A stretch of 64,000 bases of DNA from Armatimonadota bacterium (GTDB lineage Bacteria > Armatimonadota > Zipacnadia > Zipacnadales > UBA5352): positions 33,744-97,743 of the forward strand of contig JAYENL010000038.1 of the NCBI GenBank assembly GCA_034722055.1, read 5' to 3'. The notes under the pieces are model-generated. The model did no database searches. It had not been told where the DNA came from and saw only the letters and a list, made by a program, of their open reading frames with translations. Below, one piece after another: positions 1-64,000 of the stretch (positions are counted from its first letter, which is position 1; each line of letters starts with the position of its first letter). Both the position numbers and the translations under genes were made by a program.

Positions 1-1
1 C

Positions 2-538
2 ACCGCCGACGGCGAGCGGATCGACGCCGTCAGCGCCGGCTACCACGGCATCCCCATGTCCGTGGCCGCCGGCGACCTCGACGGCAACGGCGCGGTGGAG
101 ATGGTCATCGGCTCCCGCATCGGCAATGTGCACTGCAAGGAGCATGAGGGCGAGCGCGCCTGGGAGCTGGCCATGGGGAGCCAGGTGACCGACGTTGCCG
201 TCGCCGACGTTGACGGTGACGGCTCGTTGGAGGTCCTGGCGTGCTCCAGCAACCACTACGTCATCTGCACGGATGCCGACGGGGCCGTCCTGTGGCGGCG
301 CAACGTGGGCGGCGCCGCCCGGCAGATGGCGGTCGGTGACATCGACGGCGACGGCCTCCCGGAGATCGCGGTGGCCGTGGCCGACGGGCCGCCGGCGCTG
401 CTCGACAGCGACGGCACGCTGCTGGGCAGAGCCGGCGCCCTCGACGCCGAGCACCTGGCGCTGGCTGACCTGACCGGCGAGGGGCGGCTGGTGCTGGTGA
501 CGGCGGCGCCCGGGGAGATCGTGGCTGTCCGCCCCTGA
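2..538 (+). CDS. FG-GAP/VCBS-repeat beta-propeller protein, 5'-truncated by window edge
   Basis: Frame is open from position 2. Repeated DxDGDG motifs (GDLDGNG, ADVDGDG, GDIDGDG, ADLTGEG) alternate with PQQ-like LWR motifs. Confidence 0.8.
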   Translation, partial: TADGERIDAVSAGYHGIPMSVAAGDLDGNGAVEMVIGSRIGNVHCKEHEGERAWELAMGSQVTDVAVADVDGDGSLEVLACSSNHYVICTDADGAVLWRRNVGGAARQMAVGDIDGDGLPEIAVAVADGPPALLDSDGTLLGRAGALDAEHLALADLTGEGRLVLVTAAPGEIVAVRP

Positions 539-675
539 GGCGCGCCATCGAGGAGCGCTCGAGCGCACCTCGATGCGTCAGGCTGAAGGCCGGCGTGTCC
601 GGGACGGCGAAAACGCGGGCGATGCAAGATCGATCGTCCGCCAACGCTCGACGAGGGAGAACCGGGAGGGATTCG

Positions 676-3600
676 ATGCTCTCACGGAAGGCGTTCGCAG
701 TTGCAGTGAGCGTGCTGGGTGTGTGCCTGCTTGCGACGATTGCGCACTCGGCTCCGCCCGGCACCGCCCAGCAGTGCCCGGCGGCCGTGGTGCCGATGGT
801 CCTGGGAGGCCCGTCGATAGATGGCGACCTCTCCGACCCGGTGTGGACGCGCGCCCCCGCGCTGGGGCCGTTCGTCACCATCGCGGGCGCAGAGGCGACG
901 AATGAGACGCAGGCCATGGCGCTCCGCACAGTGGATGAGCTCTTCGTGGGCTTCCGCTGCGGCTTTGCCGAGGGCTCCGAGTTGCAGGTTGAGGACAGGA
1001 CTCGCGACGGCGACGTCTACCTCGACGAGAGCATCGAGCTGTTCATCGACTCGCACCTGACCATGCGGCGTTACTACCACCTCCTCGTCAACGCGGACAA
1101 CGTCCAGCGGGACGAGGCGGCGGACAGGTTCGCGAGCCCCCAATACGATGCCGGCTGGAACGGCCGCTGGCGCTCGGCGGTGTCAGTGGCCGGCGACGGC
1201 TGGCAGGCCGAGATTGCCATCCCGCTGGGCGAGATCGGGCTGCAGGAGGCCCAGGGCGCGACCATCGGCATCAACTTCTGCCGCAATGACATGACCGTCG
1301 GCGAGCACACCTGCTGGTCGCCGACGGGCGCGGGCTTCCACCAGCCCCCGCGCTTCGGAGTGGCGGTCCTGCCGGCGAGCTTCGGGCGCCCGCGCTTCGA
1401 CCTCACGCTCCCGTCAGTCAGTGATCCAGGGCTGGGCGCGAACCAGCAGCCGCTGACTCTGGTCAGCGGCGATCGGCGCGCGCGGGAGCTGCAGGGGCGG
1501 GTCGTGACCGTTATCGGCAGGCGCCGAGACGAGCAGCCGCTTGATCTGCCGGAGCTGCCTGCCGGGGCAACGGTGACCGCGACGGCGAGCTACGAGATCC
1601 AGGAGGCCGGCGACGGCGCGGTGGTGCTGCTGGCTGAGGAGGGCGGTGAGGTGCAGCGGGCAGCCAAGGTGGCGGTCTCGCTGCCACGCGCGCTCTACGA
1701 GACAATCGGCTACCGCCTCGCCGATGAGGGGCCGATGGGGCTGTGGTGGGCGGAGAGCAGCTACAAGATCCATCGCGAGCAACAGCCGCCGTCGGAGGTG
1801 CGCGACGCCGTAGAGCTGAGCGCGGCGGGGCGCGAGTTCGAGGCGGCCCAGATCGTGCTGCGGCCCAGCGAGACCATGGATGTCACGGTTCAGGTCTCGG
1901 ACTTCCGGAGCGATGAGGCGGCCATCGACGCCGACGACTTCCGGGTGCTGGAGGTGGCCTATGTGCCGGTGCACTGGCGGACGGACTCCTTCGGCTTTCC
2001 AGGCGACTGGCCGGACCCGCTCCCGCCGCTGGAGGGGCCGCTGCACTGTGAGGCCGGGCAGAACCAGCCGCTGTGGCTGCTGGCCCACGTCCCGCCGGGC
2101 ACCCCGGGCGGCGTCTACGAGGGCGAGGTGACGCTCACAGCCGGCGATGTCTCGCAAAGCGTGCCGGTGCGGCTGCGGGTGTGGGACTTCGGGCTGACCC
2201 CTCAGACGCACACCCGCACGGCCTACGGCGTCGGTCCGCCCTACGGGTTCGTCGGCGCGCAGACGGAAGACGACAGGCGCGAGGTGTTCGACCTCTACAT
2301 GCAGGTCTGCCGCGACCACCGCATCTCGCCGTACCGCCCGTTCAGCTTCCACCCCATGGACATCCAGACGCTGCCGCCCATGCGCCAGCTCACGATGGGG
2401 CGGTTCGAACTGGTCCTGCCCGAGGCTGGGCAGCACCCCTGGCGGATGCTCTGGGACGGGGAGCGGATCGCCACCCAGCGGACGTCCATGACGCACTTCG
2501 AGAGGGAGGGCGTGGGCTATCAGGGCACGGGTGTCTCATGGCCCTACGTGAACAACATCGCATCGGTGACCGAGGTGGAGAGCAGCGAGCACATGCGCGT
2601 CTACGAGGTGGTGGCCGAGCACACCGGCTCGGCGCCGGCCGCGCGCAGCTTCCGGCTGACTTTCCGCCTGTATGTGCCCGCCGGCGACAACTGGTTCGGC
2701 TGGCGCCTCGTGCAGATGGAGAGCACCGACGAGGTCGAGGTCGAAATCCGCAACTACTACAACATTCCGCATACAGACTTCGAGGCGCAGCAGGTCGCCA
2801 ACGGCGATGGCTTCGCGACATGGTCGGGCGATGAGGTGGGCTTCGGCATGCTCTGCCTGGATGGCTCCGTCTCGGGGCTGAGCGTCAAGGAGGGCGCATC
2901 CGGCGTGACCGTCGCCAACGGGGTGGAGCCCTTCGGCATCGAGCAGGGCCAGACGCACGAGGGCTGGGGACCGTTCGTGGTCTACTTCGCGACCGGTCAG
3001 ACCTCACCCGAGGCTATGGCCGAGCGCGCTGAGTGGCTGCGCGGGCGCATCGACCCCGCCGACCCCACGTCCTATGTTCCCGCCCAGCCGCAGCAGATCG
3101 CGGAGGACCGGCGCGAGACGACCGAGTTCAGCCATGACTTCGCCCGGTTCGACGAGGGTGCCGAGCGCTACCTGGAGCAGTTCCACTTCAACGCCTTCAA
3201 CTACTCGGCGATGCCGGGGAGCATAGCGGGCCACTCACGCTTCAGTGATGAGTACAAGCGTCTGCACGCAGAGATGTACGGGCCTGCCATCGAGCACCTG
3301 CGGGAGAGGGGCTGGCTGCCGCTGGCCTACTCCTACTGGTTTGACGAGCCGACCGAGGAGGAGTATGAATACGTGGCCGAGGGCATGAGCGTGCTTGGCG
3401 AGAACTGCCCCGGCCTCACGCGACTGCTGACCGAGCAGCCCGAGGAGCCGCTGCACGATGTGGTGGACCTGTGGGTGCCGGTGCTCAGCCGCTTCGACCC
3501 GGAGGCGTGCGCTGCGCGGCAGGCCGCTGGCGACGAGGTGTGGTGGTACGTCTGCTGTGGGCCCCGCGCGCCCTACCCCAACAACTTCATCGACCACCCG

Positions 3601-4128
3601 GCCATCAACCACCGCATCCGCTTCTGGATGGCCGAGAAGTACGGTGTCGAGGGCTCACTCTACTGGTCCACCACCTACCACGGGTCCATCCCTGAGGGGC
3701 TTGAGCAGGCCGCTGCGGGGCCGCGGAATCCGTGGGAGGAGGCCATGAGCTTCAACAGCCGCGGCGGCCACTGGGGCAACGGTGACGGCTTCCTGCTCTA
3801 CCCGGCCTGCCGCGCGCCCAGTGACGAGCCGGTCCTCGAGCCGCCCGTGGTGTCCTTGCGCTTTGAGATGCTCCGCGACGGCCTGGAGGATCGGGAGTAC
3901 TTCTGGACGCTGCGGGAGGAGGTCGAGCGGCTGGAGGCGATGCGGCCGGGCGCCGATCGCGCCACGCGCCGGGCCATCGAGGGGGCCCTCCGGCAGGCGC
4001 GGCAGGCCCTCGGCGCCCCCAACAGGCTGGCGAAGACGCTGACCGAGTACACCAAGGACCCCACCGAGCTGCTGGCGGAGCGCCGGGCGCTGGCGGAGGC
4101 CATCGAGGAGTGCGCGGCCATCCAGTGA
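676..4128 (+). CDS. Secreted protein: CBM9/DOMON-like N-terminal domain plus DUF4091/GH123-like glycoside hydrolase region
   Basis: ATG 676 after GGGAGGG, followed by a signal peptide. CBM9-like motifs IDGDLSDPVW, DESIELFID, WQAEIAIP. DUF4091-type motifs YWFDEP, WWYVCCGP, GDGFLLYP, SLRFEMLRDGLEDREY. Confidence 0.8.
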   Translation: MLSRKAFAVAVSVLGVCLLATIAHSAPPGTAQQCPAAVVPMVLGGPSIDGDLSDPVWTRAPALGPFVTIAGAEATNETQAMALRTVDELFVGFRCGFAEGSELQVEDRTRDGDVYLDESIELFIDSHLTMRRYYHLLVNADNVQRDEAADRFASPQYDAGWNGRWRSAVSVAGDGWQAEIAIPLGEIGLQEAQGATIGINFCRNDMTVGEHTCWSPTGAGFHQPPRFGVAVLPASFGRPRFDLTLPSVSDPGLGANQQPLTLVSGDRRARELQGRVVTVIGRRRDEQPLDLPELPAGATVTATASYEIQEAGDGAVVLLAEEGGEVQRAAKVAVSLPRALYETIGYRLADEGPMGLWWAESSYKIHREQQPPSEVRDAVELSAAGREFEAAQIVLRPSETMDVTVQVSDFRSDEAAIDADDFRVLEVAYVPVHWRTDSFGFPGDWPDPLPPLEGPLHCEAGQNQPLWLLAHVPPGTPGGVYEGEVTLTAGDVSQSVPVRLRVWDFGLTPQTHTRTAYGVGPPYGFVGAQTEDDRREVFDLYMQVCRDHRISPYRPFSFHPMDIQTLPPMRQLTMGRFELVLPEAGQHPWRMLWDGERIATQRTSMTHFEREGVGYQGTGVSWPYVNNIASVTEVESSEHMRVYEVVAEHTGSAPAARSFRLTFRLYVPAGDNWFGWRLVQMESTDEVEVEIRNYYNIPHTDFEAQQVANGDGFATWSGDEVGFGMLCLDGSVSGLSVKEGASGVTVANGVEPFGIEQGQTHEGWGPFVVYFATGQTSPEAMAERAEWLRGRIDPADPTSYVPAQPQQIAEDRRETTEFSHDFARFDEGAERYLEQFHFNAFNYSAMPGSIAGHSRFSDEYKRLHAEMYGPAIEHLRERGWLPLAYSYWFDEPTEEEYEYVAEGMSVLGENCPGLTRLLTEQPEEPLHDVVDLWVPVLSRFDPEACAARQAAGDEVWWYVCCGPRAPYPNNFIDHPAINHRIRFWMAEKYGVEGSLYWSTTYHGSIPEGLEQAAAGPRNPWEEAMSFNSRGGHWGNGDGFLLYPACRAPSDEPVLEPPVVSLRFEMLRDGLEDREYFWTLREEVERLEAMRPGADRATRRAIEGALRQARQALGAPNRLAKTLTEYTKDPTELLAERRALAEAIEECAAIQ

Positions 4129-4148
4129 CGCGCGCGCCTTGAGCGCGA

Positions 4149-7100
4149 TCATTCGCCGACGGTCAGCTCCGCGGAGCCCGCGACACCGGTCGCCACGTCG
4201 GTGGCACGGATGGTCCAGGTGCCGGGCGCATCGTCGAGCGCCAGGCGGAGCTCCGTGGAGGCGATCCCGCGCGGGGCGGTGAGCTGCTGCCCGTAGTGCT
4301 CCAGCACCTGGCCCGCCGGGTCCGTGACCTCGACCCTGAAGACGTGCAGGCTGGCTTCGTCGGGGCCGTCCACTGACACCAGCGCCTGGACGGTATCGCC
4401 GGGAGCGACCTCGGCGTCGCGGAGGCGGACCCTCAGGCCCTCCACGCGGTAGGGCAGCAGCGAGTAGATGCGGCACTGCCCGGGCTCGAAGACCTGCTCC
4501 ACCGTCTGCCCGGCCCCCAGGTAGCTGCCGGTCCGAGCCTCGTAGACGTGCGGACCTCCCTGGAACGTCAGACGCACCTCCGACCGGCCCTTGGCGGCGT
4601 CCCGCAGTACGCCAACGAACTGGGCGCCTCCAGCCCGGAAGCGCGCGATGTACAGGTGGTGGTCACCGGTCACCTCGAAGTCGATGGCCGGCCGCACGCC
4701 CGCCAGCCTTAGCGTCTCCGCCACCAGCTCCCGCACAGGCTCGCCCACGCCCACCTCGCGGCGGCGCCGGTAGCTGTCGAGGAAGAGGTTGAGCAGCACC
4801 GCGCGCCCCTCGCCCACGTCGTTGACGATCAGCGCCGGCTGCCCCGCCACCTCACCCAGGGCCCGCGCGGTGGTCAGCGACAGCCCCGTGTCGCCGCCGA
4901 GGGTCTCGAAGCTGAGGGAGGTGGGGTCGCACTCGCCCATGGTCTCAGTGAAGCTGGCCATGCCTTCGGGCCGGCGCGCCATCGGGTCAATGTCCTCGCG
5001 CCGCACGCCGAACAGCTCATCGAGCGCGCCGACCGCACGCGGCGTGCAGTGCTCGTCCATCAGGCCGATGCGCGCATCGGCCAGCAGCGTGCCCCCGGAA
5101 CGAACGTAGCTCTCGATCTCCGCCACCTCGCCATCCGAGAGCGCTACGGAGTAGGGCAGCAGGAACGCCGCGGGCATCAGCTCCGTCAGCTCCCCGTCCT
5201 CGAGCTGCTGGTAGGAGAGGAAGCGCACCTGCATGCCGGAGTCCTCGATAGCCTGCACCCATCCGCCTCGGTTGTCGCTGAACAGCGCCTGGCCGCCGGT
5301 GATCCAGGCTCCGTGGATGCTCGGGTGCGAGTAGTGAACGAGGACATCGGCCTGCCGCTCGCAGCCGTCCAGCAGGCGCGCCAGGCCCCCTTGGATGTCA
5401 TCCAGGTGGCGCAGGGCGTCTGAGGTGCTCTGCGTCCACGTGTAGTCGGGCCAGAACACGTAGGTGCTGGTGAAGAAGCTGCCGCCGTCGCTGGCGTTGA
5501 GCAGCCGGCGCCAGAGGCGGTGGGAGAGGCCGGGGTCGGTCGCTGCATAGCCCCACCACGGCGCTGTGAGCAGGTCATGGAAGGAGCGCTGCATCTCCCC
5601 GGTGTTCTTGTGGTCGTATGTCTGGCCGAAGTCGAGGGCGTCGGTGAGCCGCCACCAGTCGTAGCCGCCGTAGGCCTCAGCCGCCTGGGTGCCGGACATC
5701 CCCACCCGCGCGCCGGGATCGTGGGCCTCCAGCTCACCGTCAACGAAGTCCAGGAACCACGCCATGGTGAACTCCATGAAGGTCCGGTGATCGGCCCAGG
5801 GGGCGTAGTTGCCGCGCTCGCGCACCTCCTCGGCGGTCATGGGCATGACCTCGTCCCACGCCGCGAAGTCGGTCTCCCACTGGTCGTTCAGCGCCGCCAG
5901 CGAGGGGTACCGCTCCTGCAGCCACGCCCTGAAGTGCTCCAGCGCCACAGGGCTGAAGTCGTAGTCGAAGGGCGTGACGTAGTGGGTGATCGACAGCTCA
6001 TCGCCGCAGGAGTAGCCCACCGGTCGGTAGCGCGCCACCGCCTCAGTGACCTCCGCGATCTTCTCCGACACGAGCTGCCGGGTGTTCTCGGCCTGCAGCG
6101 TGTAGGGGCGCTGCAGGTACTGCTTCTCGCCCGTCTTCGTGTAGAGCTCGCGCTGCTCGTCGAAGGTCAGCATGTCCTCGCCACGCACGGAGTTCATGTG
6201 CAGGACCGGGCCGATGATGCCCAGCGGGATGGCGCGAAAGCCATGCTCGAAGGTGTTCCGCTGCTCGCCATCGTGGAGCCAGTTCGAGGAGGTGGTGACG
6301 GCCTCGATCCCCAGGCGCTTGACTCGCTGGGAGGCCCAGTCGGCCAGATACTCCCGGGAGTATGCCCCGGCCGGACCACCCCACATCGCCGCCAGCCACG
6401 GCTCCCAGGTGCGCTCGTCCCAGGCCGGCGGCATGGTCAGGACAGTGCGCTCCTCGGCATCGAGCAGCCTATCGCCGTCGCGGACTTCCACCCGCAGCGT
6501 CGCGGTGGTGGCCAGCGGCTCAGGCAGCTCGATGGAGACCGACGCCTCGCCGGACGATCCCGCCTCCTGGGTCTCCCTCGCCACCAGCCGGTCGTAGCCG
6601 TCGCGCAGCAGCGCAACGAGCTGGACTTCCGCCGGCGCGGGCTCGACCGGCTCCAGCGTCACCTGCGCCTGGACGGCATCGCCCTCCCGGTAGATGCGAT
6701 CCTCCACCTCCAGCGCGGTGACCTCCACGCGGGGCGTGACGCGCACCGTGGCCGTGCCCCAGTCGAGCACGGCCCCCTGCTCGTCGCGGAGGATGAGATC
6801 GACCAGGTGCAGCCCGCCAGCCATGTCCTCCGCAAGCGGGATGGCGTTGTCGCCCTCGGTGAGGCTGACCTGCGCCGTATGCTCCACGCTGCCGAACTCG
6901 TCCACGATGCGGACCTGTGCCCGGACCGCGTCGGCGGCGCCCTGGAGTGTAACGTGAAGCGCGGGCGCCTCGCCGCCCTGCAGGGGCGTACCCGGCTCCA
7001 CTGACAGCGACGCGATGCGACCCTCAGGCTCGCGGCCGGCAGCCCACAGTGTGCACTTTGCCAGCAGGCTGTGGTAGTACTCCCAGTAATCGAACCTGGT

Positions 7101-9017
7101 AGGCGCGAACTGAATCCAGGGCGTGAGGCCGTTGGAGTAGCTGCCCGGCCCTTGCCAGGAGGTGCAGTAGCCCAGGCCGACGATGCGACCGTCGCCGTAG
7201 TTCTTCACCGCCAGCAGCGGATACCTGTCAGCGCGCGCAAGGACCTGGCCATCGTCCGTGTAGCGGGTGGTATCCGTAGGGGGCAGGGCCTCCCACGGGA
7301 TGCCGACCGTCAGGTAGTGCTGCCGCTCGGCGCGCCAGGGGAACTCCGGGCGCGATCCGCCCTCGATGCCCCCGAAGGGCAGGGCCTCCCACAGCTTTTC
7401 GGAGCAGTCGTTGGGATTGGCCCACACCAGCCCGGCGCCATCCTCCACCTGCCCGAGGATGGCGTCGATGATGTCCTCGGGGAACAGCTCAGCGGAGAGC
7501 CCGCCGATGAGGATGGCCTCGTACCGGTTCTCCTCCAGCAGCTCGCGAATGTTGTCGAGGGACCACTCCAGGTTGACGGCCTTGCCGAACATGCCTGTGG
7601 TGGCGCTCATGGCGTAGGGCGTGGTGATGGTCGGCGCGTCGTAGTCCATCTCCAGGCGCTGGGCCAGCTCCACGGTCTCCCTGCCCACCAGCAGGTCGTT
7701 GATGATCAGCGCGCGCACCGGCCCGCCGGCCAGCGGCTTCGCCCACCTCACGTGCGGCGTGACCACGTCCTCGGATGGTGGCCGGTCCTCAGGGCCCGTG
7801 CCCCGGGCCGCGAGCTTGTCCTCGAAGCGCTCGCCGACCCGCCCTACGCGCTCCTCGACCGGCTCCAGCGCAATCTGTCCGCTGCGCTCGCCTACCACCA
7901 GCTCGTGGCTGAAGTCCGTGAGGCGCTCCCCGTTCGCTCGCACCTCGCCGCGCAGCACCCACGTGCCGGCCTGCGGCAGCTCCACCGACAGCTCATGTTC
8001 GTGGGTCTGTCCAGGCTTCAGCTCCGCACTCCAGGTCGCAACGTCCTCAGCCTCGCCATCCGGAAGCCGCCGGCCGCTGAGGGTCACGCGGGCGCTGAGC
8101 TGGCGCGGGGAGGAGAGCTGCACGGTGAGCGGAACCGCGCCCGGCGCGTCGATGGAGTCCGGGGCGTCGCCGAGGCCCACCACCACCTCCCGGGCGGCGC
8201 CCGCCACCCGGCCCATCTCGGCGAAGGGCAGCAGCCAGGCCGTGGTCTCCATGGCCGAGCCGTTGGGGATCTCCCGCGAGCGGAAGGCCCACTCCAGGCT
8301 CGCCACGTCCCCGCCCATCCAGTTGTAGAAGAGCATCAGCGGGGGGAACTCGGTGATCGCCGCCACGCCCACGCCGCTCTCAGCCGCCACCGCCGACCAG
8401 CCGCGCGCCGGGTCGTACCACCAGTACTCGCCACCGCCGCCCGCCCCGTAGCTGGCGGTTTTAACGCCCTCGGTGGTCGGGACGTAGTAGGTGTTCTGCT
8501 CCTGGGGCACGCCCAGACGGCTGTGCCACCACAGGCCGACTCGCAGCGGCTGCATCGCCGCCTGGCCGACGCCGAAGCGGTAGTCGGCGCGGACGGCGCT
8601 GGAGCCGGCCTCGATGCTGATGGTCTTCTCGAAGGTCATGAAGCGCCCCGGGCCCACCGAGCCGGGACCGGTCATGGTGATGGCCGCACGCGCTGGAGTT
8701 CGGTCCACAGTGTAGGTGTAGACGGACTCGGTCCACTGGCGGTAGACGTCCGCGTTGGCGTAGTTCCACAGCCGGTCCACGAACACCCTACCCTCGGTGC
8801 GTGAGGTGAGATGCGTCTCGGCGGGCTTGTAGAACAGCTCGTCAAGCCGCCCGCCCATCGTCGGCCGGGCGCGCAGCCGAACCAGCTCGTTCTCGAGCAC
8901 GATGGCCGGCTCGCCCATCACGGTGGTCTCCTCCACCGTGCATTCGGCGCCAGCCATCTGCAGCGACGCCACCATCAGGACGATCGTGGCTCCCACGCGC
9001 ACGTGTCTCGTCGTCAT
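4149..9017 (-). CDS. Large secreted GH42-like glycoside hydrolase with trimerisation (GATase-like) domain
   Basis: 1622 aa with signal peptide. GH42-like FRAWLQERYPSLAALNDQWETDF and WADHRTFM. Trimerisation-domain motif FLLPYSVALSDGEVAEIESYVRSGGTLLAD. C-terminal Ig-like LALDDAPGTW. Confidence 0.72.
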   Translation of the reverse strand: MTTRHVRVGATIVLMVASLQMAGAECTVEETTVMGEPAIVLENELVRLRARPTMGGRLDELFYKPAETHLTSRTEGRVFVDRLWNYANADVYRQWTESVYTYTVDRTPARAAITMTGPGSVGPGRFMTFEKTISIEAGSSAVRADYRFGVGQAAMQPLRVGLWWHSRLGVPQEQNTYYVPTTEGVKTASYGAGGGGEYWWYDPARGWSAVAAESGVGVAAITEFPPLMLFYNWMGGDVASLEWAFRSREIPNGSAMETTAWLLPFAEMGRVAGAAREVVVGLGDAPDSIDAPGAVPLTVQLSSPRQLSARVTLSGRRLPDGEAEDVATWSAELKPGQTHEHELSVELPQAGTWVLRGEVRANGERLTDFSHELVVGERSGQIALEPVEERVGRVGERFEDKLAARGTGPEDRPPSEDVVTPHVRWAKPLAGGPVRALIINDLLVGRETVELAQRLEMDYDAPTITTPYAMSATTGMFGKAVNLEWSLDNIRELLEENRYEAILIGGLSAELFPEDIIDAILGQVEDGAGLVWANPNDCSEKLWEALPFGGIEGGSRPEFPWRAERQHYLTVGIPWEALPPTDTTRYTDDGQVLARADRYPLLAVKNYGDGRIVGLGYCTSWQGPGSYSNGLTPWIQFAPTRFDYWEYYHSLLAKCTLWAAGREPEGRIASLSVEPGTPLQGGEAPALHVTLQGAADAVRAQVRIVDEFGSVEHTAQVSLTEGDNAIPLAEDMAGGLHLVDLILRDEQGAVLDWGTATVRVTPRVEVTALEVEDRIYREGDAVQAQVTLEPVEPAPAEVQLVALLRDGYDRLVARETQEAGSSGEASVSIELPEPLATTATLRVEVRDGDRLLDAEERTVLTMPPAWDERTWEPWLAAMWGGPAGAYSREYLADWASQRVKRLGIEAVTTSSNWLHDGEQRNTFEHGFRAIPLGIIGPVLHMNSVRGEDMLTFDEQRELYTKTGEKQYLQRPYTLQAENTRQLVSEKIAEVTEAVARYRPVGYSCGDELSITHYVTPFDYDFSPVALEHFRAWLQERYPSLAALNDQWETDFAAWDEVMPMTAEEVRERGNYAPWADHRTFMEFTMAWFLDFVDGELEAHDPGARVGMSGTQAAEAYGGYDWWRLTDALDFGQTYDHKNTGEMQRSFHDLLTAPWWGYAATDPGLSHRLWRRLLNASDGGSFFTSTYVFWPDYTWTQSTSDALRHLDDIQGGLARLLDGCERQADVLVHYSHPSIHGAWITGGQALFSDNRGGWVQAIEDSGMQVRFLSYQQLEDGELTELMPAAFLLPYSVALSDGEVAEIESYVRSGGTLLADARIGLMDEHCTPRAVGALDELFGVRREDIDPMARRPEGMASFTETMGECDPTSLSFETLGGDTGLSLTTARALGEVAGQPALIVNDVGEGRAVLLNLFLDSYRRRREVGVGEPVRELVAETLRLAGVRPAIDFEVTGDHHLYIARFRAGGAQFVGVLRDAAKGRSEVRLTFQGGPHVYEARTGSYLGAGQTVEQVFEPGQCRIYSLLPYRVEGLRVRLRDAEVAPGDTVQALVSVDGPDEASLHVFRVEVTDPAGQVLEHYGQQLTAPRGIASTELRLALDDAPGTWTIRATDVATGVAGSAELTVGE

Positions 9018-9023
9018 CTCAGC

Positions 9024-9854
9024 TCAATCCTCTCGCTTGACCGGCAGCACGATGTCAAGATCGATCAGGGAGCGAACGCCGGGGTAGGCCCTGGCCGGGT
9101 AGCCGAGCTTCGGCACCCGCATGAAGAAGGCGTAGTCATCGGGATTCCAGCGCTGAACGGTGACCTGTGCTCCGTCATTGACCCACAGATGCAGCGGCGC
9201 CTGACCGCAGTCCACGGTGAAGGTGCGCAGTTCCCCCCGCAGTTCCGACAGCGAGTGCTCGTCGGGGTCGGCGCTGATGGTCCCGCCCAGGGCGTGGCTG
9301 GTGAAGTCCGCCGACCACCGGCAGCCATCGAGCGGCCTGGCACGCATGGCGATGACCAGGTTCGCGCCACGCAGATGTACCAGCCGCAGCCAGTTGAACT
9401 CGTAGCGCAGATGCACGCGGCCGGTGGGATGGACGGTGACGGTCTGGGTGAGGCGATAGAGCGGATCGCCCCCCAATATCTCCTCGCGGAGGCAGTTTCG
9501 CGAGATCACAACGGTGGCGGACTCGCCACGGAGGTCGGCGTGGATGCTTTCGGGCGCCGGCCCCAGGCCCCCGCGCGAGGTCTCGCCCTGGACGGCGCGG
9601 AGTCCCTCGCCGGTCTGGAAGGATATGGGCGTGGTGTAAAGTGCGATGAGCCAGATCTGCTCGGTCTCGCCGACCGTCAGCGGGCCGAGTCGCCCCGTGC
9701 AATCGACCTGCACGGAGAAGGCGTCCGTGCCCAGGATGACGCTGTCGGGGCTCTCCTCCAGCACCCGGACAGGCTCGGCTGGCGCCGGCGAAGCGCTGGC
9801 GCACAGAAGCACCCCGAGGGCGGTGACTAAGATGGCTCGGGACCCGGTATCCAT
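9024..9854 (-). CDS. Secreted hypothetical protein, predicted beta-rich
   Basis: 276-aa ORF with a signal peptide. It ends 6 nt before the next gene in the same orientation. Confidence 0.7.
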   Translation of the reverse strand: MDTGSRAILVTALGVLLCASASPAPAEPVRVLEESPDSVILGTDAFSVQVDCTGRLGPLTVGETEQIWLIALYTTPISFQTGEGLRAVQGETSRGGLGPAPESIHADLRGESATVVISRNCLREEILGGDPLYRLTQTVTVHPTGRVHLRYEFNWLRLVHLRGANLVIAMRARPLDGCRWSADFTSHALGGTISADPDEHSLSELRGELRTFTVDCGQAPLHLWVNDGAQVTVQRWNPDDYAFFMRVPKLGYPARAYPGVRSLIDLDIVLPVKRED

Positions 9855-9943
9855 GGCCCATCTCGCAGAGGCGCGCTGACGTTGGGGCCCACGCTCATCG
9901 TACCGCCGGTAGCCCGCGCCGTCAAGCGCAGGCTACGGAGCGC

Positions 9944-11920
9944 TCAGGGGAAGACGCGGTGGCCGACCTTGCCGAGGATGGCGTCGATGATCAGCCACAG
10001 GCCGGCGGTGGTGTACTCCCCGAGGACCAAGCCCAGGAAGGGCACCTGGAGAGTGCGGTAGAGGTGGACGGAGCCGTAACGGGTCACCGTGGCCTTGGCG
10101 ACCCAGCCGATGAAGAACGGGAACCACATGCGCGAGGCCTCGAAGCCGGTGCCCACGACGTAGGCGATAGGATGCAGCGGGAACCACAGGAAGAGCTGGC
10201 GGGCGCGGATAAGCACCGCGCAGATGCCGGCGCCCGCAGCCAGGGCTATGAGGCGGGCCGGCTCCACCCCGGTGGCGTTGATGATCATGCTCTTGAGGCG
10301 CTCGGCATTGCCCCGGGGCCCGCTGATGAAGAACCACGGGTGCATGGCCAGCGCGCCCTTGGAGTAGGCGACCTCCAGGGAGGCCCAGTAGGAGATGAGG
10401 ACCGCGGCGCCGACCGCCGCCGCCAGCGCGTGGTACATGTGCCTGCGGTTGATTCGAGCCTCGTCGGCGATCTTCAGGCCGTGGAGGATCTGCGGCATGA
10501 GGAAGCTCTTGAGGTCGTACATGAAGACGTACTCGGTGAAGTTGAGGATGGTCAGGTCCGCGGCCGCGAAGTGAGCCGAGCCGGCGAGGCCCGTGAGCAG
10601 CACGCTGGGGCGCATCTGGACGGCCTTGGCGAAAAGAATCCCGCTCTCCACCACCAGCCGGGCCATGCCCCAGCAGATGACGAGGAAGATGACGTAGGTG
10701 AGTGCGGCGACCAGGACCGACATCCCGGCCATGTTCAGCCACGCCACGACGATGCCGCCGGCGACGATCAGGCCCCAGAAGGCGACGATCGGCGTCATGG
10801 CCTCCGCCCGCTGGTCACCCGACAGGCCGCGATGGCGGACGAAGGCCTCCCACATCTCGCTCAGATGGCCGCGGGCCACCCACAGCCCGTAGACCACGTA
10901 CATCAGGAAGGCGCCCTGGTACTGGTTCTCCTCCACCCTGGCGAGCATGGGGCGGCGCCCGACGGCGTCGAAGAGGACGTGCTGGAGGCGCCCCAGCCAC
11001 CAGAACACCCACAGCGACAGCGAGATCTCGGTGGTCAGAAAGAACGCGAAGCCGATCACAGAGAAGTGCACGTAGATGGGCGATTGCAGGTAGCGCCAGG
11101 GGCGGCCGGTCACGCCCGAGAGGAAGCTGATGCCCTGGAGCTTGAAAAGCGGAATGCCGGGGAGATAGGCGTGGAGGGCGTTGAGGTTGTGGACCAGGAA
11201 GGGGATCGCGAAGCCTATCCACAGCAGCGTGTTGCGGAAGAACGGGACCGCCGAGATGTCGTGCCGCTGGGGCATGATCATCTCCAGCGGAAGCTGCACC
11301 AGCGGGAAGATGAGGTTCTCGCGGGCCACCCACTGCCTCCGCACGATGGCGCCCAGGCAGAACATGGCCAGGTAGAGGCCGAAGGTCAGGATGCTCCAGG
11401 CCACCAGGGGCATGGCCCACTGCCCCCAGGGGATGTCCATGCCGGGCGGGGCGCCATCGTAGAACCACCGCACCGCAGTGCTGTCGGCTCCGGGAGCCAT
11501 CCAGGGAGGCAGGTGCTGGAAGAAGGTCTCCTCCCACTGGTTTTCGACGGAGGCCATGTAGAATGGGGCGGTGGTGACCGGGAACAGATACAGCGCCAGG
11601 CCGAAGGTGGGGATGCCCGCCGCCACCAGCATCATGGCCGTGACGATGAGATTGTCCTGCTGCGTGAGAGCCCAGCGATGGGTGATGCGCGCGCTCACCC
11701 AGCTCACCGGGAGGACCACCACGACGAGCAGAAAGATCGGCCCGACCGGGAAGTGACAGCCGCCCAGCTCTGAGGCGTGCATGAAGCCGGTGGTGTAGGG
11801 GATAGCGGCGCAGAGGATCGCCACGCACACGAGGCCCAGCACAAGGGCGCGCGCCGTCAGTGGGGCGCTCCTGGCGGCTGCATTATCCCCGGTCGTCGGC
11901 GCGATCTGCTGGGCGGACAA
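9944..11920 (-). CDS. DUF6785/DUF6784 polytopic membrane protein (putative transporter), paralogue 1
   Basis: TTG start after GGAGGAGG. Many hydrophobic helices. Family motifs RRQWVARENLIFPLVQLP and WFPLHPIAY. Confidence 0.82.
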   Translation of the reverse strand: MSAQQIAPTTGDNAAARSAPLTARALVLGLVCVAILCAAIPYTTGFMHASELGGCHFPVGPIFLLVVVVLPVSWVSARITHRWALTQQDNLIVTAMMLVAAGIPTFGLALYLFPVTTAPFYMASVENQWEETFFQHLPPWMAPGADSTAVRWFYDGAPPGMDIPWGQWAMPLVAWSILTFGLYLAMFCLGAIVRRQWVARENLIFPLVQLPLEMIMPQRHDISAVPFFRNTLLWIGFAIPFLVHNLNALHAYLPGIPLFKLQGISFLSGVTGRPWRYLQSPIYVHFSVIGFAFFLTTEISLSLWVFWWLGRLQHVLFDAVGRRPMLARVEENQYQGAFLMYVVYGLWVARGHLSEMWEAFVRHRGLSGDQRAEAMTPIVAFWGLIVAGGIVVAWLNMAGMSVLVAALTYVIFLVICWGMARLVVESGILFAKAVQMRPSVLLTGLAGSAHFAAADLTILNFTEYVFMYDLKSFLMPQILHGLKIADEARINRRHMYHALAAAVGAAVLISYWASLEVAYSKGALAMHPWFFISGPRGNAERLKSMIINATGVEPARLIALAAGAGICAVLIRARQLFLWFPLHPIAYVVGTGFEASRMWFPFFIGWVAKATVTRYGSVHLYRTLQVPFLGLVLGEYTTAGLWLIIDAILGKVGHRVFP

Positions 11921-11937
11921 CCCGAGGGCCTCCTCCT

Positions 11938-11988
11938 AGCAGCTATCAGCTTTCAGCTATCAGCTATCAGCTACAACCAACGGCAACG
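11938..11988 (-). repeat. Heptamer (TAGCTGA)n element with GTTGCCGTT head, copy 1
   Basis: The minus strand reads GTTGCCGTTGGTTGTAGCTGATAGCTGATAGCTGAAAGCTGATAGCTG and abuts the DUF6785 ribosome-binding site. Confidence 0.85.
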
Positions 11989-12048
11989 GTGCACCGCGTA
12001 GTCTGGGCTCGCAGGTTCGTCGACCCCGCCTGCCGCTCGCACGCATGT

Positions 12049-12318
12049 CGTACGGATCCGCGGGCTGCTTTGCCCGCCCGCGTCGTTCGGCGACGCCTCG
12101 GTCGCGGCGTGTCGTGCCCCTCCGTGGCACGCACACTCCTGTGCGTGCGCCGTACAGGCGACACACAACGGCGGACGGACAGGAGTGTCCGTCCCACCGA
12201 AAGGTCTGTCTTCCTACGTGCGCCGCAGCGGCGACGCAGAAGCGCAGACAGACATGCTCCCGCTCCCTCGCCGTACGGAGGGCGGGCTGCTTTGCCTGCC
12301 CGCGTCGTCTACGGCGCA
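12049..12318. repeat. REP-like cluster: direct-repeat pair flanking an inverted pair of GTGG-foot hairpins
   Basis: CGTACGGA..GCGGGCTGCTTTGCCYGCCCGCGTCGT occurs at about 12049 and 12272. GTG-GCACGCACA-CTCC-TGTGCGTGC (12124-12148) is matched by the inverted GTG-GGACGGACA-CTCC-TGTCCGTCC (12173-12197). Confidence 0.75.
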
Positions 12319-12512
12319 GAACGGCGGGAGGCCAGCAATTCCCCGCCAGGCGCGCTCTCACCTTCCACGCCGGCGAAGGCCCGCGCCGTGGGGCTCGCCC
12401 TTGATACTGCGCGCGTGGGCCTCGGGCAGGGACAGCGGACCGGCCGAAGAAGGGACTCCTGCAGCGCTGTCCGACGCGCGTATCCACTGCCGCCGGCCAG
12501 GAGGAAGAGACC

Positions 12513-15371
12513 ATGAAGCGCCTGTGCCTGGTGCTGGTCCTCGCCGCCGCTGCCGTCACGTGCGCAACCGCGGAGCCGCCGCCGTCGCTTCGCACCATCA
12601 TCCCCACGCCTCAGGATATCGAGGCCGGAGAGGGGACGTTCACCCTGGTGGACGATGGCGAGGCCGTCGCGAGTCTCGTCCTCCCCGCCGAGCCGCCCGC
12701 GAAGGTCCGACTGGCCGCCGAGCACCTCAGCCGGAGGATCGAGGAGATGGCGGGTGTCGCCCTTCCGGTGGTCTCCCAGGCCCACGCCCCGGAGGGCCCC
12801 GCGCTGTGGCTCGGTGAGGCCGGCCGGCGGCTGGTGCAGCCGGCCTGGAACGAGGAGCTGACGCCGGCGCAGGCGGAGCAGGAATACGCCATCGTGCCGC
12901 TGCCGGACGGTCGCGGATACGCGCTGGTCGGCCGCCAGCCGCTCGGCACCCTCTACGCCACGATGACGGTGCTCGGCGCGGTGAAGGCTGAGGACGGCCG
13001 CGCCTGGATGCCCAACTTCACCTGCCACGACTGGCCCGACATCCCGTATCGCTGGGTGGGGGGCTTTCCCAGCTTCGACAGCGTCGAGGACCGCATCGAG
13101 TGGTGCATGGAGCACAAGATCAACGTCATCAACTCACCCGGCTTCTACCGCCGCACCATGGATGACGCCGAGACGCAGCTCGCGCAGAACCGCTTCGCAC
13201 GCGAGCACGGTGTGCGCTCGCTCAACCTGCTCTTCGGCAACCTGGGGCTGCTCAACCGCCGCGGCTATCCGGACGGCGAGACCTACGAGTGCCTCGATGA
13301 GGGCGCGCCCAGCACCCGCGGCTGGTGCGTGACGAACCAGGAGATGCTGGCCCAGAAGCAGCGGATCCTGCGGGAGTTCGTCGAGGCCACCGAGCCGGGC
13401 GTGCTCTACATCCACTTCGTGGACGAGGATGACATCGGCGACGCCGCCGAGATCTGGCTCAACCGCTGCGACGACTGCCGCGAGGCCTACCCCAATGACC
13501 TCGTCGAGGCCGAGGACGGCAAGGCCGGCGCGCAGGCCCGGGTCTTCGACCTCATGTGTGAGGCCATCTTCTCGGTCAGCGACCCCGAGTCCGGCTACGA
13601 CGCCTCGCGCGACTGCCTGATCATCTTCGTCAGCGCGCCCTACACGCTGTGGAGCGAGGATGACGCCGCCTGGGACCGGGAGCTGCAGTATCACTGCACG
13701 GTCAGCCGGCTCATGGAGCATGTGGACAATGTGCACTTCTGCATCCGGGAGAACGGCCTGCGCCGCGACAACGACCGCAAGCGGTGTCTGGAGCTGGCCG
13801 AGGCCCTCCGGGAGCGGGGCAACGGCCACCGGGTGATGATGTACTTCCGGGGTGGCGACTCCCGCGACACCACCATCGGCTGGCCCCGGCCGATGCGGGT
13901 GGCGTGGCCGATGCTGGCGGCTCCGGCGATGACCGCCTCCTTTGAGGGAGCGGGCTCGATCCTGCAGGCGGGCAGCGCCCCCGGCCTGCTGGAGAACGAG
14001 TACTCCTGGAACCTCCGCGGCGACGGCTTCTACTACGATCCCGCCACGCAGGAGGAGTGGCGAGAGACCTACGTGGGGCTGGTCGGCGGCTCGCTGCGGC
14101 CGGAGGAGATCTTCGGCGACGAGGGCTTCCTGGGCCGGATGCTGGCGGACATCTACGGCCCCACTGCCGCCTCGCACCTTGGCGTGCTGTATCGGCCGCA
14201 GCCGGTCGAGCAGGCTCAGGGCGCAGTTCTGCCCCCTGCCTCCTGGAGCGGGTGGCTGGTGCTGGCGCGTCAGCCATGGTTCGGCACCATGAGCCCCGAC
14301 CGCCTGCGGCAGTTCCGCACGCTCTTCGAGGCCTGGCGAGGGGTCAACGAGGAGGCTATCTCAGCGGTGCAGGCGGCCCTGGAGGCGCCCGAGCTGGGCG
14401 AGCGCCATCGACAGGCGCTGGAGAGGAGACTGTCGGGTCTGCAGGTCGGCGCGGCACTGCAGGACGCGGCGGCGCACGCGTCGGAGGCCTGGGCGCTGGT
14501 GATGGAGGGCGATGAGGAGCCGGCCGAGGCCGAGATGCAGGCGGCGCGAGACGATTGCGCGCAGGCGCGGGAGCTGGCGGCCGGGCTGGAGGAGCAGGCG
14601 GCGGAGGTCGAGGCACAGCAGGAGGCGATGGAGGGCCACTACCGTGCGCTGCTGCGCAACTCCGAGCAGATTCGGGAGGCCTGGCGGCGCCTGGAGCAGA
14701 CCCGGGCGACGGCGGCCGAGGATCGTGCGGCGCTGCAGGAGGAACTTGCGCAGGATTCGGCTGCCGATCCAGCGCGGCTTCAGGGCAAGAGCGTGGTCCT
14801 TTTCGGCGGTGGCGCGACGAGCCCGATGGTGGAGCTGCTGGAGGCGCACGGGGCGGAGGTCGTCCCGATGCCTGCGGCAGCCGATCTTCCCGAGGAGGCC
14901 CTCGCCGCCGACCTGATCGTGCTGATGGTGCGGTCGCTGTCCGAGGGGGCCCTGGCGCAACTGCAGGACTACATCGAGGGCGGCGGGGCCGTGCTGCTGG
15001 GCAGCGCGACGCCCTTCTACATGGTCGGCAATGACGTGGACCTGGCGAGGATCGCACTATGGCTGGGCGCGGAGCGTTACGGCAACTACGGCGGGGCGGT
15101 CGAGACCGCGTTCGACAATGCCATCACTCGCGCCCTCGAGATCGATGAGTCCATGGAGCCGACCAGGAGCGCCGCATGTCTGGGCCGGCCGCTGGGAGCC
15201 GCGCCTCTGCTGACCGCGAAGGGCAATCGGGGCATCATCTCGGCGCTGGCCCATCGCTTCGGGGACGGCCGCGTCGGCTACCTGTGGACGCTCAGCCTCG
15301 GCGAGGATCTGCAGGTCCCTCGGGCCGAGCTGCTGCTGCGCATGGCAGCGTGGCTCGTCGGGGAGGAGTAG
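12513..15371 (+). CDS. Secreted protein with GH20 domain-2-like (zincin-like) N-terminus, putative catalytic barrel and C-terminal GATase-like domain
   Basis: AGGAGG RBS and signal peptide. IIPTPQ...QEYAI...GTLYATMT...DWPDIPYRWV is typical of GH20/GH84 N-domains. A coiled-coil linker precedes LQDYIEGGGAVLL. Confidence 0.7.
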   Translation: MKRLCLVLVLAAAAVTCATAEPPPSLRTIIPTPQDIEAGEGTFTLVDDGEAVASLVLPAEPPAKVRLAAEHLSRRIEEMAGVALPVVSQAHAPEGPALWLGEAGRRLVQPAWNEELTPAQAEQEYAIVPLPDGRGYALVGRQPLGTLYATMTVLGAVKAEDGRAWMPNFTCHDWPDIPYRWVGGFPSFDSVEDRIEWCMEHKINVINSPGFYRRTMDDAETQLAQNRFAREHGVRSLNLLFGNLGLLNRRGYPDGETYECLDEGAPSTRGWCVTNQEMLAQKQRILREFVEATEPGVLYIHFVDEDDIGDAAEIWLNRCDDCREAYPNDLVEAEDGKAGAQARVFDLMCEAIFSVSDPESGYDASRDCLIIFVSAPYTLWSEDDAAWDRELQYHCTVSRLMEHVDNVHFCIRENGLRRDNDRKRCLELAEALRERGNGHRVMMYFRGGDSRDTTIGWPRPMRVAWPMLAAPAMTASFEGAGSILQAGSAPGLLENEYSWNLRGDGFYYDPATQEEWRETYVGLVGGSLRPEEIFGDEGFLGRMLADIYGPTAASHLGVLYRPQPVEQAQGAVLPPASWSGWLVLARQPWFGTMSPDRLRQFRTLFEAWRGVNEEAISAVQAALEAPELGERHRQALERRLSGLQVGAALQDAAAHASEAWALVMEGDEEPAEAEMQAARDDCAQARELAAGLEEQAAEVEAQQEAMEGHYRALLRNSEQIREAWRRLEQTRATAAEDRAALQEELAQDSAADPARLQGKSVVLFGGGATSPMVELLEAHGAEVVPMPAAADLPEEALAADLIVLMVRSLSEGALAQLQDYIEGGGAVLLGSATPFYMVGNDVDLARIALWLGAERYGNYGGAVETAFDNAITRALEIDESMEPTRSAACLGRPLGAAPLLTAKGNRGIISALAHRFGDGRVGYLWTLSLGEDLQVPRAELLLRMAAWLVGEE

Positions 15372-15415
15372 CCGCCGAGGCTCCCCTCAGTCCGGCAACC
15401 GCAGGTGCCATTGTC

Positions 15416-15461
15416 GTTGCCGTTAGACGTGGCTTGCAGCTTGTAGCTGATAGCTGATAGC
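15416..15461 (+). repeat. Heptamer element with GTTGCCGTT head, copy 2
   Basis: GTTGCCGTTAGACGTGGCTTGCAGCTTGTAGCTGATAGCTGATAGC. Confidence 0.85.
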
Positions 15462-15666
15462 ACACGTCCGGGCGCGCCGATCGCAGGCGCCGTTGTCGTT
15501 GCCGTATGGCGTTGCCGTCGCCATTGTTGCTGCTCCGCGGACCGTGTTGGGCCGACCTCCTCGGGGTGCTTGACACCCCTCGTCGTGCGGCCCCTCCGCA
15601 CGACACGGAAGCAACGACGGACAACGGCCTCAACGGCGGACGGCGTAGCCACGCCGTGCCTTTGTG

Positions 15667-15728
15667 GTTGCCGTTGGACGTAGCTTGTAGCTTGCAGCTT
15701 GCAGCTTGTAGCTGATAGCTGATAGCTG
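15667..15728 (+). repeat. Heptamer element with GTTGCCGTT head, copy 3
   Basis: GTTGCCGTTGGACGTAGCTTGTAGCTTGCAGCTTGCAGCTTGTAGCTGATAGCTGATAGCTG, a direct repeat of copy 2 with extra units. Confidence 0.85.
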
Positions 15729-15733
15729 CCATC

Positions 15734-16777
15734 TCACCCGTAGACGCCCTCCTCCAGCACCGTCTCCACCATGGCGTCGAGGTGCTCCAGCGGCGCGCCC
15801 CGGTGCAGCGAGCAGGAGGCCATGAGGACGTAGCCCCCATCGCCCATCGCCTGCCGGAGGCACTCGCGCGTGACCTCCCGGACGCGCTCCGGGGGCCCGG
15901 GCAGCAGCACCTCCGGGATATCGGGCCCGCCCAGGATGCAGATGCGGTCGCCCCACCGCTCCCTGGCCACCGCGAGGTCGCAGTCCTCCCCGAACTGGAA
16001 GCCGGCGATGCCGCAGTCGATGGCCGCGTCAACCAGCTCGTGGAAGCGGCGGTCGGTGAAACGCCCGTGTGGATGAAAGACCACCGGCGCCTGGCCCGCT
16101 GCCTCCACAATCCGCTGCAGGCCGGGGATGGTCAGCTCCAGGTAGTCACGCGGCGAGATGACGGCGGGGCCGTCGGAGGCGGCGGCGATGAAGATGAGGT
16201 CCGCGCCCGCCTCCAGCAGCCTGGGCACGTGGACGAGGGCGATCTGCGTCGAGAGCTCCACGAGCCGCTCCGCCATCTCGCGGTCGGTGGCCAGGTCCAT
16301 GGCCAGGCGCTCCAGCCCCCGCAGCAGGCCCGCGCGCGTGACCGGCCCCTCAATCTTGGCGGCCACCGCGGCCTTGTCGCCGAGCTGCTGCCGCACGAGT
16401 CGGTAGGCCTCCTCGACCTCCGGCCAGCGGCCGCACTCGTCCGGTTCCAACGGCTCCGCCGCGGCCGCGGCGTCATCCTCAGCCAGCGGGTGCTCGGCTA
16501 TGTAGGGGATGCCTCGCTCGGGGAACTCCACGCGGCCGCCGAGCGGCTCGACGTCCAGCCCCAGATCGTGGATGCAGCCCACCACCGCGTCCTGGTGGAA
16601 GCGCGCTTGGCTGGCGAGCACGGCCTGGGCGGCCCTCGCCGCGTCATAGCCGGCGCTGACCTCCGGGGTGCTGAAGTCGCACAGGTCGAGGCCCAGCGTC
16701 AGGTCGCGCAGGAAGATGGGCACCCGATCCGGCCTCTGCCCCCGCAGCGCCGCCAGCATCCGCTCTCTGCCCTGCAT
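15734..16777 (-). CDS. Uroporphyrinogen decarboxylase-fold protein, MtaA/CmuA methylcobamide:thiol methyltransferase-like
   Basis: Motifs RERMLAALRGQRPDRVP, EGPVTRAGLLRG, ISPRDY, VVFHPHG, GGYVLMASCSL. Confidence 0.78.
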   Translation of the reverse strand: MQGRERMLAALRGQRPDRVPIFLRDLTLGLDLCDFSTPEVSAGYDAARAAQAVLASQARFHQDAVVGCIHDLGLDVEPLGGRVEFPERGIPYIAEHPLAEDDAAAAAEPLEPDECGRWPEVEEAYRLVRQQLGDKAAVAAKIEGPVTRAGLLRGLERLAMDLATDREMAERLVELSTQIALVHVPRLLEAGADLIFIAAASDGPAVISPRDYLELTIPGLQRIVEAAGQAPVVFHPHGRFTDRRFHELVDAAIDCGIAGFQFGEDCDLAVARERWGDRICILGGPDIPEVLLPGPPERVREVTRECLRQAMGDGGYVLMASCSLHRGAPLEHLDAMVETVLEEGVYG

Positions 16778-16797
16778 CGCGGTCGCTCCGCCCGTCG

Positions 16798-17958
16798 CTA
16801 CTTGAAGATGTGATCGTACTGCAGGAGCACGGTGTCGTTATCCACCTCGCCCACGGCCTCGTCGCGGTGCACGTACTGCAGGCGCACCTGTCGCGCGCAG
16901 CCCTCGATGTGGTAGTTCGCGCCCAGGGTCAGCCATCTGGCCTCCAGGCGAGGCGCCGCGGCGCCTGGATCGAACTCCTCCCATCCCCCCACGAGCTCGA
17001 GCTTGTCCTCAGCGCCGCTGCACGGGACGAACCGGCTGAGCTGGGCGTAGCAGCCGCTGGCGGTGACGCCCCGGTGGCCGGAGGCGCTGATGCCCTTCTC
17101 ATTGTAGCCGGCCCAGACTGAGGTCGGGCCCTCGCGCCAGATGGCATCCAGCCCCCACGCCTCCTCGTCCACCTGCCGATCCCGGTAGAGCTCCGCCAGG
17201 CCGAGGGGGTCGCCGTTCCTCGAGACGAGCTTGCGGAAGGTGCTGGTCCTGGTCTCCTTGTTCAGGGCCCAGTTGGCGCCGACGTTCAGGTTCTCGGTGG
17301 CGAGCCACTCCAGTCGGGCCACGGAAATGGGGTCTCCGGTGGCATCCAGCTCGTTCTTTCCGTTGCCCAGGTAGAGGCCAGCGTACCAGCCGACGCAGCC
17401 GTCGTCGCTGGTGCCGTGGAGCAGAGCGCCGATGTCGCGATTGGGGATGAGCAGGATGCTCGATCGAGGCCGCTCCGCCACAGGCAGCTTCACGTCGCTG
17501 GTCATGAACTGGCGGTCGAAGGGCGTCATCATCTGCCCGACGGTGAGGTTGCCCCAGTCGAGCCCCGACCAGGTGGCGTAGAGGTCATGCCACTCGAACT
17601 CGTCGGCGCCCCAGTCGCGTCGGATCTGGGCGAACACCAGCAGGTCGTCGGAGGGCTGGTGCGACCACGCCAGGCGCAGGCGCCTGGTGTTGTAGTCGTC
17701 ATAGCCGGCTCGATCGTCGCGCACCAGCCAGGTCGGCTGGTCGGGGTCGCTCTGCGTGTGGGAATACCGCGCCTGCACGCGAGCGGTCAGGCCGCCCGGC
17801 CTTGGCTCGCCGGGGCGCTCAGTGACGGGGCACTTCCAGTAGCTCCCGGGTCTGGGGCACTGGCCCTCGGCTCCGGGAGGCAGGCACATCTCCAGGGCAA
17901 CGAGTGAGGCGACGGTCACAGCCGGTACGATGATGCGGCGCGCCAGGTCCAGTGTCAT
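16798..17958 (-). CDS. Phosphate-selective porin O/P-like outer-membrane beta-barrel
   Basis: RRLRLAW, TVGQMMTPF and NRDIG motifs, amphipathic strands and a near-terminal Phe. Overlaps the upstream SBP gene by 4 nt. Confidence 0.72.
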   Translation of the reverse strand: MTLDLARRIIVPAVTVASLVALEMCLPPGAEGQCPRPGSYWKCPVTERPGEPRPGGLTARVQARYSHTQSDPDQPTWLVRDDRAGYDDYNTRRLRLAWSHQPSDDLLVFAQIRRDWGADEFEWHDLYATWSGLDWGNLTVGQMMTPFDRQFMTSDVKLPVAERPRSSILLIPNRDIGALLHGTSDDGCVGWYAGLYLGNGKNELDATGDPISVARLEWLATENLNVGANWALNKETRTSTFRKLVSRNGDPLGLAELYRDRQVDEEAWGLDAIWREGPTSVWAGYNEKGISASGHRGVTASGCYAQLSRFVPCSGAEDKLELVGGWEEFDPGAAAPRLEARWLTLGANYHIEGCARQVRLQYVHRDEAVGEVDNDTVLLQYDHIFK

Positions 17959-18971
17959 GACGGCTCCTCCTCGGTCAGCAGGTCAGGCAGCGCGAGTTGC
18001 GAGTCGATGTCCGGGACCTCGTCGATGCGGCCCTGGTCCTTGAGGAACTGGGCTGTCATCTCCAGGCTGTCGATGACCGACCGGGTCAGATCGGTGCCGA
18101 AGTTGTAGTCCTTCAGCATCTCCCGCTCCCGCGCGGGTGCGACGCCGGACCTGACCGAGATCAGGTCGGCCGTCTCCTGGGGGTGCTCGTCGATCCACTC
18201 GGCAGCGGCCTGGGTGGCGCGCACGACGGCCCTCGCCGCCTCCGGCTGCTCGGTGGCAAACTCCTCGCGCGCCAGCAGCAGCACCGGATAGGTGTTGTCC
18301 AGGCCCTCCAGATTCGCGAACGGCTCGGCGTTGTCACAGGCCGCCAGCACGTTCTGCGGCCAGGGCGCGCTACCGGCGGCGGCGTCGATCTGTCCGGCGC
18401 TCATGGCCTCGGGGAAGTCGCGCGGCGAGAGGGAGACGAGGGTGATGGAGGCGGGGTCCACTTTGTGCTCTTGCAGATACAGCAGCAGCCCGCCGTGGGT
18501 GCTGGACCCATGCTGGACGGCCAGGCGCTTGCCGGCGAGGTCGGCAGGCCGCTTGATACCGGCGCCCCTGCGAACCACGATCCGGTGTCTGCGCTCACCG
18601 TCGCCCAGCCGTGCTAGCAGCAGGACCTTCGGGGACCGCGACATGCAGATGATGGCCGGCGCGTCGCCCAGCGCCGCCACGTCCGCCTGGCCGGAGACGA
18701 TGGCCTCCGCGGACTCGATCCCGCCGGTGACCACCTGCTTCTCGATCTTCAGCCCCTCCTCGGCGTAAAGGCCCCGCTCGACGGCCACGACCACCGGGGC
18801 GTTGGAGGTCTTCTCGCTGTAGGTGAAGCGCGCCGCCACAGGCTGCTGCGCCTCCTCGACTGCCTCCGGGATCTCGACCGGTGCTGGGGGAGCCTGCTCC
18901 CTCCGCGCGCAGCCTGTCAGCACCACACTCGCCGCCACCGCAGTCGCCAGAAAGCATCGCATTCGCCTCAT
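17955..18971 (-). CDS. NitT/TauT/SsuA-family ABC substrate-binding lipoprotein
   Basis: Lipobox VLTGC. Motifs ALGDAP, ADLAGKRLAV..GSSTH and GQIDAAA. Confidence 0.85.
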   Translation of the reverse strand: MRRMRCFLATAVAASVVLTGCARREQAPPAPVEIPEAVEEAQQPVAARFTYSEKTSNAPVVVAVERGLYAEEGLKIEKQVVTGGIESAEAIVSGQADVAALGDAPAIICMSRSPKVLLLARLGDGERRHRIVVRRGAGIKRPADLAGKRLAVQHGSSTHGGLLLYLQEHKVDPASITLVSLSPRDFPEAMSAGQIDAAAGSAPWPQNVLAACDNAEPFANLEGLDNTYPVLLLAREEFATEQPEAARAVVRATQAAAEWIDEHPQETADLISVRSGVAPAREREMLKDYNFGTDLTRSVIDSLEMTAQFLKDQGRIDEVPDIDSQLALPDLLTEEEPS

Positions 18972-18992
18972 GCTGCACCTCCTCGCATCATA

Positions 18993-19775
18993 TCAGGCGG
19001 AGTCGGCCGCCGGACTGACGTCTTGGACCTCGGGCAGCTCCCGGAGCAGGCGCATCTCCAGGGAGCGGACGCCGTCGGAGAGGCGCGAGCGGGGCCGCGG
19101 CAGCTCGGCGGGGATGTCGTCCAGCACCCGTCCGGGCCGTTGCGAGAGTACCACGATCCGGTCGCCGAGGTAGGCCGCCTCCGCCACGTTGTGGGTCACG
19201 AACAGGATCGTCGTGCCCGTGCGCCGCCAGATGCCGAGCAGCTCGTCCTGCAGGCGCTCCCGGGTCTGGGCGTCGAGGGCGCCGAAGGGCTCATCCATCA
19301 GCAGCACCCTGGGCTGCAGTGCCAGCGCGCGGGCGATGGCGACGCGCTGCTTCATCCCCCCGCTCAGCTCATGGGGATGGGCGTCCTCGAAGCCCTCCAG
19401 GCCCACCATCGCGATGAGCCGCTCGCGTTCGCGGCGCCGTTCAGCCTCAGGTCGGTGGATCATGCGCATGGGGAAGTCGATGTTGCCGGCCACGCTCAGC
19501 CAGGGGAAGAGCGCGGCGTCCTGGAAGACCACCGCCCGGTCGGGTCCGGGGCTGCGCACCGGCCTGCCGTCGAAGCGAATGCTCCCCGCCGTGGAGGGCA
19601 TGAAGCCAGCCACCAGGTTCAGCAGCGTGGTCTTCCCGCAGCCGCTGGGGCCCAGCACGCACACCAGCTCGCCGGCCCGAACCGACAGCGTGACGCCGTC
19701 GAGCGCCCTGACAGCGCCATTGTCATTAGCGCCGGTGTAGGTCATTCCCACGTCCGCCAGCTCGATGAGCGCCAT
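18993..19775 (-). CDS. NitT/TauT/SsuB-family ABC ATP-binding protein
   Basis: Walker A GPSGCGKT, signature LSGGMKQR, Walker B LLMDEPFGALD. ATG 19775 overlaps the permease stop (TGATG). Confidence 0.92.
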   Translation of the reverse strand: MALIELADVGMTYTGANDNGAVRALDGVTLSVRAGELVCVLGPSGCGKTTLLNLVAGFMPSTAGSIRFDGRPVRSPGPDRAVVFQDAALFPWLSVAGNIDFPMRMIHRPEAERRRERERLIAMVGLEGFEDAHPHELSGGMKQRVAIARALALQPRVLLMDEPFGALDAQTRERLQDELLGIWRRTGTTILFVTHNVAEAAYLGDRIVVLSQRPGRVLDDIPAELPRPRSRLSDGVRSLEMRLLRELPEVQDVSPAADSA

Positions 19776-20575
19776 CAGGCTCGCACCATCCCCCACCGCT
19801 GCACTGTGGCCTCCTCGAGCCGCGCGAAGCCCAGATACTCGATGACCAGTCCCACCAGGCAGATCAGGATGATGCAGACGAAGGCCGAAGCGTAGTCCAG
19901 AGTCCACCGCGACTGGATGATGCTGTAGCCCAGCCCCGAGCCGGTGCCTACGACCATCTCAGCGGCGACGACCACGCGCCAACTGTTGCCCAGCCCGACG
20001 CGCAGGCCGCTCATCAGGTGCGGGATGGAGCCGGGCAGAAGCACGTGGAAGAAGGTCTCCCGGGGGCCGGCCCCGGCCATGCGCGCCACCCGCAGATGCT
20101 GCTCGGAGGCGCTCTTGAGGCCTGCAACCATGTTGACCGCCACCGGGGCGAGCGCCGTCATGACAATCATGAAGACCGTGGCCTCGTTCCCGATGCCGAG
20201 CAGCAGGATCGCGACGGGAATCCAGGCAAGGCCAGGGATGAGCTGCAGCACGTAGACCAGCGGCATCAGCAGCCGCTCGGCCACCCGCGACCAGCCCACC
20301 AGCGCGGCCACGGTGATGCCGGCGGAGGCGCCGATGCAAAAGCCGATGATCCAGCGGGCGAGGCTGGCCCCGGCGTGGGCGTAGATCGTATAGTCCAGCA
20401 GCCGCTCGCCGCCGAGAAGGTCGAACAGGCGGATGGCAGTCTCGATGGGCCCCGGGAAGGGCGCCCGCGGTCTGACCGCCGCGGCGACCACGGCCCAGAT
20501 GGTCAGGCCCAGCACCACCGGCGCAATGGCCCACAGGGCCCTGCTGACTGCGCCGCGCGACCGGCGCTGGGTCAT
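19775..20575 (-). CDS. NitT/TauT/SsuC-family ABC permease
   Basis: Motifs IPGLAWIP, LPGSIPHLMSGLRVGLGNSW and VVAAEM. Confidence 0.92.
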   Translation of the reverse strand: MTQRRSRGAVSRALWAIAPVVLGLTIWAVVAAAVRPRAPFPGPIETAIRLFDLLGGERLLDYTIYAHAGASLARWIIGFCIGASAGITVAALVGWSRVAERLLMPLVYVLQLIPGLAWIPVAILLLGIGNEATVFMIVMTALAPVAVNMVAGLKSASEQHLRVARMAGAGPRETFFHVLLPGSIPHLMSGLRVGLGNSWRVVVAAEMVVGTGSGLGYSIIQSRWTLDYASAFVCIILICLVGLVIEYLGFARLEEATVQRWGMVRA

Positions 20576-21177
20576 GCCGACTCCAGGTGCTCCTGCAGCA
20601 TCTCACGGAGCGCACCGGGGGAGGGAACGCGGCCGCTGATCAGCACCGTGTCATCCAGCACCAGCGCTGGTGTGAGGACCGGCCCATAGGTGGCGATCTC
20701 CGCGGGCTCCTTGATGTGCTCCACCGTCGCGTCCGCCACACCCAGCTCGTCGAGGGCCTCCGTGGTGAGCTCATAGAGCCGATTGCACTTGGGGCAGCCG
20801 GTCCCCAGGATGTACAGGCGATGACCCCCGCCCTCAGGGGCGGCGCGCTCGGCGAACGCTCCCGGCACGCGCTCGCAGAAGGATGCGACCACCTGCGCGG
20901 TGGAATCCAGGCGCTCGACCTCGGCCTGCAGGTCACTCAGCCAGCGCTCGATGACGGCCAGCCGCTCCTCAATGCCGGGCGTGGCCTCCTCAGATAGCGC
21001 CTCCGCTTGCTCCTCCCCGGTGGGTGTCAGCAAGCGGTCTATCTCGCTGCGGGGGATGCGGTGCTGGCCCCCGGGGAGCTTGGCGGACTTCAGCTTCCCG
21101 TCGTAGATATAGCGCTTGATGGTGGGGACGCTGAGCTGAAGCGCCTCCGCCGCCTCCGTCACCGTGAGGTAATCTAT
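20572..21177 (-). CDS. Excisionase/HTH_17 DNA-binding domain fused to an MTH895/ArsE-like thioredoxin (CxxC) domain; probable ATA start (nearest canonical start is GTG 21162)
   Basis: HTH: DYLTVTEAAEAL...TIKRYIYDGKLKSAKLPGGQHRIPRSEI. Thioredoxin-like: ILGTGCPKC...TPALVLD...GRVP. GAGGTG lies 7 nt upstream of ATA. Confidence 0.8.
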   Translation of the reverse strand: MDYLTVTEAAEALQLSVPTIKRYIYDGKLKSAKLPGGQHRIPRSEIDRLLTPTGEEQAEALSEEATPGIEERLAVIERWLSDLQAEVERLDSTAQVVASFCERVPGAFAERAAPEGGGHRLYILGTGCPKCNRLYELTTEALDELGVADATVEHIKEPAEIATYGPVLTPALVLDDTVLISGRVPSPGALREMLQEHLESA

Positions 21178-21222
21178 CGCGATTCACCTCATTGAGTATC
21201 ATCGGATAGGTAAGCGAATATA

Positions 21223-21251
21223 CTTATATCATATCGTATCATAAAGGTCAA
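21223..21251 (-). promoter_or_regulatory. Sigma70-type promoter with (T)GATA direct repeats in the spacer
   Basis: The minus strand has TTGACC-17 nt-TATAAG in a strongly AT-rich patch. The spacer is TTTATGATACGATATGA. Confidence 0.75.
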
Positions 21252-21602
21252 GAACCGCGTCGGGTTTGAATCCCAGATGTCGGTAGGATGCGCGGGCCAG
21301 GGCGCCCAGAGGCGCCAAGCGCCTTCGCCCGCCCATCGCATCCTCCGAACCCGGCGCCCTCGCGCGCCTATTCCATCCTGGGAACCCGGCGCCCTCGCCG
21401 GCTTGTGGCGCGCAGCGCCACTCCACCCGTGGCCCACCTGAGGCCAACGACGCCCGGGCGAGGGCGCCCGCGCCCCAACCGGTAGTCTTGGGCCGCGCTC
21501 TGCGCGTCTTGCACCCCGCCCGGCAGGCCTGCCTCCGTCGGCGGCGAATAGCCCCGCAGGTCCGCGGCGCGAGGACGACACCCGCCTGGGAGGGCGACCA
21601 CG

Positions 21603-23552
21603 ATGACTGACGAGGCCTTGGCCGTCGAGCACATCGAGCTGCCCATCGAGCAGTTGCCAGCCGGCGAGATCGCGCCGCCGATGGAGCCGGATCATCCGTC
21701 ATGGGCGGTCCTGGAGGGCTGGGATGACCCGCTCGCGCCACGAGCCGGCTACCGCCTGCCCTCCGGGAAGCGCCGTGTGGAGCGCGGAGGCCGGGCGGCG
21801 CTTGAGTTCGAGAGCGGCGGCGCGATTGAGCGGGCGCTGGTGACGGGCGAGGAGACCTGGCGGGAGCTGGCCATCGAGTGCGAGATGCAGGGCCTTCAGG
21901 AGGAGGCCGGCCCCACGAACGATGACTGGATGGTGGAGCGCGCCCGGGCGGGCCTGGTCTTTCGCGCCGGTACCTCGCGGCGGCACTACTTCCTGTGCCT
22001 GGAGGGCCTGCAGCAACTGGTGCTCTACCGCCGCATCGACCAGGAGTGGCTGGAGCTGGCCTCCGCCGCTGTGGACTACGACGGGCAGGTCATCACCCTA
22101 CGCGTGGAGCTCGACGCCGACGGCATCCGGGCGTCCTGTGCAGAGCTTGGGGTGGAGATGTTCGCCACGGACACCACTATCCAATCGGGGCGGGCCGGCT
22201 TCCGCTCTCTGGGGGGCTCCCGGCTGCTGTCGCTCTCCGTGGAGCTGACGCCCTCGCAGCAGCGGACGAACCGCCGGGTGGCGGAGGGGCGCCGGCGGGC
22301 GGTCGCGGCCGAGCATGAGGCCCTACCCCCCGCAGAGCAGGTCGATGAGTTGTGCCTCCCTGCCGGCCACCGACTCCTGGAGGCTATCGACCTGCGAGGC
22401 GGCGAGGACAACGACCTGCTGCTGCGCGGCCCGGACGGGCTGGTGGCGAGGGACTGGGAGGGCACTGAGCTCTGGCGCTTCGCCGATGATGTGTCGCAGG
22501 TGAAGGTGGCATCGGAGCCCACCGGCGGATCGCGACGTATCTATGCGCTGGTCGGCCGCCAGCGCGCGCACGAGCAGGTGAGCGTGCGCGGGGACGCCAA
22601 CGTGTGGACAGTGGCCTCGCAGATCGTGGTGCTGGATGGCGCGACGGGCGGGGAGCTGGCCCGCCGGGACCTGCCCGAGGATCCCCACCTGAATGTGCTG
22701 CGCCAGTATGACCTCTCCAACGAGACCGGCCGCCTGGCCGGGGATGAGCCCGTGGACATCATCGTGCGCCACTGGCGGCAGGATTTGGGGCACGGCGGCC
22801 GCGACCTGTGGGCCTTCGATGGGCAGCTTGATCTGCTGTGGCACGCGGAGGTCGATCCGCCCTACGGCCACCACAACGCGGTTCACCTCGTGGACCTGAC
22901 TGGCGACGGCCGGTCGGAGGTTGTCACGGGCGGGACCACGCTGTCGGCCGACGGGGAGGTCATCGCCGTTCACGACCTGGCGCACGAGATGAGCGCCATC
23001 CGGGGCGCCGGACACTATGACGCGGTGGCCGCGGGCCACTTCGAGTGCGACCCGGACCGCGATCCGGTGGCCTTCCTGATCGCGGGCAGCGCCGGGGTCT
23101 ACGTCACGGACCCGCTGAGTGGCAGGACGCGGGCTGTGCATCGCATCGGCCACGCCCAGGGCGTGCAGGAGTGCCGTGTGCGCGAGGACATTCCCGGCCG
23201 ACAGGCCCTCGCTCACACCCGCTGGGGGAACATGGGGATCACCACGCTGCTGTCCGGCCTTGGCGACAGGCTCTGGACCATCCAGCCGCACTTCATCCCC
23301 GGCACCAGGCCGGTGCAGTGGCTCCCCGAGGGGCCGCAGCACCTGTGGGTCTGCCCCACGCGCCAGACCCTCGCGCTCTACGACGGCCGCGGCAGGCGCA
23401 TTCGGGAGCTGGAGGCGCTGCAGCGCGCCTGGGGCGATCGCCCGGCCACCCAAGTCCGCGGCACTGTGCTCAGGCGCTCGCCTGAGGGTCGGGACCTGCT
23501 GGCGCTGACCATCGACGAGCGCATCCTGCTCTTCGGGCCGACATCGGCCTGA
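21603..23552 (+). CDS. Hypothetical protein: concanavalin-like N-terminal domain plus propeller-like region
   Basis: 649 aa after a GGGAGG RBS. Motifs AGLVFR and SGRAGF, then DLTGDGRSE and GHAQ. No clear signal peptide. Confidence 0.65.
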   Translation: MTDEALAVEHIELPIEQLPAGEIAPPMEPDHPSWAVLEGWDDPLAPRAGYRLPSGKRRVERGGRAALEFESGGAIERALVTGEETWRELAIECEMQGLQEEAGPTNDDWMVERARAGLVFRAGTSRRHYFLCLEGLQQLVLYRRIDQEWLELASAAVDYDGQVITLRVELDADGIRASCAELGVEMFATDTTIQSGRAGFRSLGGSRLLSLSVELTPSQQRTNRRVAEGRRRAVAAEHEALPPAEQVDELCLPAGHRLLEAIDLRGGEDNDLLLRGPDGLVARDWEGTELWRFADDVSQVKVASEPTGGSRRIYALVGRQRAHEQVSVRGDANVWTVASQIVVLDGATGGELARRDLPEDPHLNVLRQYDLSNETGRLAGDEPVDIIVRHWRQDLGHGGRDLWAFDGQLDLLWHAEVDPPYGHHNAVHLVDLTGDGRSEVVTGGTTLSADGEVIAVHDLAHEMSAIRGAGHYDAVAAGHFECDPDRDPVAFLIAGSAGVYVTDPLSGRTRAVHRIGHAQGVQECRVREDIPGRQALAHTRWGNMGITTLLSGLGDRLWTIQPHFIPGTRPVQWLPEGPQHLWVCPTRQTLALYDGRGRRIRELEALQRAWGDRPATQVRGTVLRRSPEGRDLLALTIDERILLFGPTSA

Positions 23553-23574
23553 CAGCGGACGAGGAGGCACTGCC

Positions 23575-24555
23575 ATGACTGACGACGCGGCGGAGATCAG
23601 ACCGGACCGCTACCACTGCACCTTCGGACCTCACGATCCAATCGCCAGGATCGAGCAGGGCCGGGAGGCCGTGGTGTGGTGTGTCGATGCCCGGGGCCTG
23701 GACGAGAACGGTGAGGCCATCGGCGTCGAGGACCTTGCGGGACCGCCCGGCGCCCGCCGGCAGATCAGCAACCCGGTGACGGGCCCCATCCACGTCGAGG
23801 GTGCCGAGCCGGGCGACGCCTTAGCCGTGCATCTGCTTGAGGTGGCGCCGACCCGCCCGTGGGCGTGGTCGGCGGCCCACAGCGACTTCGGCCTCTTCAG
23901 CACCGAGGACATCTACGGACCCACCACCTTCGCCCCGCCTCAGTGGCCTGACCGGGAGAGCTGCGAGTTCCGCTGGGACCTGGATCTCGAGCGTGGCACC
24001 GGGCGGCTGGAGCTGCAGCACAGTCGCCTCCGCGAGGTGGAGCTGCCTCTCTCGCCGTTCCTGGGCTGCCTGGGGGTGGCGCCGGAGCGTGGCGAGTGCA
24101 GAATGACCATGACCCCGAGCCGCCACGGCGGGAACATGGACTGCCCCCAGGTCCGCGCCGGGACCACCGTCTACTTCCCGGTCTTCGAGGAGGGCGGTCT
24201 GCTGCTGATGGGCGACTGCCACGCGGCGCAGGGCGATGGCGAGCTATGCGGGGTGGGGCTGGAGGTGAGCTGCCGCGTGCGGCTGAGGGTGGAGGTCCTG
24301 GACGGCTGGACGATCCGCTGGCCCCGCGCGGAGGATGACACGCACATCATGACTATCGGCAGCGTCCGGCCCCTGCGCGCGGCCCTGGCGGCGGCCCAGG
24401 TGGAGCTGCTTGACTGGCTGGTGACTGACTACGGCTTCGACGCCCTCGAGGCCTGGCAGGTGCTCTCGCAGGTCGGCACGACTCGGATCGGCAACGTCGT
24501 GGACCCCAACTACTCCGTCGTCGCCCGCTTCCCGAAGGCCTACCTGCCCGAGTGA
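23575..24555 (+). CDS. Acetamidase/formamidase family protein
   Basis: Motifs NPVTGPIHVEGAEPGD, GGNMD and GDCHAAQGDGE. Confidence 0.92.
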   Translation: MTDDAAEIRPDRYHCTFGPHDPIARIEQGREAVVWCVDARGLDENGEAIGVEDLAGPPGARRQISNPVTGPIHVEGAEPGDALAVHLLEVAPTRPWAWSAAHSDFGLFSTEDIYGPTTFAPPQWPDRESCEFRWDLDLERGTGRLELQHSRLREVELPLSPFLGCLGVAPERGECRMTMTPSRHGGNMDCPQVRAGTTVYFPVFEEGGLLLMGDCHAAQGDGELCGVGLEVSCRVRLRVEVLDGWTIRWPRAEDDTHIMTIGSVRPLRAALAAAQVELLDWLVTDYGFDALEAWQVLSQVGTTRIGNVVDPNYSVVARFPKAYLPE

Positions 24556-24636
24556 GCGCGCGGGACGCAGGCTCATGGCGGGGAACGCCAGGCGGACGCG
24601 TGAGGTCGAGTGTGACCGATGGCCCCGGAGGCCGCC

Positions 24637-25737
24637 ATGACGAGTCAGCTTGAGGAGGAACTGCGACGCCGGATAGCCGGCACCATCGAGACCGCAATCA
24701 GAGATGACGTCACGCCGGGCGCGGTGGTCCTGGTCGGCCGCGGCGACGAGGTGCTGTGCCACGAGGCGCTCGGACATCGGATGGTGCAGCCGGAGCGGCG
24801 GCCGATGAAGCTCGATACCGTCTTCGACGTGGCGTCGCTGACCAAGCCGGTGGCCACGGCTGTCTCGGTGCTGCAGCTCATCGAGCGGGAGGAGCTGTCG
24901 CTGGACACTCCGGTGCGCGCGATCCTGCCCGGGTTTACCGGCGATGGTCGCGAGTCGGCCACCGTCCGGCACCTCCTCACCCATTCGGCCGGGCTGCCGG
25001 CCTACCGCAACTACCTCGACGAGCTCGGCGAGGACATCCCGCCCGCGCAGCGGCGCAGGCGGGTGGTCGAGGACGTCTGCTCGCTTCCCCTCGAGCACGC
25101 GCCCGGCGAGGGCTTCCTGTACTCCTGCCTGAGCTACATCCTGCTGGCCTCAGTCGTGGAGGCGGTCGCCGAGACGCCGCTGGATGAGCTGGCGGCACAG
25201 AGCATCTTCCGGCCGCTGGGCATGGCGGACACCTGCTTCAACCCGCCGCCGGAGCTTGCGGCCCGCTGCGCCGCCACGGAGCAGCTTCCCGACGGCGTGC
25301 TGTGCGGCGTGGTGCATGACGAGGACGCCCGGTACCTGGGCGGCGTGGGCGGCAACTCGGGGCTGTTCTCGACCGCCCGGGACCTGTCGCGCTTCGTGCG
25401 GGCGATCCTGGCCGGCGGAGAGCTCGACGGCGTGCGGATCCTCAGCGAAGGCAGCGTGCAACTGATGATCTCGCCGCAGCTTGAGGTGGGCGAGACCAGG
25501 CGGGGGCTGGGCTGGGACATCGCCAGCTCCTACTCCCCGCAGGTCCGGGGCGGCTTCCCGCCGGGAGGCATCGGGCACAGCGGATACACAGGCACCTCGA
25601 TCTGGGCCGACCCGCCAAGCGGGGTGTACGTGATCCTGCTGACCAACCGCGTCCATCTGGGCCGCGATCGGGAGATCGGCCCGCTGCGGCGAGAGGTGGC
25701 GACGATCGCGGCGGAGGTGCTGCTCCCCGCGCAGTGA
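24637..25737 (+). CDS. Beta-lactamase-family serine hydrolase
   Basis: SxxK motif FDVASLTK, plus LLTHSAGL, GVVHDEDA, GHSGYTGTS and LTNRVH. GGAGG precedes ATG 24637. Confidence 0.9.
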   Translation: MTSQLEEELRRRIAGTIETAIRDDVTPGAVVLVGRGDEVLCHEALGHRMVQPERRPMKLDTVFDVASLTKPVATAVSVLQLIEREELSLDTPVRAILPGFTGDGRESATVRHLLTHSAGLPAYRNYLDELGEDIPPAQRRRRVVEDVCSLPLEHAPGEGFLYSCLSYILLASVVEAVAETPLDELAAQSIFRPLGMADTCFNPPPELAARCAATEQLPDGVLCGVVHDEDARYLGGVGGNSGLFSTARDLSRFVRAILAGGELDGVRILSEGSVQLMISPQLEVGETRRGLGWDIASSYSPQVRGGFPPGGIGHSGYTGTSIWADPPSGVYVILLTNRVHLGRDREIGPLRREVATIAAEVLLPAQ

Positions 25738-25785
25738 GCCCATGCGCGGCTGCGCGGGACTGTCGGCGACGAGAGGAGCCTGGTC

Positions 25786-27438
25786 ATGTGGTGGCGACCG
25801 ATCCTGGTTGTTGTGATCCTGCTGCTGGAGGGTGTGGCGATGGCGTCGATCGATGATGGGCTGGTAGGACACTGGCCGCTTGCCGGGGACTGCCGCGACC
25901 ACTCCGGCCACGGCAACGATGCCGTGAACCACGGGGTGAATCTGCGCGCCGAAGGCCCCCGAGGCGAGCAGGACGGGGCTGCGCTGTTCGACGGCCGGTC
26001 GAGCTGGCTGGAGGTGCCCGATGATCCCAGCCTGCGGGTCGGCAGCGGCGACTTCACGATCGCGGCATGGCTGCGCACCGATGAGCTGCTGGACGATGTC
26101 ATCGGCGACATCTGCTCCAGCTACGATCCCGCAAGCCGCCGGGGATTCAACCTGACTGTGGTCAACCATGCCGGGATGACCTCCAGCCAGAGCAACTACC
26201 GGACGCTGCAGTTCGGCATCGACGACGGGCGCATGACCGGCTGGCAGGACTCCGGCCGGCCGGGCGAGGCGGTGTTCATCGCTTCCATGGCGGTGCACGG
26301 TGGGGACCTCTACGTCGGCACCTGTGAGCCAGACGAGGGCCAGGCGGGCCGCGTCTACCGCTACCTCGGCGAGGACGAGTGGGAGGACTGCGGCAGCCCG
26401 GACGGCAGCAACTCCGTGATGGCGATGGCGGTGCACGAGGGCGACCTCTACGTGGGCTCAGCGGCCTACAACACGAGGGGCTCGCTTCTGCCGGCGGCGG
26501 AGAACACGGCGCCCGGCGGGCATGTCTACCGCCTCGCGGAGGATGGGAGCTGGACCGACTGCGGGCAGATCCCCCAGGCGCGGGCGACCTACTGCCTCAC
26601 CGTCTACCGGGGCGATCTCTACGGCATCGCCATGTACGTGCCGGGCGTCTACCGCCACGATGGAGGCACGGACTGGGCCTACTGTGGCACGCCCGGCGAC
26701 CAGCGCTCCATGGCCCTGGCGGTGCACAATGGCTCCCTGTGGGCCAGCGGCAACGGCGGCGCAGGCGTGCACGGCTATCTCGGCGGCGAGGACTGGGAGT
26801 TCTGTGGCAGGCAGGAGGACAACACCCAGACCTACTCCTTCGCCATTCACGAGGGCGACATGTACGTGGGGACGTGGCCGGACGGCTCGGTGCATCGCTA
26901 CGAGGGAGGCACCCGGTGGACGAACGTCGGCCGCCTGGGCCGGGAGAAGGAGGTCATGGCCATGGCGGTCTACAACGGGCGGATGTACGCCGGAACGCTG
27001 CCGCTGGGCCAGGTCCATCGCTTCGACGGGCCCCACACCTGGACCCTCACCGGACAGCTCGATACCACGCCGGACGTTCCCTACCGCCGGGTCTGGACCA
27101 TGGCGATCCACGACGGCTGGCTGTACGCCGGCACGCTGCCCTCGGGCCGCGTCTACCGGATGCAGGCCGGCACCGTCACCACCTACGACCGACCGCTGCC
27201 TCCGGGGTGGTGCCACATTGCCGCCGTGCGCGAGGGCGAGGCCCTGAAGCTATTCGTAAATGGCGCACTTGTGGGCCGCTCGGCCGCCCGGCATCCCGCC
27301 GACTACGACATCGACAGCGGGACGCCTCTGCGCATCGGCTTCGGCCAGCACGACTACCTCAACGGATCACTGACCGATGTCCGCGTCTACCGTCGGGCGC
27401 TGACCGCTGGGGAGGTCGCCGCCCTGGCGGAGCAGTGA
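25786..27438 (+). CDS. Secreted LamG-like protein with an inserted beta-propeller
   Basis: Signal peptide. LamG halves (GLVGHWPL...DFTIAAW and WCHIAAVR...DVRVYRRALT) flank roughly 45-aa MAVHxGDLYVGT repeats. Confidence 0.8.
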   Translation: MWWRPILVVVILLLEGVAMASIDDGLVGHWPLAGDCRDHSGHGNDAVNHGVNLRAEGPRGEQDGAALFDGRSSWLEVPDDPSLRVGSGDFTIAAWLRTDELLDDVIGDICSSYDPASRRGFNLTVVNHAGMTSSQSNYRTLQFGIDDGRMTGWQDSGRPGEAVFIASMAVHGGDLYVGTCEPDEGQAGRVYRYLGEDEWEDCGSPDGSNSVMAMAVHEGDLYVGSAAYNTRGSLLPAAENTAPGGHVYRLAEDGSWTDCGQIPQARATYCLTVYRGDLYGIAMYVPGVYRHDGGTDWAYCGTPGDQRSMALAVHNGSLWASGNGGAGVHGYLGGEDWEFCGRQEDNTQTYSFAIHEGDMYVGTWPDGSVHRYEGGTRWTNVGRLGREKEVMAMAVYNGRMYAGTLPLGQVHRFDGPHTWTLTGQLDTTPDVPYRRVWTMAIHDGWLYAGTLPSGRVYRMQAGTVTTYDRPLPPGWCHIAAVREGEALKLFVNGALVGRSAARHPADYDIDSGTPLRIGFGQHDYLNGSLTDVRVYRRALTAGEVAALAEQ

Positions 27439-27527
27439 CGGATACGGGCGTGCGCCGGAGGACGAGGGGCGCCACGAATGTGCCTGCCCAGCGCTTGGGT
27501 GTTCGGACGGTCCCTCTGCGGGAGATC

Positions 27528-29078
27528 TCACTGCTGCCGCCGGATGGGGACAGGCTCGGCGTCCGCGATCTGGAAGGCGTAGAGCTTCGCCATGTCCAGC
27601 CGGAAGCGCAGGCGTACCGCCTGCCCGGCGTGCTGCGACAGGTCGGCGCCCTCACGCCACATAGGCGTGAGGGCCACATCGTCGGCGTGAACCGGCTCTG
27701 AGGTGGCGAGCACCTCGCCATCCAGGTCGAGAAGCTCCACGGTGACCGAGCTGCCGGCCTCGTTGGGCGGGTTCGGCGGTGCCAGACCGGCATTCGCGTT
27801 GATCTCCAGCCGGGTGCCCCGAAGCACGAAGGGCTTCGTCGTTACGGTTCCGGGCCTCCCGGCGGCGTCGAGAGAGACGAAGCCATCGAGCCGCTGCACG
27901 TAGCGGTGGATGCCGCCCTCGATTCTCCGGCCGTACCACCGGCCGATGTGCGGGGTCTCGTGCTCGACGCCGTACATCCACAGCTCGTCTCCGGCGCGGA
28001 TCATGCCGGAGCCCATGTAGGCGGAGTAGCCGATCTGATCGCCCAGGCGCCTGGCGTCGGGGTCGATGGGCACGTACGCCTGGCGGAACCGGCGGTCGAG
28101 GTGAATGCCGTCGCGGCTGGTGGCGAAGGTGATCTCGCACAGCCCGTTATCGTAGTGATGCACTGACGGGAAGAACAGGTAGACGCCCGGCGCGAAGGGA
28201 TAGATGGTGGCGGCGGAGTTGTAGAGCCCGCATCCCCACTCGCCACCGGGATCGTTGGCGTCGGGAGCGGCGATCTCCACCGCCCGCGGGAACTCGCGGA
28301 ACACCTCGGACTCGCTGCGGCCGATCCGCCGCGAGGCCTGCCCGATGGGGTTGCCATCCGCGTCTTTGCGATAGACGTTGACGCGGGTGTAGGCGACGTA
28401 CTTCTCGATGTAGGGGTCCCAGAAGCACACGTTCTGGGTGTCGGTGCCACCAGACGGGAACAGCAGGCCGTGCGGGGTGTCGATGGACCTCCAGTGGATG
28501 CCGTCGGCGGAGACCGCCCCGCTGATGCTGGTGTGCTGCGGGCAGCCCTCGTAGGGGTAGATGCGATAGAAGTCGCCGAAGATCATCTTGTACCTCTCAT
28601 CCGGCGACGCCGCGTGCGGGTCAATGAACACGGAGCCCCCGTGCACGTACCCGCCGCACTTGCCCACCATGATGAGGTTGTTATCCGCGGATCCCTGGAA
28701 CTCGAACTGCCCCAGGCTCGGCTTGTCCCAGTGGATCCCGTCCCCGGACTCCGCGTACCCCGTTCTGTCCATCCAGTGGCCCTTGATGTCGGGGTGCCAG
28801 TACCAGCTTCCGTAGTACATCCTGAACCGCTCGCCATCGCGCAGGACCGTTACGTAGCCCAGCCCCGTCGGCTCCCACGGCGCATCGGCCCGCAGCACCT
28901 CGCCGGCCCTGCGCGCGGGGTTGAGGGTGAACTGAACGCCCTGCATCGCCTCGACGATGTCCTCGTCGATGAAGAGCTGCTTGTTGCCGCCGATCTCCCG
29001 CACGTCGTCGGCCCATGCGCTGCCGCTGGCTGAAATCGCCGCCGCGAGCGTCACGATCACACCGGTCCTGGGCTTCAT
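27528..29078 (-). CDS. Secreted five-bladed beta-propeller glycosidase-like protein (GH32/43/130 clan-like)
   Basis: ATG 29078 after GGGAGG, with a signal peptide. Motifs KQLFIDE, repeated SxDGIHW, DTQN and RLDGFVSL. Confidence 0.75.
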   Translation of the reverse strand: MKPRTGVIVTLAAAISASGSAWADDVREIGGNKQLFIDEDIVEAMQGVQFTLNPARRAGEVLRADAPWEPTGLGYVTVLRDGERFRMYYGSWYWHPDIKGHWMDRTGYAESGDGIHWDKPSLGQFEFQGSADNNLIMVGKCGGYVHGGSVFIDPHAASPDERYKMIFGDFYRIYPYEGCPQHTSISGAVSADGIHWRSIDTPHGLLFPSGGTDTQNVCFWDPYIEKYVAYTRVNVYRKDADGNPIGQASRRIGRSESEVFREFPRAVEIAAPDANDPGGEWGCGLYNSAATIYPFAPGVYLFFPSVHHYDNGLCEITFATSRDGIHLDRRFRQAYVPIDPDARRLGDQIGYSAYMGSGMIRAGDELWMYGVEHETPHIGRWYGRRIEGGIHRYVQRLDGFVSLDAAGRPGTVTTKPFVLRGTRLEINANAGLAPPNPPNEAGSSVTVELLDLDGEVLATSEPVHADDVALTPMWREGADLSQHAGQAVRLRFRLDMAKLYAFQIADAEPVPIRRQQ

Positions 29079-29211
29079 CGCCAACGCCTCCCTGCGTGCC
29101 ATCTGGACCACGTCCGGGGTCTGCGGCGAACGCCGTTGGAGTAGCATCGGCTCAAAGGCACGCACGTCTTGTCCAAGCCATAGGTGGCCAGTCGCACGGC
29201 TCTGGCACGGC

Positions 29212-29967
29212 TTAGCCGAAAACCGAGTACAGGAGCACGGCCGCTGCGGCCATCAGCACGGCGTAGACAACGCGCCGGAAGAGCAGTTCGTCCACGCGGT
29301 AGTGCGCCGGCGCCCCCAGCGCCAGCCCCGCGAGGGTGAAGGGCACGCACACGGCCGCGACACGCAGGATGTCGATGGTGAGGCTCCCGGCGGCCACCCA
29401 GCGGCTGATCAGAATCGTGTTCAGCACCAGCCACAGCAGGCTCATGGTCACGCGGAAGAGACTCTTATCGGGAAGCGCCCGGGCGCAGTAGACGACCATC
29501 AGCGGCCCCCCGGCCCCGAAGGCGCCGTGGATGACGCCACCCAGCGGCAGCAGCGCGGTCATGGCGCCACCCTTCCAGCCGCTGAGCCCATCCTCGCCCA
29601 CCTCCGCGGGCATGGGATGGATGAGCCCGTGGATGCTCACACCCAGTGTGAAGACCCCGAGCACGAGCTTCAGCGGCCCCTCGGGCATGGCGCTGGCCAT
29701 CCACATGCCGACGGGCAGCCCAACGACCACGAAGCCCAGGAGCTTGCCGAAGGCGGGCCAGCGGATGTGCCGCCAGGCCTCGATGACGATGAGGACCGCC
29801 AGCAGCCAGGCCTGCATCACGAGCACGGGCACGGCCATGTCCAGGCCGATGAGCAGCGTCACGAAGGGCAGGGCCAGCACCGTAGCGCCGAAGCCGGTGA
29901 TGCTGCCCTGGAAGTTGGACAGGAAGACGACCAGGAAGACCAGCCCGTATCGCGTGAACTCGCTCAC
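29212..29967 (-). CDS. TauE/SafE-family sulfite/organosulfonate exporter
   Basis: 251-aa hydrophobic protein with QGSITGFG and GGVIHGAFGAGGPLMV. Confidence 0.88.
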   Translation of the reverse strand: MSEFTRYGLVFLVVFLSNFQGSITGFGATVLALPFVTLLIGLDMAVPVLVMQAWLLAVLIVIEAWRHIRWPAFGKLLGFVVVGLPVGMWMASAMPEGPLKLVLGVFTLGVSIHGLIHPMPAEVGEDGLSGWKGGAMTALLPLGGVIHGAFGAGGPLMVVYCARALPDKSLFRVTMSLLWLVLNTILISRWVAAGSLTIDILRVAAVCVPFTLAGLALGAPAHYRVDELLFRRVVYAVLMAAAAVLLYSVFG

Positions 29968-29979
29968 ATCGGCAACCCG

Positions 29980-30480
29980 CTACCCGAGGGTCTCCATCTC
30001 ACGGTCCCGGGCCACGTCGCCGCGGGCGCAGATCTCGTCGCGGGCCTCCTCCCAGAAGTCCAGGACCTCCTGTGGGATGCCGGGCACGTCCTGGAACTGG
30101 GCGGTCAGGAAGATCTCCGCCATACGGCAGCCCATGTCCGGCGTCACCAGGCTCTCGCCCATGCACATGACGTTGGCGTCATTTATCTTGCGGGCGAACT
30201 CCGCCGCCATGGGGCCCTCGCACGGGACGGCACAGATCCCCTCGAACTTGCCGGCCGCCAGGGCCATTCCGGTGCCGGAGCCGCAGCAGAGGATGCCGCG
30301 CTCCGCCTCCCCCTGCTGCAGCACGCGCGCGGCCCGCTCGCCGATGGACGGGAACTTCACGAAGGTGGACGTGTCGTGGCAGCCGACATCGATCACCTCG
30401 TGCCCATTCTCCTCCAGCCACTCCTTGACGGCGCTCTTGAGCAGGAAGCCCTTGACGACTGAGCCGACGACGACCTTCAT
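29980..30480 (-). CDS. RpiB/LacAB-family sugar isomerase (atypical; SqwI-like by context)
   Basis: GILCCGSGTGMALAAGK and NDANVMCMG are present. The canonical DH, HN and RHxxR motifs are absent. Confidence 0.85.
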   Translation of the reverse strand: MKVVVGSVVKGFLLKSAVKEWLEENGHEVIDVGCHDTSTFVKFPSIGERAARVLQQGEAERGILCCGSGTGMALAAGKFEGICAVPCEGPMAAEFARKINDANVMCMGESLVTPDMGCRMAEIFLTAQFQDVPGIPQEVLDFWEEARDEICARGDVARDREMETLG

Positions 30481-31433
30481 TGTGCTCCGCCCTCTCCCTG
30501 TTTGCAGGCTTGCTTGATGTGCTCCACGTTCATGTTGTGCTTGTTGAGCAGGTACTGCTCGGTGGCGACCTCACCGAACTGATCGTGCACGCCCAGCCGC
30601 TTGACGGGCGTGGGCAGCCTCTCGCAGAGCACCTCGCAGACCGCGCCACCGAGGCCGCCGATCACGCTCTGGTTCTCCACGGTCACCACCCAGCCGGTCT
30701 TGCGGGCCGACTCCAGCAGGCTCTCCTCGTCGAAGGGCTTGACCGAGGCGTAGTGGAGGTGATCCGCGGCTACCCCCTCCTCGGCCAGCTCCTCGGCAGC
30801 CTGCTTTGCGAACTGCGTCGTCCAGCCGGTGCTGACGAGCGTGGCGGCGTCGCCCTCGCTCATCTGCACAGCGGTCTCGGGGTCGAAGACGTAGTCGTCG
30901 TCGAAGATCTGCGGCTGCACCGGCCGGATCATCTGCATGTAGGCCGGGTGGCCGTACTGTGCCATCCACCGCACACAGGAGGACAGCTCGTAGACGTCGC
31001 AGGGCGAGAAGACCACCATGTTGGGCATGGCCCGCATGATGGCCAGGTCCTGGAAGCACATGTGTGTGCCGCCGTTGGCCCCGGTGGTGATGCCCGGCGC
31101 AGTGCCCACGATCTTCACGTTGGCGTCGGCGTAGGCCACCGAGATGGTGACCTGGTCGTAGACGCGGCGCGTGGCGAAGCAGGTGAAGCTGGCGCAGAAG
31201 GGGATCATCCCATCCACGGCTAGCCCGGCACCGATGCCGATCATGTCCGCCTCGGCCACCCCGGCGTCGATGAACCGCTCGGGGTGAGCCTCGGAGTAAG
31301 TGGGGATGGTCCCTGAGGCCTTGCCAAGATCGGCCTCGACGACGACGATGTCGGGGTCGCTGTCCGCCAGGTCCACCAGCGTCAGAGCGTAGACCTTGCG
31401 CATCTCAAGCTCGTGCAGTGGGACATCGGTCAT
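30477..31433 (-). CDS. Split transketolase, C-terminal subunit (SqwH-like by context)
   Basis: Motifs VEADL, GVAEADM, RVYDQV, NGGTHM and VTVEN...GGLG. Confidence 0.9.
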   Translation of the reverse strand: MTDVPLHELEMRKVYALTLVDLADSDPDIVVVEADLGKASGTIPTYSEAHPERFIDAGVAEADMIGIGAGLAVDGMIPFCASFTCFATRRVYDQVTISVAYADANVKIVGTAPGITTGANGGTHMCFQDLAIMRAMPNMVVFSPCDVYELSSCVRWMAQYGHPAYMQMIRPVQPQIFDDDYVFDPETAVQMSEGDAATLVSTGWTTQFAKQAAEELAEEGVAADHLHYASVKPFDEESLLESARKTGWVVTVENQSVIGGLGGAVCEVLCERLPTPVKRLGVHDQFGEVATEQYLLNKHNMNVEHIKQACKQGEGGAQ

Positions 31434-32293
31434 GGCTGTTCGACCTCGTAGGGGAGAGTATAGTCCTGGCGTCTCAGGCCGGACATGTACCTCTGGAAGG
31501 TCTCCTCGTCCGGGATCTTGATGTTGTGGCTGTCGGGGCGGTTCTCGGCCACCGTGCAGTCGCGGGCCTTGCAGGTATGGGCGATGATCATGGTGGGCTT
31601 GCCGGAGACCTGCTGGGCGGCCGTGATGGTGTCGTAGATGTCGTCCCAGTCATGGCCGTCCATCTCCATGACCTCCCAGTTGAAGGCCCGCCACCTGTCC
31701 ACCAGGGGCTCGAGGGTGATGACCTCGTCGGTGAACCCGTCGATCTGTAGCTTGTTGTAGTCGGTGATCGCCACGAGGTTGTCGAGCTTGTTGTGGCCGG
31801 CGAACATGCCGGCCTCCCAGATCATGCCCTCGTCGCTCTCACCGTCGCCCACGATGCAGAACACCGTGTGATCCTGGTTGCGGATCCGCGCGGCCATGGC
31901 GAAGCCGCAGGCGCACGAGAGGCCCTGTCCCAGCGACCCGGCGGTCATGTCTATGCCCGGCGTCTGCAGCCGGTCCACGTGGCTGGGCAGCCGGGTGCCG
32001 TCGGCGTTGATGGTCTTCAGCTCCTCCTTGGGGAAGAAGCCCTGATAGGCGAGGGCCACGTAGAGCACGGGGCCGGCGTGGCCCTTGGAGAGCACCAGGC
32101 GGTCGCGGCCGGGCCACTTCGGGTTGTTCGGATCGTAGCTCATGATCCGCCAGTAGAGCGTGATGATGATCTCCACCAGGCTCAGCGACCCGCCCAGGTG
32201 CCCGGAGCCCGACCGGCAGATCATGTCGGTCATCACGTACCGGAACTCGCCCGCCAGGTCGTCGAACTTCTCTCTGTCGAATTCCTCTGGCAT
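31430..32293 (-). CDS. Split transketolase, N-terminal ThDP-binding subunit (SqwG-like by context)
   Basis: Motifs SGHLGGSLS, DRLVLSKGH, GSLGQGLS and the ThDP motif GDGESDEG...DYN. Confidence 0.92.
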   Translation of the reverse strand: MPEEFDREKFDDLAGEFRYVMTDMICRSGSGHLGGSLSLVEIIITLYWRIMSYDPNNPKWPGRDRLVLSKGHAGPVLYVALAYQGFFPKEELKTINADGTRLPSHVDRLQTPGIDMTAGSLGQGLSCACGFAMAARIRNQDHTVFCIVGDGESDEGMIWEAGMFAGHNKLDNLVAITDYNKLQIDGFTDEVITLEPLVDRWRAFNWEVMEMDGHDWDDIYDTITAAQQVSGKPTMIIAHTCKARDCTVAENRPDSHNIKIPDEETFQRYMSGLRRQDYTLPYEVEQP

Positions 32294-32304
32294 GTGATCT
32301 CTCC

Positions 32305-33432
32305 TCACAACATGCTGCGATAGATCTCGCGAAGCTGATCCGGCGCAACCTCCCGGGGGTTGTTGTCCATCAGGGGGTGGAAGCTGCTCTCAACGATCTC
32401 GTCGATGTCCTCCTCCTCCACGCCGATCTCGTCCAGCGTGGTGGGCAGGGGCGAGGCGGCCTTCATCCGCGCCACCTCGTCCGCGAGCTCCAGCATATCC
32501 CCGCAGCCTGCCGCCCGGGCCAGCGCCTGCCCCCGCTCACCCATGGCCGGGGCGTTGAAGCGGATGAAGTGATCCAGCGTCATGGCGCACGCGGTTCCGT
32601 GCGGGAGGTGATAGGTGGCTGAGAACGGGAACGAGCAGGCGTGCACCGCCGCGTTCTGGGGCGCCTGGAAGGCCAGCCCACCCAGCAGCGCCGCCATCGA
32701 CATGCCCTCCCGGGCCTCCATGTCCCCCGGCTCCTGAAGCGCCCCGGGCAGGTGTTCGAAGACCAGCCTGACCGCCTCCAGCGCGAAGAGGTCGCAGATG
32801 GGCTGATGGTTCTTCGACCAGTAGCCCTCCACCGCGTGCGCCAGGGCGTCGAAGCCGGTGGAGGCGGTCACCATGGGCGGCATGGAGGCGGTCACATCGG
32901 CGTCGATGAGCGCTACGGTGGGGTAGAAGTTGTCGTGCACCAGGGGGGCCTTGACGCCCTTCTCCGGGTCGCCGAGCACCGCGTTGGGCGTCACCTCGCT
33001 GCCGGTCCCGGCCGTGGTCGGCATGGCGATCAGCGGCAGGTGCCTGTCGTCGAGCGTGGCCCCCTCCGAGTGGTACTGCCGGGCCAGGCCGCCCTGCACC
33101 GCCACTGAGCAGGCCACCTTGGCGCAGTCCATTGAGCTGCCGCCGCCGGCGGCGACGACCACGTCGATCTCCTCGTCGCGGATGGTCTTCACCAGCGCAT
33201 CCACCATCCCGACCGTGGGGTTGGGCTCCACCTCCGCGAACAATGGCGCATCAGGGCCGAGTATCCCGCGGATCTCCTCCATCAGCGGCAGCTCAGCGAG
33301 CCCGCTGTCGGTCACCAGCACCGGCGATTCGCCGAGCTCCGAGACGACTCCCGGAAGCTGCCTCCGAACCCCAGGTCCGAACACGATCTCAGTCGGCTGC
33401 CAGTACCTCCAACCATCGCCCTCAAGCTGCAA
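32305..33432 (-). CDS. Iron-containing (group III) alcohol dehydrogenase (SqwF-like by context)
   Basis: TTG 33432 after GGGAGAG. Motifs PTEIVFG, GGGSSMD, PTTAGTGSE, DALAHAVE, VHACS and PHG. Confidence 0.88.
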   Translation of the reverse strand: MQLEGDGWRYWQPTEIVFGPGVRRQLPGVVSELGESPVLVTDSGLAELPLMEEIRGILGPDAPLFAEVEPNPTVGMVDALVKTIRDEEIDVVVAAGGGSSMDCAKVACSVAVQGGLARQYHSEGATLDDRHLPLIAMPTTAGTGSEVTPNAVLGDPEKGVKAPLVHDNFYPTVALIDADVTASMPPMVTASTGFDALAHAVEGYWSKNHQPICDLFALEAVRLVFEHLPGALQEPGDMEAREGMSMAALLGGLAFQAPQNAAVHACSFPFSATYHLPHGTACAMTLDHFIRFNAPAMGERGQALARAAGCGDMLELADEVARMKAASPLPTTLDEIGVEEEDIDEIVESSFHPLMDNNPREVAPDQLREIYRSML

Positions 33433-33668
33433 TGCCCGCTCTCTCCCTGTCCGACGTGATAGTGGCGGCTGGGACGGACTTCGCGCAGCCGCCGCCAATC
33501 CCCTTCTCCGGGAGGCGCCGCCTCCGGGCAGGAGACACCGCACGCGCCGGCGAAAGGACCCTGGCGACACACGCCGGCCCTTCGGTGCCGGAGGCGTCTC
33601 GCGACGATGCAGCACTCCCGGATCGGCCGGGTGCGGCCGCGGATTGTCGGTTGCGGGGGGCGCCCGCA

Positions 33669-33685
33669 ACCTGGGTAAGCCAGGT
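33669..33685. promoter_or_regulatory. Candidate operator ACCTGG-N5-CCAGGT between divergent operons
   Basis: Perfect 6-bp inverted repeat overlapping tandem GGTAAG, next to a 9-bp-stem hairpin at 33649-33671. Confidence 0.35.
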
Positions 33686-33798
33686 AAGTACTGGGGCGCG
33701 GGCGCCCGCGCCCGCGCGTTCCACCGACTCCTGGAGTTCGCACCCGACCGGCCCGCGCAAGGGTCGGCGCCGAATCTCGCCGTCAGGAGGCCACGAGC

Positions 33799-34962
33799 AT
33801 GGCAACGACACCGTTGATCCCCGATGCTGAGTTCGAGCAGCGATGGCAGACGCTGCAGGAGAAGATGGCCGAGAACGACCTGGATGTGGTCATCGCCCAC
33901 GGCCACGAGGCCGACCCGGCCAACGTCCGCTACCTCTCGGACTACTGGCCCCTGTTCGAGACCGGGGGCGTGGCCGTGGGGCGCAGCGGTGAGCCGGTGC
34001 TCCTCATCGGTCCCGAGAGCCTCACCTTCGCTGAGGATCGCAGCCGGATCCCGACCATCATGCAGGTGCTGGAGTACCGGGAGTCCGCGGAGCCGGACTA
34101 CCCCGGGATGGAGCTGGACAGCTTCGAGGACGTCTTCGCGGCCGTGGCCGGGGGCGAGGTCAGCCGCATCGGCATCGCCGGCCTGTCGGTCATGCCCATG
34201 ACCATCTACAGCGCCATCGAGGAGGCTGCAGGCGAGGCCGAGGTGGTCCGTGCCGACGACCTGCTGACGGAGATGCGCCAGATCAAGAGCGAGAGCGAGA
34301 TCGCCTGCATGCGGGAGGCCTTCCGCATCAGCGAGGAGGCCACCGAGGTGGTCCTGGAGGAGATGAAGCCGGGGATGACCGAGCAGCAGGTGGTGGGCAT
34401 CGCCCAGGGCGCCATGTACGCGGCGGGCGCCGAGTACGAGGGCCATCCCACCTACGTCCTCAGCGCGGAGGCCAGCACCCACGCCATCGGCCGCCCCAGC
34501 CCCAAAGAGCTCCGCCAGGGCGAGATGATCCAGCTCAACATCGGGGCCCTGGTCAGCGGCTACTCCTCCTCCGTCGGCCGCCCGGTGTGCTTCGGGCCCA
34601 TGCCCGACGCCATGCGAGAGCTGGTGGAGGTGGGGCTGGAGGCGCACCACAAGACCATGGAGCTGATGCGGGCGGGCATCCCCGCCAAGGAGGTCGTCAT
34701 CAAGTACGAGGAGTTCATCGAGGAGAAGGGCTACGCCGAGAACCTGCTCTACGGCCCCTGCCACGCCATAGGGCTGATGGAGGTGGAGCGGCCCTGGATG
34801 GAGAGCAGCTCGGAGTACCTCCTCGAAGAGAACATGACCTTCCAGGTGGACACCTTCCTGTATACCGAGGACTTCGGTCTGCGATGGGAGGATGGCGTGC
34901 GCGTCACCAGCGGGGGCGTGGAGATGTTGTCGGACCGCTTCCTGGAGGTCATTGAGCTCTAA
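33799..34962 (+). CDS. M24 (pita-bread fold) creatinase/prolidase-family protein with a degenerate metal site
   Basis: AGGAGG RBS. Motifs ANVRYLS, RQIKSESEI, HAIGL and GLRWED. LNIG...YSSSVGR stands in place of DxG...YxSD. Confidence 0.85.
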   Translation: MATTPLIPDAEFEQRWQTLQEKMAENDLDVVIAHGHEADPANVRYLSDYWPLFETGGVAVGRSGEPVLLIGPESLTFAEDRSRIPTIMQVLEYRESAEPDYPGMELDSFEDVFAAVAGGEVSRIGIAGLSVMPMTIYSAIEEAAGEAEVVRADDLLTEMRQIKSESEIACMREAFRISEEATEVVLEEMKPGMTEQQVVGIAQGAMYAAGAEYEGHPTYVLSAEASTHAIGRPSPKELRQGEMIQLNIGALVSGYSSSVGRPVCFGPMPDAMRELVEVGLEAHHKTMELMRAGIPAKEVVIKYEEFIEEKGYAENLLYGPCHAIGLMEVERPWMESSSEYLLEENMTFQVDTFLYTEDFGLRWEDGVRVTSGGVEMLSDRFLEVIEL

Positions 34963-35041
34963 GGCAGTCGCAAATCACACGCCGGAAGTCGCAAGCGACG
35001 TGAACGGCTAACGCGAACAGTCGCGGTCAGGACGTGTGGCC

Positions 35042-35077
35042 GTCGCCGTTAGCTGGCAACTGATGACTGATGACTGG
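35042..35077 (+). repeat. Degenerate heptamer element, copy 4
   Basis: GTCGCCGTTAGCTGGCAACTGATGACTGATGACTGG, ending in the RBS of the deacetylase. Confidence 0.55.
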
Positions 35078-35085
35078 AGACTATC

Positions 35086-35970
35086 ATGTCCGACATCACC
35101 GTCGTGCTGGGCTTTGACATGGAGACGGATGTGGGGAGCTGGTCGCCCTACTACCAGGGCATCCAGCAGGGAACCCCGCTGATCGTGGACCTGCTGGAGG
35201 CGCAGGGGGCCACCGGCACGTTCTTCTTCACCGGCGATGCCGCCCGGCAGTTCCCGGACATCGTGCGGACCGTGGATGAGGCGGGCCATGAGGTGGGCTG
35301 CCACTCGCTGTATCACGAGACCGTGGGGGACCCCATCTTCGAGATCCCGGGCGTCAAGCCGCTGCTGCCCGAGGAGGTCCCGCTGCGGCTGCGGGTGGCC
35401 ACACAGTGGGTGGCCGAGAGCCTCGGTGACTCGCCGGTGTCCTTCCGCGCTCCCCGGCTGTGGGGCAGCACGGCCATGCTCACGGCCCTCCAGGACCTGG
35501 GGTATGTGGCCGACGCATCCTACCCCCTGTACTACTACGAGGAGCGCCTGGCGCCGTATCATCCCAGCCGCGAGGACTGGACGCAGCCCGGCGAGATGCG
35601 CATCCTGGAGATCCCCAACTTCGCCGATATGACCATCGACAGCACTGACGAGTACGGGCGCGACCGCGACCAGTGGCCGCTGTTCCGCACCGAGAGCGCC
35701 GACAGGCTCATGGCGCACATCGACGCCTTCATCGGCTACGTGCGCCAGCGGGGAGAGCCCGCGGTCCTGTGCTTCTACTTCCATCCCTGGGAGTTCGTGG
35801 AGATGCCCACCAGGATGCACTACGGCGAGGGCACCGTGATCCCGGACTACTTCCTGGTAAAGAACTGCGGCGAGTACGCGCTGGAGCAGCTCGGCGTTCT
35901 GCTGACCCTGCTCGATGAGCGCGGCGCGGACTTCACGACCGCCCGCGACCTTGCCGCGAGCTGGGACTGA
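35086..35970 (+). CDS. NodB/CE4-type (polysaccharide deacetylase family) amidohydrolase, cytoplasmic
   Basis: Motifs GFDME, GTFFFTG, GHEVGCHSLYH, SFRAP and YFHPWEF. No signal peptide. Confidence 0.88.
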   Translation: MSDITVVLGFDMETDVGSWSPYYQGIQQGTPLIVDLLEAQGATGTFFFTGDAARQFPDIVRTVDEAGHEVGCHSLYHETVGDPIFEIPGVKPLLPEEVPLRLRVATQWVAESLGDSPVSFRAPRLWGSTAMLTALQDLGYVADASYPLYYYEERLAPYHPSREDWTQPGEMRILEIPNFADMTIDSTDEYGRDRDQWPLFRTESADRLMAHIDAFIGYVRQRGEPAVLCFYFHPWEFVEMPTRMHYGEGTVIPDYFLVKNCGEYALEQLGVLLTLLDERGADFTTARDLAASWD

Positions 35971-36004
35971 CCGGGCAGCGGTCCGCGAGACAGGAGGCAT
36001 TCCG

Positions 36005-36382
36005 ATGAGCGCTGGCGAGGGACATCGCGTGTGGATCTTCCCCGACGGGGACCTCCCGCCCAGGGGCCAGCCCGACCTGCCGCTGGAGGGGCACGAGTCC
36101 CTGATCGTGCTCAATACGGGCGATGAGGACGCGCAGATCGAGATCGACATCTACTTCCCTGACCGGGAGCCCGAGGAGGGGCTGAAGGGTGAGGTGCCGG
36201 CGCGCCGGGTGCGCTGCTTCCGGCTCGACCAGCCGGTGGGCGACCGGGGCTTCGAGATCCCCTTCGGGCAGTACGCCCTGCGGCTGCGCTCCAGCGTGAA
36301 CGTGGTGGCGCAGATCGGGCGCGCCGACGTCCGCCAGGAGAGGCTGGCCTACTACACCACCATAGGCTTCGGCAGCGGCTGA
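36005..36382 (+). CDS. Anabaena sensory rhodopsin transducer (ASRT/DUF1362) family protein
   Basis: AGGAGG precedes ATG 36005. Motifs WIFPDG, GHESLIVLNTGDEDA, IYFPDREP, VPARRV and VVAQIGR. Confidence 0.85.
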   Translation: MSAGEGHRVWIFPDGDLPPRGQPDLPLEGHESLIVLNTGDEDAQIEIDIYFPDREPEEGLKGEVPARRVRCFRLDQPVGDRGFEIPFGQYALRLRSSVNVVAQIGRADVRQERLAYYTTIGFGSG

Positions 36383-36453
36383 TGCCGTTGTCGGCCCATC
36401 GAGCCTACCGCCGCTGGCTCCCGACTCGGGGACCGCATCTGGAGGATCACCAT

Positions 36454-38724
36454 ATGAAGCTGGCCGATACCATCCCGTTCTCGACCGACCTTCGCTCGCC
36501 GCTGTGGACGGAGATCGCCTGCCGCCCCGGCGCCCGCCCGGAGGCAGGCGATGTGCGCATCGACGGCTCCTGGGAGGTGGTGGCTGAGGCCGAGGAGCCG
36601 GCTGTTGCCGCCGCTGCGGATACGCTCGAGGACGTCCTTCACCTCTCATACGGCGTTCCCAGGGCCAGAGCCGCCGAGCGGCCGATCCTGCTGCGCATTG
36701 ACCCGACGCTGGGCGCCAGTCCCGAGGTTCACTCCCTGCGGGTAGGCGAGGACGGAATCGAGGTCCGGGGCGCGGGGCCAGCAGGGGTGCTGCATGGTGT
36801 CTTCCGGCTTATCGGGCTGATGCGCGAGCGTGGCGGACCCTTCGTGCCGCCCGTGGAGGAGACGCGGAGGCCGCTGTTCCGCCACCGCATCCACCGCTCG
36901 CCCCTGTCCCCGTTCTACGTGGAGGAGCTGACCGGTTATGCGGGGCCGCCCTTTGAGAGCAAGTGGCGGGAGACGGAGTGCGAGTATCCAGCGTGGCTCG
37001 AGGAGGACGCCGGGCCCGACAGCTTCTACGACGACAATCTGCTCCTGCGGCTGGCGATGCACGGCTTCAACGGCATCTGGATCCGCGGCGCGCTGCGCAA
37101 GTTCGCCAGGTGCGAGGTCTTCCCGGAGTTCGGCGCGGACGCCGAGCGCATCCTGTCCGAGCTGCAGCGCCTGTGCCGCCGGGCGGCCCGGTTCGGCATC
37201 CGCGTCTTCCTGTATCTGAACGAGCCCATGGGCCTGGATGAGGATGACCCGTTCTGGCAGCGCCACCCGCAGGTAAAGGGCCCGCTGTGTCACCTCAAGC
37301 CCGTCAACTACCTGTGCAGCAGCACGCAGGAGGTGAAGGACTACCTCCGCCAGTCCTGCGAGTACGTCTTCACGCACGTCCCGGAGCTCGCCGGCGTGCT
37401 GCTTATCACCGCCTCGGAGTATCCCAGCCATTGCTACTGCCACACCAAGCGTCCCGGCAGCGCCGAGCAGCTTGAGGAGATGATCGAGGAGGGTCAGCTC
37501 TGCCCGCGCTGCGCCGAGCGGACGCCCCAGGAGGTCGTCGGCGAGATCATCACCCTCATCCGCGACGGCGTGAAGGCCGCCAAGCCTCAGGCCGGGGTCA
37601 TCGCCTGGAACTGGAGCTGGAACATGTACGAGCCCGACCCTCAGCGGGGCGTCCTGGAGCAGCTTCCCGACGACGTCATCGTCATGGGGGATTTCGAGCG
37701 CGGGCAGCCCACCTCGGCGCTGGACTTCGAGTACACCAATGACGAGTACTCCATCAAGGTCATCGGTCCCTCGCCGCGCTTCACTGGCGTGGCGGACTTT
37801 CAGCGCGAGCGCGATCTGCCCGTCTACGCCAAGGTCCAGATCGGCACCACGCACGAGAACCCCGACGTGCCCTACCTCCCGGCGCTGCAGAAGATCGCCC
37901 GCAAGTGGCAGGCGCTCGTGGAGTCCGGCTGCACCGGCATGATGACCTGCTGGAACTTCGGCAATATGCCCTCCCTGGCCACCGAGGTCGCCGGGGAGAT
38001 GACCTGGGACCCGCAGCCACAGGTGGAAGAGGCGCTGAACAGGGTTGCCGCCAGGCACTTCGGGCCGGAGGCCGCCGGGAAGATGGTGGCCGGCTGGGAG
38101 AAGCTCTGCCAGGCGCAGGACGACTTCCCCACCAGCATCCCGGTGATGTACTACGGTCCGGTCTCGCGCGGTCCGGCCTTCCACCTGGTCTTCGACCAGA
38201 TCGACCGCAAGTTCCCCCGCTCATGGATGCTGGATACCGACGTGGAGGGCGATCGGCTGGACTGGGTGCAGCCCTTCGGTGCCCAGAAGGTGCTGGAGTG
38301 CTACCGTGCGGTTGCCGAGCAGTGGGCTGAGGGCCTGGAGCTGATGGAGCCGGCGCTGGAGGAGGCGCAGGGATGGCCCCGGGAGCAGCTTGCTCGGGAG
38401 ATCAGCGTGGCCCGGTTCTGCCTCTCACAGCTTGTCAGCGCCGCGAACGTCACGGGCTTCCTGCTGGCACGCAACGCCTTCTATGCCTCCGATGATCCCC
38501 GCGAGAGGCGCAGGCTGCTGGATCGGATGGACCTGATCTGCCGCGATGAGCTTGAGAACGCGTCGTCGGCGATCCCGCTGTGTGAGGCGGACTCCCGGCT
38601 GGGGTGGCATGGGGAGGCGTACGGGTATCTCATCAACCGGGAGCTGATCGAGCGCAAGCTGGAGGGCCTCCGGGAGATCGTGGAGCACCGCATACCCGCG
38701 GAGCGCGCGAAGCTGAGCGAGTGA
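36454..38724 (+). CDS. Uncharacterised cytoplasmic glycosidase-like protein (GH20/GH67-type N-domain plus predicted TIM barrel)
   Basis: GGAGG precedes ATG 36454. Motifs GVLHGVFRL...RRPLF, GFNGIW, FLYLNEP and DEYS. No signal peptide. Confidence 0.65.
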   Translation: MKLADTIPFSTDLRSPLWTEIACRPGARPEAGDVRIDGSWEVVAEAEEPAVAAAADTLEDVLHLSYGVPRARAAERPILLRIDPTLGASPEVHSLRVGEDGIEVRGAGPAGVLHGVFRLIGLMRERGGPFVPPVEETRRPLFRHRIHRSPLSPFYVEELTGYAGPPFESKWRETECEYPAWLEEDAGPDSFYDDNLLLRLAMHGFNGIWIRGALRKFARCEVFPEFGADAERILSELQRLCRRAARFGIRVFLYLNEPMGLDEDDPFWQRHPQVKGPLCHLKPVNYLCSSTQEVKDYLRQSCEYVFTHVPELAGVLLITASEYPSHCYCHTKRPGSAEQLEEMIEEGQLCPRCAERTPQEVVGEIITLIRDGVKAAKPQAGVIAWNWSWNMYEPDPQRGVLEQLPDDVIVMGDFERGQPTSALDFEYTNDEYSIKVIGPSPRFTGVADFQRERDLPVYAKVQIGTTHENPDVPYLPALQKIARKWQALVESGCTGMMTCWNFGNMPSLATEVAGEMTWDPQPQVEEALNRVAARHFGPEAAGKMVAGWEKLCQAQDDFPTSIPVMYYGPVSRGPAFHLVFDQIDRKFPRSWMLDTDVEGDRLDWVQPFGAQKVLECYRAVAEQWAEGLELMEPALEEAQGWPREQLAREISVARFCLSQLVSAANVTGFLLARNAFYASDDPRERRRLLDRMDLICRDELENASSAIPLCEADSRLGWHGEAYGYLINRELIERKLEGLREIVEHRIPAERAKLSE

Positions 38725-38748
38725 TCCCGGCCAGGGGGTGACCATGCG

Positions 38749-38868
38749 ATGGGTGATGGTAAGCGGATGAGCCGGCGCGAGGCCATTCAGCGGATGGCGC
38801 TGGCGGCGGCCGGTGTGGGTCTGTGCGTGAGCCGCGGTGCCTGGCGCCAGCAGCGGCGGACCACGTAG
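38749..38868 (+). pseudogene. Orphan twin-arginine signal peptide (39 codons), probable gene relic
   Basis: MGDGKRMSRREAIQRMALAAAGVGLCVSRGAWRQQRRTT*, following a GGGGGTG RBS-like sequence. Confidence 0.5.
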
Positions 38869-38915
38869 CAGACGTGGCCCCGAAGCCACTGCCCGCTGAC
38901 AGGGAGTCTCTCACG

Positions 38916-41900
38916 ATGCGCTGTCTGCTCCTGCTTGTCTGTCTGGTGGCACCCATCGCAGCCGCTCGCGCCGAGAGCTTCGTCGAGGGGTTCGAGGATG
39001 ATCCGGGCGACGCGTGGGAGCTGCGCAGCCATGAGCCCGGCCGGGCGGCCTTCGATGACGGCCGGCTGGTGCTGGACCTGACCGCGGCCGAGAAGGGCAA
39101 GTGGGCGTGGGCCCTGCTGCACCGCTCGATTGCCCTTCCCGCCACGGTCCGATGGCGCCAGCAGCTCGCGCACGACAGCCCCCACACCTACCTCTGCGGC
39201 CTGGCAGTGATGCGGCGGTCCGGGCAGTGGTCGGGGATCAACGTCGGACTGGGGGGCGGCGGCCTGGATGATTGCGTGGTGCTGGGAAGCCAGCGGGCGG
39301 CCGAGGGACAGGTGCGGCAGGGCCGCTGGTATCGGATGACCCTCACGCTCTCATCCAGCGAGCAGATCCTCGTGGTAACGGCGGAGGGGGCGGACGAGCC
39401 GCTGGCGACGGCCCGCGAGCACCGAGCGCTCACCCGGGGGCCCTACTTCCTGCGCTTCTTCCAGAACGACCACCGCCTGGGACGCGACATGCCGGACGAG
39501 TACGAGCAGGACCGCGGCGCCACCTGGATCGACGACCTGCAGGTGGAGGCGCAGGAGATTCAGGTTGCATCGCCTCCACCACCGGGAACCAGCAATCCCC
39601 TGGCGATTCCGGTGGTCTACAACCGCGCCACGCGGTGGTTGACGAGCGAGGATGGGCTCTCGGGCGGCTGCATCGCCTGGGAGGCGGTCGGGGAGATGCT
39701 GCTGACCGGCGAGTCCGGCGTCTCCCGCTGGCTGCGGCTGCGCCGGTGGGTGCTGTCGAAGGTTCCCCACTGGCCGGACCAGCCCACCATCCGGCACGTG
39801 GACGGCCGGACCACCGACTTCCTGCTGCCTGAGGGCGAGACGGAGGCCACCTTCGCGCTGCGGGCCCTGCAGTGGAACCTGGACCAGCATCCCCGGTTGC
39901 GATGGTCGGCTCAGCCACGGGGCGTCTCCTGGTCGATGGCCGTGAGCGCTACGGACGGCGTGCATCCCTTCGTGTGGCGACTGGCGGAGACCGAGGAGGC
40001 CCACGCGCCCTCGGAGGGGGAGCTCGACCTCCGCGAGATCTATCGCGCCTCCGGACGTCCGAATGCGCGCGCGGAGATGGACTTCGTGATCACTATCCGA
40101 GCCACTGACAACGCTGGCCGGCGGCCGGGGCTGGCGCTGAGGCTCATCATGCCGGGCGCCAACGCCGTGCTCCCTCGCACTCCGGTAGTCGTTCCCGTGG
40201 ATGCCGCCCGGCAGGGCGTGCCACTGGAGGCGGTCGTTGTCGGCTCAGACGGTGCGCTCATGGCTGACGGACAGGTTCAGGCCACCGTGGATGGCCGACC
40301 CGTTGATCTGCAGCTCGTTGACGAGAGCGGCCTGCGCGGGGCGGAGCTGGTCGCCCTGCCAGTTGGTGGTCACGAGATCCCGCTCCGGGCCACGAACGCT
40401 GACGGCGAGACGCTGGCCACCGGCAGTGCCACAGTCACTGTGACAGACCTGGACTTCCTCAGCCATTACGAGCGCGCCAAGCGCAGCTACTGCACCCCCG
40501 ATGGCGAGGCGGCCGGCCCGCTGCTGGGCGACCTGTTTGCCTGGGTGCTCTACGAGGACATCGCCGGTCCGGACCGCCGCATGATCCTGGGCCTGGACGA
40601 CTACCGTCGCTGCGCGCGGGCCGGAGCGGATGTTACGCAGACCAAGTGGCGGGTGATGCCGCGGGCGGCCATCGAGCGCTACGTGGAGCACCTGGCTGAG
40701 AGCGGCGTCGAGGTCATCCGTATCACCCCGAACGTGCAGGTGCGCGAGTACTACCTCGACGCCGGTGGGCACCTGGCGATGCACGGGCTGGAGCAGCTCA
40801 GCGACATCCTTGACGCGGGGCGCCGACACGGAATTCGGGCGGTCATCAACCTCTTCCACTACCCCTACAACCAGTTCGGCCCGCCGGTGAACGCCTACTT
40901 CGAGGCCGGCTATCCGGACGAGATGGGGTGGCGCAGCGACGAGATGTGGGCCCTGCTGTCGCAGTATCTGCACGAGCTGCTGGGCTTCATCGGCTCCGAT
41001 CCGGCGGTAATGGCCTACACCGTCATGGGCGAGAACGACCAGGTCCTGCCGGTGGAGTGGCTCAACCGAGCTCACGACTTCATCAAGCAGCGTGCGCCGC
41101 GGCAGATGGTGGTGCTCGAGCAGGGCGGCGACATCTTCAACTGCCGCGAGGGGCACCCCGCAAGCTACGCTGAGTTCGCTCCCGCCACCGACGGCGGAGT
41201 GGGGTATCGGGCGTATCAGACCAGGCAGTACCCCACGGACTGCTTCATGGCGGTCTGTGCCCGCTTCTATGACCTGGCGCCGCCGAGCTACCATGGAGAG
41301 ATGGCGTGTGGCATCAAGGTGACCCCGCAGTTTCAGGTCAAGCTGCGGGACGCCATGGGTCTGGCGCTGACCCTGCAGCAGACGATGGCCATCTCGTGGT
41401 CGGCCCCGCCGCTGGAGGAGCTGCGGGGGGCTTTTGCCGAGGCGGGGAATCTGGTAGACTGGACGCGATTCCGCCGGGCGCAGCCGCCGGTGGCCATGGT
41501 AGTTGACACGATAGACGGCGAGACCGCCCGCCGCCTGGTGGAGTACGAGGAGATGCTCCAGGCGCTGGCGGTGGACTGCGAGTACATCGGGCCTGAGGCC
41601 GACCGCAACGGCTACCTGGTGACGCTGGACGCGCGAGAGGAGATCCCGCCGAAGGCTGAGGAGGCGCTGCGGCGGGCGGCAGAGGCGGCATCGCCGCTGC
41701 GCGTGAGCGCGGGGAATCACACCACCTACGCACTCTCGTCGGATCGGCGCTGGATGGTCGCCTACGTACGCAACGCCACGCGCTACGAGGTGATGGAGTG
41801 TGACATTCGCGCCGTCGAGCGCTGCCGAATGCCGGACCGACCCAGGCGGCTGCGCGTGACGCTCCAGGGGTTTGGGGCCTCCTGTCGCTATCGCGTCTGG

Positions 41901-42011
41901 GATGCCGCAACGGCGGCGGTGGTGCAGGAGGGGAGTGTCCGGGAAGGTGTGGAGCTAGATCTGGGAGAAACCAACATCGATGTGCTCGTCGGCGTCTTCC
42001 CCCAGGAGTAA
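38916..42011 (+). CDS. Secreted multidomain protein with a GH5/clan GH-A-like catalytic domain
   Basis: ATG 38916 after GGGAG, with a signal peptide. GVEVIRI...LEQLSDILDAGRRHGIRAVINLF...DPAVMAYTVMGE is clan GH-A-like. Confidence 0.65.
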   Translation: MRCLLLLVCLVAPIAAARAESFVEGFEDDPGDAWELRSHEPGRAAFDDGRLVLDLTAAEKGKWAWALLHRSIALPATVRWRQQLAHDSPHTYLCGLAVMRRSGQWSGINVGLGGGGLDDCVVLGSQRAAEGQVRQGRWYRMTLTLSSSEQILVVTAEGADEPLATAREHRALTRGPYFLRFFQNDHRLGRDMPDEYEQDRGATWIDDLQVEAQEIQVASPPPPGTSNPLAIPVVYNRATRWLTSEDGLSGGCIAWEAVGEMLLTGESGVSRWLRLRRWVLSKVPHWPDQPTIRHVDGRTTDFLLPEGETEATFALRALQWNLDQHPRLRWSAQPRGVSWSMAVSATDGVHPFVWRLAETEEAHAPSEGELDLREIYRASGRPNARAEMDFVITIRATDNAGRRPGLALRLIMPGANAVLPRTPVVVPVDAARQGVPLEAVVVGSDGALMADGQVQATVDGRPVDLQLVDESGLRGAELVALPVGGHEIPLRATNADGETLATGSATVTVTDLDFLSHYERAKRSYCTPDGEAAGPLLGDLFAWVLYEDIAGPDRRMILGLDDYRRCARAGADVTQTKWRVMPRAAIERYVEHLAESGVEVIRITPNVQVREYYLDAGGHLAMHGLEQLSDILDAGRRHGIRAVINLFHYPYNQFGPPVNAYFEAGYPDEMGWRSDEMWALLSQYLHELLGFIGSDPAVMAYTVMGENDQVLPVEWLNRAHDFIKQRAPRQMVVLEQGGDIFNCREGHPASYAEFAPATDGGVGYRAYQTRQYPTDCFMAVCARFYDLAPPSYHGEMACGIKVTPQFQVKLRDAMGLALTLQQTMAISWSAPPLEELRGAFAEAGNLVDWTRFRRAQPPVAMVVDTIDGETARRLVEYEEMLQALAVDCEYIGPEADRNGYLVTLDAREEIPPKAEEALRRAAEAASPLRVSAGNHTTYALSSDRRWMVAYVRNATRYEVMECDIRAVERCRMPDRPRRLRVTLQGFGASCRYRVWDAATAAVVQEGSVREGVELDLGETNIDVLVGVFPQE

Positions 42012-42203
42012 GGTCGAGTGCTGCTTGCGGGCGTTCTGGCTTCAGGCGTGCTTCTGGTGTTGCATAGCGCTTGGGCGAGTATCGTCCTGGAGTTTGTCCG
42101 GCAGAGCGTGACCGTCGTGCCGGTAATCGTACTATTCTCCCGTCGGCTGGTCCTGCTGGACGCGCATGACCGCCGGCGGGCGTCTGAACAGGGGACAACC
42201 GTT

Positions 42204-43079
42204 GTGAGCAAGCCGCTCGTAGCCCGGATCAAGGCGCGCATTCCCAAGCCGGTAAAGGAGGCGGTGCTCAGCGCCAAGCGCCTGCCGCGTCTGATGACCA
42301 GTCACAGGCGCGTGCTGCCTGATTACATCATATTCGGCGCCATGCGGTGCGGGACATCGTCGCTGTATCACAATCTCACGGACCACCCGCAGGTGCTGCA
42401 GGCCTTCCGCAAGCAACTGCGGTTCTTTGACCGCGAGTTCCAGCGCGGGCTCGAATGGTACCGCGCTCACTTCCCGCTGCAGTCCGCCATGGAGCGCATC
42501 CAACGCGAGGCCGGAGGCGCCTTCACCGGCGAGGCAAGCCCGGAGTACATCTTCCATCCGCTGGCCCCCGAGCGCATCTCGGACACGCTCCCGAACGTAA
42601 GGCTCATCGCTCTGGTGCGCGATCCTGTAGAGCGGGCGTGGTCTCACTACAAACATGCCGTTCGCATCGAGGTAGAGAGCTTACCATTCGAAGAGGCGCT
42701 GAAGCGGGAGGACGAACGGCTGGCGGGTCAGCTCGAGCGGATGCGGAGCGACGAGTCCTGCGATCGGACCTACCAGGACTTCTCGTACATTTCGCAGGGC
42801 ATCTACGCCGAGCATCTGCAGGCCTGGTTTGAGCACTTCCCGCGGGAGCAGATTATGATCGTGCGCAGCGAGGACATGTTCGCCGAACCCCAGCGGGTGA
42901 TGTCCGAGGTCGGCGCGTTCATCGGGCTGGGCGAGTGGACGCCGGACTACAGGGCCTTCAACAGAGCGCGCCCGGGTGATATGCCGCCGGAGATCAGGCG
43001 GCGGCTGACTGAACTGTTCGCGCCACACAACGAGCGCCTCAGCGAGCTGCTGGGCAGGGACATGGCCTGGGATGAGTAG
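42204..43079 (+). CDS. PAPS-dependent sulfotransferase
   Basis: 5'-PSB PDYIIFGAMRCGTSSLY, GEASPEY and 3'-PB RDPVERAWSHY. GTG 42204 follows AGGGGA. Confidence 0.88.
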   Translation: MSKPLVARIKARIPKPVKEAVLSAKRLPRLMTSHRRVLPDYIIFGAMRCGTSSLYHNLTDHPQVLQAFRKQLRFFDREFQRGLEWYRAHFPLQSAMERIQREAGGAFTGEASPEYIFHPLAPERISDTLPNVRLIALVRDPVERAWSHYKHAVRIEVESLPFEEALKREDERLAGQLERMRSDESCDRTYQDFSYISQGIYAEHLQAWFEHFPREQIMIVRSEDMFAEPQRVMSEVGAFIGLGEWTPDYRAFNRARPGDMPPEIRRRLTELFAPHNERLSELLGRDMAWDE

Positions 43080-44088
43080 AGACGGATTCCCCGGCGGAGT
43101 AATGGTGATCTCCCTGGACTTCGAGCTCGCATGGGGCCTCCGCGGCTCGAGAGATGATGCCGGCTGGCACGCGAGGATTAAGGGGGCGCGCGAGGCAGTT
43201 CCGCGTCTTCTCGACGTCTTGGCCAGCCACGCCGCGCACGCCACGTGGGGCGCCGTTGGGATGCTCGCGCTTGAGGGATGGGAGGAGCTGCGGGCGAGCC
43301 TGCCGGAGGTGCGAGGTGACTTCGAGGGCCCCGACCTCTGTGCGTACGAGTACATCCGGCACGTCGAGGGCCGCGAGGGAGAGGAGCAGTTGCACTTCGC
43401 TCCGGAGCTGATAGGCGCCATCGCTGACGCGCCCGGACAGGAGTTGGCCACGCACACGTTCTCGCACTACCACTGCGTCGAGCCGGGGCACACGACCGCC
43501 GCCTTCGAGGCCGATCTGCTGGCCTCGCTGGACGTGCTGGGTCGCATCGGGCCCCGGCCGCAGAGCATCATCTTTCCGAAGAACCAGGTGGCCGAAGACT
43601 GCCTGCGCGTCTGCGCAGGCCACGGCATCGTAGCATATCGCGGCAACGCGCCGGGCTGGCTGGCGAGGCCGCGCCACAGCCGCGAGCGGGCGCGCGGTCT
43701 GCGCCGCGGCCTGCGAGTGCTGGACGAGGTGCTGCCCCTGTCGGGCCACAACTGCTATCCCCCGGCCAGCATTGCCAGTGGGACCCCACAGGACGTGACC
43801 GCCAGTCGCCTCTTTCGCCCGGGGCGCCTGCGTGGGCAGGCGTTCGACAGGCTGCTGCTGCGGCGCATCACCAGCAGTATGAGCTACGCCGCCAGGCGGG
43901 GGCTCGTCTACCACCTGTGGTGGCACCCGCACAACTTCGGCATCGCCACCGAGCGCAAGCTGGCGCTGCTCCAGGAGGTTCTGACGACGTTGGAGCACCT
44001 GCGTGACGAGCGTGGGATGATGAGCATGACCATGCTGGAGGCGGCTCGGGCGACGGCGCCAGCGGGGGCGGGAGCGGTGGAAGGATGA
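43072..44088 (+). CDS. Polysaccharide deacetylase family protein
   Basis: Motifs ISLDFELAWG, ATWGAVG, QELATHTFSHY and YHLWWHPHNFG. Confidence 0.88.
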   Translation: MSRDGFPGGVMVISLDFELAWGLRGSRDDAGWHARIKGAREAVPRLLDVLASHAAHATWGAVGMLALEGWEELRASLPEVRGDFEGPDLCAYEYIRHVEGREGEEQLHFAPELIGAIADAPGQELATHTFSHYHCVEPGHTTAAFEADLLASLDVLGRIGPRPQSIIFPKNQVAEDCLRVCAGHGIVAYRGNAPGWLARPRHSRERARGLRRGLRVLDEVLPLSGHNCYPPASIASGTPQDVTASRLFRPGRLRGQAFDRLLLRRITSSMSYAARRGLVYHLWWHPHNFGIATERKLALLQEVLTTLEHLRDERGMMSMTMLEAARATAPAGAGAVEG

Positions 44089-45275
44089 GACTGGTCGTGG
44101 CCGCGCAGCAGAAGCTGCTGGAGCGCGATGGTGACTACGTCGCCGCGACGAAGGGCTACGAGCGGCTCTTCGGCCGCTACTTCGAGGTCTTCGAAGAGGT
44201 GGTTGTACTCGCGCAGACCATCGACGAGGCGGACTGGGAGGGGATACGGGCCACCGGCCCCGGGGTGTCGATTGTGCCACTGCCCCGCATCGGCCGTTCG
44301 CTGCAGCTTGTGGTGGGCCTGCCGACAATCGAGCGGCGGCTCGCGGAAATGCGCCTCCCTGACGACGCCTATCTGCTGCGATTCCCGGGAGTCGTCGCGG
44401 ATGTGCTTGGACGGCGGCTCATTCGGGAGGGGCGGCCGTTCGGGATCGAGGTGGCCGGCGACCCGCACCTGACCTTCGGCCCCGAAGGCCACCGGCACCC
44501 GCTGGCGCCAGTGGTGCGATGGCACTTCATGAGAGTGCTGCGGCGGCAGTGTGCCAGTGCGGCAGCCGTGGCCTATACGAGCCGTTCGCAGCGAGTGCGG
44601 TATCCGCCGGCAGAGGACGCCTTCGTGACGTATTACTCCTATCTGTCGCTGCCGGAGGAGCACCTGGTGCAGAAGCCGCGGAGCTTCCCCGAGAGCGGGC
44701 ACCTCAGGCTCATCTGCGTTGCGGCGCTGCAGCGGATGTTCAAGTCCCCGGATGTCGCGATAGATGCCCTTGCCAAGTGCGTGGCCTCAGGACTTGACCT
44801 GGAGCTGGTGTGGGTCGGCGGGGGGCGATTGCTCGAGCCGATGCGTCGGCGCGCCCAACGTCGCGGAGTCGCGGGGCGGGTGACCTTCACAGGCCAGCTC
44901 CCCTCCGGGAGGCCGGTGCTTGAACAGCTTGACGCCGCTGACCTCTTCCTGCTCCCGTCTCGCGCGGAGGGTCTCCCCAGCGCGCTGTTAGAGGCCATGG
45001 CCCGCGCGCTGCCCTGCATCGCGTCGGATGTCGGCGGTATTCCGGACCTGCTGGCTGAAGACGACCTGGTACCACCCGGGAGATCGGACGCGCTGGCTCG
45101 GAGGATCATGGAGGTGGCCGGGGACCGGTCGCGAATGGAGCGCATGTCGAAACGCAATCTCCAGACGGCGTGGAACTACAGGGACGAGGTCGTGGACCAG
45201 CGCCGGAGAGCCTTCTACCAGGCTGTGAAACAGACGACGCACCAGTGGCTGGACCGGCACGGCGCGAGCCTCTGA
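44085..45275 (+). CDS. GT4-family glycosyltransferase
   Basis: ADLFLLPSRAEGLPSALLEAMA (E-X7-E) and ASDVGGIPDL. Confidence 0.9.
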   Translation: MRLVVAAQQKLLERDGDYVAATKGYERLFGRYFEVFEEVVVLAQTIDEADWEGIRATGPGVSIVPLPRIGRSLQLVVGLPTIERRLAEMRLPDDAYLLRFPGVVADVLGRRLIREGRPFGIEVAGDPHLTFGPEGHRHPLAPVVRWHFMRVLRRQCASAAAVAYTSRSQRVRYPPAEDAFVTYYSYLSLPEEHLVQKPRSFPESGHLRLICVAALQRMFKSPDVAIDALAKCVASGLDLELVWVGGGRLLEPMRRRAQRRGVAGRVTFTGQLPSGRPVLEQLDAADLFLLPSRAEGLPSALLEAMARALPCIASDVGGIPDLLAEDDLVPPGRSDALARRIMEVAGDRSRMERMSKRNLQTAWNYRDEVVDQRRRAFYQAVKQTTHQWLDRHGASL

Positions 45276-45343
45276 GTCCGCCCCTTACCAGCTACCAGCA
45301 GTCAGCTACCAGCAGCGAGCAACGAGAAACGGCTGATGCGTCG

Positions 45344-45420
45344 TAGCTGATCGCTGATAGCTGACCGCTGATAGCTGACCGCTGATAGCTGACCGCTGAT
45401 AGCTGACCGCTGATAGCTGA
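45344..45420 (+). repeat. Tandem heptamer array, 11 units alternating TAGCTGA/YCGCTGA, copy 5
   Basis: Units counted directly. The array ends 15 nt before the DUF6785 ATG. Inverted CAGCTAC units lie at 45287-45315. Confidence 0.92.
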
Positions 45421-45435
45421 GCCCTGTTATGCCTG

Positions 45436-47397
45436 ATGGCCCGTGATGTGCTGACGCAGACACCCACGCAAGCCCGGCGCCGCCCCGCGGTGACCACCAG
45501 GGCGCTGGTGGTGGGCGCGGTGCTGATCCCCTTCAACGTCTACTGGGTCATGACGGTAGAGGGCATCTGGCACACGGGCCACCCGAGTGTCATGGCCCTC
45601 CCCTGGGGCGTGGTCTTCAACATCATCGTGCTTCTGCTGATCAACGCCCTGATCCGCCTCGTGCGGCCCCGCTGGGCCTTCACGCAGGCTGAGCTGGTCA
45701 CCATCTACGTCATGGTCTGCATCGCGGTGATGCTCTCGGGCCACGACACTCTCCAGCTCGGGGTCCCGAACCTCAGCCACGCCGCGTGGTACGCCACGGA
45801 GGCCAACGATTGGGAGAACCTCATCCAGCCGTACCTGCCGGAGTTTGCCACGGTCAACGATCTCAGCGTGCTGGAGCCGTTCTACGAGGGCCACGAGACG
45901 CTCTACCGGCCCGGCCGCGTCATGGCCTGGCTGTGGCCCGTGCTGTGGTGGGTGGCGGTCATCCTGGGCGTGGGCCTGGTCATGGTTGGCATCTGCGTGC
46001 TGCTCCGGCGGCAGTGGACGGAGCGCGAGAAGCTGGGCTACCCCATCGTGCAGCTTCCGCTGGCGATGACCGAGGATGGCGGCAGCCGCCGGTTCTTCGC
46101 CGACCGGGTGCTGTGGCTCGGCATCCTGCTGGCCGCCGGACTCGACCTCTACAACGGGCTGCACTACTTCTGGCCGGTGCTGCCCGTCGTGGATGTGAGG
46201 CACAACGGCAGCCACTACATCGACACCCGCCCGTGGGGGCTGCCGTGGAGCGCCATGGGCCGCATTCCGATTCCCCTCTATCCCTTCCTGATCGCGCTCG
46301 GCTTCATGATCCCGCTGGATCTGTGCTTCTCGATGTGGTTCTTCTACCTGTTCCGGAAGCTGCAGCAGGCGGGGGTGGCGGCCATCTCCGTGCCCATGAT
46401 GCCCGGGCTGCCCTATCTGACGGCCCAGTCCTTCGGCGCCTGGTTCGCCCTCTTCGCCTACGCCATGTGGATGGGGCGGCGCTTCCTGTCCGAGCTGTGG
46501 GAGAACATCAGGCAGTGGACCATCTCGGACAAGGTCGCGGCCGGCGACCCAATGAGCTACCGTGCGGCGCTCATGGCCATCATCGCCGGGCTGTCCTTCC
46601 TGGTGTTCTTCTGCATGCGGGCCGGGATGACGTTCGCGGCCGTGGCGCCGTTTCTGATCTTCGTCATCGTCATCCACACCGCGCTCACCCGCGTCCGCGC
46701 GGAGCTGGGGCCGCCAGCGCACGAGATGGCGGGCAACATGAACGCCGCGCACCTGGAGCTGATCTTCGCGGGCAGCCGGAATCTCGGCCCGCACAACCTG
46801 GTGATGTTCCCGCTCTTCTGGTGGCTGACCGGCCGCGGCTACCGGACCACGCCCATGCCGGTGCAGCTTGAGGGCTTCAAGATGGCCGAGGTCTCCGGGG
46901 CCGAGCCGCGGCGGCTGGCAGTCGGCATGGCCCTGGCCTTCCTGCTGGGCGGCTTCTTCAGCTACTGGGCGGCGATCCATCTCACCTACCTGCACGGGAA
47001 CTCGCCCCTCATCGGACACAACCGCGGACAGTGGAATCAGCTCGCCTCCTGGCTCACCTATCCCAGGGACCCAAGCTGGCAGCGCATGACCTTCATCGCC
47101 GTCGGCGGGCTGTTCACATGGGGGATGATGTGGATGCGGCTGCAGTTCTTGTGGTGGCCGCTGCACCCGGCGGGGTACGCTCTTGGCATGGTCTTCGGAG
47201 TGGAGTACTTCTGGAGCTGCCTGCTGATCGCGTGGGCGGTCAAGTGGGCGATTCTGCACTGGGGCGGCCAGCGGAACTATCAGCGCTTCGTCCCATTCGT
47301 CTACGGTGTGATCATCGGGGAGTACACCGTGGGGGCCTTCTGGAGCGCTATGAGCGTCATCCTCCAGCGCCCCCTCTACGACTTCTCGCCGGGATAG
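45436..47397 (+). CDS. DUF6785/DUF6784 polytopic membrane protein, paralogue 2
   Basis: Motifs RRQWTEREKLGYPIVQLP, RVRAELG and WWPLHPAGY. Confidence 0.85.
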   Translation: MARDVLTQTPTQARRRPAVTTRALVVGAVLIPFNVYWVMTVEGIWHTGHPSVMALPWGVVFNIIVLLLINALIRLVRPRWAFTQAELVTIYVMVCIAVMLSGHDTLQLGVPNLSHAAWYATEANDWENLIQPYLPEFATVNDLSVLEPFYEGHETLYRPGRVMAWLWPVLWWVAVILGVGLVMVGICVLLRRQWTEREKLGYPIVQLPLAMTEDGGSRRFFADRVLWLGILLAAGLDLYNGLHYFWPVLPVVDVRHNGSHYIDTRPWGLPWSAMGRIPIPLYPFLIALGFMIPLDLCFSMWFFYLFRKLQQAGVAAISVPMMPGLPYLTAQSFGAWFALFAYAMWMGRRFLSELWENIRQWTISDKVAAGDPMSYRAALMAIIAGLSFLVFFCMRAGMTFAAVAPFLIFVIVIHTALTRVRAELGPPAHEMAGNMNAAHLELIFAGSRNLGPHNLVMFPLFWWLTGRGYRTTPMPVQLEGFKMAEVSGAEPRRLAVGMALAFLLGGFFSYWAAIHLTYLHGNSPLIGHNRGQWNQLASWLTYPRDPSWQRMTFIAVGGLFTWGMMWMRLQFLWWPLHPAGYALGMVFGVEYFWSCLLIAWAVKWAILHWGGQRNYQRFVPFVYGVIIGEYTVGAFWSAMSVILQRPLYDFSPG

Positions 47398-47520
47398 AGT
47401 CCATCCGGCGTCCGATCGAAACGGCTCTGTCCGGCGTGCCCTGCGAGGCGCACGGGGGCGGCCACCTTCGGCCGCGCGTCCTGCCCACACTGCGAATTCA
47501 CAGCCCGGCCCCGGCTCGCG

Positions 47521-47549
47521 TTGCATCCACGGCACGTTTGTGATAGTAT
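47521..47549 (+). promoter_or_regulatory. Sigma70-type promoter for nadD (probably leaderless)
   Basis: TTGCAT-17 nt-TAGTAT with an extended-10 TG. The ATG lies 7 nt downstream with no SD. Confidence 0.6.
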
Positions 47550-47556
47550 CCCTGCA

Positions 47557-48219
47557 ATGGGCATCGACGAGATAAACCGGTCGAGGCGGCTCGCCGTCAT
47601 GGGCGGGACCTTCGACCCCATACACTATGTGCATCTGCTCATTGCCGAGGACGTCCGGGAGCGTTTCGAGCTGCCGCACGTCCTCTTCATGCCCTCAGGC
47701 AATCCACCCCACAAGCGGGACTACGAGGTCACCCCGGCCGAGGATCGCTACGTGATGGCCCTGCTGGCCACCGCCGGCAATCCGCACTTCTCCGTCTCCC
47801 GCCTGGAGATCGAGCGCCCCGGCCCCTCGTACACCATCGACACCATCCGCCAGCTCAAGGCGGAGCTGGGCGACGGGGCGCAGATCCTCTTCGTGACCGG
47901 GGCCGATGCGGTGCTGGAGATTCTCACCTGGCACCAACCGGACGCCATCCTGGAGGAGGCCCGGCTGGTGGCGGTGCCCAGGCCGGGCTTCGACCTGGAG
48001 CAGCTCGATGAAACGCTGGGGGCTGCACGCGCGTCAAAGGTAACGGTCATCGACGCTCCGCTGGCGGACATCTCCTCCACCATGATCCGTCGGCGCGTCG
48101 GCGCGGGCGAGTCCATCCGCTACCTGACGCCGCGGGCGGTCATCGACTACATCGAGAAGAGGCGGCTCTACCGGGCGCGCGTCCTGGAGCGCGAGTCCAT
48201 GGACGAAACGACAGCATGA
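47557..48219 (+). CDS. nadD: Nicotinate-nucleotide adenylyltransferase
   Basis: Motifs MGGTFDPIHYVH, PPHK, SYTIDT, TGAD and ISSTMIR. Syntenic with rsfS. Confidence 0.93.
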   Translation: MGIDEINRSRRLAVMGGTFDPIHYVHLLIAEDVRERFELPHVLFMPSGNPPHKRDYEVTPAEDRYVMALLATAGNPHFSVSRLEIERPGPSYTIDTIRQLKAELGDGAQILFVTGADAVLEILTWHQPDAILEEARLVAVPRPGFDLEQLDETLGAARASKVTVIDAPLADISSTMIRRRVGAGESIRYLTPRAVIDYIEKRRLYRARVLERESMDETTA

Positions 48220-49487
48220 GAGCATTCCTGGACTACCTCATATACGTGTGCGCGTTCTGCGTGATCGGTGTCGGGGCCCTGGGGGCCTGGGACGCCGTGT
48301 CGCATCAGCCGCCGGTGCTGCTGACCGGGGGCGCGGGCGAGGCGGTGGAGGATGCCACCTCGGTATTGCCCGAGCCCTTCCCGGGCCGCAACAAGATCAC
48401 GGTGCTGATCGTGGGGGCCGACGAGCGGCCGGAGCTGGGGGACAAGGGACGCTCGGACACCATGATCCTGCTGTTCGTGAACCCGCGCACGAACCAGGCG
48501 GCGATGCTGTCGATTCCGCGTGACCTCTACGTCCGCATCCCCGGCCACGGCAGGGACCGCATCAACCACGCCTTCTACTTCGGCGGCGTGGACCTGATCA
48601 GGGAGACCGTGGAGGACGAGTTCGAGGTGGATATCGACTACTGGGCGAAGGTGAATCTGGCCAACTTCGTTGAGATCGTGGACTCCCTCGGCGGCGTGGA
48701 GATCGACGTCCCGGACGTCGAGGGTCGGGGGCGAGGCATGAACTACGATGACGAAGGCGGCAAGCTGCACATCCACCTCAAGCCCGGCCGCCAGCACCTC
48801 GACGGCGAGCAGGCCATGGGCTTCGTACGCTACCGCAAGAGCAACACGCCCGGGCTCGGCGACGGCGACTTCAAGCGCTCCGAGCGCCAGCACCAGTTCC
48901 TCAAGGCCATGGCGGAGCAGAAGCTGAAGCTGCGGAATGTGCCGCAACTGATGAGGCTGCCGCTGAAGATCCTCGAGGCCGTTGATACGAACATGAGCTG
49001 GCGGGAGGCCGTGGACATGGCGCGGGCGATCCGCAAGGTGCGGCCCGACTGCCTCATGTCCGCCAGTCTGCAGCCCTATCTCAGATCGCTGCGTGTGAGA
49101 GACATGGCGCTGGTGGACATCAGCGACTCCGACATCAACAGGGTCCTCAGCGAGATCAACCAGCATCTGCGGTCGATCCCCGGACAGATCAATCTGGTCG
49201 AGGTGCTCAACGGCTCCGGCGAGACGGGCGCGGCGGCCACCGTGGGCGAGGTGCTGTCGGAGGCGGGCTTTGAGATCATCGACACCGCCAACGCTGACAG
49301 CTTCGACCATCAGCGGACGCTGATCTACCACCCCGATGACGGCCTCAGCGCCGCCCGCCGCGCGCAGAGGACGCTGGGGGCCGGCGAGCTGGTGGAGATC
49401 GACGAGAGCGCCGGCTACAGCCCCGATCGGATCACCATCATCGTGGGCTCCGACGTGGCGATCACCACCATGCAAACGGCGGGGTAG
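48216..49487 (+). CDS. LCP (LytR-CpsA-Psr) family protein with LytR C-terminal domain
   Basis: Motifs GRSDTM, LSIPRD, FVRYR, GDFKRSERQ and C-terminal VEVLNG...IIVGSD. Confidence 0.92.
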   Translation: MRAFLDYLIYVCAFCVIGVGALGAWDAVSHQPPVLLTGGAGEAVEDATSVLPEPFPGRNKITVLIVGADERPELGDKGRSDTMILLFVNPRTNQAAMLSIPRDLYVRIPGHGRDRINHAFYFGGVDLIRETVEDEFEVDIDYWAKVNLANFVEIVDSLGGVEIDVPDVEGRGRGMNYDDEGGKLHIHLKPGRQHLDGEQAMGFVRYRKSNTPGLGDGDFKRSERQHQFLKAMAEQKLKLRNVPQLMRLPLKILEAVDTNMSWREAVDMARAIRKVRPDCLMSASLQPYLRSLRVRDMALVDISDSDINRVLSEINQHLRSIPGQINLVEVLNGSGETGAAATVGEVLSEAGFEIIDTANADSFDHQRTLIYHPDDGLSAARRAQRTLGAGELVEIDESAGYSPDRITIIVGSDVAITTMQTAG

Positions 49488-49523
49488 TCGCATCAGCTTT
49501 CATGTCAAGGGAGGCGCAGCGTA

Positions 49524-49898
49524 TTGGAGCTTGAGCCGAAGGAGAAGGCCCTGCGTGTCGCGGAGGCTGCCGATGACAGACGTGCACAGAACCTGACCAT
49601 CCTGGACATGCGCGGGCTGATGACCATCTGCGACTACTTCGTCATCTGCAACGGCCGCTCCAGGCTTCACGTCAACGCCATCTCCGAGGAGATCGACGAA
49701 CAGATGGGGGCCATGGGAGTGGAGCCTCAGCACATCGAGGGCATCCCGGACTCAAGCTGGGTCATCCTTGACTACCTTGACGTTGTGGTACACGTCTTCG
49801 AGCCGGAGGCCCGCCGCTTCTACAACCTCGAGGGCCTCTGGGGCGACGCCGCGCGGGTGGAGGTGCCCGCCCGCGAGGGCAGCGGCACCCAAGGGTAG
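49524..49898 (+). CDS. rsfS: Ribosome silencing factor
   Basis: Motifs CDYFVICNG, WVILDYLDVVVHVF and RRFYNLEGLW. Confidence 0.95.
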   Translation: MELEPKEKALRVAEAADDRRAQNLTILDMRGLMTICDYFVICNGRSRLHVNAISEEIDEQMGAMGVEPQHIEGIPDSSWVILDYLDVVVHVFEPEARRFYNLEGLWGDAARVEVPAREGSGTQG

Positions 49899-49912
49899 GG
49901 AAGGCCACCGCC

Positions 49913-50650
49913 ATGCGGCCCGATGACGCCGACGAGCTGGAGGAGATGCAGCGCCAGCACGAGCTGGGCCGGCTGGTCAGCCGCACCAAGCGGGCCATCG
50001 ACATGGGGCGCCTCCAGCAAGCCCAGCAGTTCGCCCACCAGGCCGCGGAGCTGGCCCCCGACACCACCACCGTCGAGGAGCTGCTGGGCGACCTCGCCAT
50101 GGCCAAGCGGGAGTATACCGCCGCCCGCGATCACTACCAGCGGGCGCTGGAGATCGAGCCCATCAACGCGGACGCAGAGGAGAAGCTCGGCGAGGCCGTC
50201 CTGCACATCCAGGAGGGCTCCCGGCTGCGCCAGCGGATGGAGGAGGCCGTCGATCACCCCGAGGAGTACAAGGGCTTCCGCCGCAACCCCGTGCTGGCCG
50301 CCTTCTACTCCGTGATCCCCGGCCTCGGCCAGCTCTACAACCACGAGTACGAGAAGGGCCTGGCCATGGCCGGCGTGGCCATGCTGCTGCTGGCCTGGAT
50401 CCTCTCCAAGCTGCTCACCTACTTCGGCGTCAACCTCATTGCCACCCGCGCAACGAACCCCCAGCTCGAGCGTGAGGCCGCCCGGCAGGTGGTGGAGGGC
50501 TACGGCCCGCTGACCTGGACGCTGATCGTGCTCGCCATCGCCGCCTATCTCGCCATCTGGATCTACAGCATCGTGGACGCCTACCGCGTGTGCACCGAGC
50601 AGGCCCGCGAGGCCGACGAGCTGGGCGTCGAGCTCGAGCCCGAACGGTAG
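49913..50650 (+). CDS. TPR-containing membrane protein
   Basis: TPR LLGDLAM...YQRALEIEP, then NPVLAAFYSVIPGLGQLYN and two TM helices. Confidence 0.8.
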   Translation: MRPDDADELEEMQRQHELGRLVSRTKRAIDMGRLQQAQQFAHQAAELAPDTTTVEELLGDLAMAKREYTAARDHYQRALEIEPINADAEEKLGEAVLHIQEGSRLRQRMEEAVDHPEEYKGFRRNPVLAAFYSVIPGLGQLYNHEYEKGLAMAGVAMLLLAWILSKLLTYFGVNLIATRATNPQLEREAARQVVEGYGPLTWTLIVLAIAAYLAIWIYSIVDAYRVCTEQAREADELGVELEPER

Positions 50651-50873
50651 CCGATCTCTCCCCGATGGGCCCGCGCCCCACAGCGGGAGCTGCGCCGGCG
50701 GGGCGGGGAGCTTGCATAGATCACCGGCGCGCGGGGCTCGGCATGGGAGGTGCAGGGGCCGACGACTGAAGGCAGTCTTCCCTTCATCGCCTGGTGTGAC
50801 GGGCAACCTCCCCCTCAAGCTCAGCGGCCGGACGGCCCCTTGTGCGCAGGCCGGGCAAGCAGAGCGCTCAGGA

Positions 50874-51986
50874 TCATCCCACGGTGCTATCCGTCATTCG
50901 CTCCGGCCTGAGAATGAACATGCCTCCCTCTTCGTCGAAGAAGATGCCGCGGCCGATGATGTCGCCGCGGTTGTTGACGGCCCGCGCCACCACAAGCTCC
51001 CAGCTTGACATAGGGTCGATGCAATCGTTGAGGTCCATGGCCTGATCGCCTATCCACAGCACGGCTCGCGGTCCACTCCCGACGGCGGCCCCGACGATCC
51101 AGCCCTTGTCGCTGATGTCACACGCCCAATAGATACACGCGCCAGCGGGTCGTGGCAGCTCGCGCATCCCGGTCTCGCTGCTGTACGCGAAGGCCCGAAG
51201 CCGACCGTCATCGCGAGCGAATGCGCGGCCAACGACCATTCCGGCATCATTGATCGCAACGGCGCGGCTGACGCCCGCGGACGGAGGCGCCACCCAGGTC
51301 ATCGCATAGCTCCCGTCGGCCTGAGGCTCCCATACGCAGGCCCTCTCCATCGGGCCCGAGCCGACGTAGCCTGCGACCTGACCCATGTCGTTGATGTCCT
51401 TGGCGCGGCCTGGCGACGCGCCCAAGCTTACAGCCGCCCCGCCCCGGTCCCACACCGCCGGCTCCCATGTGCCGTCGGCAAGCCTGATGGCGCCCACGAC
51501 CTGTCCGAGATTGTTCATGCCACACACGTCACACCTGGAGTCCGCCATGCTGGTGCGCAGCTCCAGATCGACGCTCTCTCCGTCGGGATCACACAGCAAC
51601 CCCCTGCAGACGAACTCGCCCACGGGATCTGTCGCGAGGCACGCAACGCGACCGGCCGCATCCACGGCCACGCCGCGAGAGGTCCCGGCGCCGGGGATGC
51701 CGAGATCGACGATCCGGCCGTCATTCCAGATGACCGCTCGCTGTTGCCCCTGCTGGCTCGCGGACCCGGTGGCTCGGCCGGCGTCGTTGATGTCGCTGAC
51801 GGCGATCCACCCGCCGTCAAGACCCATCAGACCGCTGACAACGAAGCTCACCTGAGGGGCGCCGCTGGATTGGGCTGCCGCGCCGAACCCCAGCGACGGC
51901 ACTTTACCGCAGACAGCGACCATCACTCCGCACAGCGAGATCGCAAGCACGCTCGCCAACGCCGCCCTGCGCACCAGTGCCGTCAT
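50874..51986 (-). CDS. Secreted HAF-type extracellular repeat protein
   Basis: Signal peptide and repeated INDxGxVVG units. Confidence 0.8.
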   Translation of the reverse strand: MTALVRRAALASVLAISLCGVMVAVCGKVPSLGFGAAAQSSGAPQVSFVVSGLMGLDGGWIAVSDINDAGRATGSASQQGQQRAVIWNDGRIVDLGIPGAGTSRGVAVDAAGRVACLATDPVGEFVCRGLLCDPDGESVDLELRTSMADSRCDVCGMNNLGQVVGAIRLADGTWEPAVWDRGGAAVSLGASPGRAKDINDMGQVAGYVGSGPMERACVWEPQADGSYAMTWVAPPSAGVSRAVAINDAGMVVGRAFARDDGRLRAFAYSSETGMRELPRPAGACIYWACDISDKGWIVGAAVGSGPRAVLWIGDQAMDLNDCIDPMSSWELVVARAVNNRGDIIGRGIFFDEEGGMFILRPERMTDSTVG

Positions 51987-51991
51987 CCGCG

Positions 51992-52672
51992 CTACCTCCC
52001 ATTCTCCGCTTCCTGCCGCCCGGAAGCCCGGCCTCGACGTTCCCCTCTGGCCCTCGGCCGGAACTGCATCAGCTCATCCTTGCTGACCCGCCCGTCTTCG
52101 TCCGCGTCCGCCCTCATCACGCGGTCCGCCAGCTCCTCCGGCAGCTCCTCCCGCGTCAGGAGCTCGTCACCGTTACTGTCGTACTGCTCGAAGAGGCGCT
52201 GGCCGCGGCGCCCGCCTCGCCGCTCTCGGAATCCAGCGCCCTCTCCAGCCAGCCCCTGCGGCCCCTCCCGGACAGCCCGCCTCTCGTCCGGCCCGCCAGG
52301 CGGAGCGTCCTCCACGGGCGTCGCCCGCTGTGTCTCTCCGGCGCGACTCGGGGCAGGCGGCTGCGCAGACGTCTCCTCCACCTCTCGAGTCCGCGGTGCC
52401 GGCGGCCTCTCCACTGGCGCCGCCTGCTGGGCTGCGGGCTCTGATTCAGGTGTGCCGGCCTCCGCAGCCGCTTGGCCCTCAGGCTCCTCGACCTGTGGCT
52501 CATCGCCTCCCGGCGCCATGTCAGCCGACGGTGCGTCCACGCCCGGGACCTCGTTCCCGGGGCCGACGGCCGGCTTCGTGCACCCCGAGATTGCCAGGCA
52601 GACAACCACAGCGGCGGTGACGGCGGCGAAGTATACCCTCACGACGACTGCTCCTCGCTCCTGCCTCGTCAT
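51992..52672 (-). CDS. EF-hand lipoprotein with a low-complexity linker
   Basis: Lipobox LAISGC. EF-hands YDSNGDELLTREE and DADEDGRVSKDE. Alternative start GTG 52642. Confidence 0.75.
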   Translation of the reverse strand: MTRQERGAVVVRVYFAAVTAAVVVCLAISGCTKPAVGPGNEVPGVDAPSADMAPGGDEPQVEEPEGQAAAEAGTPESEPAAQQAAPVERPPAPRTREVEETSAQPPAPSRAGETQRATPVEDAPPGGPDERRAVREGPQGLAGEGAGFRERRGGRRGQRLFEQYDSNGDELLTREELPEELADRVMRADADEDGRVSKDELMQFRPRARGERRGRASGRQEAENGR

Positions 52673-52697
52673 CTCGCTCCCTCCTGCGACGACCTTC

Positions 52698-52734
52698 TCT
52701 CCGCAATGGTTCGGTTGCGGAGACAACCTTTTTT
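52698..52734 (+). terminator. Terminator-like hairpin followed by a T-run
   Basis: TCTCCGCAA-8 nt-TTGCGGAGA, then T6 after 5 nt. Confidence 0.35.
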
Positions 52735-53033
52735 GCTCTGCTATTCGGCAAGGACGGAGCACGGGCGCAGCAGATTCCATGTTCTTCCCGTACGCCGGGG
52801 TCCGTGCGAGGAAATTGCCGCCGGGAGGCCTGCGACGGCCCGGGGCGGGGGCGGTCTGTCCGCCGCCCGGATGTCCCGCGGCCGCGATGCAGGTGCTCGT
52901 CAGGGGCCGGAGAAGGCCTATCGGCGCAGCAGGCCGACCGGCCCTGGTGGCCGGTGTGCCGGAAGCTGGAGTGGAGCGACAGGAGGCCAGGCCGGCCTGA
53001 TGCGTTCTGGGGGCCGGGTCAGGAGGCATGGTC

Positions 53034-56000
53034 ATGCGTGTGAGGACACTTCTGCGCGTGTTGGTGGTGGCTATCGCTGTTGCGGGGTGTGACGCTATGG
53101 TGGAGCCACAGGACATCGATCCCGGCTTCGAGCCCGAGCTTGTGGACGTCAGCTTCACATCGCGCCAGATCCGCCCCGGCGACCAGTTCGCCATGACCAT
53201 CCGCTTCCGCAACGGCGGCGAGCGTCCGGCGAGGGCGGACTACATGGTCTTCGTGCACTTCGAGGCCCCGGAGGCGAGCTGCGAGGACATCGTCTTTCAG
53301 GCCGACCACCCGCCGACCGTTCCCACCTCCATGTGGCAGCCCGGCGAGGTCATCACCGAGGGTCCCCATGTCCTCCGCGCGCCCGAGGACCGGCCGGAGC
53401 AGCAGTACTTCGTCCATATCGGCGTCTACGACCATCTGGAGACCGGCGAGCGCCTGCTGGAGACCTATGAGGGCGGGAAGATCGCGGTGACCAGCGACGC
53501 GCCGCCGTCCGAGAGCATGGCCCCCGAGCCGCTGCCGGACGTCGAGGTGGCGCGGCGGCGAGAGGCCATGCGCCAGCGGGTATCCGCGGACGCGGCGGCC
53601 TCCCTCGAGACCGAGGACTGGCGCTTTCTGCTCGACCCGGACACGACCGCGTGGCTGCTGGAGGACAGGCGCACCGGCGTGGTCTGGGCGTCGCGGCCGG
53701 ATGCGGCGCGCTTCGGCCAGATCCTGCTGCGCAGCGGCGAGCGCAGCTTCCAGTATCACATTGTCGGCTTCGAGGAGGTCAGCGAGGAGCCGGGCGCCCT
53801 GCGTCTTACGGTGCGTCCGAGGGCCTACGGCGAGCCGACCGGCGTCACGGTCACCTTCACGGTGGAGCCCGTGGCCGACCCCGGCGGCCTGCGCATCAGC
53901 TACGCCTCAGAGGAGGAGGGCCAGTGGCGGGTCGCCCAGGTGACGCCGCTCGACGGGGCGCTGTGGGTGACGGAGGCGGATGACGGGCGGCTCTATGTGC
54001 CGCACAGGCTGGGCATCGAGCTGCCGGCGAATGAGGGGGTTCCGGGCCGTCAGAGCTGGACCACGTACAACAACCTGTCGATGGCGATGTGCGGGGCGGT
54101 CAAGCAGGGATCGGCGCTGCTGGTCAACTGGGAGAAGGTGGACACGCATCTGCGGATGGAGACATCGTGGCCTGATGCGCCGGCGGTTCCGGGCCGGCGG
54201 ATGCGGGCGCTGACGCTGACGATGGAGGAGCCCGCGGCCGCCTTCAGCCTACACCCGCTCGGCGAGGGTGGGTACATGGAGATCGCCCGCGCTTACCGGC
54301 CCCTCGCCGAGGCCAAGGGCTGGCGGCAGACCTGGGCCGAGAAGCGCCGGGACTTCCCGTCGGTGGACCGCATCTTCGGAGCGGCGGACTTCAAGCCCTT
54401 CGTCTTCTCCCGCGTGCTGCCGAGCTCACGCTTCAACGACACCGATCAGGAGCGCACGCACCTGGGCTTCACCTTCGAGGAGGTGGCGCGGTGCGCCGAG
54501 CACTGGCGCCACGATCTGGAGATCGACCGGGCCTTCGTGGTGATGGCGGGATGGATCAACGGAGGCTATGACGTCCGGCACCCGGATATCCTGCCGGCCG
54601 CGCCGGAGTGTGGCGGCAACGAGGCCCTGCAGGAGGCCATCGCGCGCATCAAACGGTGCGGATACCTGGTGGGGATGCATGACAACTACCAGGACATGTA
54701 CCGCGACGCGCCCTCCTGGGATGAGGAGTATATCAACACGGACCGGCAGGGGCGGCTCAAGCGCGGCGGCAATTGGAACGGCGGGCAGGCCTGGCAGGTC
54801 TGTGCCATCAAGCAGGTGGAGCTGGCCGCGCGCGAGGACAGCAACCTGCCGCGCGTCGCCCAGCTCTTTGACCCCACCATCTACTTCATCGACACCACCT
54901 TCGCCTGGCCGCTGGTCACCTGCCACGACCCCGACCACCCCATGACCCGGCGCGACGACCTGGAGTGGAAGACCAAGCTGTGCATGCTCGCCAAGCAGCA
55001 CTTCGGGCTGTTCGGCAGCGAGGAGGGCCGGGAGTGGTCGGTGCCCTGCGCGGACTACCTGGAGGGCATCTTCGGGCATCGGACCGACAACCCGCCCGGT
55101 GACGTTATCCCCCTGTTCCCGCTGGTCTACAGCGACTGCGTACAGATCATGACCCACCAGGGCAACCGCATAGCGGCCGGCGACGAGAAGAAGATGGCCG
55201 ACCACATCCTCTTCGCCGAGATGCACCTGCCGCGCTTCGGCAACCACCTCTACTGGCAGGACGCGGAGCGCAACCGTGTCCCGGTGGTGCCTCTGGAGCC
55301 GCTGGTGGAGCAGGTCGGCGACCGCAGTGTCGCCATCACCTATCGGTGGCGCGTGGAGGGCACCATCGAGGAGGACCTGCGGACCTTCGTGCACTTCACC
55401 CACCCGGCGGCCACCCGGCCCGAGGACATCGCCTTCCAGGACGACCACCTGCCTGACCCGCCCACGTCGCAGTGGCAGCCGGGGTCGATCGTGGAGGTCG
55501 GGCCCCGCACGGTGGAGGTGCCCCAGCAGTTCGACGGCCGCAGCGCGCTGCTGGTGGGCATGACCTCCGACGCCGGCCGGGTGCTGCTCTCGGACGTGCA
55601 GCACAGCAACCGGCGCTACCAGCTTGGGAGCATCGTCACGGCCGAGGAGGGCATCCGGTTCCAGCCGGCCGACGGCGGCCGAGTGCGGGAGCTGTGGTCG
55701 CGCAGCGACGGCGGCTGGGCGGAGGGCATGTGCATCACCGACGTGGTGATCAAGAACACCTGGGAGGTCCTCAGCCCGCTGAACGTCATTACCGCCGAGG
55801 AGGCGCTCGCCAGCCACGAGTTCCTCAGCGACGACCGCCTGGTGCAGCGCACGCGCTTCGGCGACGTGACCATCATCGTGGCCTATGAGAGGCCGGCCAA
55901 GATCGACGGCACCACGCTGCCTCCCTACGGCTTCATCGTCCAGAGCCCGACGTTCGTGGCCTTCTGCGCCACGAGCTACGCGGGCGTTGAATACGACACG

Positions 56001-56153
56001 CCGACGCTCTTCACCGCCCGCAGCCTCGACGGGGAGCCGATCGCACAGTCGGCCCGGGTGCGCATCTATCATGGCTTCGGCGATCCGCGGATCAGCCTCG
56101 GCGGCCGGGTCTTCGAGGTGCCGAGGGAGCAGATCATCAGCCTGAGGGGCTAA
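53034..56153 (+). CDS. GH101/DUF5696-like glycoside hydrolase lipoprotein
   Basis: Lipobox VAGC. Motifs GWINGGYDVRHPDILP, GMHDNYQDMY, YFIDT, GSEEG and IPLFPLVY. Two Ig-like VFVHF...WQPG domains. Confidence 0.75.
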   Translation: MRVRTLLRVLVVAIAVAGCDAMVEPQDIDPGFEPELVDVSFTSRQIRPGDQFAMTIRFRNGGERPARADYMVFVHFEAPEASCEDIVFQADHPPTVPTSMWQPGEVITEGPHVLRAPEDRPEQQYFVHIGVYDHLETGERLLETYEGGKIAVTSDAPPSESMAPEPLPDVEVARRREAMRQRVSADAAASLETEDWRFLLDPDTTAWLLEDRRTGVVWASRPDAARFGQILLRSGERSFQYHIVGFEEVSEEPGALRLTVRPRAYGEPTGVTVTFTVEPVADPGGLRISYASEEEGQWRVAQVTPLDGALWVTEADDGRLYVPHRLGIELPANEGVPGRQSWTTYNNLSMAMCGAVKQGSALLVNWEKVDTHLRMETSWPDAPAVPGRRMRALTLTMEEPAAAFSLHPLGEGGYMEIARAYRPLAEAKGWRQTWAEKRRDFPSVDRIFGAADFKPFVFSRVLPSSRFNDTDQERTHLGFTFEEVARCAEHWRHDLEIDRAFVVMAGWINGGYDVRHPDILPAAPECGGNEALQEAIARIKRCGYLVGMHDNYQDMYRDAPSWDEEYINTDRQGRLKRGGNWNGGQAWQVCAIKQVELAAREDSNLPRVAQLFDPTIYFIDTTFAWPLVTCHDPDHPMTRRDDLEWKTKLCMLAKQHFGLFGSEEGREWSVPCADYLEGIFGHRTDNPPGDVIPLFPLVYSDCVQIMTHQGNRIAAGDEKKMADHILFAEMHLPRFGNHLYWQDAERNRVPVVPLEPLVEQVGDRSVAITYRWRVEGTIEEDLRTFVHFTHPAATRPEDIAFQDDHLPDPPTSQWQPGSIVEVGPRTVEVPQQFDGRSALLVGMTSDAGRVLLSDVQHSNRRYQLGSIVTAEEGIRFQPADGGRVRELWSRSDGGWAEGMCITDVVIKNTWEVLSPLNVITAEEALASHEFLSDDRLVQRTRFGDVTIIVAYERPAKIDGTTLPPYGFIVQSPTFVAFCATSYAGVEYDTPTLFTARSLDGEPIAQSARVRIYHGFGDPRISLGGRVFEVPREQIISLRG

Positions 56154-57574
56154 CATGTGGCCCAGCCGGTGAGATGCTGCCGGGCTGGGACTGTCTGTGA
56201 ACGCGCTGAGCGATTCGTGAGGATCGTTGCGCAGGAACAGCGCAACTGACAGCGAACCCCCGGCCAGCAGCATGCGGCCGCCCTCGACGATGATCACCTT
56301 GCCACGACACTCGATGCCGCCCTCGCTCAGCTCGTCGAGCGCCACGAGAGCTCGATCATCGCCGGTCACCAGATACTGCTCCCGTCCGGCCGGAGCGAGG
56401 TCGTAGGTCCCCGCACACCCGCCACTGACGTTGTAGAAGATCGAGGCGAAGCGAACGCCCTCCCTCGCCCCGAGCCGCCCCCCCTGCCGCTGGTGCAGCA
56501 CGCACAGCGGGATGGAGATGCCCTGGCTCTCATGTGTCGTCACCCGGCAGCGCGCTGGCTCCGCCGACCTGATGAGAAAGCGCTTGGGCTCGCCGACAAC
56601 ACCGTCCTCGGGGCGCAGGGGCTCGGCGTCCTCGGCCTCGACGGTCAGCACGGCCTCCTCGACCCGGTAGAACGTGAAGCAGTCAACGAGGGGGATGGAT
56701 CGCAGACGGTCCGGAGCGTGTAGCCGCGAGGCCCGGGATAGAGGCTGTCCGCGAAGGCGTACCAGTTGTGGAACAGCCGCGCGATGAGCGGGTTCGTCAC
56801 GCAGTTGCCCACCGCCAGCACGGTCCGCTCTCCCAGGCCGGCCTCCGCCGGATCGTCCACGACCGTGACGTCTCGGCCGACCGCGTCCGAGAGGCCCTCC
56901 GCCAGGGTCTGCGCGGCGGTCCGACAGGCCTCAGTCCGTCCGGCCACGACCACGGGAGGGTGAGCATCCACCACCAGCGGCGTCATCCGCCGCAGCGGCC
57001 GCGGGGCGCTGACCGTGGAGACGGGGTTGCCGAGCTCGGCCGCCCGGGCTGCATCGCCGGCAAGCGCCGGCCCGAGCACCTCGATCTCAGCCACGCAGGG
57101 ATGAGCGCGCTTGCCCTCGGAGACGCCCTCGACCGAGCGCAGCCGGAGGACCCGGAGGCTGACCGGGTCCCAGCGGTGCTCCAGCCACTCGCCGACCGCC
57201 GCATCCGCCTCCTCCGCGAGGGTCAGCTCGTAGTCGCCGTCACCATCGGCGTCGCCCTCGATGACATAGCGGGTGGTGTAGTAGATCTCGCTGTGCTGGA
57301 AGAAGCGCAGGCCTGTGACCTCGCGCGCCGAGGCGAAGTCGAAGGCCACGCTGCCGTCGCCGGAGGTTCCCACCTCGAAGGCGAAGCCGGTACCGACGCG
57401 GCCGTCGAGGATGTGCTGGACGCGCCCCTCGGCCACCTGGGGATGGCAGGTGATCTCGGCGGCCGGGGCGATGTTTGCCTCCTCCGCGCCGGCGGTGGAA
57501 GAGGCCAGGGCGATCACGACGACGGCGAGCAGCAGCATGACGTGCGGGTCCCTCCCGTCGGTGGGTGGCGTCAC
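56154..57574 (-). pseudogene. Internally deleted, frameshifted remnant of a large secreted discoidin-domain protein
   Basis: Signal peptide and F5/8-like domain run to YTLRTVCDP. The frame then changes near 56697 into IPLVDCFTFYRVEEAVLTVEAED..., which has no stop before the convergent gene. Confidence 0.6.
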
Positions 57575-57592
57575 CTGGCTTTTGAGCCGGCG

Positions 57593-58948
57593 TTACTCCA
57601 GCACGCGCGGCGTGGGGTTCGGATAGTGCCCGGCCGGCCGCCGGCCTCTGGCCTCCCGATCGGTGTCGCCCAGCTCCTCCCGCGCCTGCTCGGCGAGGAC
57701 CATCAGCCGCTGGACGACCTCGGGCTGCTGGCCGGCCACGTTGGTGGTCTCCCCTGGATCGGCCTGCATGTCGAACAGCAGGGCCTCGGTCGCGCCCTCA
57801 TCATCACCGTGGAAGGTCCGGCGGTCCTCGCGGGGGATGAACAGCTTCCAGCGCCCGGAGCGCACGGCATGGAGCTGTTCCATGTGGTAGTAGACGAAGG
57901 CCTCGTACGGCGACCCTGCGCCCTCCTCACCGCGCAGGAGCGAGCTGATGTCACGGCCATCGATGGTCCGGTCGGTCGGCCCCTCGGTCCCGGCCAGCCG
58001 AGCGAAGGCGGGCAGGAAGTCCATGGTGGTGCAGACCTCGGAGCACTCCGCACCCGCCGGGATGGTGCCCGGCCAGCGCATCACGCACGGCACGCGCATG
58101 CCGCCCTCCCAGGTGCTGTAGCCCCAGCCGCGCAGCGGCTCGTTGCTGCCGCCATGATTCCTGGGCGTGCCATTGTCCGAGAGGAAGATGACCAGGGTGT
58201 TATCATCGAGCCCAAGCCGCTGGATCGCCCGGATCACCTCGCCCGCCGACCAGTCAAGCTCCTCCACACAGTCCCCGTAGGCCCAGTTGCCGGAGCGGCC
58301 GGAGAAGCGCGGCCCCGGCTCCGGCCAGCGCACGCTGCCGGGCAGCGCCTGCGGAAGGTAGAGGAAGAACGGCCGGTCTGCGTTGTCCTCCATGAAGCCG
58401 ATGGCCTCTTCGGTGTAGCGCTCAGTGATGGTGGGCAGGTGAACCGGCGCCTCGATGACCTCCTCATCGCGCATCAGCGGCAGCGGCGGCCAGTCGAACT
58501 GGGGCCTGGGCGTCATGTCCTCGCTGTAGGGGATGCCGTAGTAGCGGTCGAAGCCCTGCCGGGTGGGCAGAAAGGGGGGCTGGTCGCCCAGATGCCACTT
58601 GCCGATGCAGGCGGTGGCGTACCCGGCGTCGCCCAGCAGGTCGGCAATCGTGATCTCGTCGGGGTTGAGCCCTTTCGCTGCGATAGGCTGAAGCACCGCC
58701 CCACCGGTGTCGGACACGTGCATGTCCACCCGCTGAGCGTAGCATCCGGTCATCAGGCTCGCCCGCGAGGGCGTGCACACCCCGCTGGTGACGTAGAAGT
58801 CGGTGAACCGCATGCCCTCCTCGGCCATCCGATCCACGTTGGGCGTGCGGTGGACGGGATGGCCGTAGCATCCCATGTCACCGTAGCCGAGATTATCGCA
58901 GAAGATGACCACGAAGTTGGGCTGTCGCTGGGCGGCTGTGTCGCTCAT
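57593..58948 (-). CDS. Formylglycine-dependent (S1) sulfatase, Cys-type, cytoplasmic
   Basis: Motifs PNFVVIFCDNLGYGD, CTPSRASLMTG, GKWHLG, SDNG and EGGMRVP. No signal peptide. Confidence 0.93.
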   Translation of the reverse strand: MSDTAAQRQPNFVVIFCDNLGYGDMGCYGHPVHRTPNVDRMAEEGMRFTDFYVTSGVCTPSRASLMTGCYAQRVDMHVSDTGGAVLQPIAAKGLNPDEITIADLLGDAGYATACIGKWHLGDQPPFLPTRQGFDRYYGIPYSEDMTPRPQFDWPPLPLMRDEEVIEAPVHLPTITERYTEEAIGFMEDNADRPFFLYLPQALPGSVRWPEPGPRFSGRSGNWAYGDCVEELDWSAGEVIRAIQRLGLDDNTLVIFLSDNGTPRNHGGSNEPLRGWGYSTWEGGMRVPCVMRWPGTIPAGAECSEVCTTMDFLPAFARLAGTEGPTDRTIDGRDISSLLRGEEGAGSPYEAFVYYHMEQLHAVRSGRWKLFIPREDRRTFHGDDEGATEALLFDMQADPGETTNVAGQQPEVVQRLMVLAEQAREELGDTDREARGRRPAGHYPNPTPRVLE

Positions 58949-59152
58949 CTGTCAGACCCTCCACACGTTCCATCGCTCTCGCTGCTGGTCGTGCGACGCA
59001 TCGCCTCTGTTCGCCGACGCCTCGCCGGCACCTGCGCCCCGAGGTCGTTGTCCAGCCGTCTGGAGGGGCCGGCCTCCGTTCCGGCCCGGCCGTTGCCGTC
59101 GGTCACCCGCCTGAAGATGCGGCTGATGCATAGGGCGCAGGAGTAGTTGCCC

Positions 59153-62100
59153 CTATGGCGCCGCCAGCCAGTACACGGCATTGGTGAGCAGCGCCGCCTC
59201 AGCGGGATTGAGCTCCTCCGTAAACTCGTACCCGTCCGGGCCCTCCGCGCTCCTGCAGCCGAGGTCCATGCCGCTGAGCACCACGCGCCCCTGCCCGACC
59301 TCGCCGGCCACGACGGTGGGGTCACCTCCGGCGTTGCCCTGCCGCTGACTCACCACCACGGTCGTCCCCTGCGGCCCGGGATTGAGCTTGATGTAGTCAG
59401 CGAAGCCCGACTGGAACTGCTGACCGACCTCCAGCGCCGTCTCCTCCAGCCAGGCAGCGAAGGCGGGGTCATCGGATTTGTCCCCGAAGCGCTGCCGCAG
59501 GGCCTCGCCGCTGGCGACAGGATGGTCGGCGGCCACCTCCATGGCTGTGATCGGCACGTAGTCCGGCGCCTCGGCCACCTCCGGGAACATCGGGTGGCTC
59601 ACGGGCATGTACCCTACCGAGTGGTGGACCAGCAGCGCTCCGCCGCCGCTCTCCACGAACTGGCGCACCTCCGCCTCCCAGCCCTCGCTGAGGTTGGGCG
59701 CCGGGGCGTGCGCGCCCATGTTGGGGACGACCAGCACCTCATAGCGAGCCAGGGCCGACGCGTCAAGGTCCTCGACGTGCTCCACGACCAGGTCCTCGCG
59801 CTTCTGCAGCGCCGCCACCATGGCGTCGCCGCCCAGATCGCACCCACCGAGCGGGGAACGCAGATTCTTCAGCACCGCCACGTAGAGCTTCGATGGGTCC
59901 TTCTCCGGCAGATCGGCGCTGCGGGCGGGCTCAGGCTCCAGGCGAAGGAACTCCGTGCCAGGGTGCAGCGACCGGTGGATGGCCTCCACCCCCGGCCCCT
60001 GCGCGGCCTCAGCCAGTGGATACTGCTCGGGCGACGCCAGCAGGTAGAAGCTGACGTCCCCTGGCCGAACCTCCACCGACAGCGCGCCGTCGAGCTCAGA
60101 GACCCGGCCGCCCTCGATCTCGATGGCGCGGGCGTCCTGGGCCGCGGGGAGATCATTAAGCGTAAGCTTGACGCTGCGTGGCTCGCTCACGTGGCGGTTG
60201 TAGACGGCCACCACGCTGCGGGAGCCGTCGCTCAGCGCGCTGACCTCGATGTCCCGCTCCACCTCAGCCGGCACGGTCACCGGCGGCGGGCCGCCCAGGT
60301 GCATTGCCAAAGGCCGGATCAGCTCCGGCGGCGCGTCGAGCAGCGAGACGTAGCAGGCGCGGCCCTGGCCCACCTGGCGGATCGTGACCGCCGGCGCCTC
60401 GCCGATCTGGCCTACCACGCTGCCCTCTGCCGCGGACACGTTCAGGTATGCGGAGCTGAACTGCTCCGACAGCCCCTCCAGCGGCGCCGCGCTCCCCACC
60501 AGGTCCGCAGGTCCCTCAGCGCGCTCCGACACTGTCACGCCGCAGAGCTCAGTCAGCGCCTCGTTCCGCGCTGCCTCGCCCTCCACCAGCACGTTCCCGC
60601 CCTGCCGGACCCACTCCGCGATCGCCTCCGCGATCTCCGGCTCCAGCGTCGGCTCGCTGGGCACGATCAGCAGCCGGTAGTCGTCGAGCGCATCGAGGCT
60701 GAAGTGCCGCGAGAAGAGGATCTCCACCGGCAGGTTGCGCAGCAGCACGCGCTCGCGGATGCGCCGCTCGTAGTCCACCAGCCGCCCGCTCTTCTCGCCG
60801 CGCCTGATGCAGGCCTCCCAGCCGGCGCGGCTGCGCAACACCGCGGCGTAGCGCACCGGCCGAGAGCTCGCCAGCACCTGTCCCAGGCCGGTGTCCCGCA
60901 GCATCCTGAAGCCGTCAGCATTCGCCCCGGCCGCCTCCGGATACAGGCGGGAGAAGTTGATCGAGAAGTACCACATCGCGTTGCTGCCGTACATGAGGTG
61001 GTGCCTGAGGTTCAGCGCCACGTCGTCGGCCTCATACATGCAGCCGTTGACCGTGAAGACCGGTTTGTCATTGCCCTGCGCCCCCCGGATGTGGGCCAGC
61101 ATGTAGCGGGTGTGGTCCAGGCTGGTGCTGTAGAGGTCGGAATTGGTGGTGGTCAGCCACTGCGACTGCGTCTCCAGGTCGTGGTAGGCCTCCAGGCGGA
61201 AGTGGTTGTTGGGGCTGGTGACGTGAAAGACGAGAGCCTCCGGGACCTCCTCACGTACCGCTGCGGTCATGTCCCGAATCAGATCGTTGATGACGTTCAT
61301 CTTGAAGAAGACCCAGTTGTGCATGGCCGGCTCTGCGAGGCGGTCGAAGTCCATCTCGTCGGGCATCGCCATGCCGTACTGCTCCTGGAAGGCCGCGCGA
61401 CAGGCCTCGCAGTTGCCGGGGAAGGTGAACTCGTCCACCAGGTAGACCCCGTCGGGCCGGTACGCGGCCACATTCCTGGCGCCGGCGACGTACTCGTCGT
61501 GCTGGGCGTAGGGGCACAGCCGCTCGCCCCCGCGGAAGGCCAGAGGCTTGAGGATCACGCCCACGCCCATCCGGTGCGCCTCCCGGAGCAGGGGCTCTAC
61601 GTACTCCGGATGCCTGTCGCTGGCGATGATGTAGTTGCCGCCCCGCGACGCCACCTCCCGCACCAGCCGCGGGATGACCAGCTCTGGCTCCTTCACCGTC
61701 GTCGAGGCGAAGAACCAGTGCAGCGTGCCGGACATGCGCAGGTAGTCCTGGCCGAAGGTCGGCACGCGCGGCTGGGGCACGTCGTCGGGCGTCTGCCGCT
61801 GGCCCAGGAGGACCGCCGGAGGGTTCTTCCACGCCAGGTAGGCCCTGCGCACGTCCCCATGGTCGCCGCGCGCCGCCACCATCGCCCCCCGCATCAGGCC
61901 ATCCTCAAGCCGGTTGCTGACGATGGCCGTGTGGCCGTGCACGGAGTGCACGTACGGGCTCAGCCGGCTCGTCTGCTGGAGGTCGAAGTACTCGCCGACC
62001 ACCTCGCCGCGCTCATCCTCGAACGCCAGCCAGCCTTCCTTCATGTAGGAGCGGATGTCATCGAAGGGCCGGTAGAACTCGCCCGTGCGCAGGACCGCCC

Positions 62101-63616
62101 GCTTGAGGCCCTCCGGCGCCTCGTACCACATGGCGTCATGCGTCCCGTCCCCGCCAGGGGCCCAGCCTGTGAAGCGGCTGACACCGCTGGACTCCTGGGC
62201 CGTGATCTCGTAGAAGAGGCTCTCGCTCCCCGCCACCAGGGCGTAGCTGATGGTCAGGTCCGGGCCCGTGTAGGTGACCGTCTTGCGCACCGGCCCATCC
62301 TCGGCCACTGACGCCTGGTACTGATCCATGTCCTCGCGGTGGCGGATGAGGTTGCACCGCCCGCGGTCGATCCCCCGCCAGGTCGCAAGCTCATTGTCCA
62401 CCCGCGCGCCCAGAGGCGCCACCACCCGCGGCTGGGGCACGACCGGATCCAGCACCACCCGGAGGCGGTCGTTGCGCAGCTCGATCCCGCCCTCGGAGCG
62501 CTCCATCGCCAGCAGCGGCGCCGCCGCCTCGCTCTCAGCGGCCTCCCCGCCGAAGTAGAGATACAGGAGCCTCTGCTGGTAGGGCTTGAGATCCACCAGC
62601 GTCAGGACCTCGCAGGTGCGGTCATCCTCGCCCCTGAGGCGCGCCTGGCAGGGCAGCTCGTATCCGGCCCAGGTGAACACGCGGACGGACTCGGGGGCCA
62701 CGTCCTCGGGCAGCGCGACGCTGAGGCTCACCGGCGCTGCCCTCCGCTGCAGCCCGATGGGCTCCCCGACGACCACCGGCAGGCGCGTGGCCGCCGCCTC
62801 GGCATGCCATGGCGCCTGCTCGGCGCGCGACAGGTAGCAGGGGTTGGCCGCCGGCTCGCGCCGCTCGTACGGGTCGTAGACCGGCACCGCCTCGCCGGGT
62901 CCTGGCAGTCCCCCGAAGGCGTACGAGAGGATATTCTCGAAGAGATCCTTCACCGCACCTGACTCGTCGCGGAAGATCCCGTAGAGCTGGGTGAGGATCA
63001 CCGTGCCCTCGCCCGCGACCCCGTCAGCGATCAGCAGGGCTGCCTTCCCCGGATCGCCCGTGCGCGAGACGAGACAGGTGAAGCTCTGGCCCCAGTCACT
63101 CCACCAGCCGTAGGCCCTTTCGAGGTCGCCGGTAATCGCGTGGGGCTCAGAGAGGATGGCGTGCTCGGCGTCGGGTGCGACCTCGACGGGGTAATACTCC
63201 CCTTCGGTCTGTCCGGGGTGCTGGAGCCCCAGCTCCGCGAAGAAGGCCTCGTAAGGGCCGCCCCCCAGGCCATTGTAGTCCACGAACAGCATCCCGCCGT
63301 TGGCCAGGAACTGCGTGATCGCCTCCCGACGCTCGGGAGTGCCGAAGACGTTCTCCTGCGCGGCGTAGCCCGAGTATTGCCCGATGTAGAGAAGCTGCGC
63401 GTCCGCGAGGGCTCGCGCAAAGCCCTCCAGATCCTCGCCCTCAAACGATCTGACCTCGACGTCGTAGAGGCTCAGCTCCCGGCCGGGGAGGCTGCGCCCC
63501 TCCGAGTTGTAGACCACCATCACCCGCTGCCTGGCGAGACACACCGTCGCTGACGCCGTGGTAAGCGCCAGGCCCACCGAAGCGACGAGAAGAGTACGGT
63601 GCCTTCGCATGAGCAT
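59153..63616 (-). CDS. Large secreted glycosidase-like protein with three GATase-like (trimerisation-type) domains
   Basis: Signal peptide. GATase-like motifs FLANGG, WVRQGG and FVESGGG. Central GVYLVDE...CEACRAAF...WVFFK resembles GH42-like barrels. Confidence 0.65.
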   Translation of the reverse strand: MLMRRHRTLLVASVGLALTTASATVCLARQRVMVVYNSEGRSLPGRELSLYDVEVRSFEGEDLEGFARALADAQLLYIGQYSGYAAQENVFGTPERREAITQFLANGGMLFVDYNGLGGGPYEAFFAELGLQHPGQTEGEYYPVEVAPDAEHAILSEPHAITGDLERAYGWWSDWGQSFTCLVSRTGDPGKAALLIADGVAGEGTVILTQLYGIFRDESGAVKDLFENILSYAFGGLPGPGEAVPVYDPYERREPAANPCYLSRAEQAPWHAEAAATRLPVVVGEPIGLQRRAAPVSLSVALPEDVAPESVRVFTWAGYELPCQARLRGEDDRTCEVLTLVDLKPYQQRLLYLYFGGEAAESEAAAPLLAMERSEGGIELRNDRLRVVLDPVVPQPRVVAPLGARVDNELATWRGIDRGRCNLIRHREDMDQYQASVAEDGPVRKTVTYTGPDLTISYALVAGSESLFYEITAQESSGVSRFTGWAPGGDGTHDAMWYEAPEGLKRAVLRTGEFYRPFDDIRSYMKEGWLAFEDERGEVVGEYFDLQQTSRLSPYVHSVHGHTAIVSNRLEDGLMRGAMVAARGDHGDVRRAYLAWKNPPAVLLGQRQTPDDVPQPRVPTFGQDYLRMSGTLHWFFASTTVKEPELVIPRLVREVASRGGNYIIASDRHPEYVEPLLREAHRMGVGVILKPLAFRGGERLCPYAQHDEYVAGARNVAAYRPDGVYLVDEFTFPGNCEACRAAFQEQYGMAMPDEMDFDRLAEPAMHNWVFFKMNVINDLIRDMTAAVREEVPEALVFHVTSPNNHFRLEAYHDLETQSQWLTTTNSDLYSTSLDHTRYMLAHIRGAQGNDKPVFTVNGCMYEADDVALNLRHHLMYGSNAMWYFSINFSRLYPEAAGANADGFRMLRDTGLGQVLASSRPVRYAAVLRSRAGWEACIRRGEKSGRLVDYERRIRERVLLRNLPVEILFSRHFSLDALDDYRLLIVPSEPTLEPEIAEAIAEWVRQGGNVLVEGEAARNEALTELCGVTVSERAEGPADLVGSAAPLEGLSEQFSSAYLNVSAAEGSVVGQIGEAPAVTIRQVGQGRACYVSLLDAPPELIRPLAMHLGGPPPVTVPAEVERDIEVSALSDGSRSVVAVYNRHVSEPRSVKLTLNDLPAAQDARAIEIEGGRVSELDGALSVEVRPGDVSFYLLASPEQYPLAEAAQGPGVEAIHRSLHPGTEFLRLEPEPARSADLPEKDPSKLYVAVLKNLRSPLGGCDLGGDAMVAALQKREDLVVEHVEDLDASALARYEVLVVPNMGAHAPAPNLSEGWEAEVRQFVESGGGALLVHHSVGYMPVSHPMFPEVAEAPDYVPITAMEVAADHPVASGEALRQRFGDKSDDPAFAAWLEETALEVGQQFQSGFADYIKLNPGPQGTTVVVSQRQGNAGGDPTVVAGEVGQGRVVLSGMDLGCRSAEGPDGYEFTEELNPAEAALLTNAVYWLAAP

Positions 63617-63827
63617 CCGAACCAGCCCCTCACCAGCGTTGTGCAAGGCTGCGCGCAGACAGACGCGTCCGGGCTCCCTTTCCCCATCCGAGGCTGATGC
63701 CCTTGGTCTGACTCCGAAGCGCTTCGTAGCAACCGTTCAGCGTAGCCAGAGATGGCATGTTGTGTCGGCAGATGTTGGGGGTCTCAGTGGCGTTGTGTCC
63801 GACCATAGCGTTGAGTCTCCGGGCAAC

Positions 63828-64000
63828 AGATCCTCTGCCGTTCAGGAGGTTCGGCTTTCTGCTGGCGATCAAGGGACTGAACGACAGTCGCCCTTCGGGC
63901 GACGGCCGGCTTGGGAAAGCCGGCCCTCCTGGAAGACGGATCTTGGGCGGCCGGTGAGCGTGCCCGTCAGGTGGGGGGCTTTCCTCGACACGGCGCAGGA
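63828..64000. ncRNA. Candidate structured RNA, family not identified, possibly truncated by window edge
   Basis: Adjacent perfect hairpins (63887-63903 and 63904-63925) plus several long-range complementary segments. Confidence 0.35.

Follow-up and report, generated by a model that had tools for sequence, protein, structure and literature searches.

Two adjoining and probably independent sugar catabolism operons in an Armatimonadota genome

Two divergent operons share a short spacer

The locus lies in a 64,000-nt window, the whole stretch of Armatimonadota DNA that was analyzed. Gene calls on this window confirmed the two divergent operons with a 366-bp spacer of the original prediction, placing all nine genes and the spacer as listed below. 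Pfam agreed with every family call across the locus, the orphan hydrolase matching GH20 domain 2.

29212-29967, minus strand: TauE/SafE-family membrane protein (PF01925, 78.9 bits)
29980-30480, minus strand: RpiB-family isomerase of a distinct clade with a GSVVKG motif, SqwI-like candidate (PF02502)
30477-31433, minus strand: split transketolase C-terminal subunit (TK-C), SqwH-like (PF02779/PF02780)
31430-32308, minus strand: split transketolase N-terminal subunit (TK-N), SqwG-like (PF00456)
32305-33432, minus strand: metal-dependent alcohol dehydrogenase (Fe-ADH), TauF/SqwF-like candidate (best PDB match, BkTauF)
33433-33798: divergent spacer of 366 bp between the left and right operons
33799-34962, plus strand: M24-fold enzyme, anchor gene of the right cassette (PF00557 and PF01321)
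35086-35970, plus strand: CE4/NodB-type N-deacylase with a D-x-E variant of motif 1 (PF01522)
35999-36382, plus strand: ASRT-family small β-sandwich protein, predicted sugar binder (PF07100, 105 bits)
36382-38724, likelier 36454-38724, plus strand: glycoside-hydrolase-like protein, longest ORF 780 residues (GH20 domain-2 match)

Orthologues of the locus genes share 55-93% identity and keep the gene order, indicating that the genes are real. The Fe-ADH gene has a TTG start with an RBS-like purine-rich stretch 5' of it, and for the hydrolase an RBS-like stretch and the orthologue starts favor 36454 over 36382. The spacer, 366 bp here, is 239 bp in a same-genus genome; neither a sigma70-like site nor a motif common to unlinked copies of both operons was found in it. 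A crude hydropathy scan (not SignalP) revealed no signal-like N-terminal stretch in TK-N, TK-C, Fe-ADH, M24, NodB, ASRT or the hydrolase, in line with the claim that the soluble proteins lack signal peptides; the RpiB value of 2.0 corresponds to its first β-strand.

The left operon resembles a divergent sulfo-transketolase module

The sulfo-transketolase route (sulfo-TK pathway) is represented by SqwGH/SqwI/SqwF/SqwE of Clostridium sp. MSTE9 and by an SqwD/SqwKL variant, as described in PMC11659671, PMC12890257 and PMC9594981, with SqwE described as a sulfite/sulfonate transporter (PMC12890257). Like that system, the left operon combines a split TK, a PF02502 isomerase without phosphate-binding residues, a PF00465 reductase and a membrane exporter. 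It differs in that its TK forms a separate clade (38-50% identity to cluster-defined SqwG/H), in having no linked SqvD, sulfoquinovosidase or transporter, in its exporter, which is TauE here and of the MatC_N/CitMHS type in the variant loci defined by gene cluster, and in its phylum, as Armatimonadota are absent from the pathway distribution in the accessible portions of PMC12890257. Residue patterns, the RpiB tree and the genes that flank relatives support the sulfo-TK reading and, judged from sequence, this operon is likely a divergent sulfo-TK module.

The RpiB-family protein retains the catalytic Cys and lacks the His residues of the GSDH and EHND motifs as well as GRHxRR at the C-terminus, as does cluster-defined SqwI, to which it is ~46% identical, with GSVVKG here in place of GSDKSG. 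In a quick tree of 64 rows it groups with cluster-defined SqwI, apart from DH-motif RpiB (SH-aLRT 97). On the DerI model it scores 75.6 bits (cut-off 240). It is a candidate SqwI-like sulfoerythrose/sulfoerythrulose isomerase. The TK part of the proposed tree check was indecisive. TK-C shares 38-44% identity with cluster-defined SqwH; TK-N shares 47-50% with cluster-defined SqwG, yet also 44-49% with several other split TKs. In a 33-row tree, whose SqwGH references were defined by gene cluster, the window TKs form their own clade (support 100/100), sister (98/93) to SqwGH plus the TKs of loci L151 and L254, with nine other split TKs outside the window clade. Because the SqwGH-side group also holds the L254 TK, which comes from a PTS-type sugar operon, the tree does not show sulfo-TKs as one clade.

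The best PDB match of the Fe-ADH is BkTauF (6JKO, 310.7 bits, full length), the runner-up scoring 198.3 bits. The Fe-ADH retains the metal ligands and the equivalents of BkTauF F252, H261 and F265, and two of three substrate residues; the third, T257, is Asn in every clade member checked. In BkTauF, T257A abolishes activity (PDB 6JKO/6JKP; PMC6616044). The context also differs, taurine nitrogen assimilation for BkTauF as opposed to sugar catabolism here. By sequence, the Fe-ADH is a candidate TauF/SqwF-like sulfoacetaldehyde reductase. A TauE-family gene, the sulfonate-exporter-type gene of the left cluster, occurs in 19 of the 29 TK-clade loci, many of which are short; it probably encodes an exporter of a C2 sulfonate (isethionate).

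At TK-clade locus L142, neighbors are 57% and 53% identical to cluster-defined SqwD and SqwK (SauS model, 520 bits), and at L139 a neighbor has GH188 SqgA structures as best PDB matches and retains the sulfonate Arg/Lys. SftI-model matches (119-167 bits) adjoin the TK clade at L047, L133 and L264, although the model's cut-off, 700, lies far above these scores and the isomerases share 21-23% identity with SqvD. Over the 29 TK-clade loci, entry candidates comprise SftI-like (4 loci), NagB-like (4), amidohydrolase (3) and GH188-like (1) genes.

As had been claimed, neither feeder was recognizable in the window: its 64,000 nt yielded neither a GH31/GH188 sulfoquinovosidase nor SqvD, and the left cluster no SqvD/SftI isomerase. 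A five-sequence YihQ profile and a search for GH188-like orthologues turned up no sulfoquinovosidase in the 92.7%-complete assembly, a point against the explanation preferred below. Of 16 other genomes of the family, 11 carry a GH188-like gene. The best SQ-isomerase match in the genome, in a different operon on contig C154, is 23-25% identical to SqvD and scores 121 bits over a partial region (cut-off 700). We propose that the feeder is encoded elsewhere in the genome or is missing from the assembly; candidates are this SftI-like isomerase and NagB-like proteins on contigs C186 and C314.

The right operon is a conserved cassette of several phyla

The M24 protein shares the two-domain creatinase-N and pita-bread fold of prolidase/aminopeptidase P, creatinase and ectoine hydrolase EutD/DoeA, with TM scores of 0.74-0.80 to creatinase and EutD, but is only 17-24% identical to these solved members. 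Three of its five metal ligands and both substrate-His positions are changed: the canonical D-D-H-E-E dimetal site of M24B Xaa-Pro peptidases reads N247, S258, H322, D351 and E364, with H322 and E364 retained. This altered site rules out a canonical Xaa-Pro peptidase. The acidic invariant set comprises E54, E73, E212, E328, D351 and E364.

The NodB protein has CE4/NodB motifs 1-5 (Asp pair, HxxxH, RxP and His), motif 1 as a D-x-E variant, and the motifs DMETD, HxxxH, FRxP and YxHPWE are found in most of 45 homologues; every named subfamily model scores below its cut-off. The ASRT family, for which sugar binding has been proposed in PMC2739507, is encoded in 23 of 80 M24 loci, and the hydrolase in 39. 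The AF2 model of the hydrolase (pLDDT 87.9) contains GH20 domain 2, a TIM barrel and a helical domain, as do GH138/GH67/GH115 uronidases and GH20/GH84 hexosaminidases. Its best structural matches are GH138 (Z 19.6, rmsd 5.3, 590 aligned residues) and GH67 (Z 17.0), then GH115, GH84 and GH20. It is 9-16% identical to these families and differs from them in that it contains a conserved Cys/His cluster (C288, C327, H330, C350 and C353), has no signal peptide and carries no family assignment, and its significant sequence matches are essentially confined to the N-terminal GH20 domain-2 region. That the fold lies nearest to uronidases was counted toward the preferred explanation given below.

Elsewhere, the partners of M24 are deacylases, glycosidases, Zn-dehydrogenases and sugar transporters. 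The M24 and hydrolase families recur in Armatimonadota, Omnitrophota, Ratteibacteria, Chloroflexota, Planctomycetota and Bacillota, and our literature search found no description of the cassette. The right operon is a conserved, multi-phylum, uncharacterized cassette, probably for N-acyl amino-sugar acids.

The two operons are rarely linked

The original prediction cast the right operon as a dedicated entry module for the left one, an idea that failed the cross-genome linkage check which that prediction had itself set. The TK operon lies within the flanks of one of 80 M24 loci (flanks reached 10 kb at most, and 70 loci had 1.5 kb or more upstream), and the M24 cassette in one of 29 TK-clade loci (at least 1.7 kb upstream in 17); in both cases this is the same-genus genome, so that linkage of M24, NodB and ASRT with sulfo-TK genes is not conserved across the loci compared. 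Nor does that genome show the predicted anti-correlation with a sulfoquinovosidase: besides the two operons, it carries a GH188-like gene. Among 58 genomes of the order, M24 occurs in 33 and the TK clade in 13, both in 12 and adjacent in two; 21 of the 33 M24-positive genomes lack the TK clade. Conversely, M24 is present somewhere in 12 of 13 TK-positive genomes (Fisher p=0.004 if kinship is ignored, but p=0.25 within the family) and in two of the three TK carriers from distant Armatimonadota, so the modules may be functionally linked at a distance. TK-clade genomes without an M24 match are G015 (87% complete), G845 (97%) and G695. Across 90 M24-related loci, no sulfoglycolysis markers were found at E<1e-10 except at locus L050, besides weak generic Gfo/ADH matches. 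Since adjacency was found, among the genomes compared, in only one genus, the locus probably does not encode one new pathway.

Proposed functions and alternatives

From gene content, residues, trees and linkage counts, we infer activities and substrates for what are, with reasonable probability, two separately evolving catabolic modules that are neighbors in one Armatimonadota genus. In the left module, the split TK would shift a C2 unit from a 6-sulfonated ketohexose (likeliest 6-deoxy-6-sulfofructose) to glyceraldehyde-3-phosphate, the C4 sulfo-aldose would be isomerized by the RpiB-clade enzyme, the TK would act a second time to yield sulfoacetaldehyde, the Fe-ADH would reduce this to isethionate and TauE would export it. 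If this reading is true, sulfoglycolysis extends to Armatimonadota, and sulfo-TK has a second clade, a divergent one, in which the entry step seems interchangeable (SftI-like or NagB-like isomerase, GH188-like glycosidase). The right module, by a narrower balance of probability, would be a cytoplasmic cassette for N-acylated amino sugars of microbial glycans: the hydrolase would free the sugar, a CE4 or creatininase-like enzyme would N-deacylate it and M24, whose site is acidic and has a single His, would cut the remaining C-N bond, no kinase being involved. Our best guess for its substrate, a tentative one, is an N-acetyl-hexosaminuronic (C6-carboxylate) sugar, giving a keto-uronate and ammonia. 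This cassette constitutes a separate lead, in which a non-peptidase M24 family has deacylases as interchangeable partners and occurs with a glycosidase family that lacks an assignment, and it may throw light on the recycling of N-acylated acidic sugars from microbial cell surfaces.

The original prediction joined the modules into a single pathway, in which the hydrolase frees N-acetyl-6-sulfoquinovosamine, NodB deacetylates it, M24 deaminates and isomerizes it to sulfofructose and the left operon converts this to isethionate; in a variant, the cassette could accept both C6-carboxylate and C6-sulfonate amino sugars. The divergent adjacency retained in two genomes of the genus, M24 in most TK-positive genomes of the order, the failure to find a sulfoquinovosidase in this assembly, the non-peptidase M24 site and the lack of a kinase in the cassette here fit this scheme, as does the existence of its sugar type: 6-sulfoquinovosamine does occur in a haloarchaeal S-layer, where it is given as a free amine without N-acetylation (PMC9943897). 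The rarity of adjacency, the many M24 genomes without the TK clade, the lack of sulfoglycolysis markers near M24 in other phyla, an FGGY kinase after the cassette in genome G395, the GH188-like gene in the same-genus genome and the other entry candidates beside the TK clade elsewhere make it very unlikely. More broadly, it is possible though doubtful that the divergent sulfo-TK clade catabolizes an amino-sulfosugar (6-sulfoquinovosamine, free or N-acetylated) by deacylation and deaminating isomerization to sulfofructose, through NagB-like and amidohydrolase proteins in some lineages and possibly through M24/NodB in this genus; the literature searched, reviews included, yielded no catabolic route for 6-sulfoquinovosamine. 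The NagB-like and amidohydrolase genes beside the TK clade are more plausibly the entry to such a route than the M24 cassette. An entry by a NagB-like deaminase, an Amidohydro_2 deacylase and a GH188-like glycosidase instead of M24, with the unlinked C186 NagB-like protein serving here, draws on NagB-like genes at four of 29 loci (L138, L139, L142 and L266), three with an amidohydrolase. The best matches of these proteins are glucosamine-6-phosphate deaminases, with the catalytic Asp/His/Glu motifs retained and the phosphate loop altered; a close orthologue adjoins a PIG-L deacetylase in genome G039, and in the GH188-like proteins the C2-contacting Tyr136 is Cys. We nevertheless consider this entry unlikely: 50 of the 58 genomes of the order, with or without the TK clade, encode NagB-like proteins at 30-40% identity, the fold could be an aldose-ketose isomerase for plain sulfoquinovose, fucose-isomerase-like genes occur at four other loci (one, L138, with both), and there are only four NagB-like loci, two of them on unbinned metagenome contigs. 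With an entry step that looks interchangeable, the NagB-like proteins would be candidates, open to testing, for either a deaminase of sulfoquinovosamine or a new SQ isomerase.

Both modules also admit readings that depart further from sulfosugars. The left operon might act on something other than a sulfonate, namely a different acid sugar that is non-phosphorylated or a phosphonate, its sulfonate likeness reflecting ancestry only. The indecisive TK tree with its long stem to the clade, the replaced T257 and Fe-ADH scores of 226 bits on a phosphonate-associated Fe-ADH model versus 195 on SarD, all below cut-offs, would suit this, but the frequent TauE genes, the SqwD/K-like, GH188-like and SftI-like neighbors at independent loci and the clear lead of BkTauF among solved structures render it improbable. 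For the right cassette, a role in removing amidine substituents such as acetamidino groups, or amide ones such as the amino-acid amides of uronic acids, from complex surface-glycan sugars, with M24 as a creatinase/EutD-like amidinohydrolase and not a deaminase, is likewise held at low probability. M24 has Ile230 where aminopeptidase P has its substrate-binding His, a position taken to be catalytic in creatinase and EutD, and the operons show no recurrent enzyme for amine removal, which would leave the freed amino sugar without a following step. In favor of this role, creatinase and EutD are among the structural neighbors of M24, a creatininase-family gene, not NodB, comes next after M24 in 20 loci, several deacylase folds (CE4, PIG-L and M20) co-occur with M24, and such sugars exist, for example ManNAc3NAmA6Thr (PMC11407970).

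The left operon as a probable divergent sulfo-TK variant

The nine genes of the locus, their order and their 366-bp spacer are as originally reported, and every family assignment is backed by Pfam. TauE, RpiB-family, TK-C, TK-N and Fe-ADH genes form the left operon (minus strand) and M24, NodB, ASRT and hydrolase genes the right operon (plus strand). The 6.14 Mb assembly is 92.7% complete and carries the window at C38:33744-97743 (C-numbers denote its contigs); the nearest named relatives are Armatimonadota MAGs. Among DNA data sets, strong matches to the window come from brine metagenomes of a single study, possibly its own source, and habitat therefore carries no weight here; no RNA data set containing it is listed.

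Sulfo-TK catabolism employs SqvD and SqwGH together with SqwI (a PF02502 isomerase), SqwF (a PF00465 reductase) and the exporter SqwE, with SqwD/SqwKL as an alternative (PMC11659671, PMC12890257, PMC9594981). The references used here were metagenome clusters (L146-L160) rather than characterised proteins, and contain GH31, an SftI-type isomerase (405 bits), split TK, an RpiB with GSDKSG, an exporter, and SqwD/K/L, aldehyde dehydrogenase and CoA ligase genes. The closest solved match of the Fe-ADH is 6JKO (310.7 bits; runner-up, 198.3), identified in PMC6616044 as the sulfoacetaldehyde reductase BkTauF. The BkTauF substrate residues F252 and F265 are conserved in the window protein, whereas T257 is replaced by Asn in this protein and in all clade members checked; according to the same paper, exchanging T257 for Ala left BkTauF with almost no activity. 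The single Bacillota ADH match (G047) had no TauF-type motif.

A metagenome scan, in which the best 80 of 581 relatives were used, yielded 13 loci of the window RpiB clade as well as the reference clusters. This tight clade has GSVVKG where ordinary RpiB has GSDH and, in a quick 64-row tree, falls together with SqwI proteins named by gene cluster on one side of a branch with SH-aLRT support of 97. Three phosphate-binding features of ordinary RpiB are missing from both groups: the His residues of the GSDH and EHND motifs and the terminal GRHxRR. In the TK tree (33 rows) the window clade is monophyletic (100/100); its sister group (98/93) comprises SqwGH, L151 and L254, the last from a PTS-type operon. 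TK-N percent identity does not discriminate between sulfo-TK and other split TKs.

Neighbours were counted at 29 loci of the window-type TK/RpiB group (TK clade), many of them short. TauE is present in 19 and ADH in 11; SftI/fucose-isomerase-like and NagB-like genes occur in four each, Amidohydro_2 in three, and class II aldolase in five (L139, L142, L264, L265 and L266), a fructose-bisphosphate-aldolase family with no member found in the window's own 92.7%-complete assembly. SqwD/K-like genes (57% and 53% to references; SauS model, 520 bits) and a GH188-like gene (L139) were found at one locus each. Because the BkTauF match, the RpiB tree and residue losses, and the SqwD/K-like, SftI-like and GH188-like neighbours point the same way, a sulfonated substrate is likely, and these sequence comparisons argue with good confidence for the left operon being a divergent sulfo-TK variant. 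The sulfo-TK reading of the original prediction is supported, with the reservations that the TK tree is not decisive and that T257 is replaced.

The TK clade was detected in 13 of 58 genomes of the order, 8/271 of the phylum and 1/301 Planctomycetota, where a second match (G704) is of the SqwI type, and in none of 401 sampled Bacillota genomes. The operon is fragmented in some relatives: the G003 locus keeps RpiB and TauE alone (L048), and G008 has a truncated ADH and a split TauE (L049).

Candidate feeder enzymes

The NagB-like proteins beside the TK clade are:
L139:3523-13233, NagB-like proteins
L142:546-2241, NagB-like proteins
L266:8558-15300, NagB-like proteins
L138:2-733, NagB-like protein

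Their phosphate loop is altered and an Amidohydro_2 gene usually accompanies them. They occupy the slot expected of an SQ isomerase and are candidates for a new SQ isomerase or a sulfoquinovosamine deaminase.

SqgA structures top the PDB matches of the L139 GH188-like protein, which retains the sulfonate-binding Arg and Lys named in PMC10755693. The GH188-like proteins with these residues conserved are:
L238:1205-2302, GH188-like protein
L237 and L239-L246, GH188-like proteins
L139:10511-11551, GH188-like protein beside the TK clade

In these proteins Cys replaces Tyr136, the residue touching the C2 hydroxyl; the part of PMC11465081 available describes GH188 variants of other types. Of the 16 other genomes of the family, 11 carry a GH188-like gene, the same-genus genome included, and in this family these genes stand 3' of a DUF4127 gene.

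That no sulfoquinovosidase feeder is recognisable holds for the whole 92.7%-complete assembly, in which neither a YihQ-like nor a GH188-like gene was found. The genes next to GH188 in relatives (DUF4127 and one flanking gene) sit here where contigs C10 and C273 break off at repeats. At the depth of this organism, contigs from four runs containing the window include the flanking gene without the GH188-like one, a contig hole that is no proof of absence; the gene is either lost or unassembled. Two kinds of unlinked gene are feeder candidates: C154 encodes a fucose-isomerase-like protein (29% identical to the L264 isomerase, 23-25% to SqvD) within a kinase/GH38 operon, and both C186 and C314 encode NagB-like proteins, of a kind found in 50 of 58 order genomes.

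The right operon as a proposed amino-sugar cassette

Among the best 80 of 123 confirmed loci, M24 orthologues are 53-91% identical and span Armatimonadota, Ratteibacteria, Omnitrophota, Chloroflexota, Planctomycetota and Limnochordia; no close relative was found in the plasmid collection. Their partners include NodB (41 of these 80), the hydrolase (39) and ASRT (23), and in 20 a creatininase-family gene stands directly behind M24 in NodB's stead. PIG-L, M20, GHL6/GH29, Zn-dehydrogenases, RhaT, DUF6786 and sugar ABC transporters also recur, and the order in the Bacillota genome G395 is hydrolase, M24, NodB, Zn-ADH, FGGY kinase, Zn-ADH.

M24 has the prolidase/creatinase/EutD-type fold without the peptidase dimetal site (N247, S258, H322, D351 and E364) and with both substrate-His positions altered; its acidic residue set is near-invariant among 38 wider homologues. 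A distant second paralogue (~29%) is paired with the first at L104, L113, L119, L122, L124, L125, L128, L129 and L225, loci of Planctomycetota, Chloroflexota and Bacillota, and such pairs suggest two sequential C-N cleavages. NodB retains the CE4 motifs, and sugar binding has been proposed for ASRT proteins in PMC2739507. The predicted hydrolase model (pLDDT 87.9, from a 13-sequence alignment) best matches the folds of GH138 (Z 19.6) and GH67 (Z 17.0), followed by GH115, GH84 and GH20; sequence matches cover essentially the N-terminal module alone.

We infer that the right-operon cassette acts in the cytoplasm on N-acylated amino sugars, probably acidic ones. The chemistry originally proposed, deacylation followed by kinase-free nitrogen removal, remains reasonable, with a C6-sulfonate fitting less well than a C6-carboxylate; the latter is our best guess because of the uronidase-side fold matches and the wide distribution of the cassette.

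Two operons, probably two pathways

The right operon had been proposed as a dedicated entry module for the left. The TK operon accompanies M24 at one of the best 80 of 123 loci (70 of the 80 with 1.5 kb or more of upstream sequence); conversely, one of 29 TK-clade loci (17 with 1.7 kb or more upstream) carries the M24 cassette. Both linked cases are one same-genus genome, the only one compared that joins M24, NodB and ASRT to sulfo-TK genes. By these counts conserved physical linkage is rejected, and the proposed coupling is refuted on linkage. Across 90 M24-related loci, 21 sulfoglycolysis-related markers detected L050 only, with weak generic matches otherwise; a partial TauE lies upstream at a single M24 locus, L101.

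Within the 58 order genomes, M24 occurs in 33, the TK clade in 13 and both in 12 (Fisher p 0.004 without regard to kinship or genome size; 0.25 within family). TK-clade genomes outside the order comprise two with M24 and two without, one of the latter 97% complete. Since TK carriers are nested within M24 carriers, a functional link between the two operons keeps a small chance. The locus is probably a divergent sulfo-TK variant next to an independent amino-sugar cassette.

The substrate originally suggested was N-acetyl-6-sulfoquinovosamine. S-layer glycans of H. hispanica bear 6-sulfo-QuiN, and its N-acetyl form does not appear in the available text of the same source (PMC9943897). We found no report of 6-sulfo-QuiN catabolism in a mainly open-access literature, two reviews included, and two recent papers leave Armatimonadota unmentioned. 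It is rather doubtful that the TK clade serves an amino-sulfosugar route; for such an entry, the NagB-like and amidohydrolase pair is a better lead than the M24 cassette.

Spacer and flanking genes

The two-operon locus contains no regulator or importer gene. No common operator emerged upstream of unlinked operon copies in a weak test (palindromes and 7-mers; 8 ADH/TK-operon and 17 M24 regions), and shuffled sequence did equally well in a promoter/terminator scan. The spacer (window:33433-33798) is ~127 bp longer than its same-genus counterpart, the added stretch being GC-rich and palindromic. Flanking features are:
window:17958-20575, minus strand, candidate SsuA/TauA-type ABC transporter, ~9 kb from the TK operon
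window:27528-29165, minus strand, protein without a Pfam or NCBIfam match, with a likely signal peptide from a later start
window:38823-42011, plus strand, large protein without a family match, with a likely signal peptide, directly 3' of the right operon

The SsuA/TauA-type binding protein scores 154 bits on the aliphatic-sulfonate model (cut-off 163.5). The window:27528-29165 protein has about a dozen paralogues genome-wide and lies near the operon in the same-genus genome too, which among the M24 loci compared is also the only one with the window:38823-42011 protein near M24.
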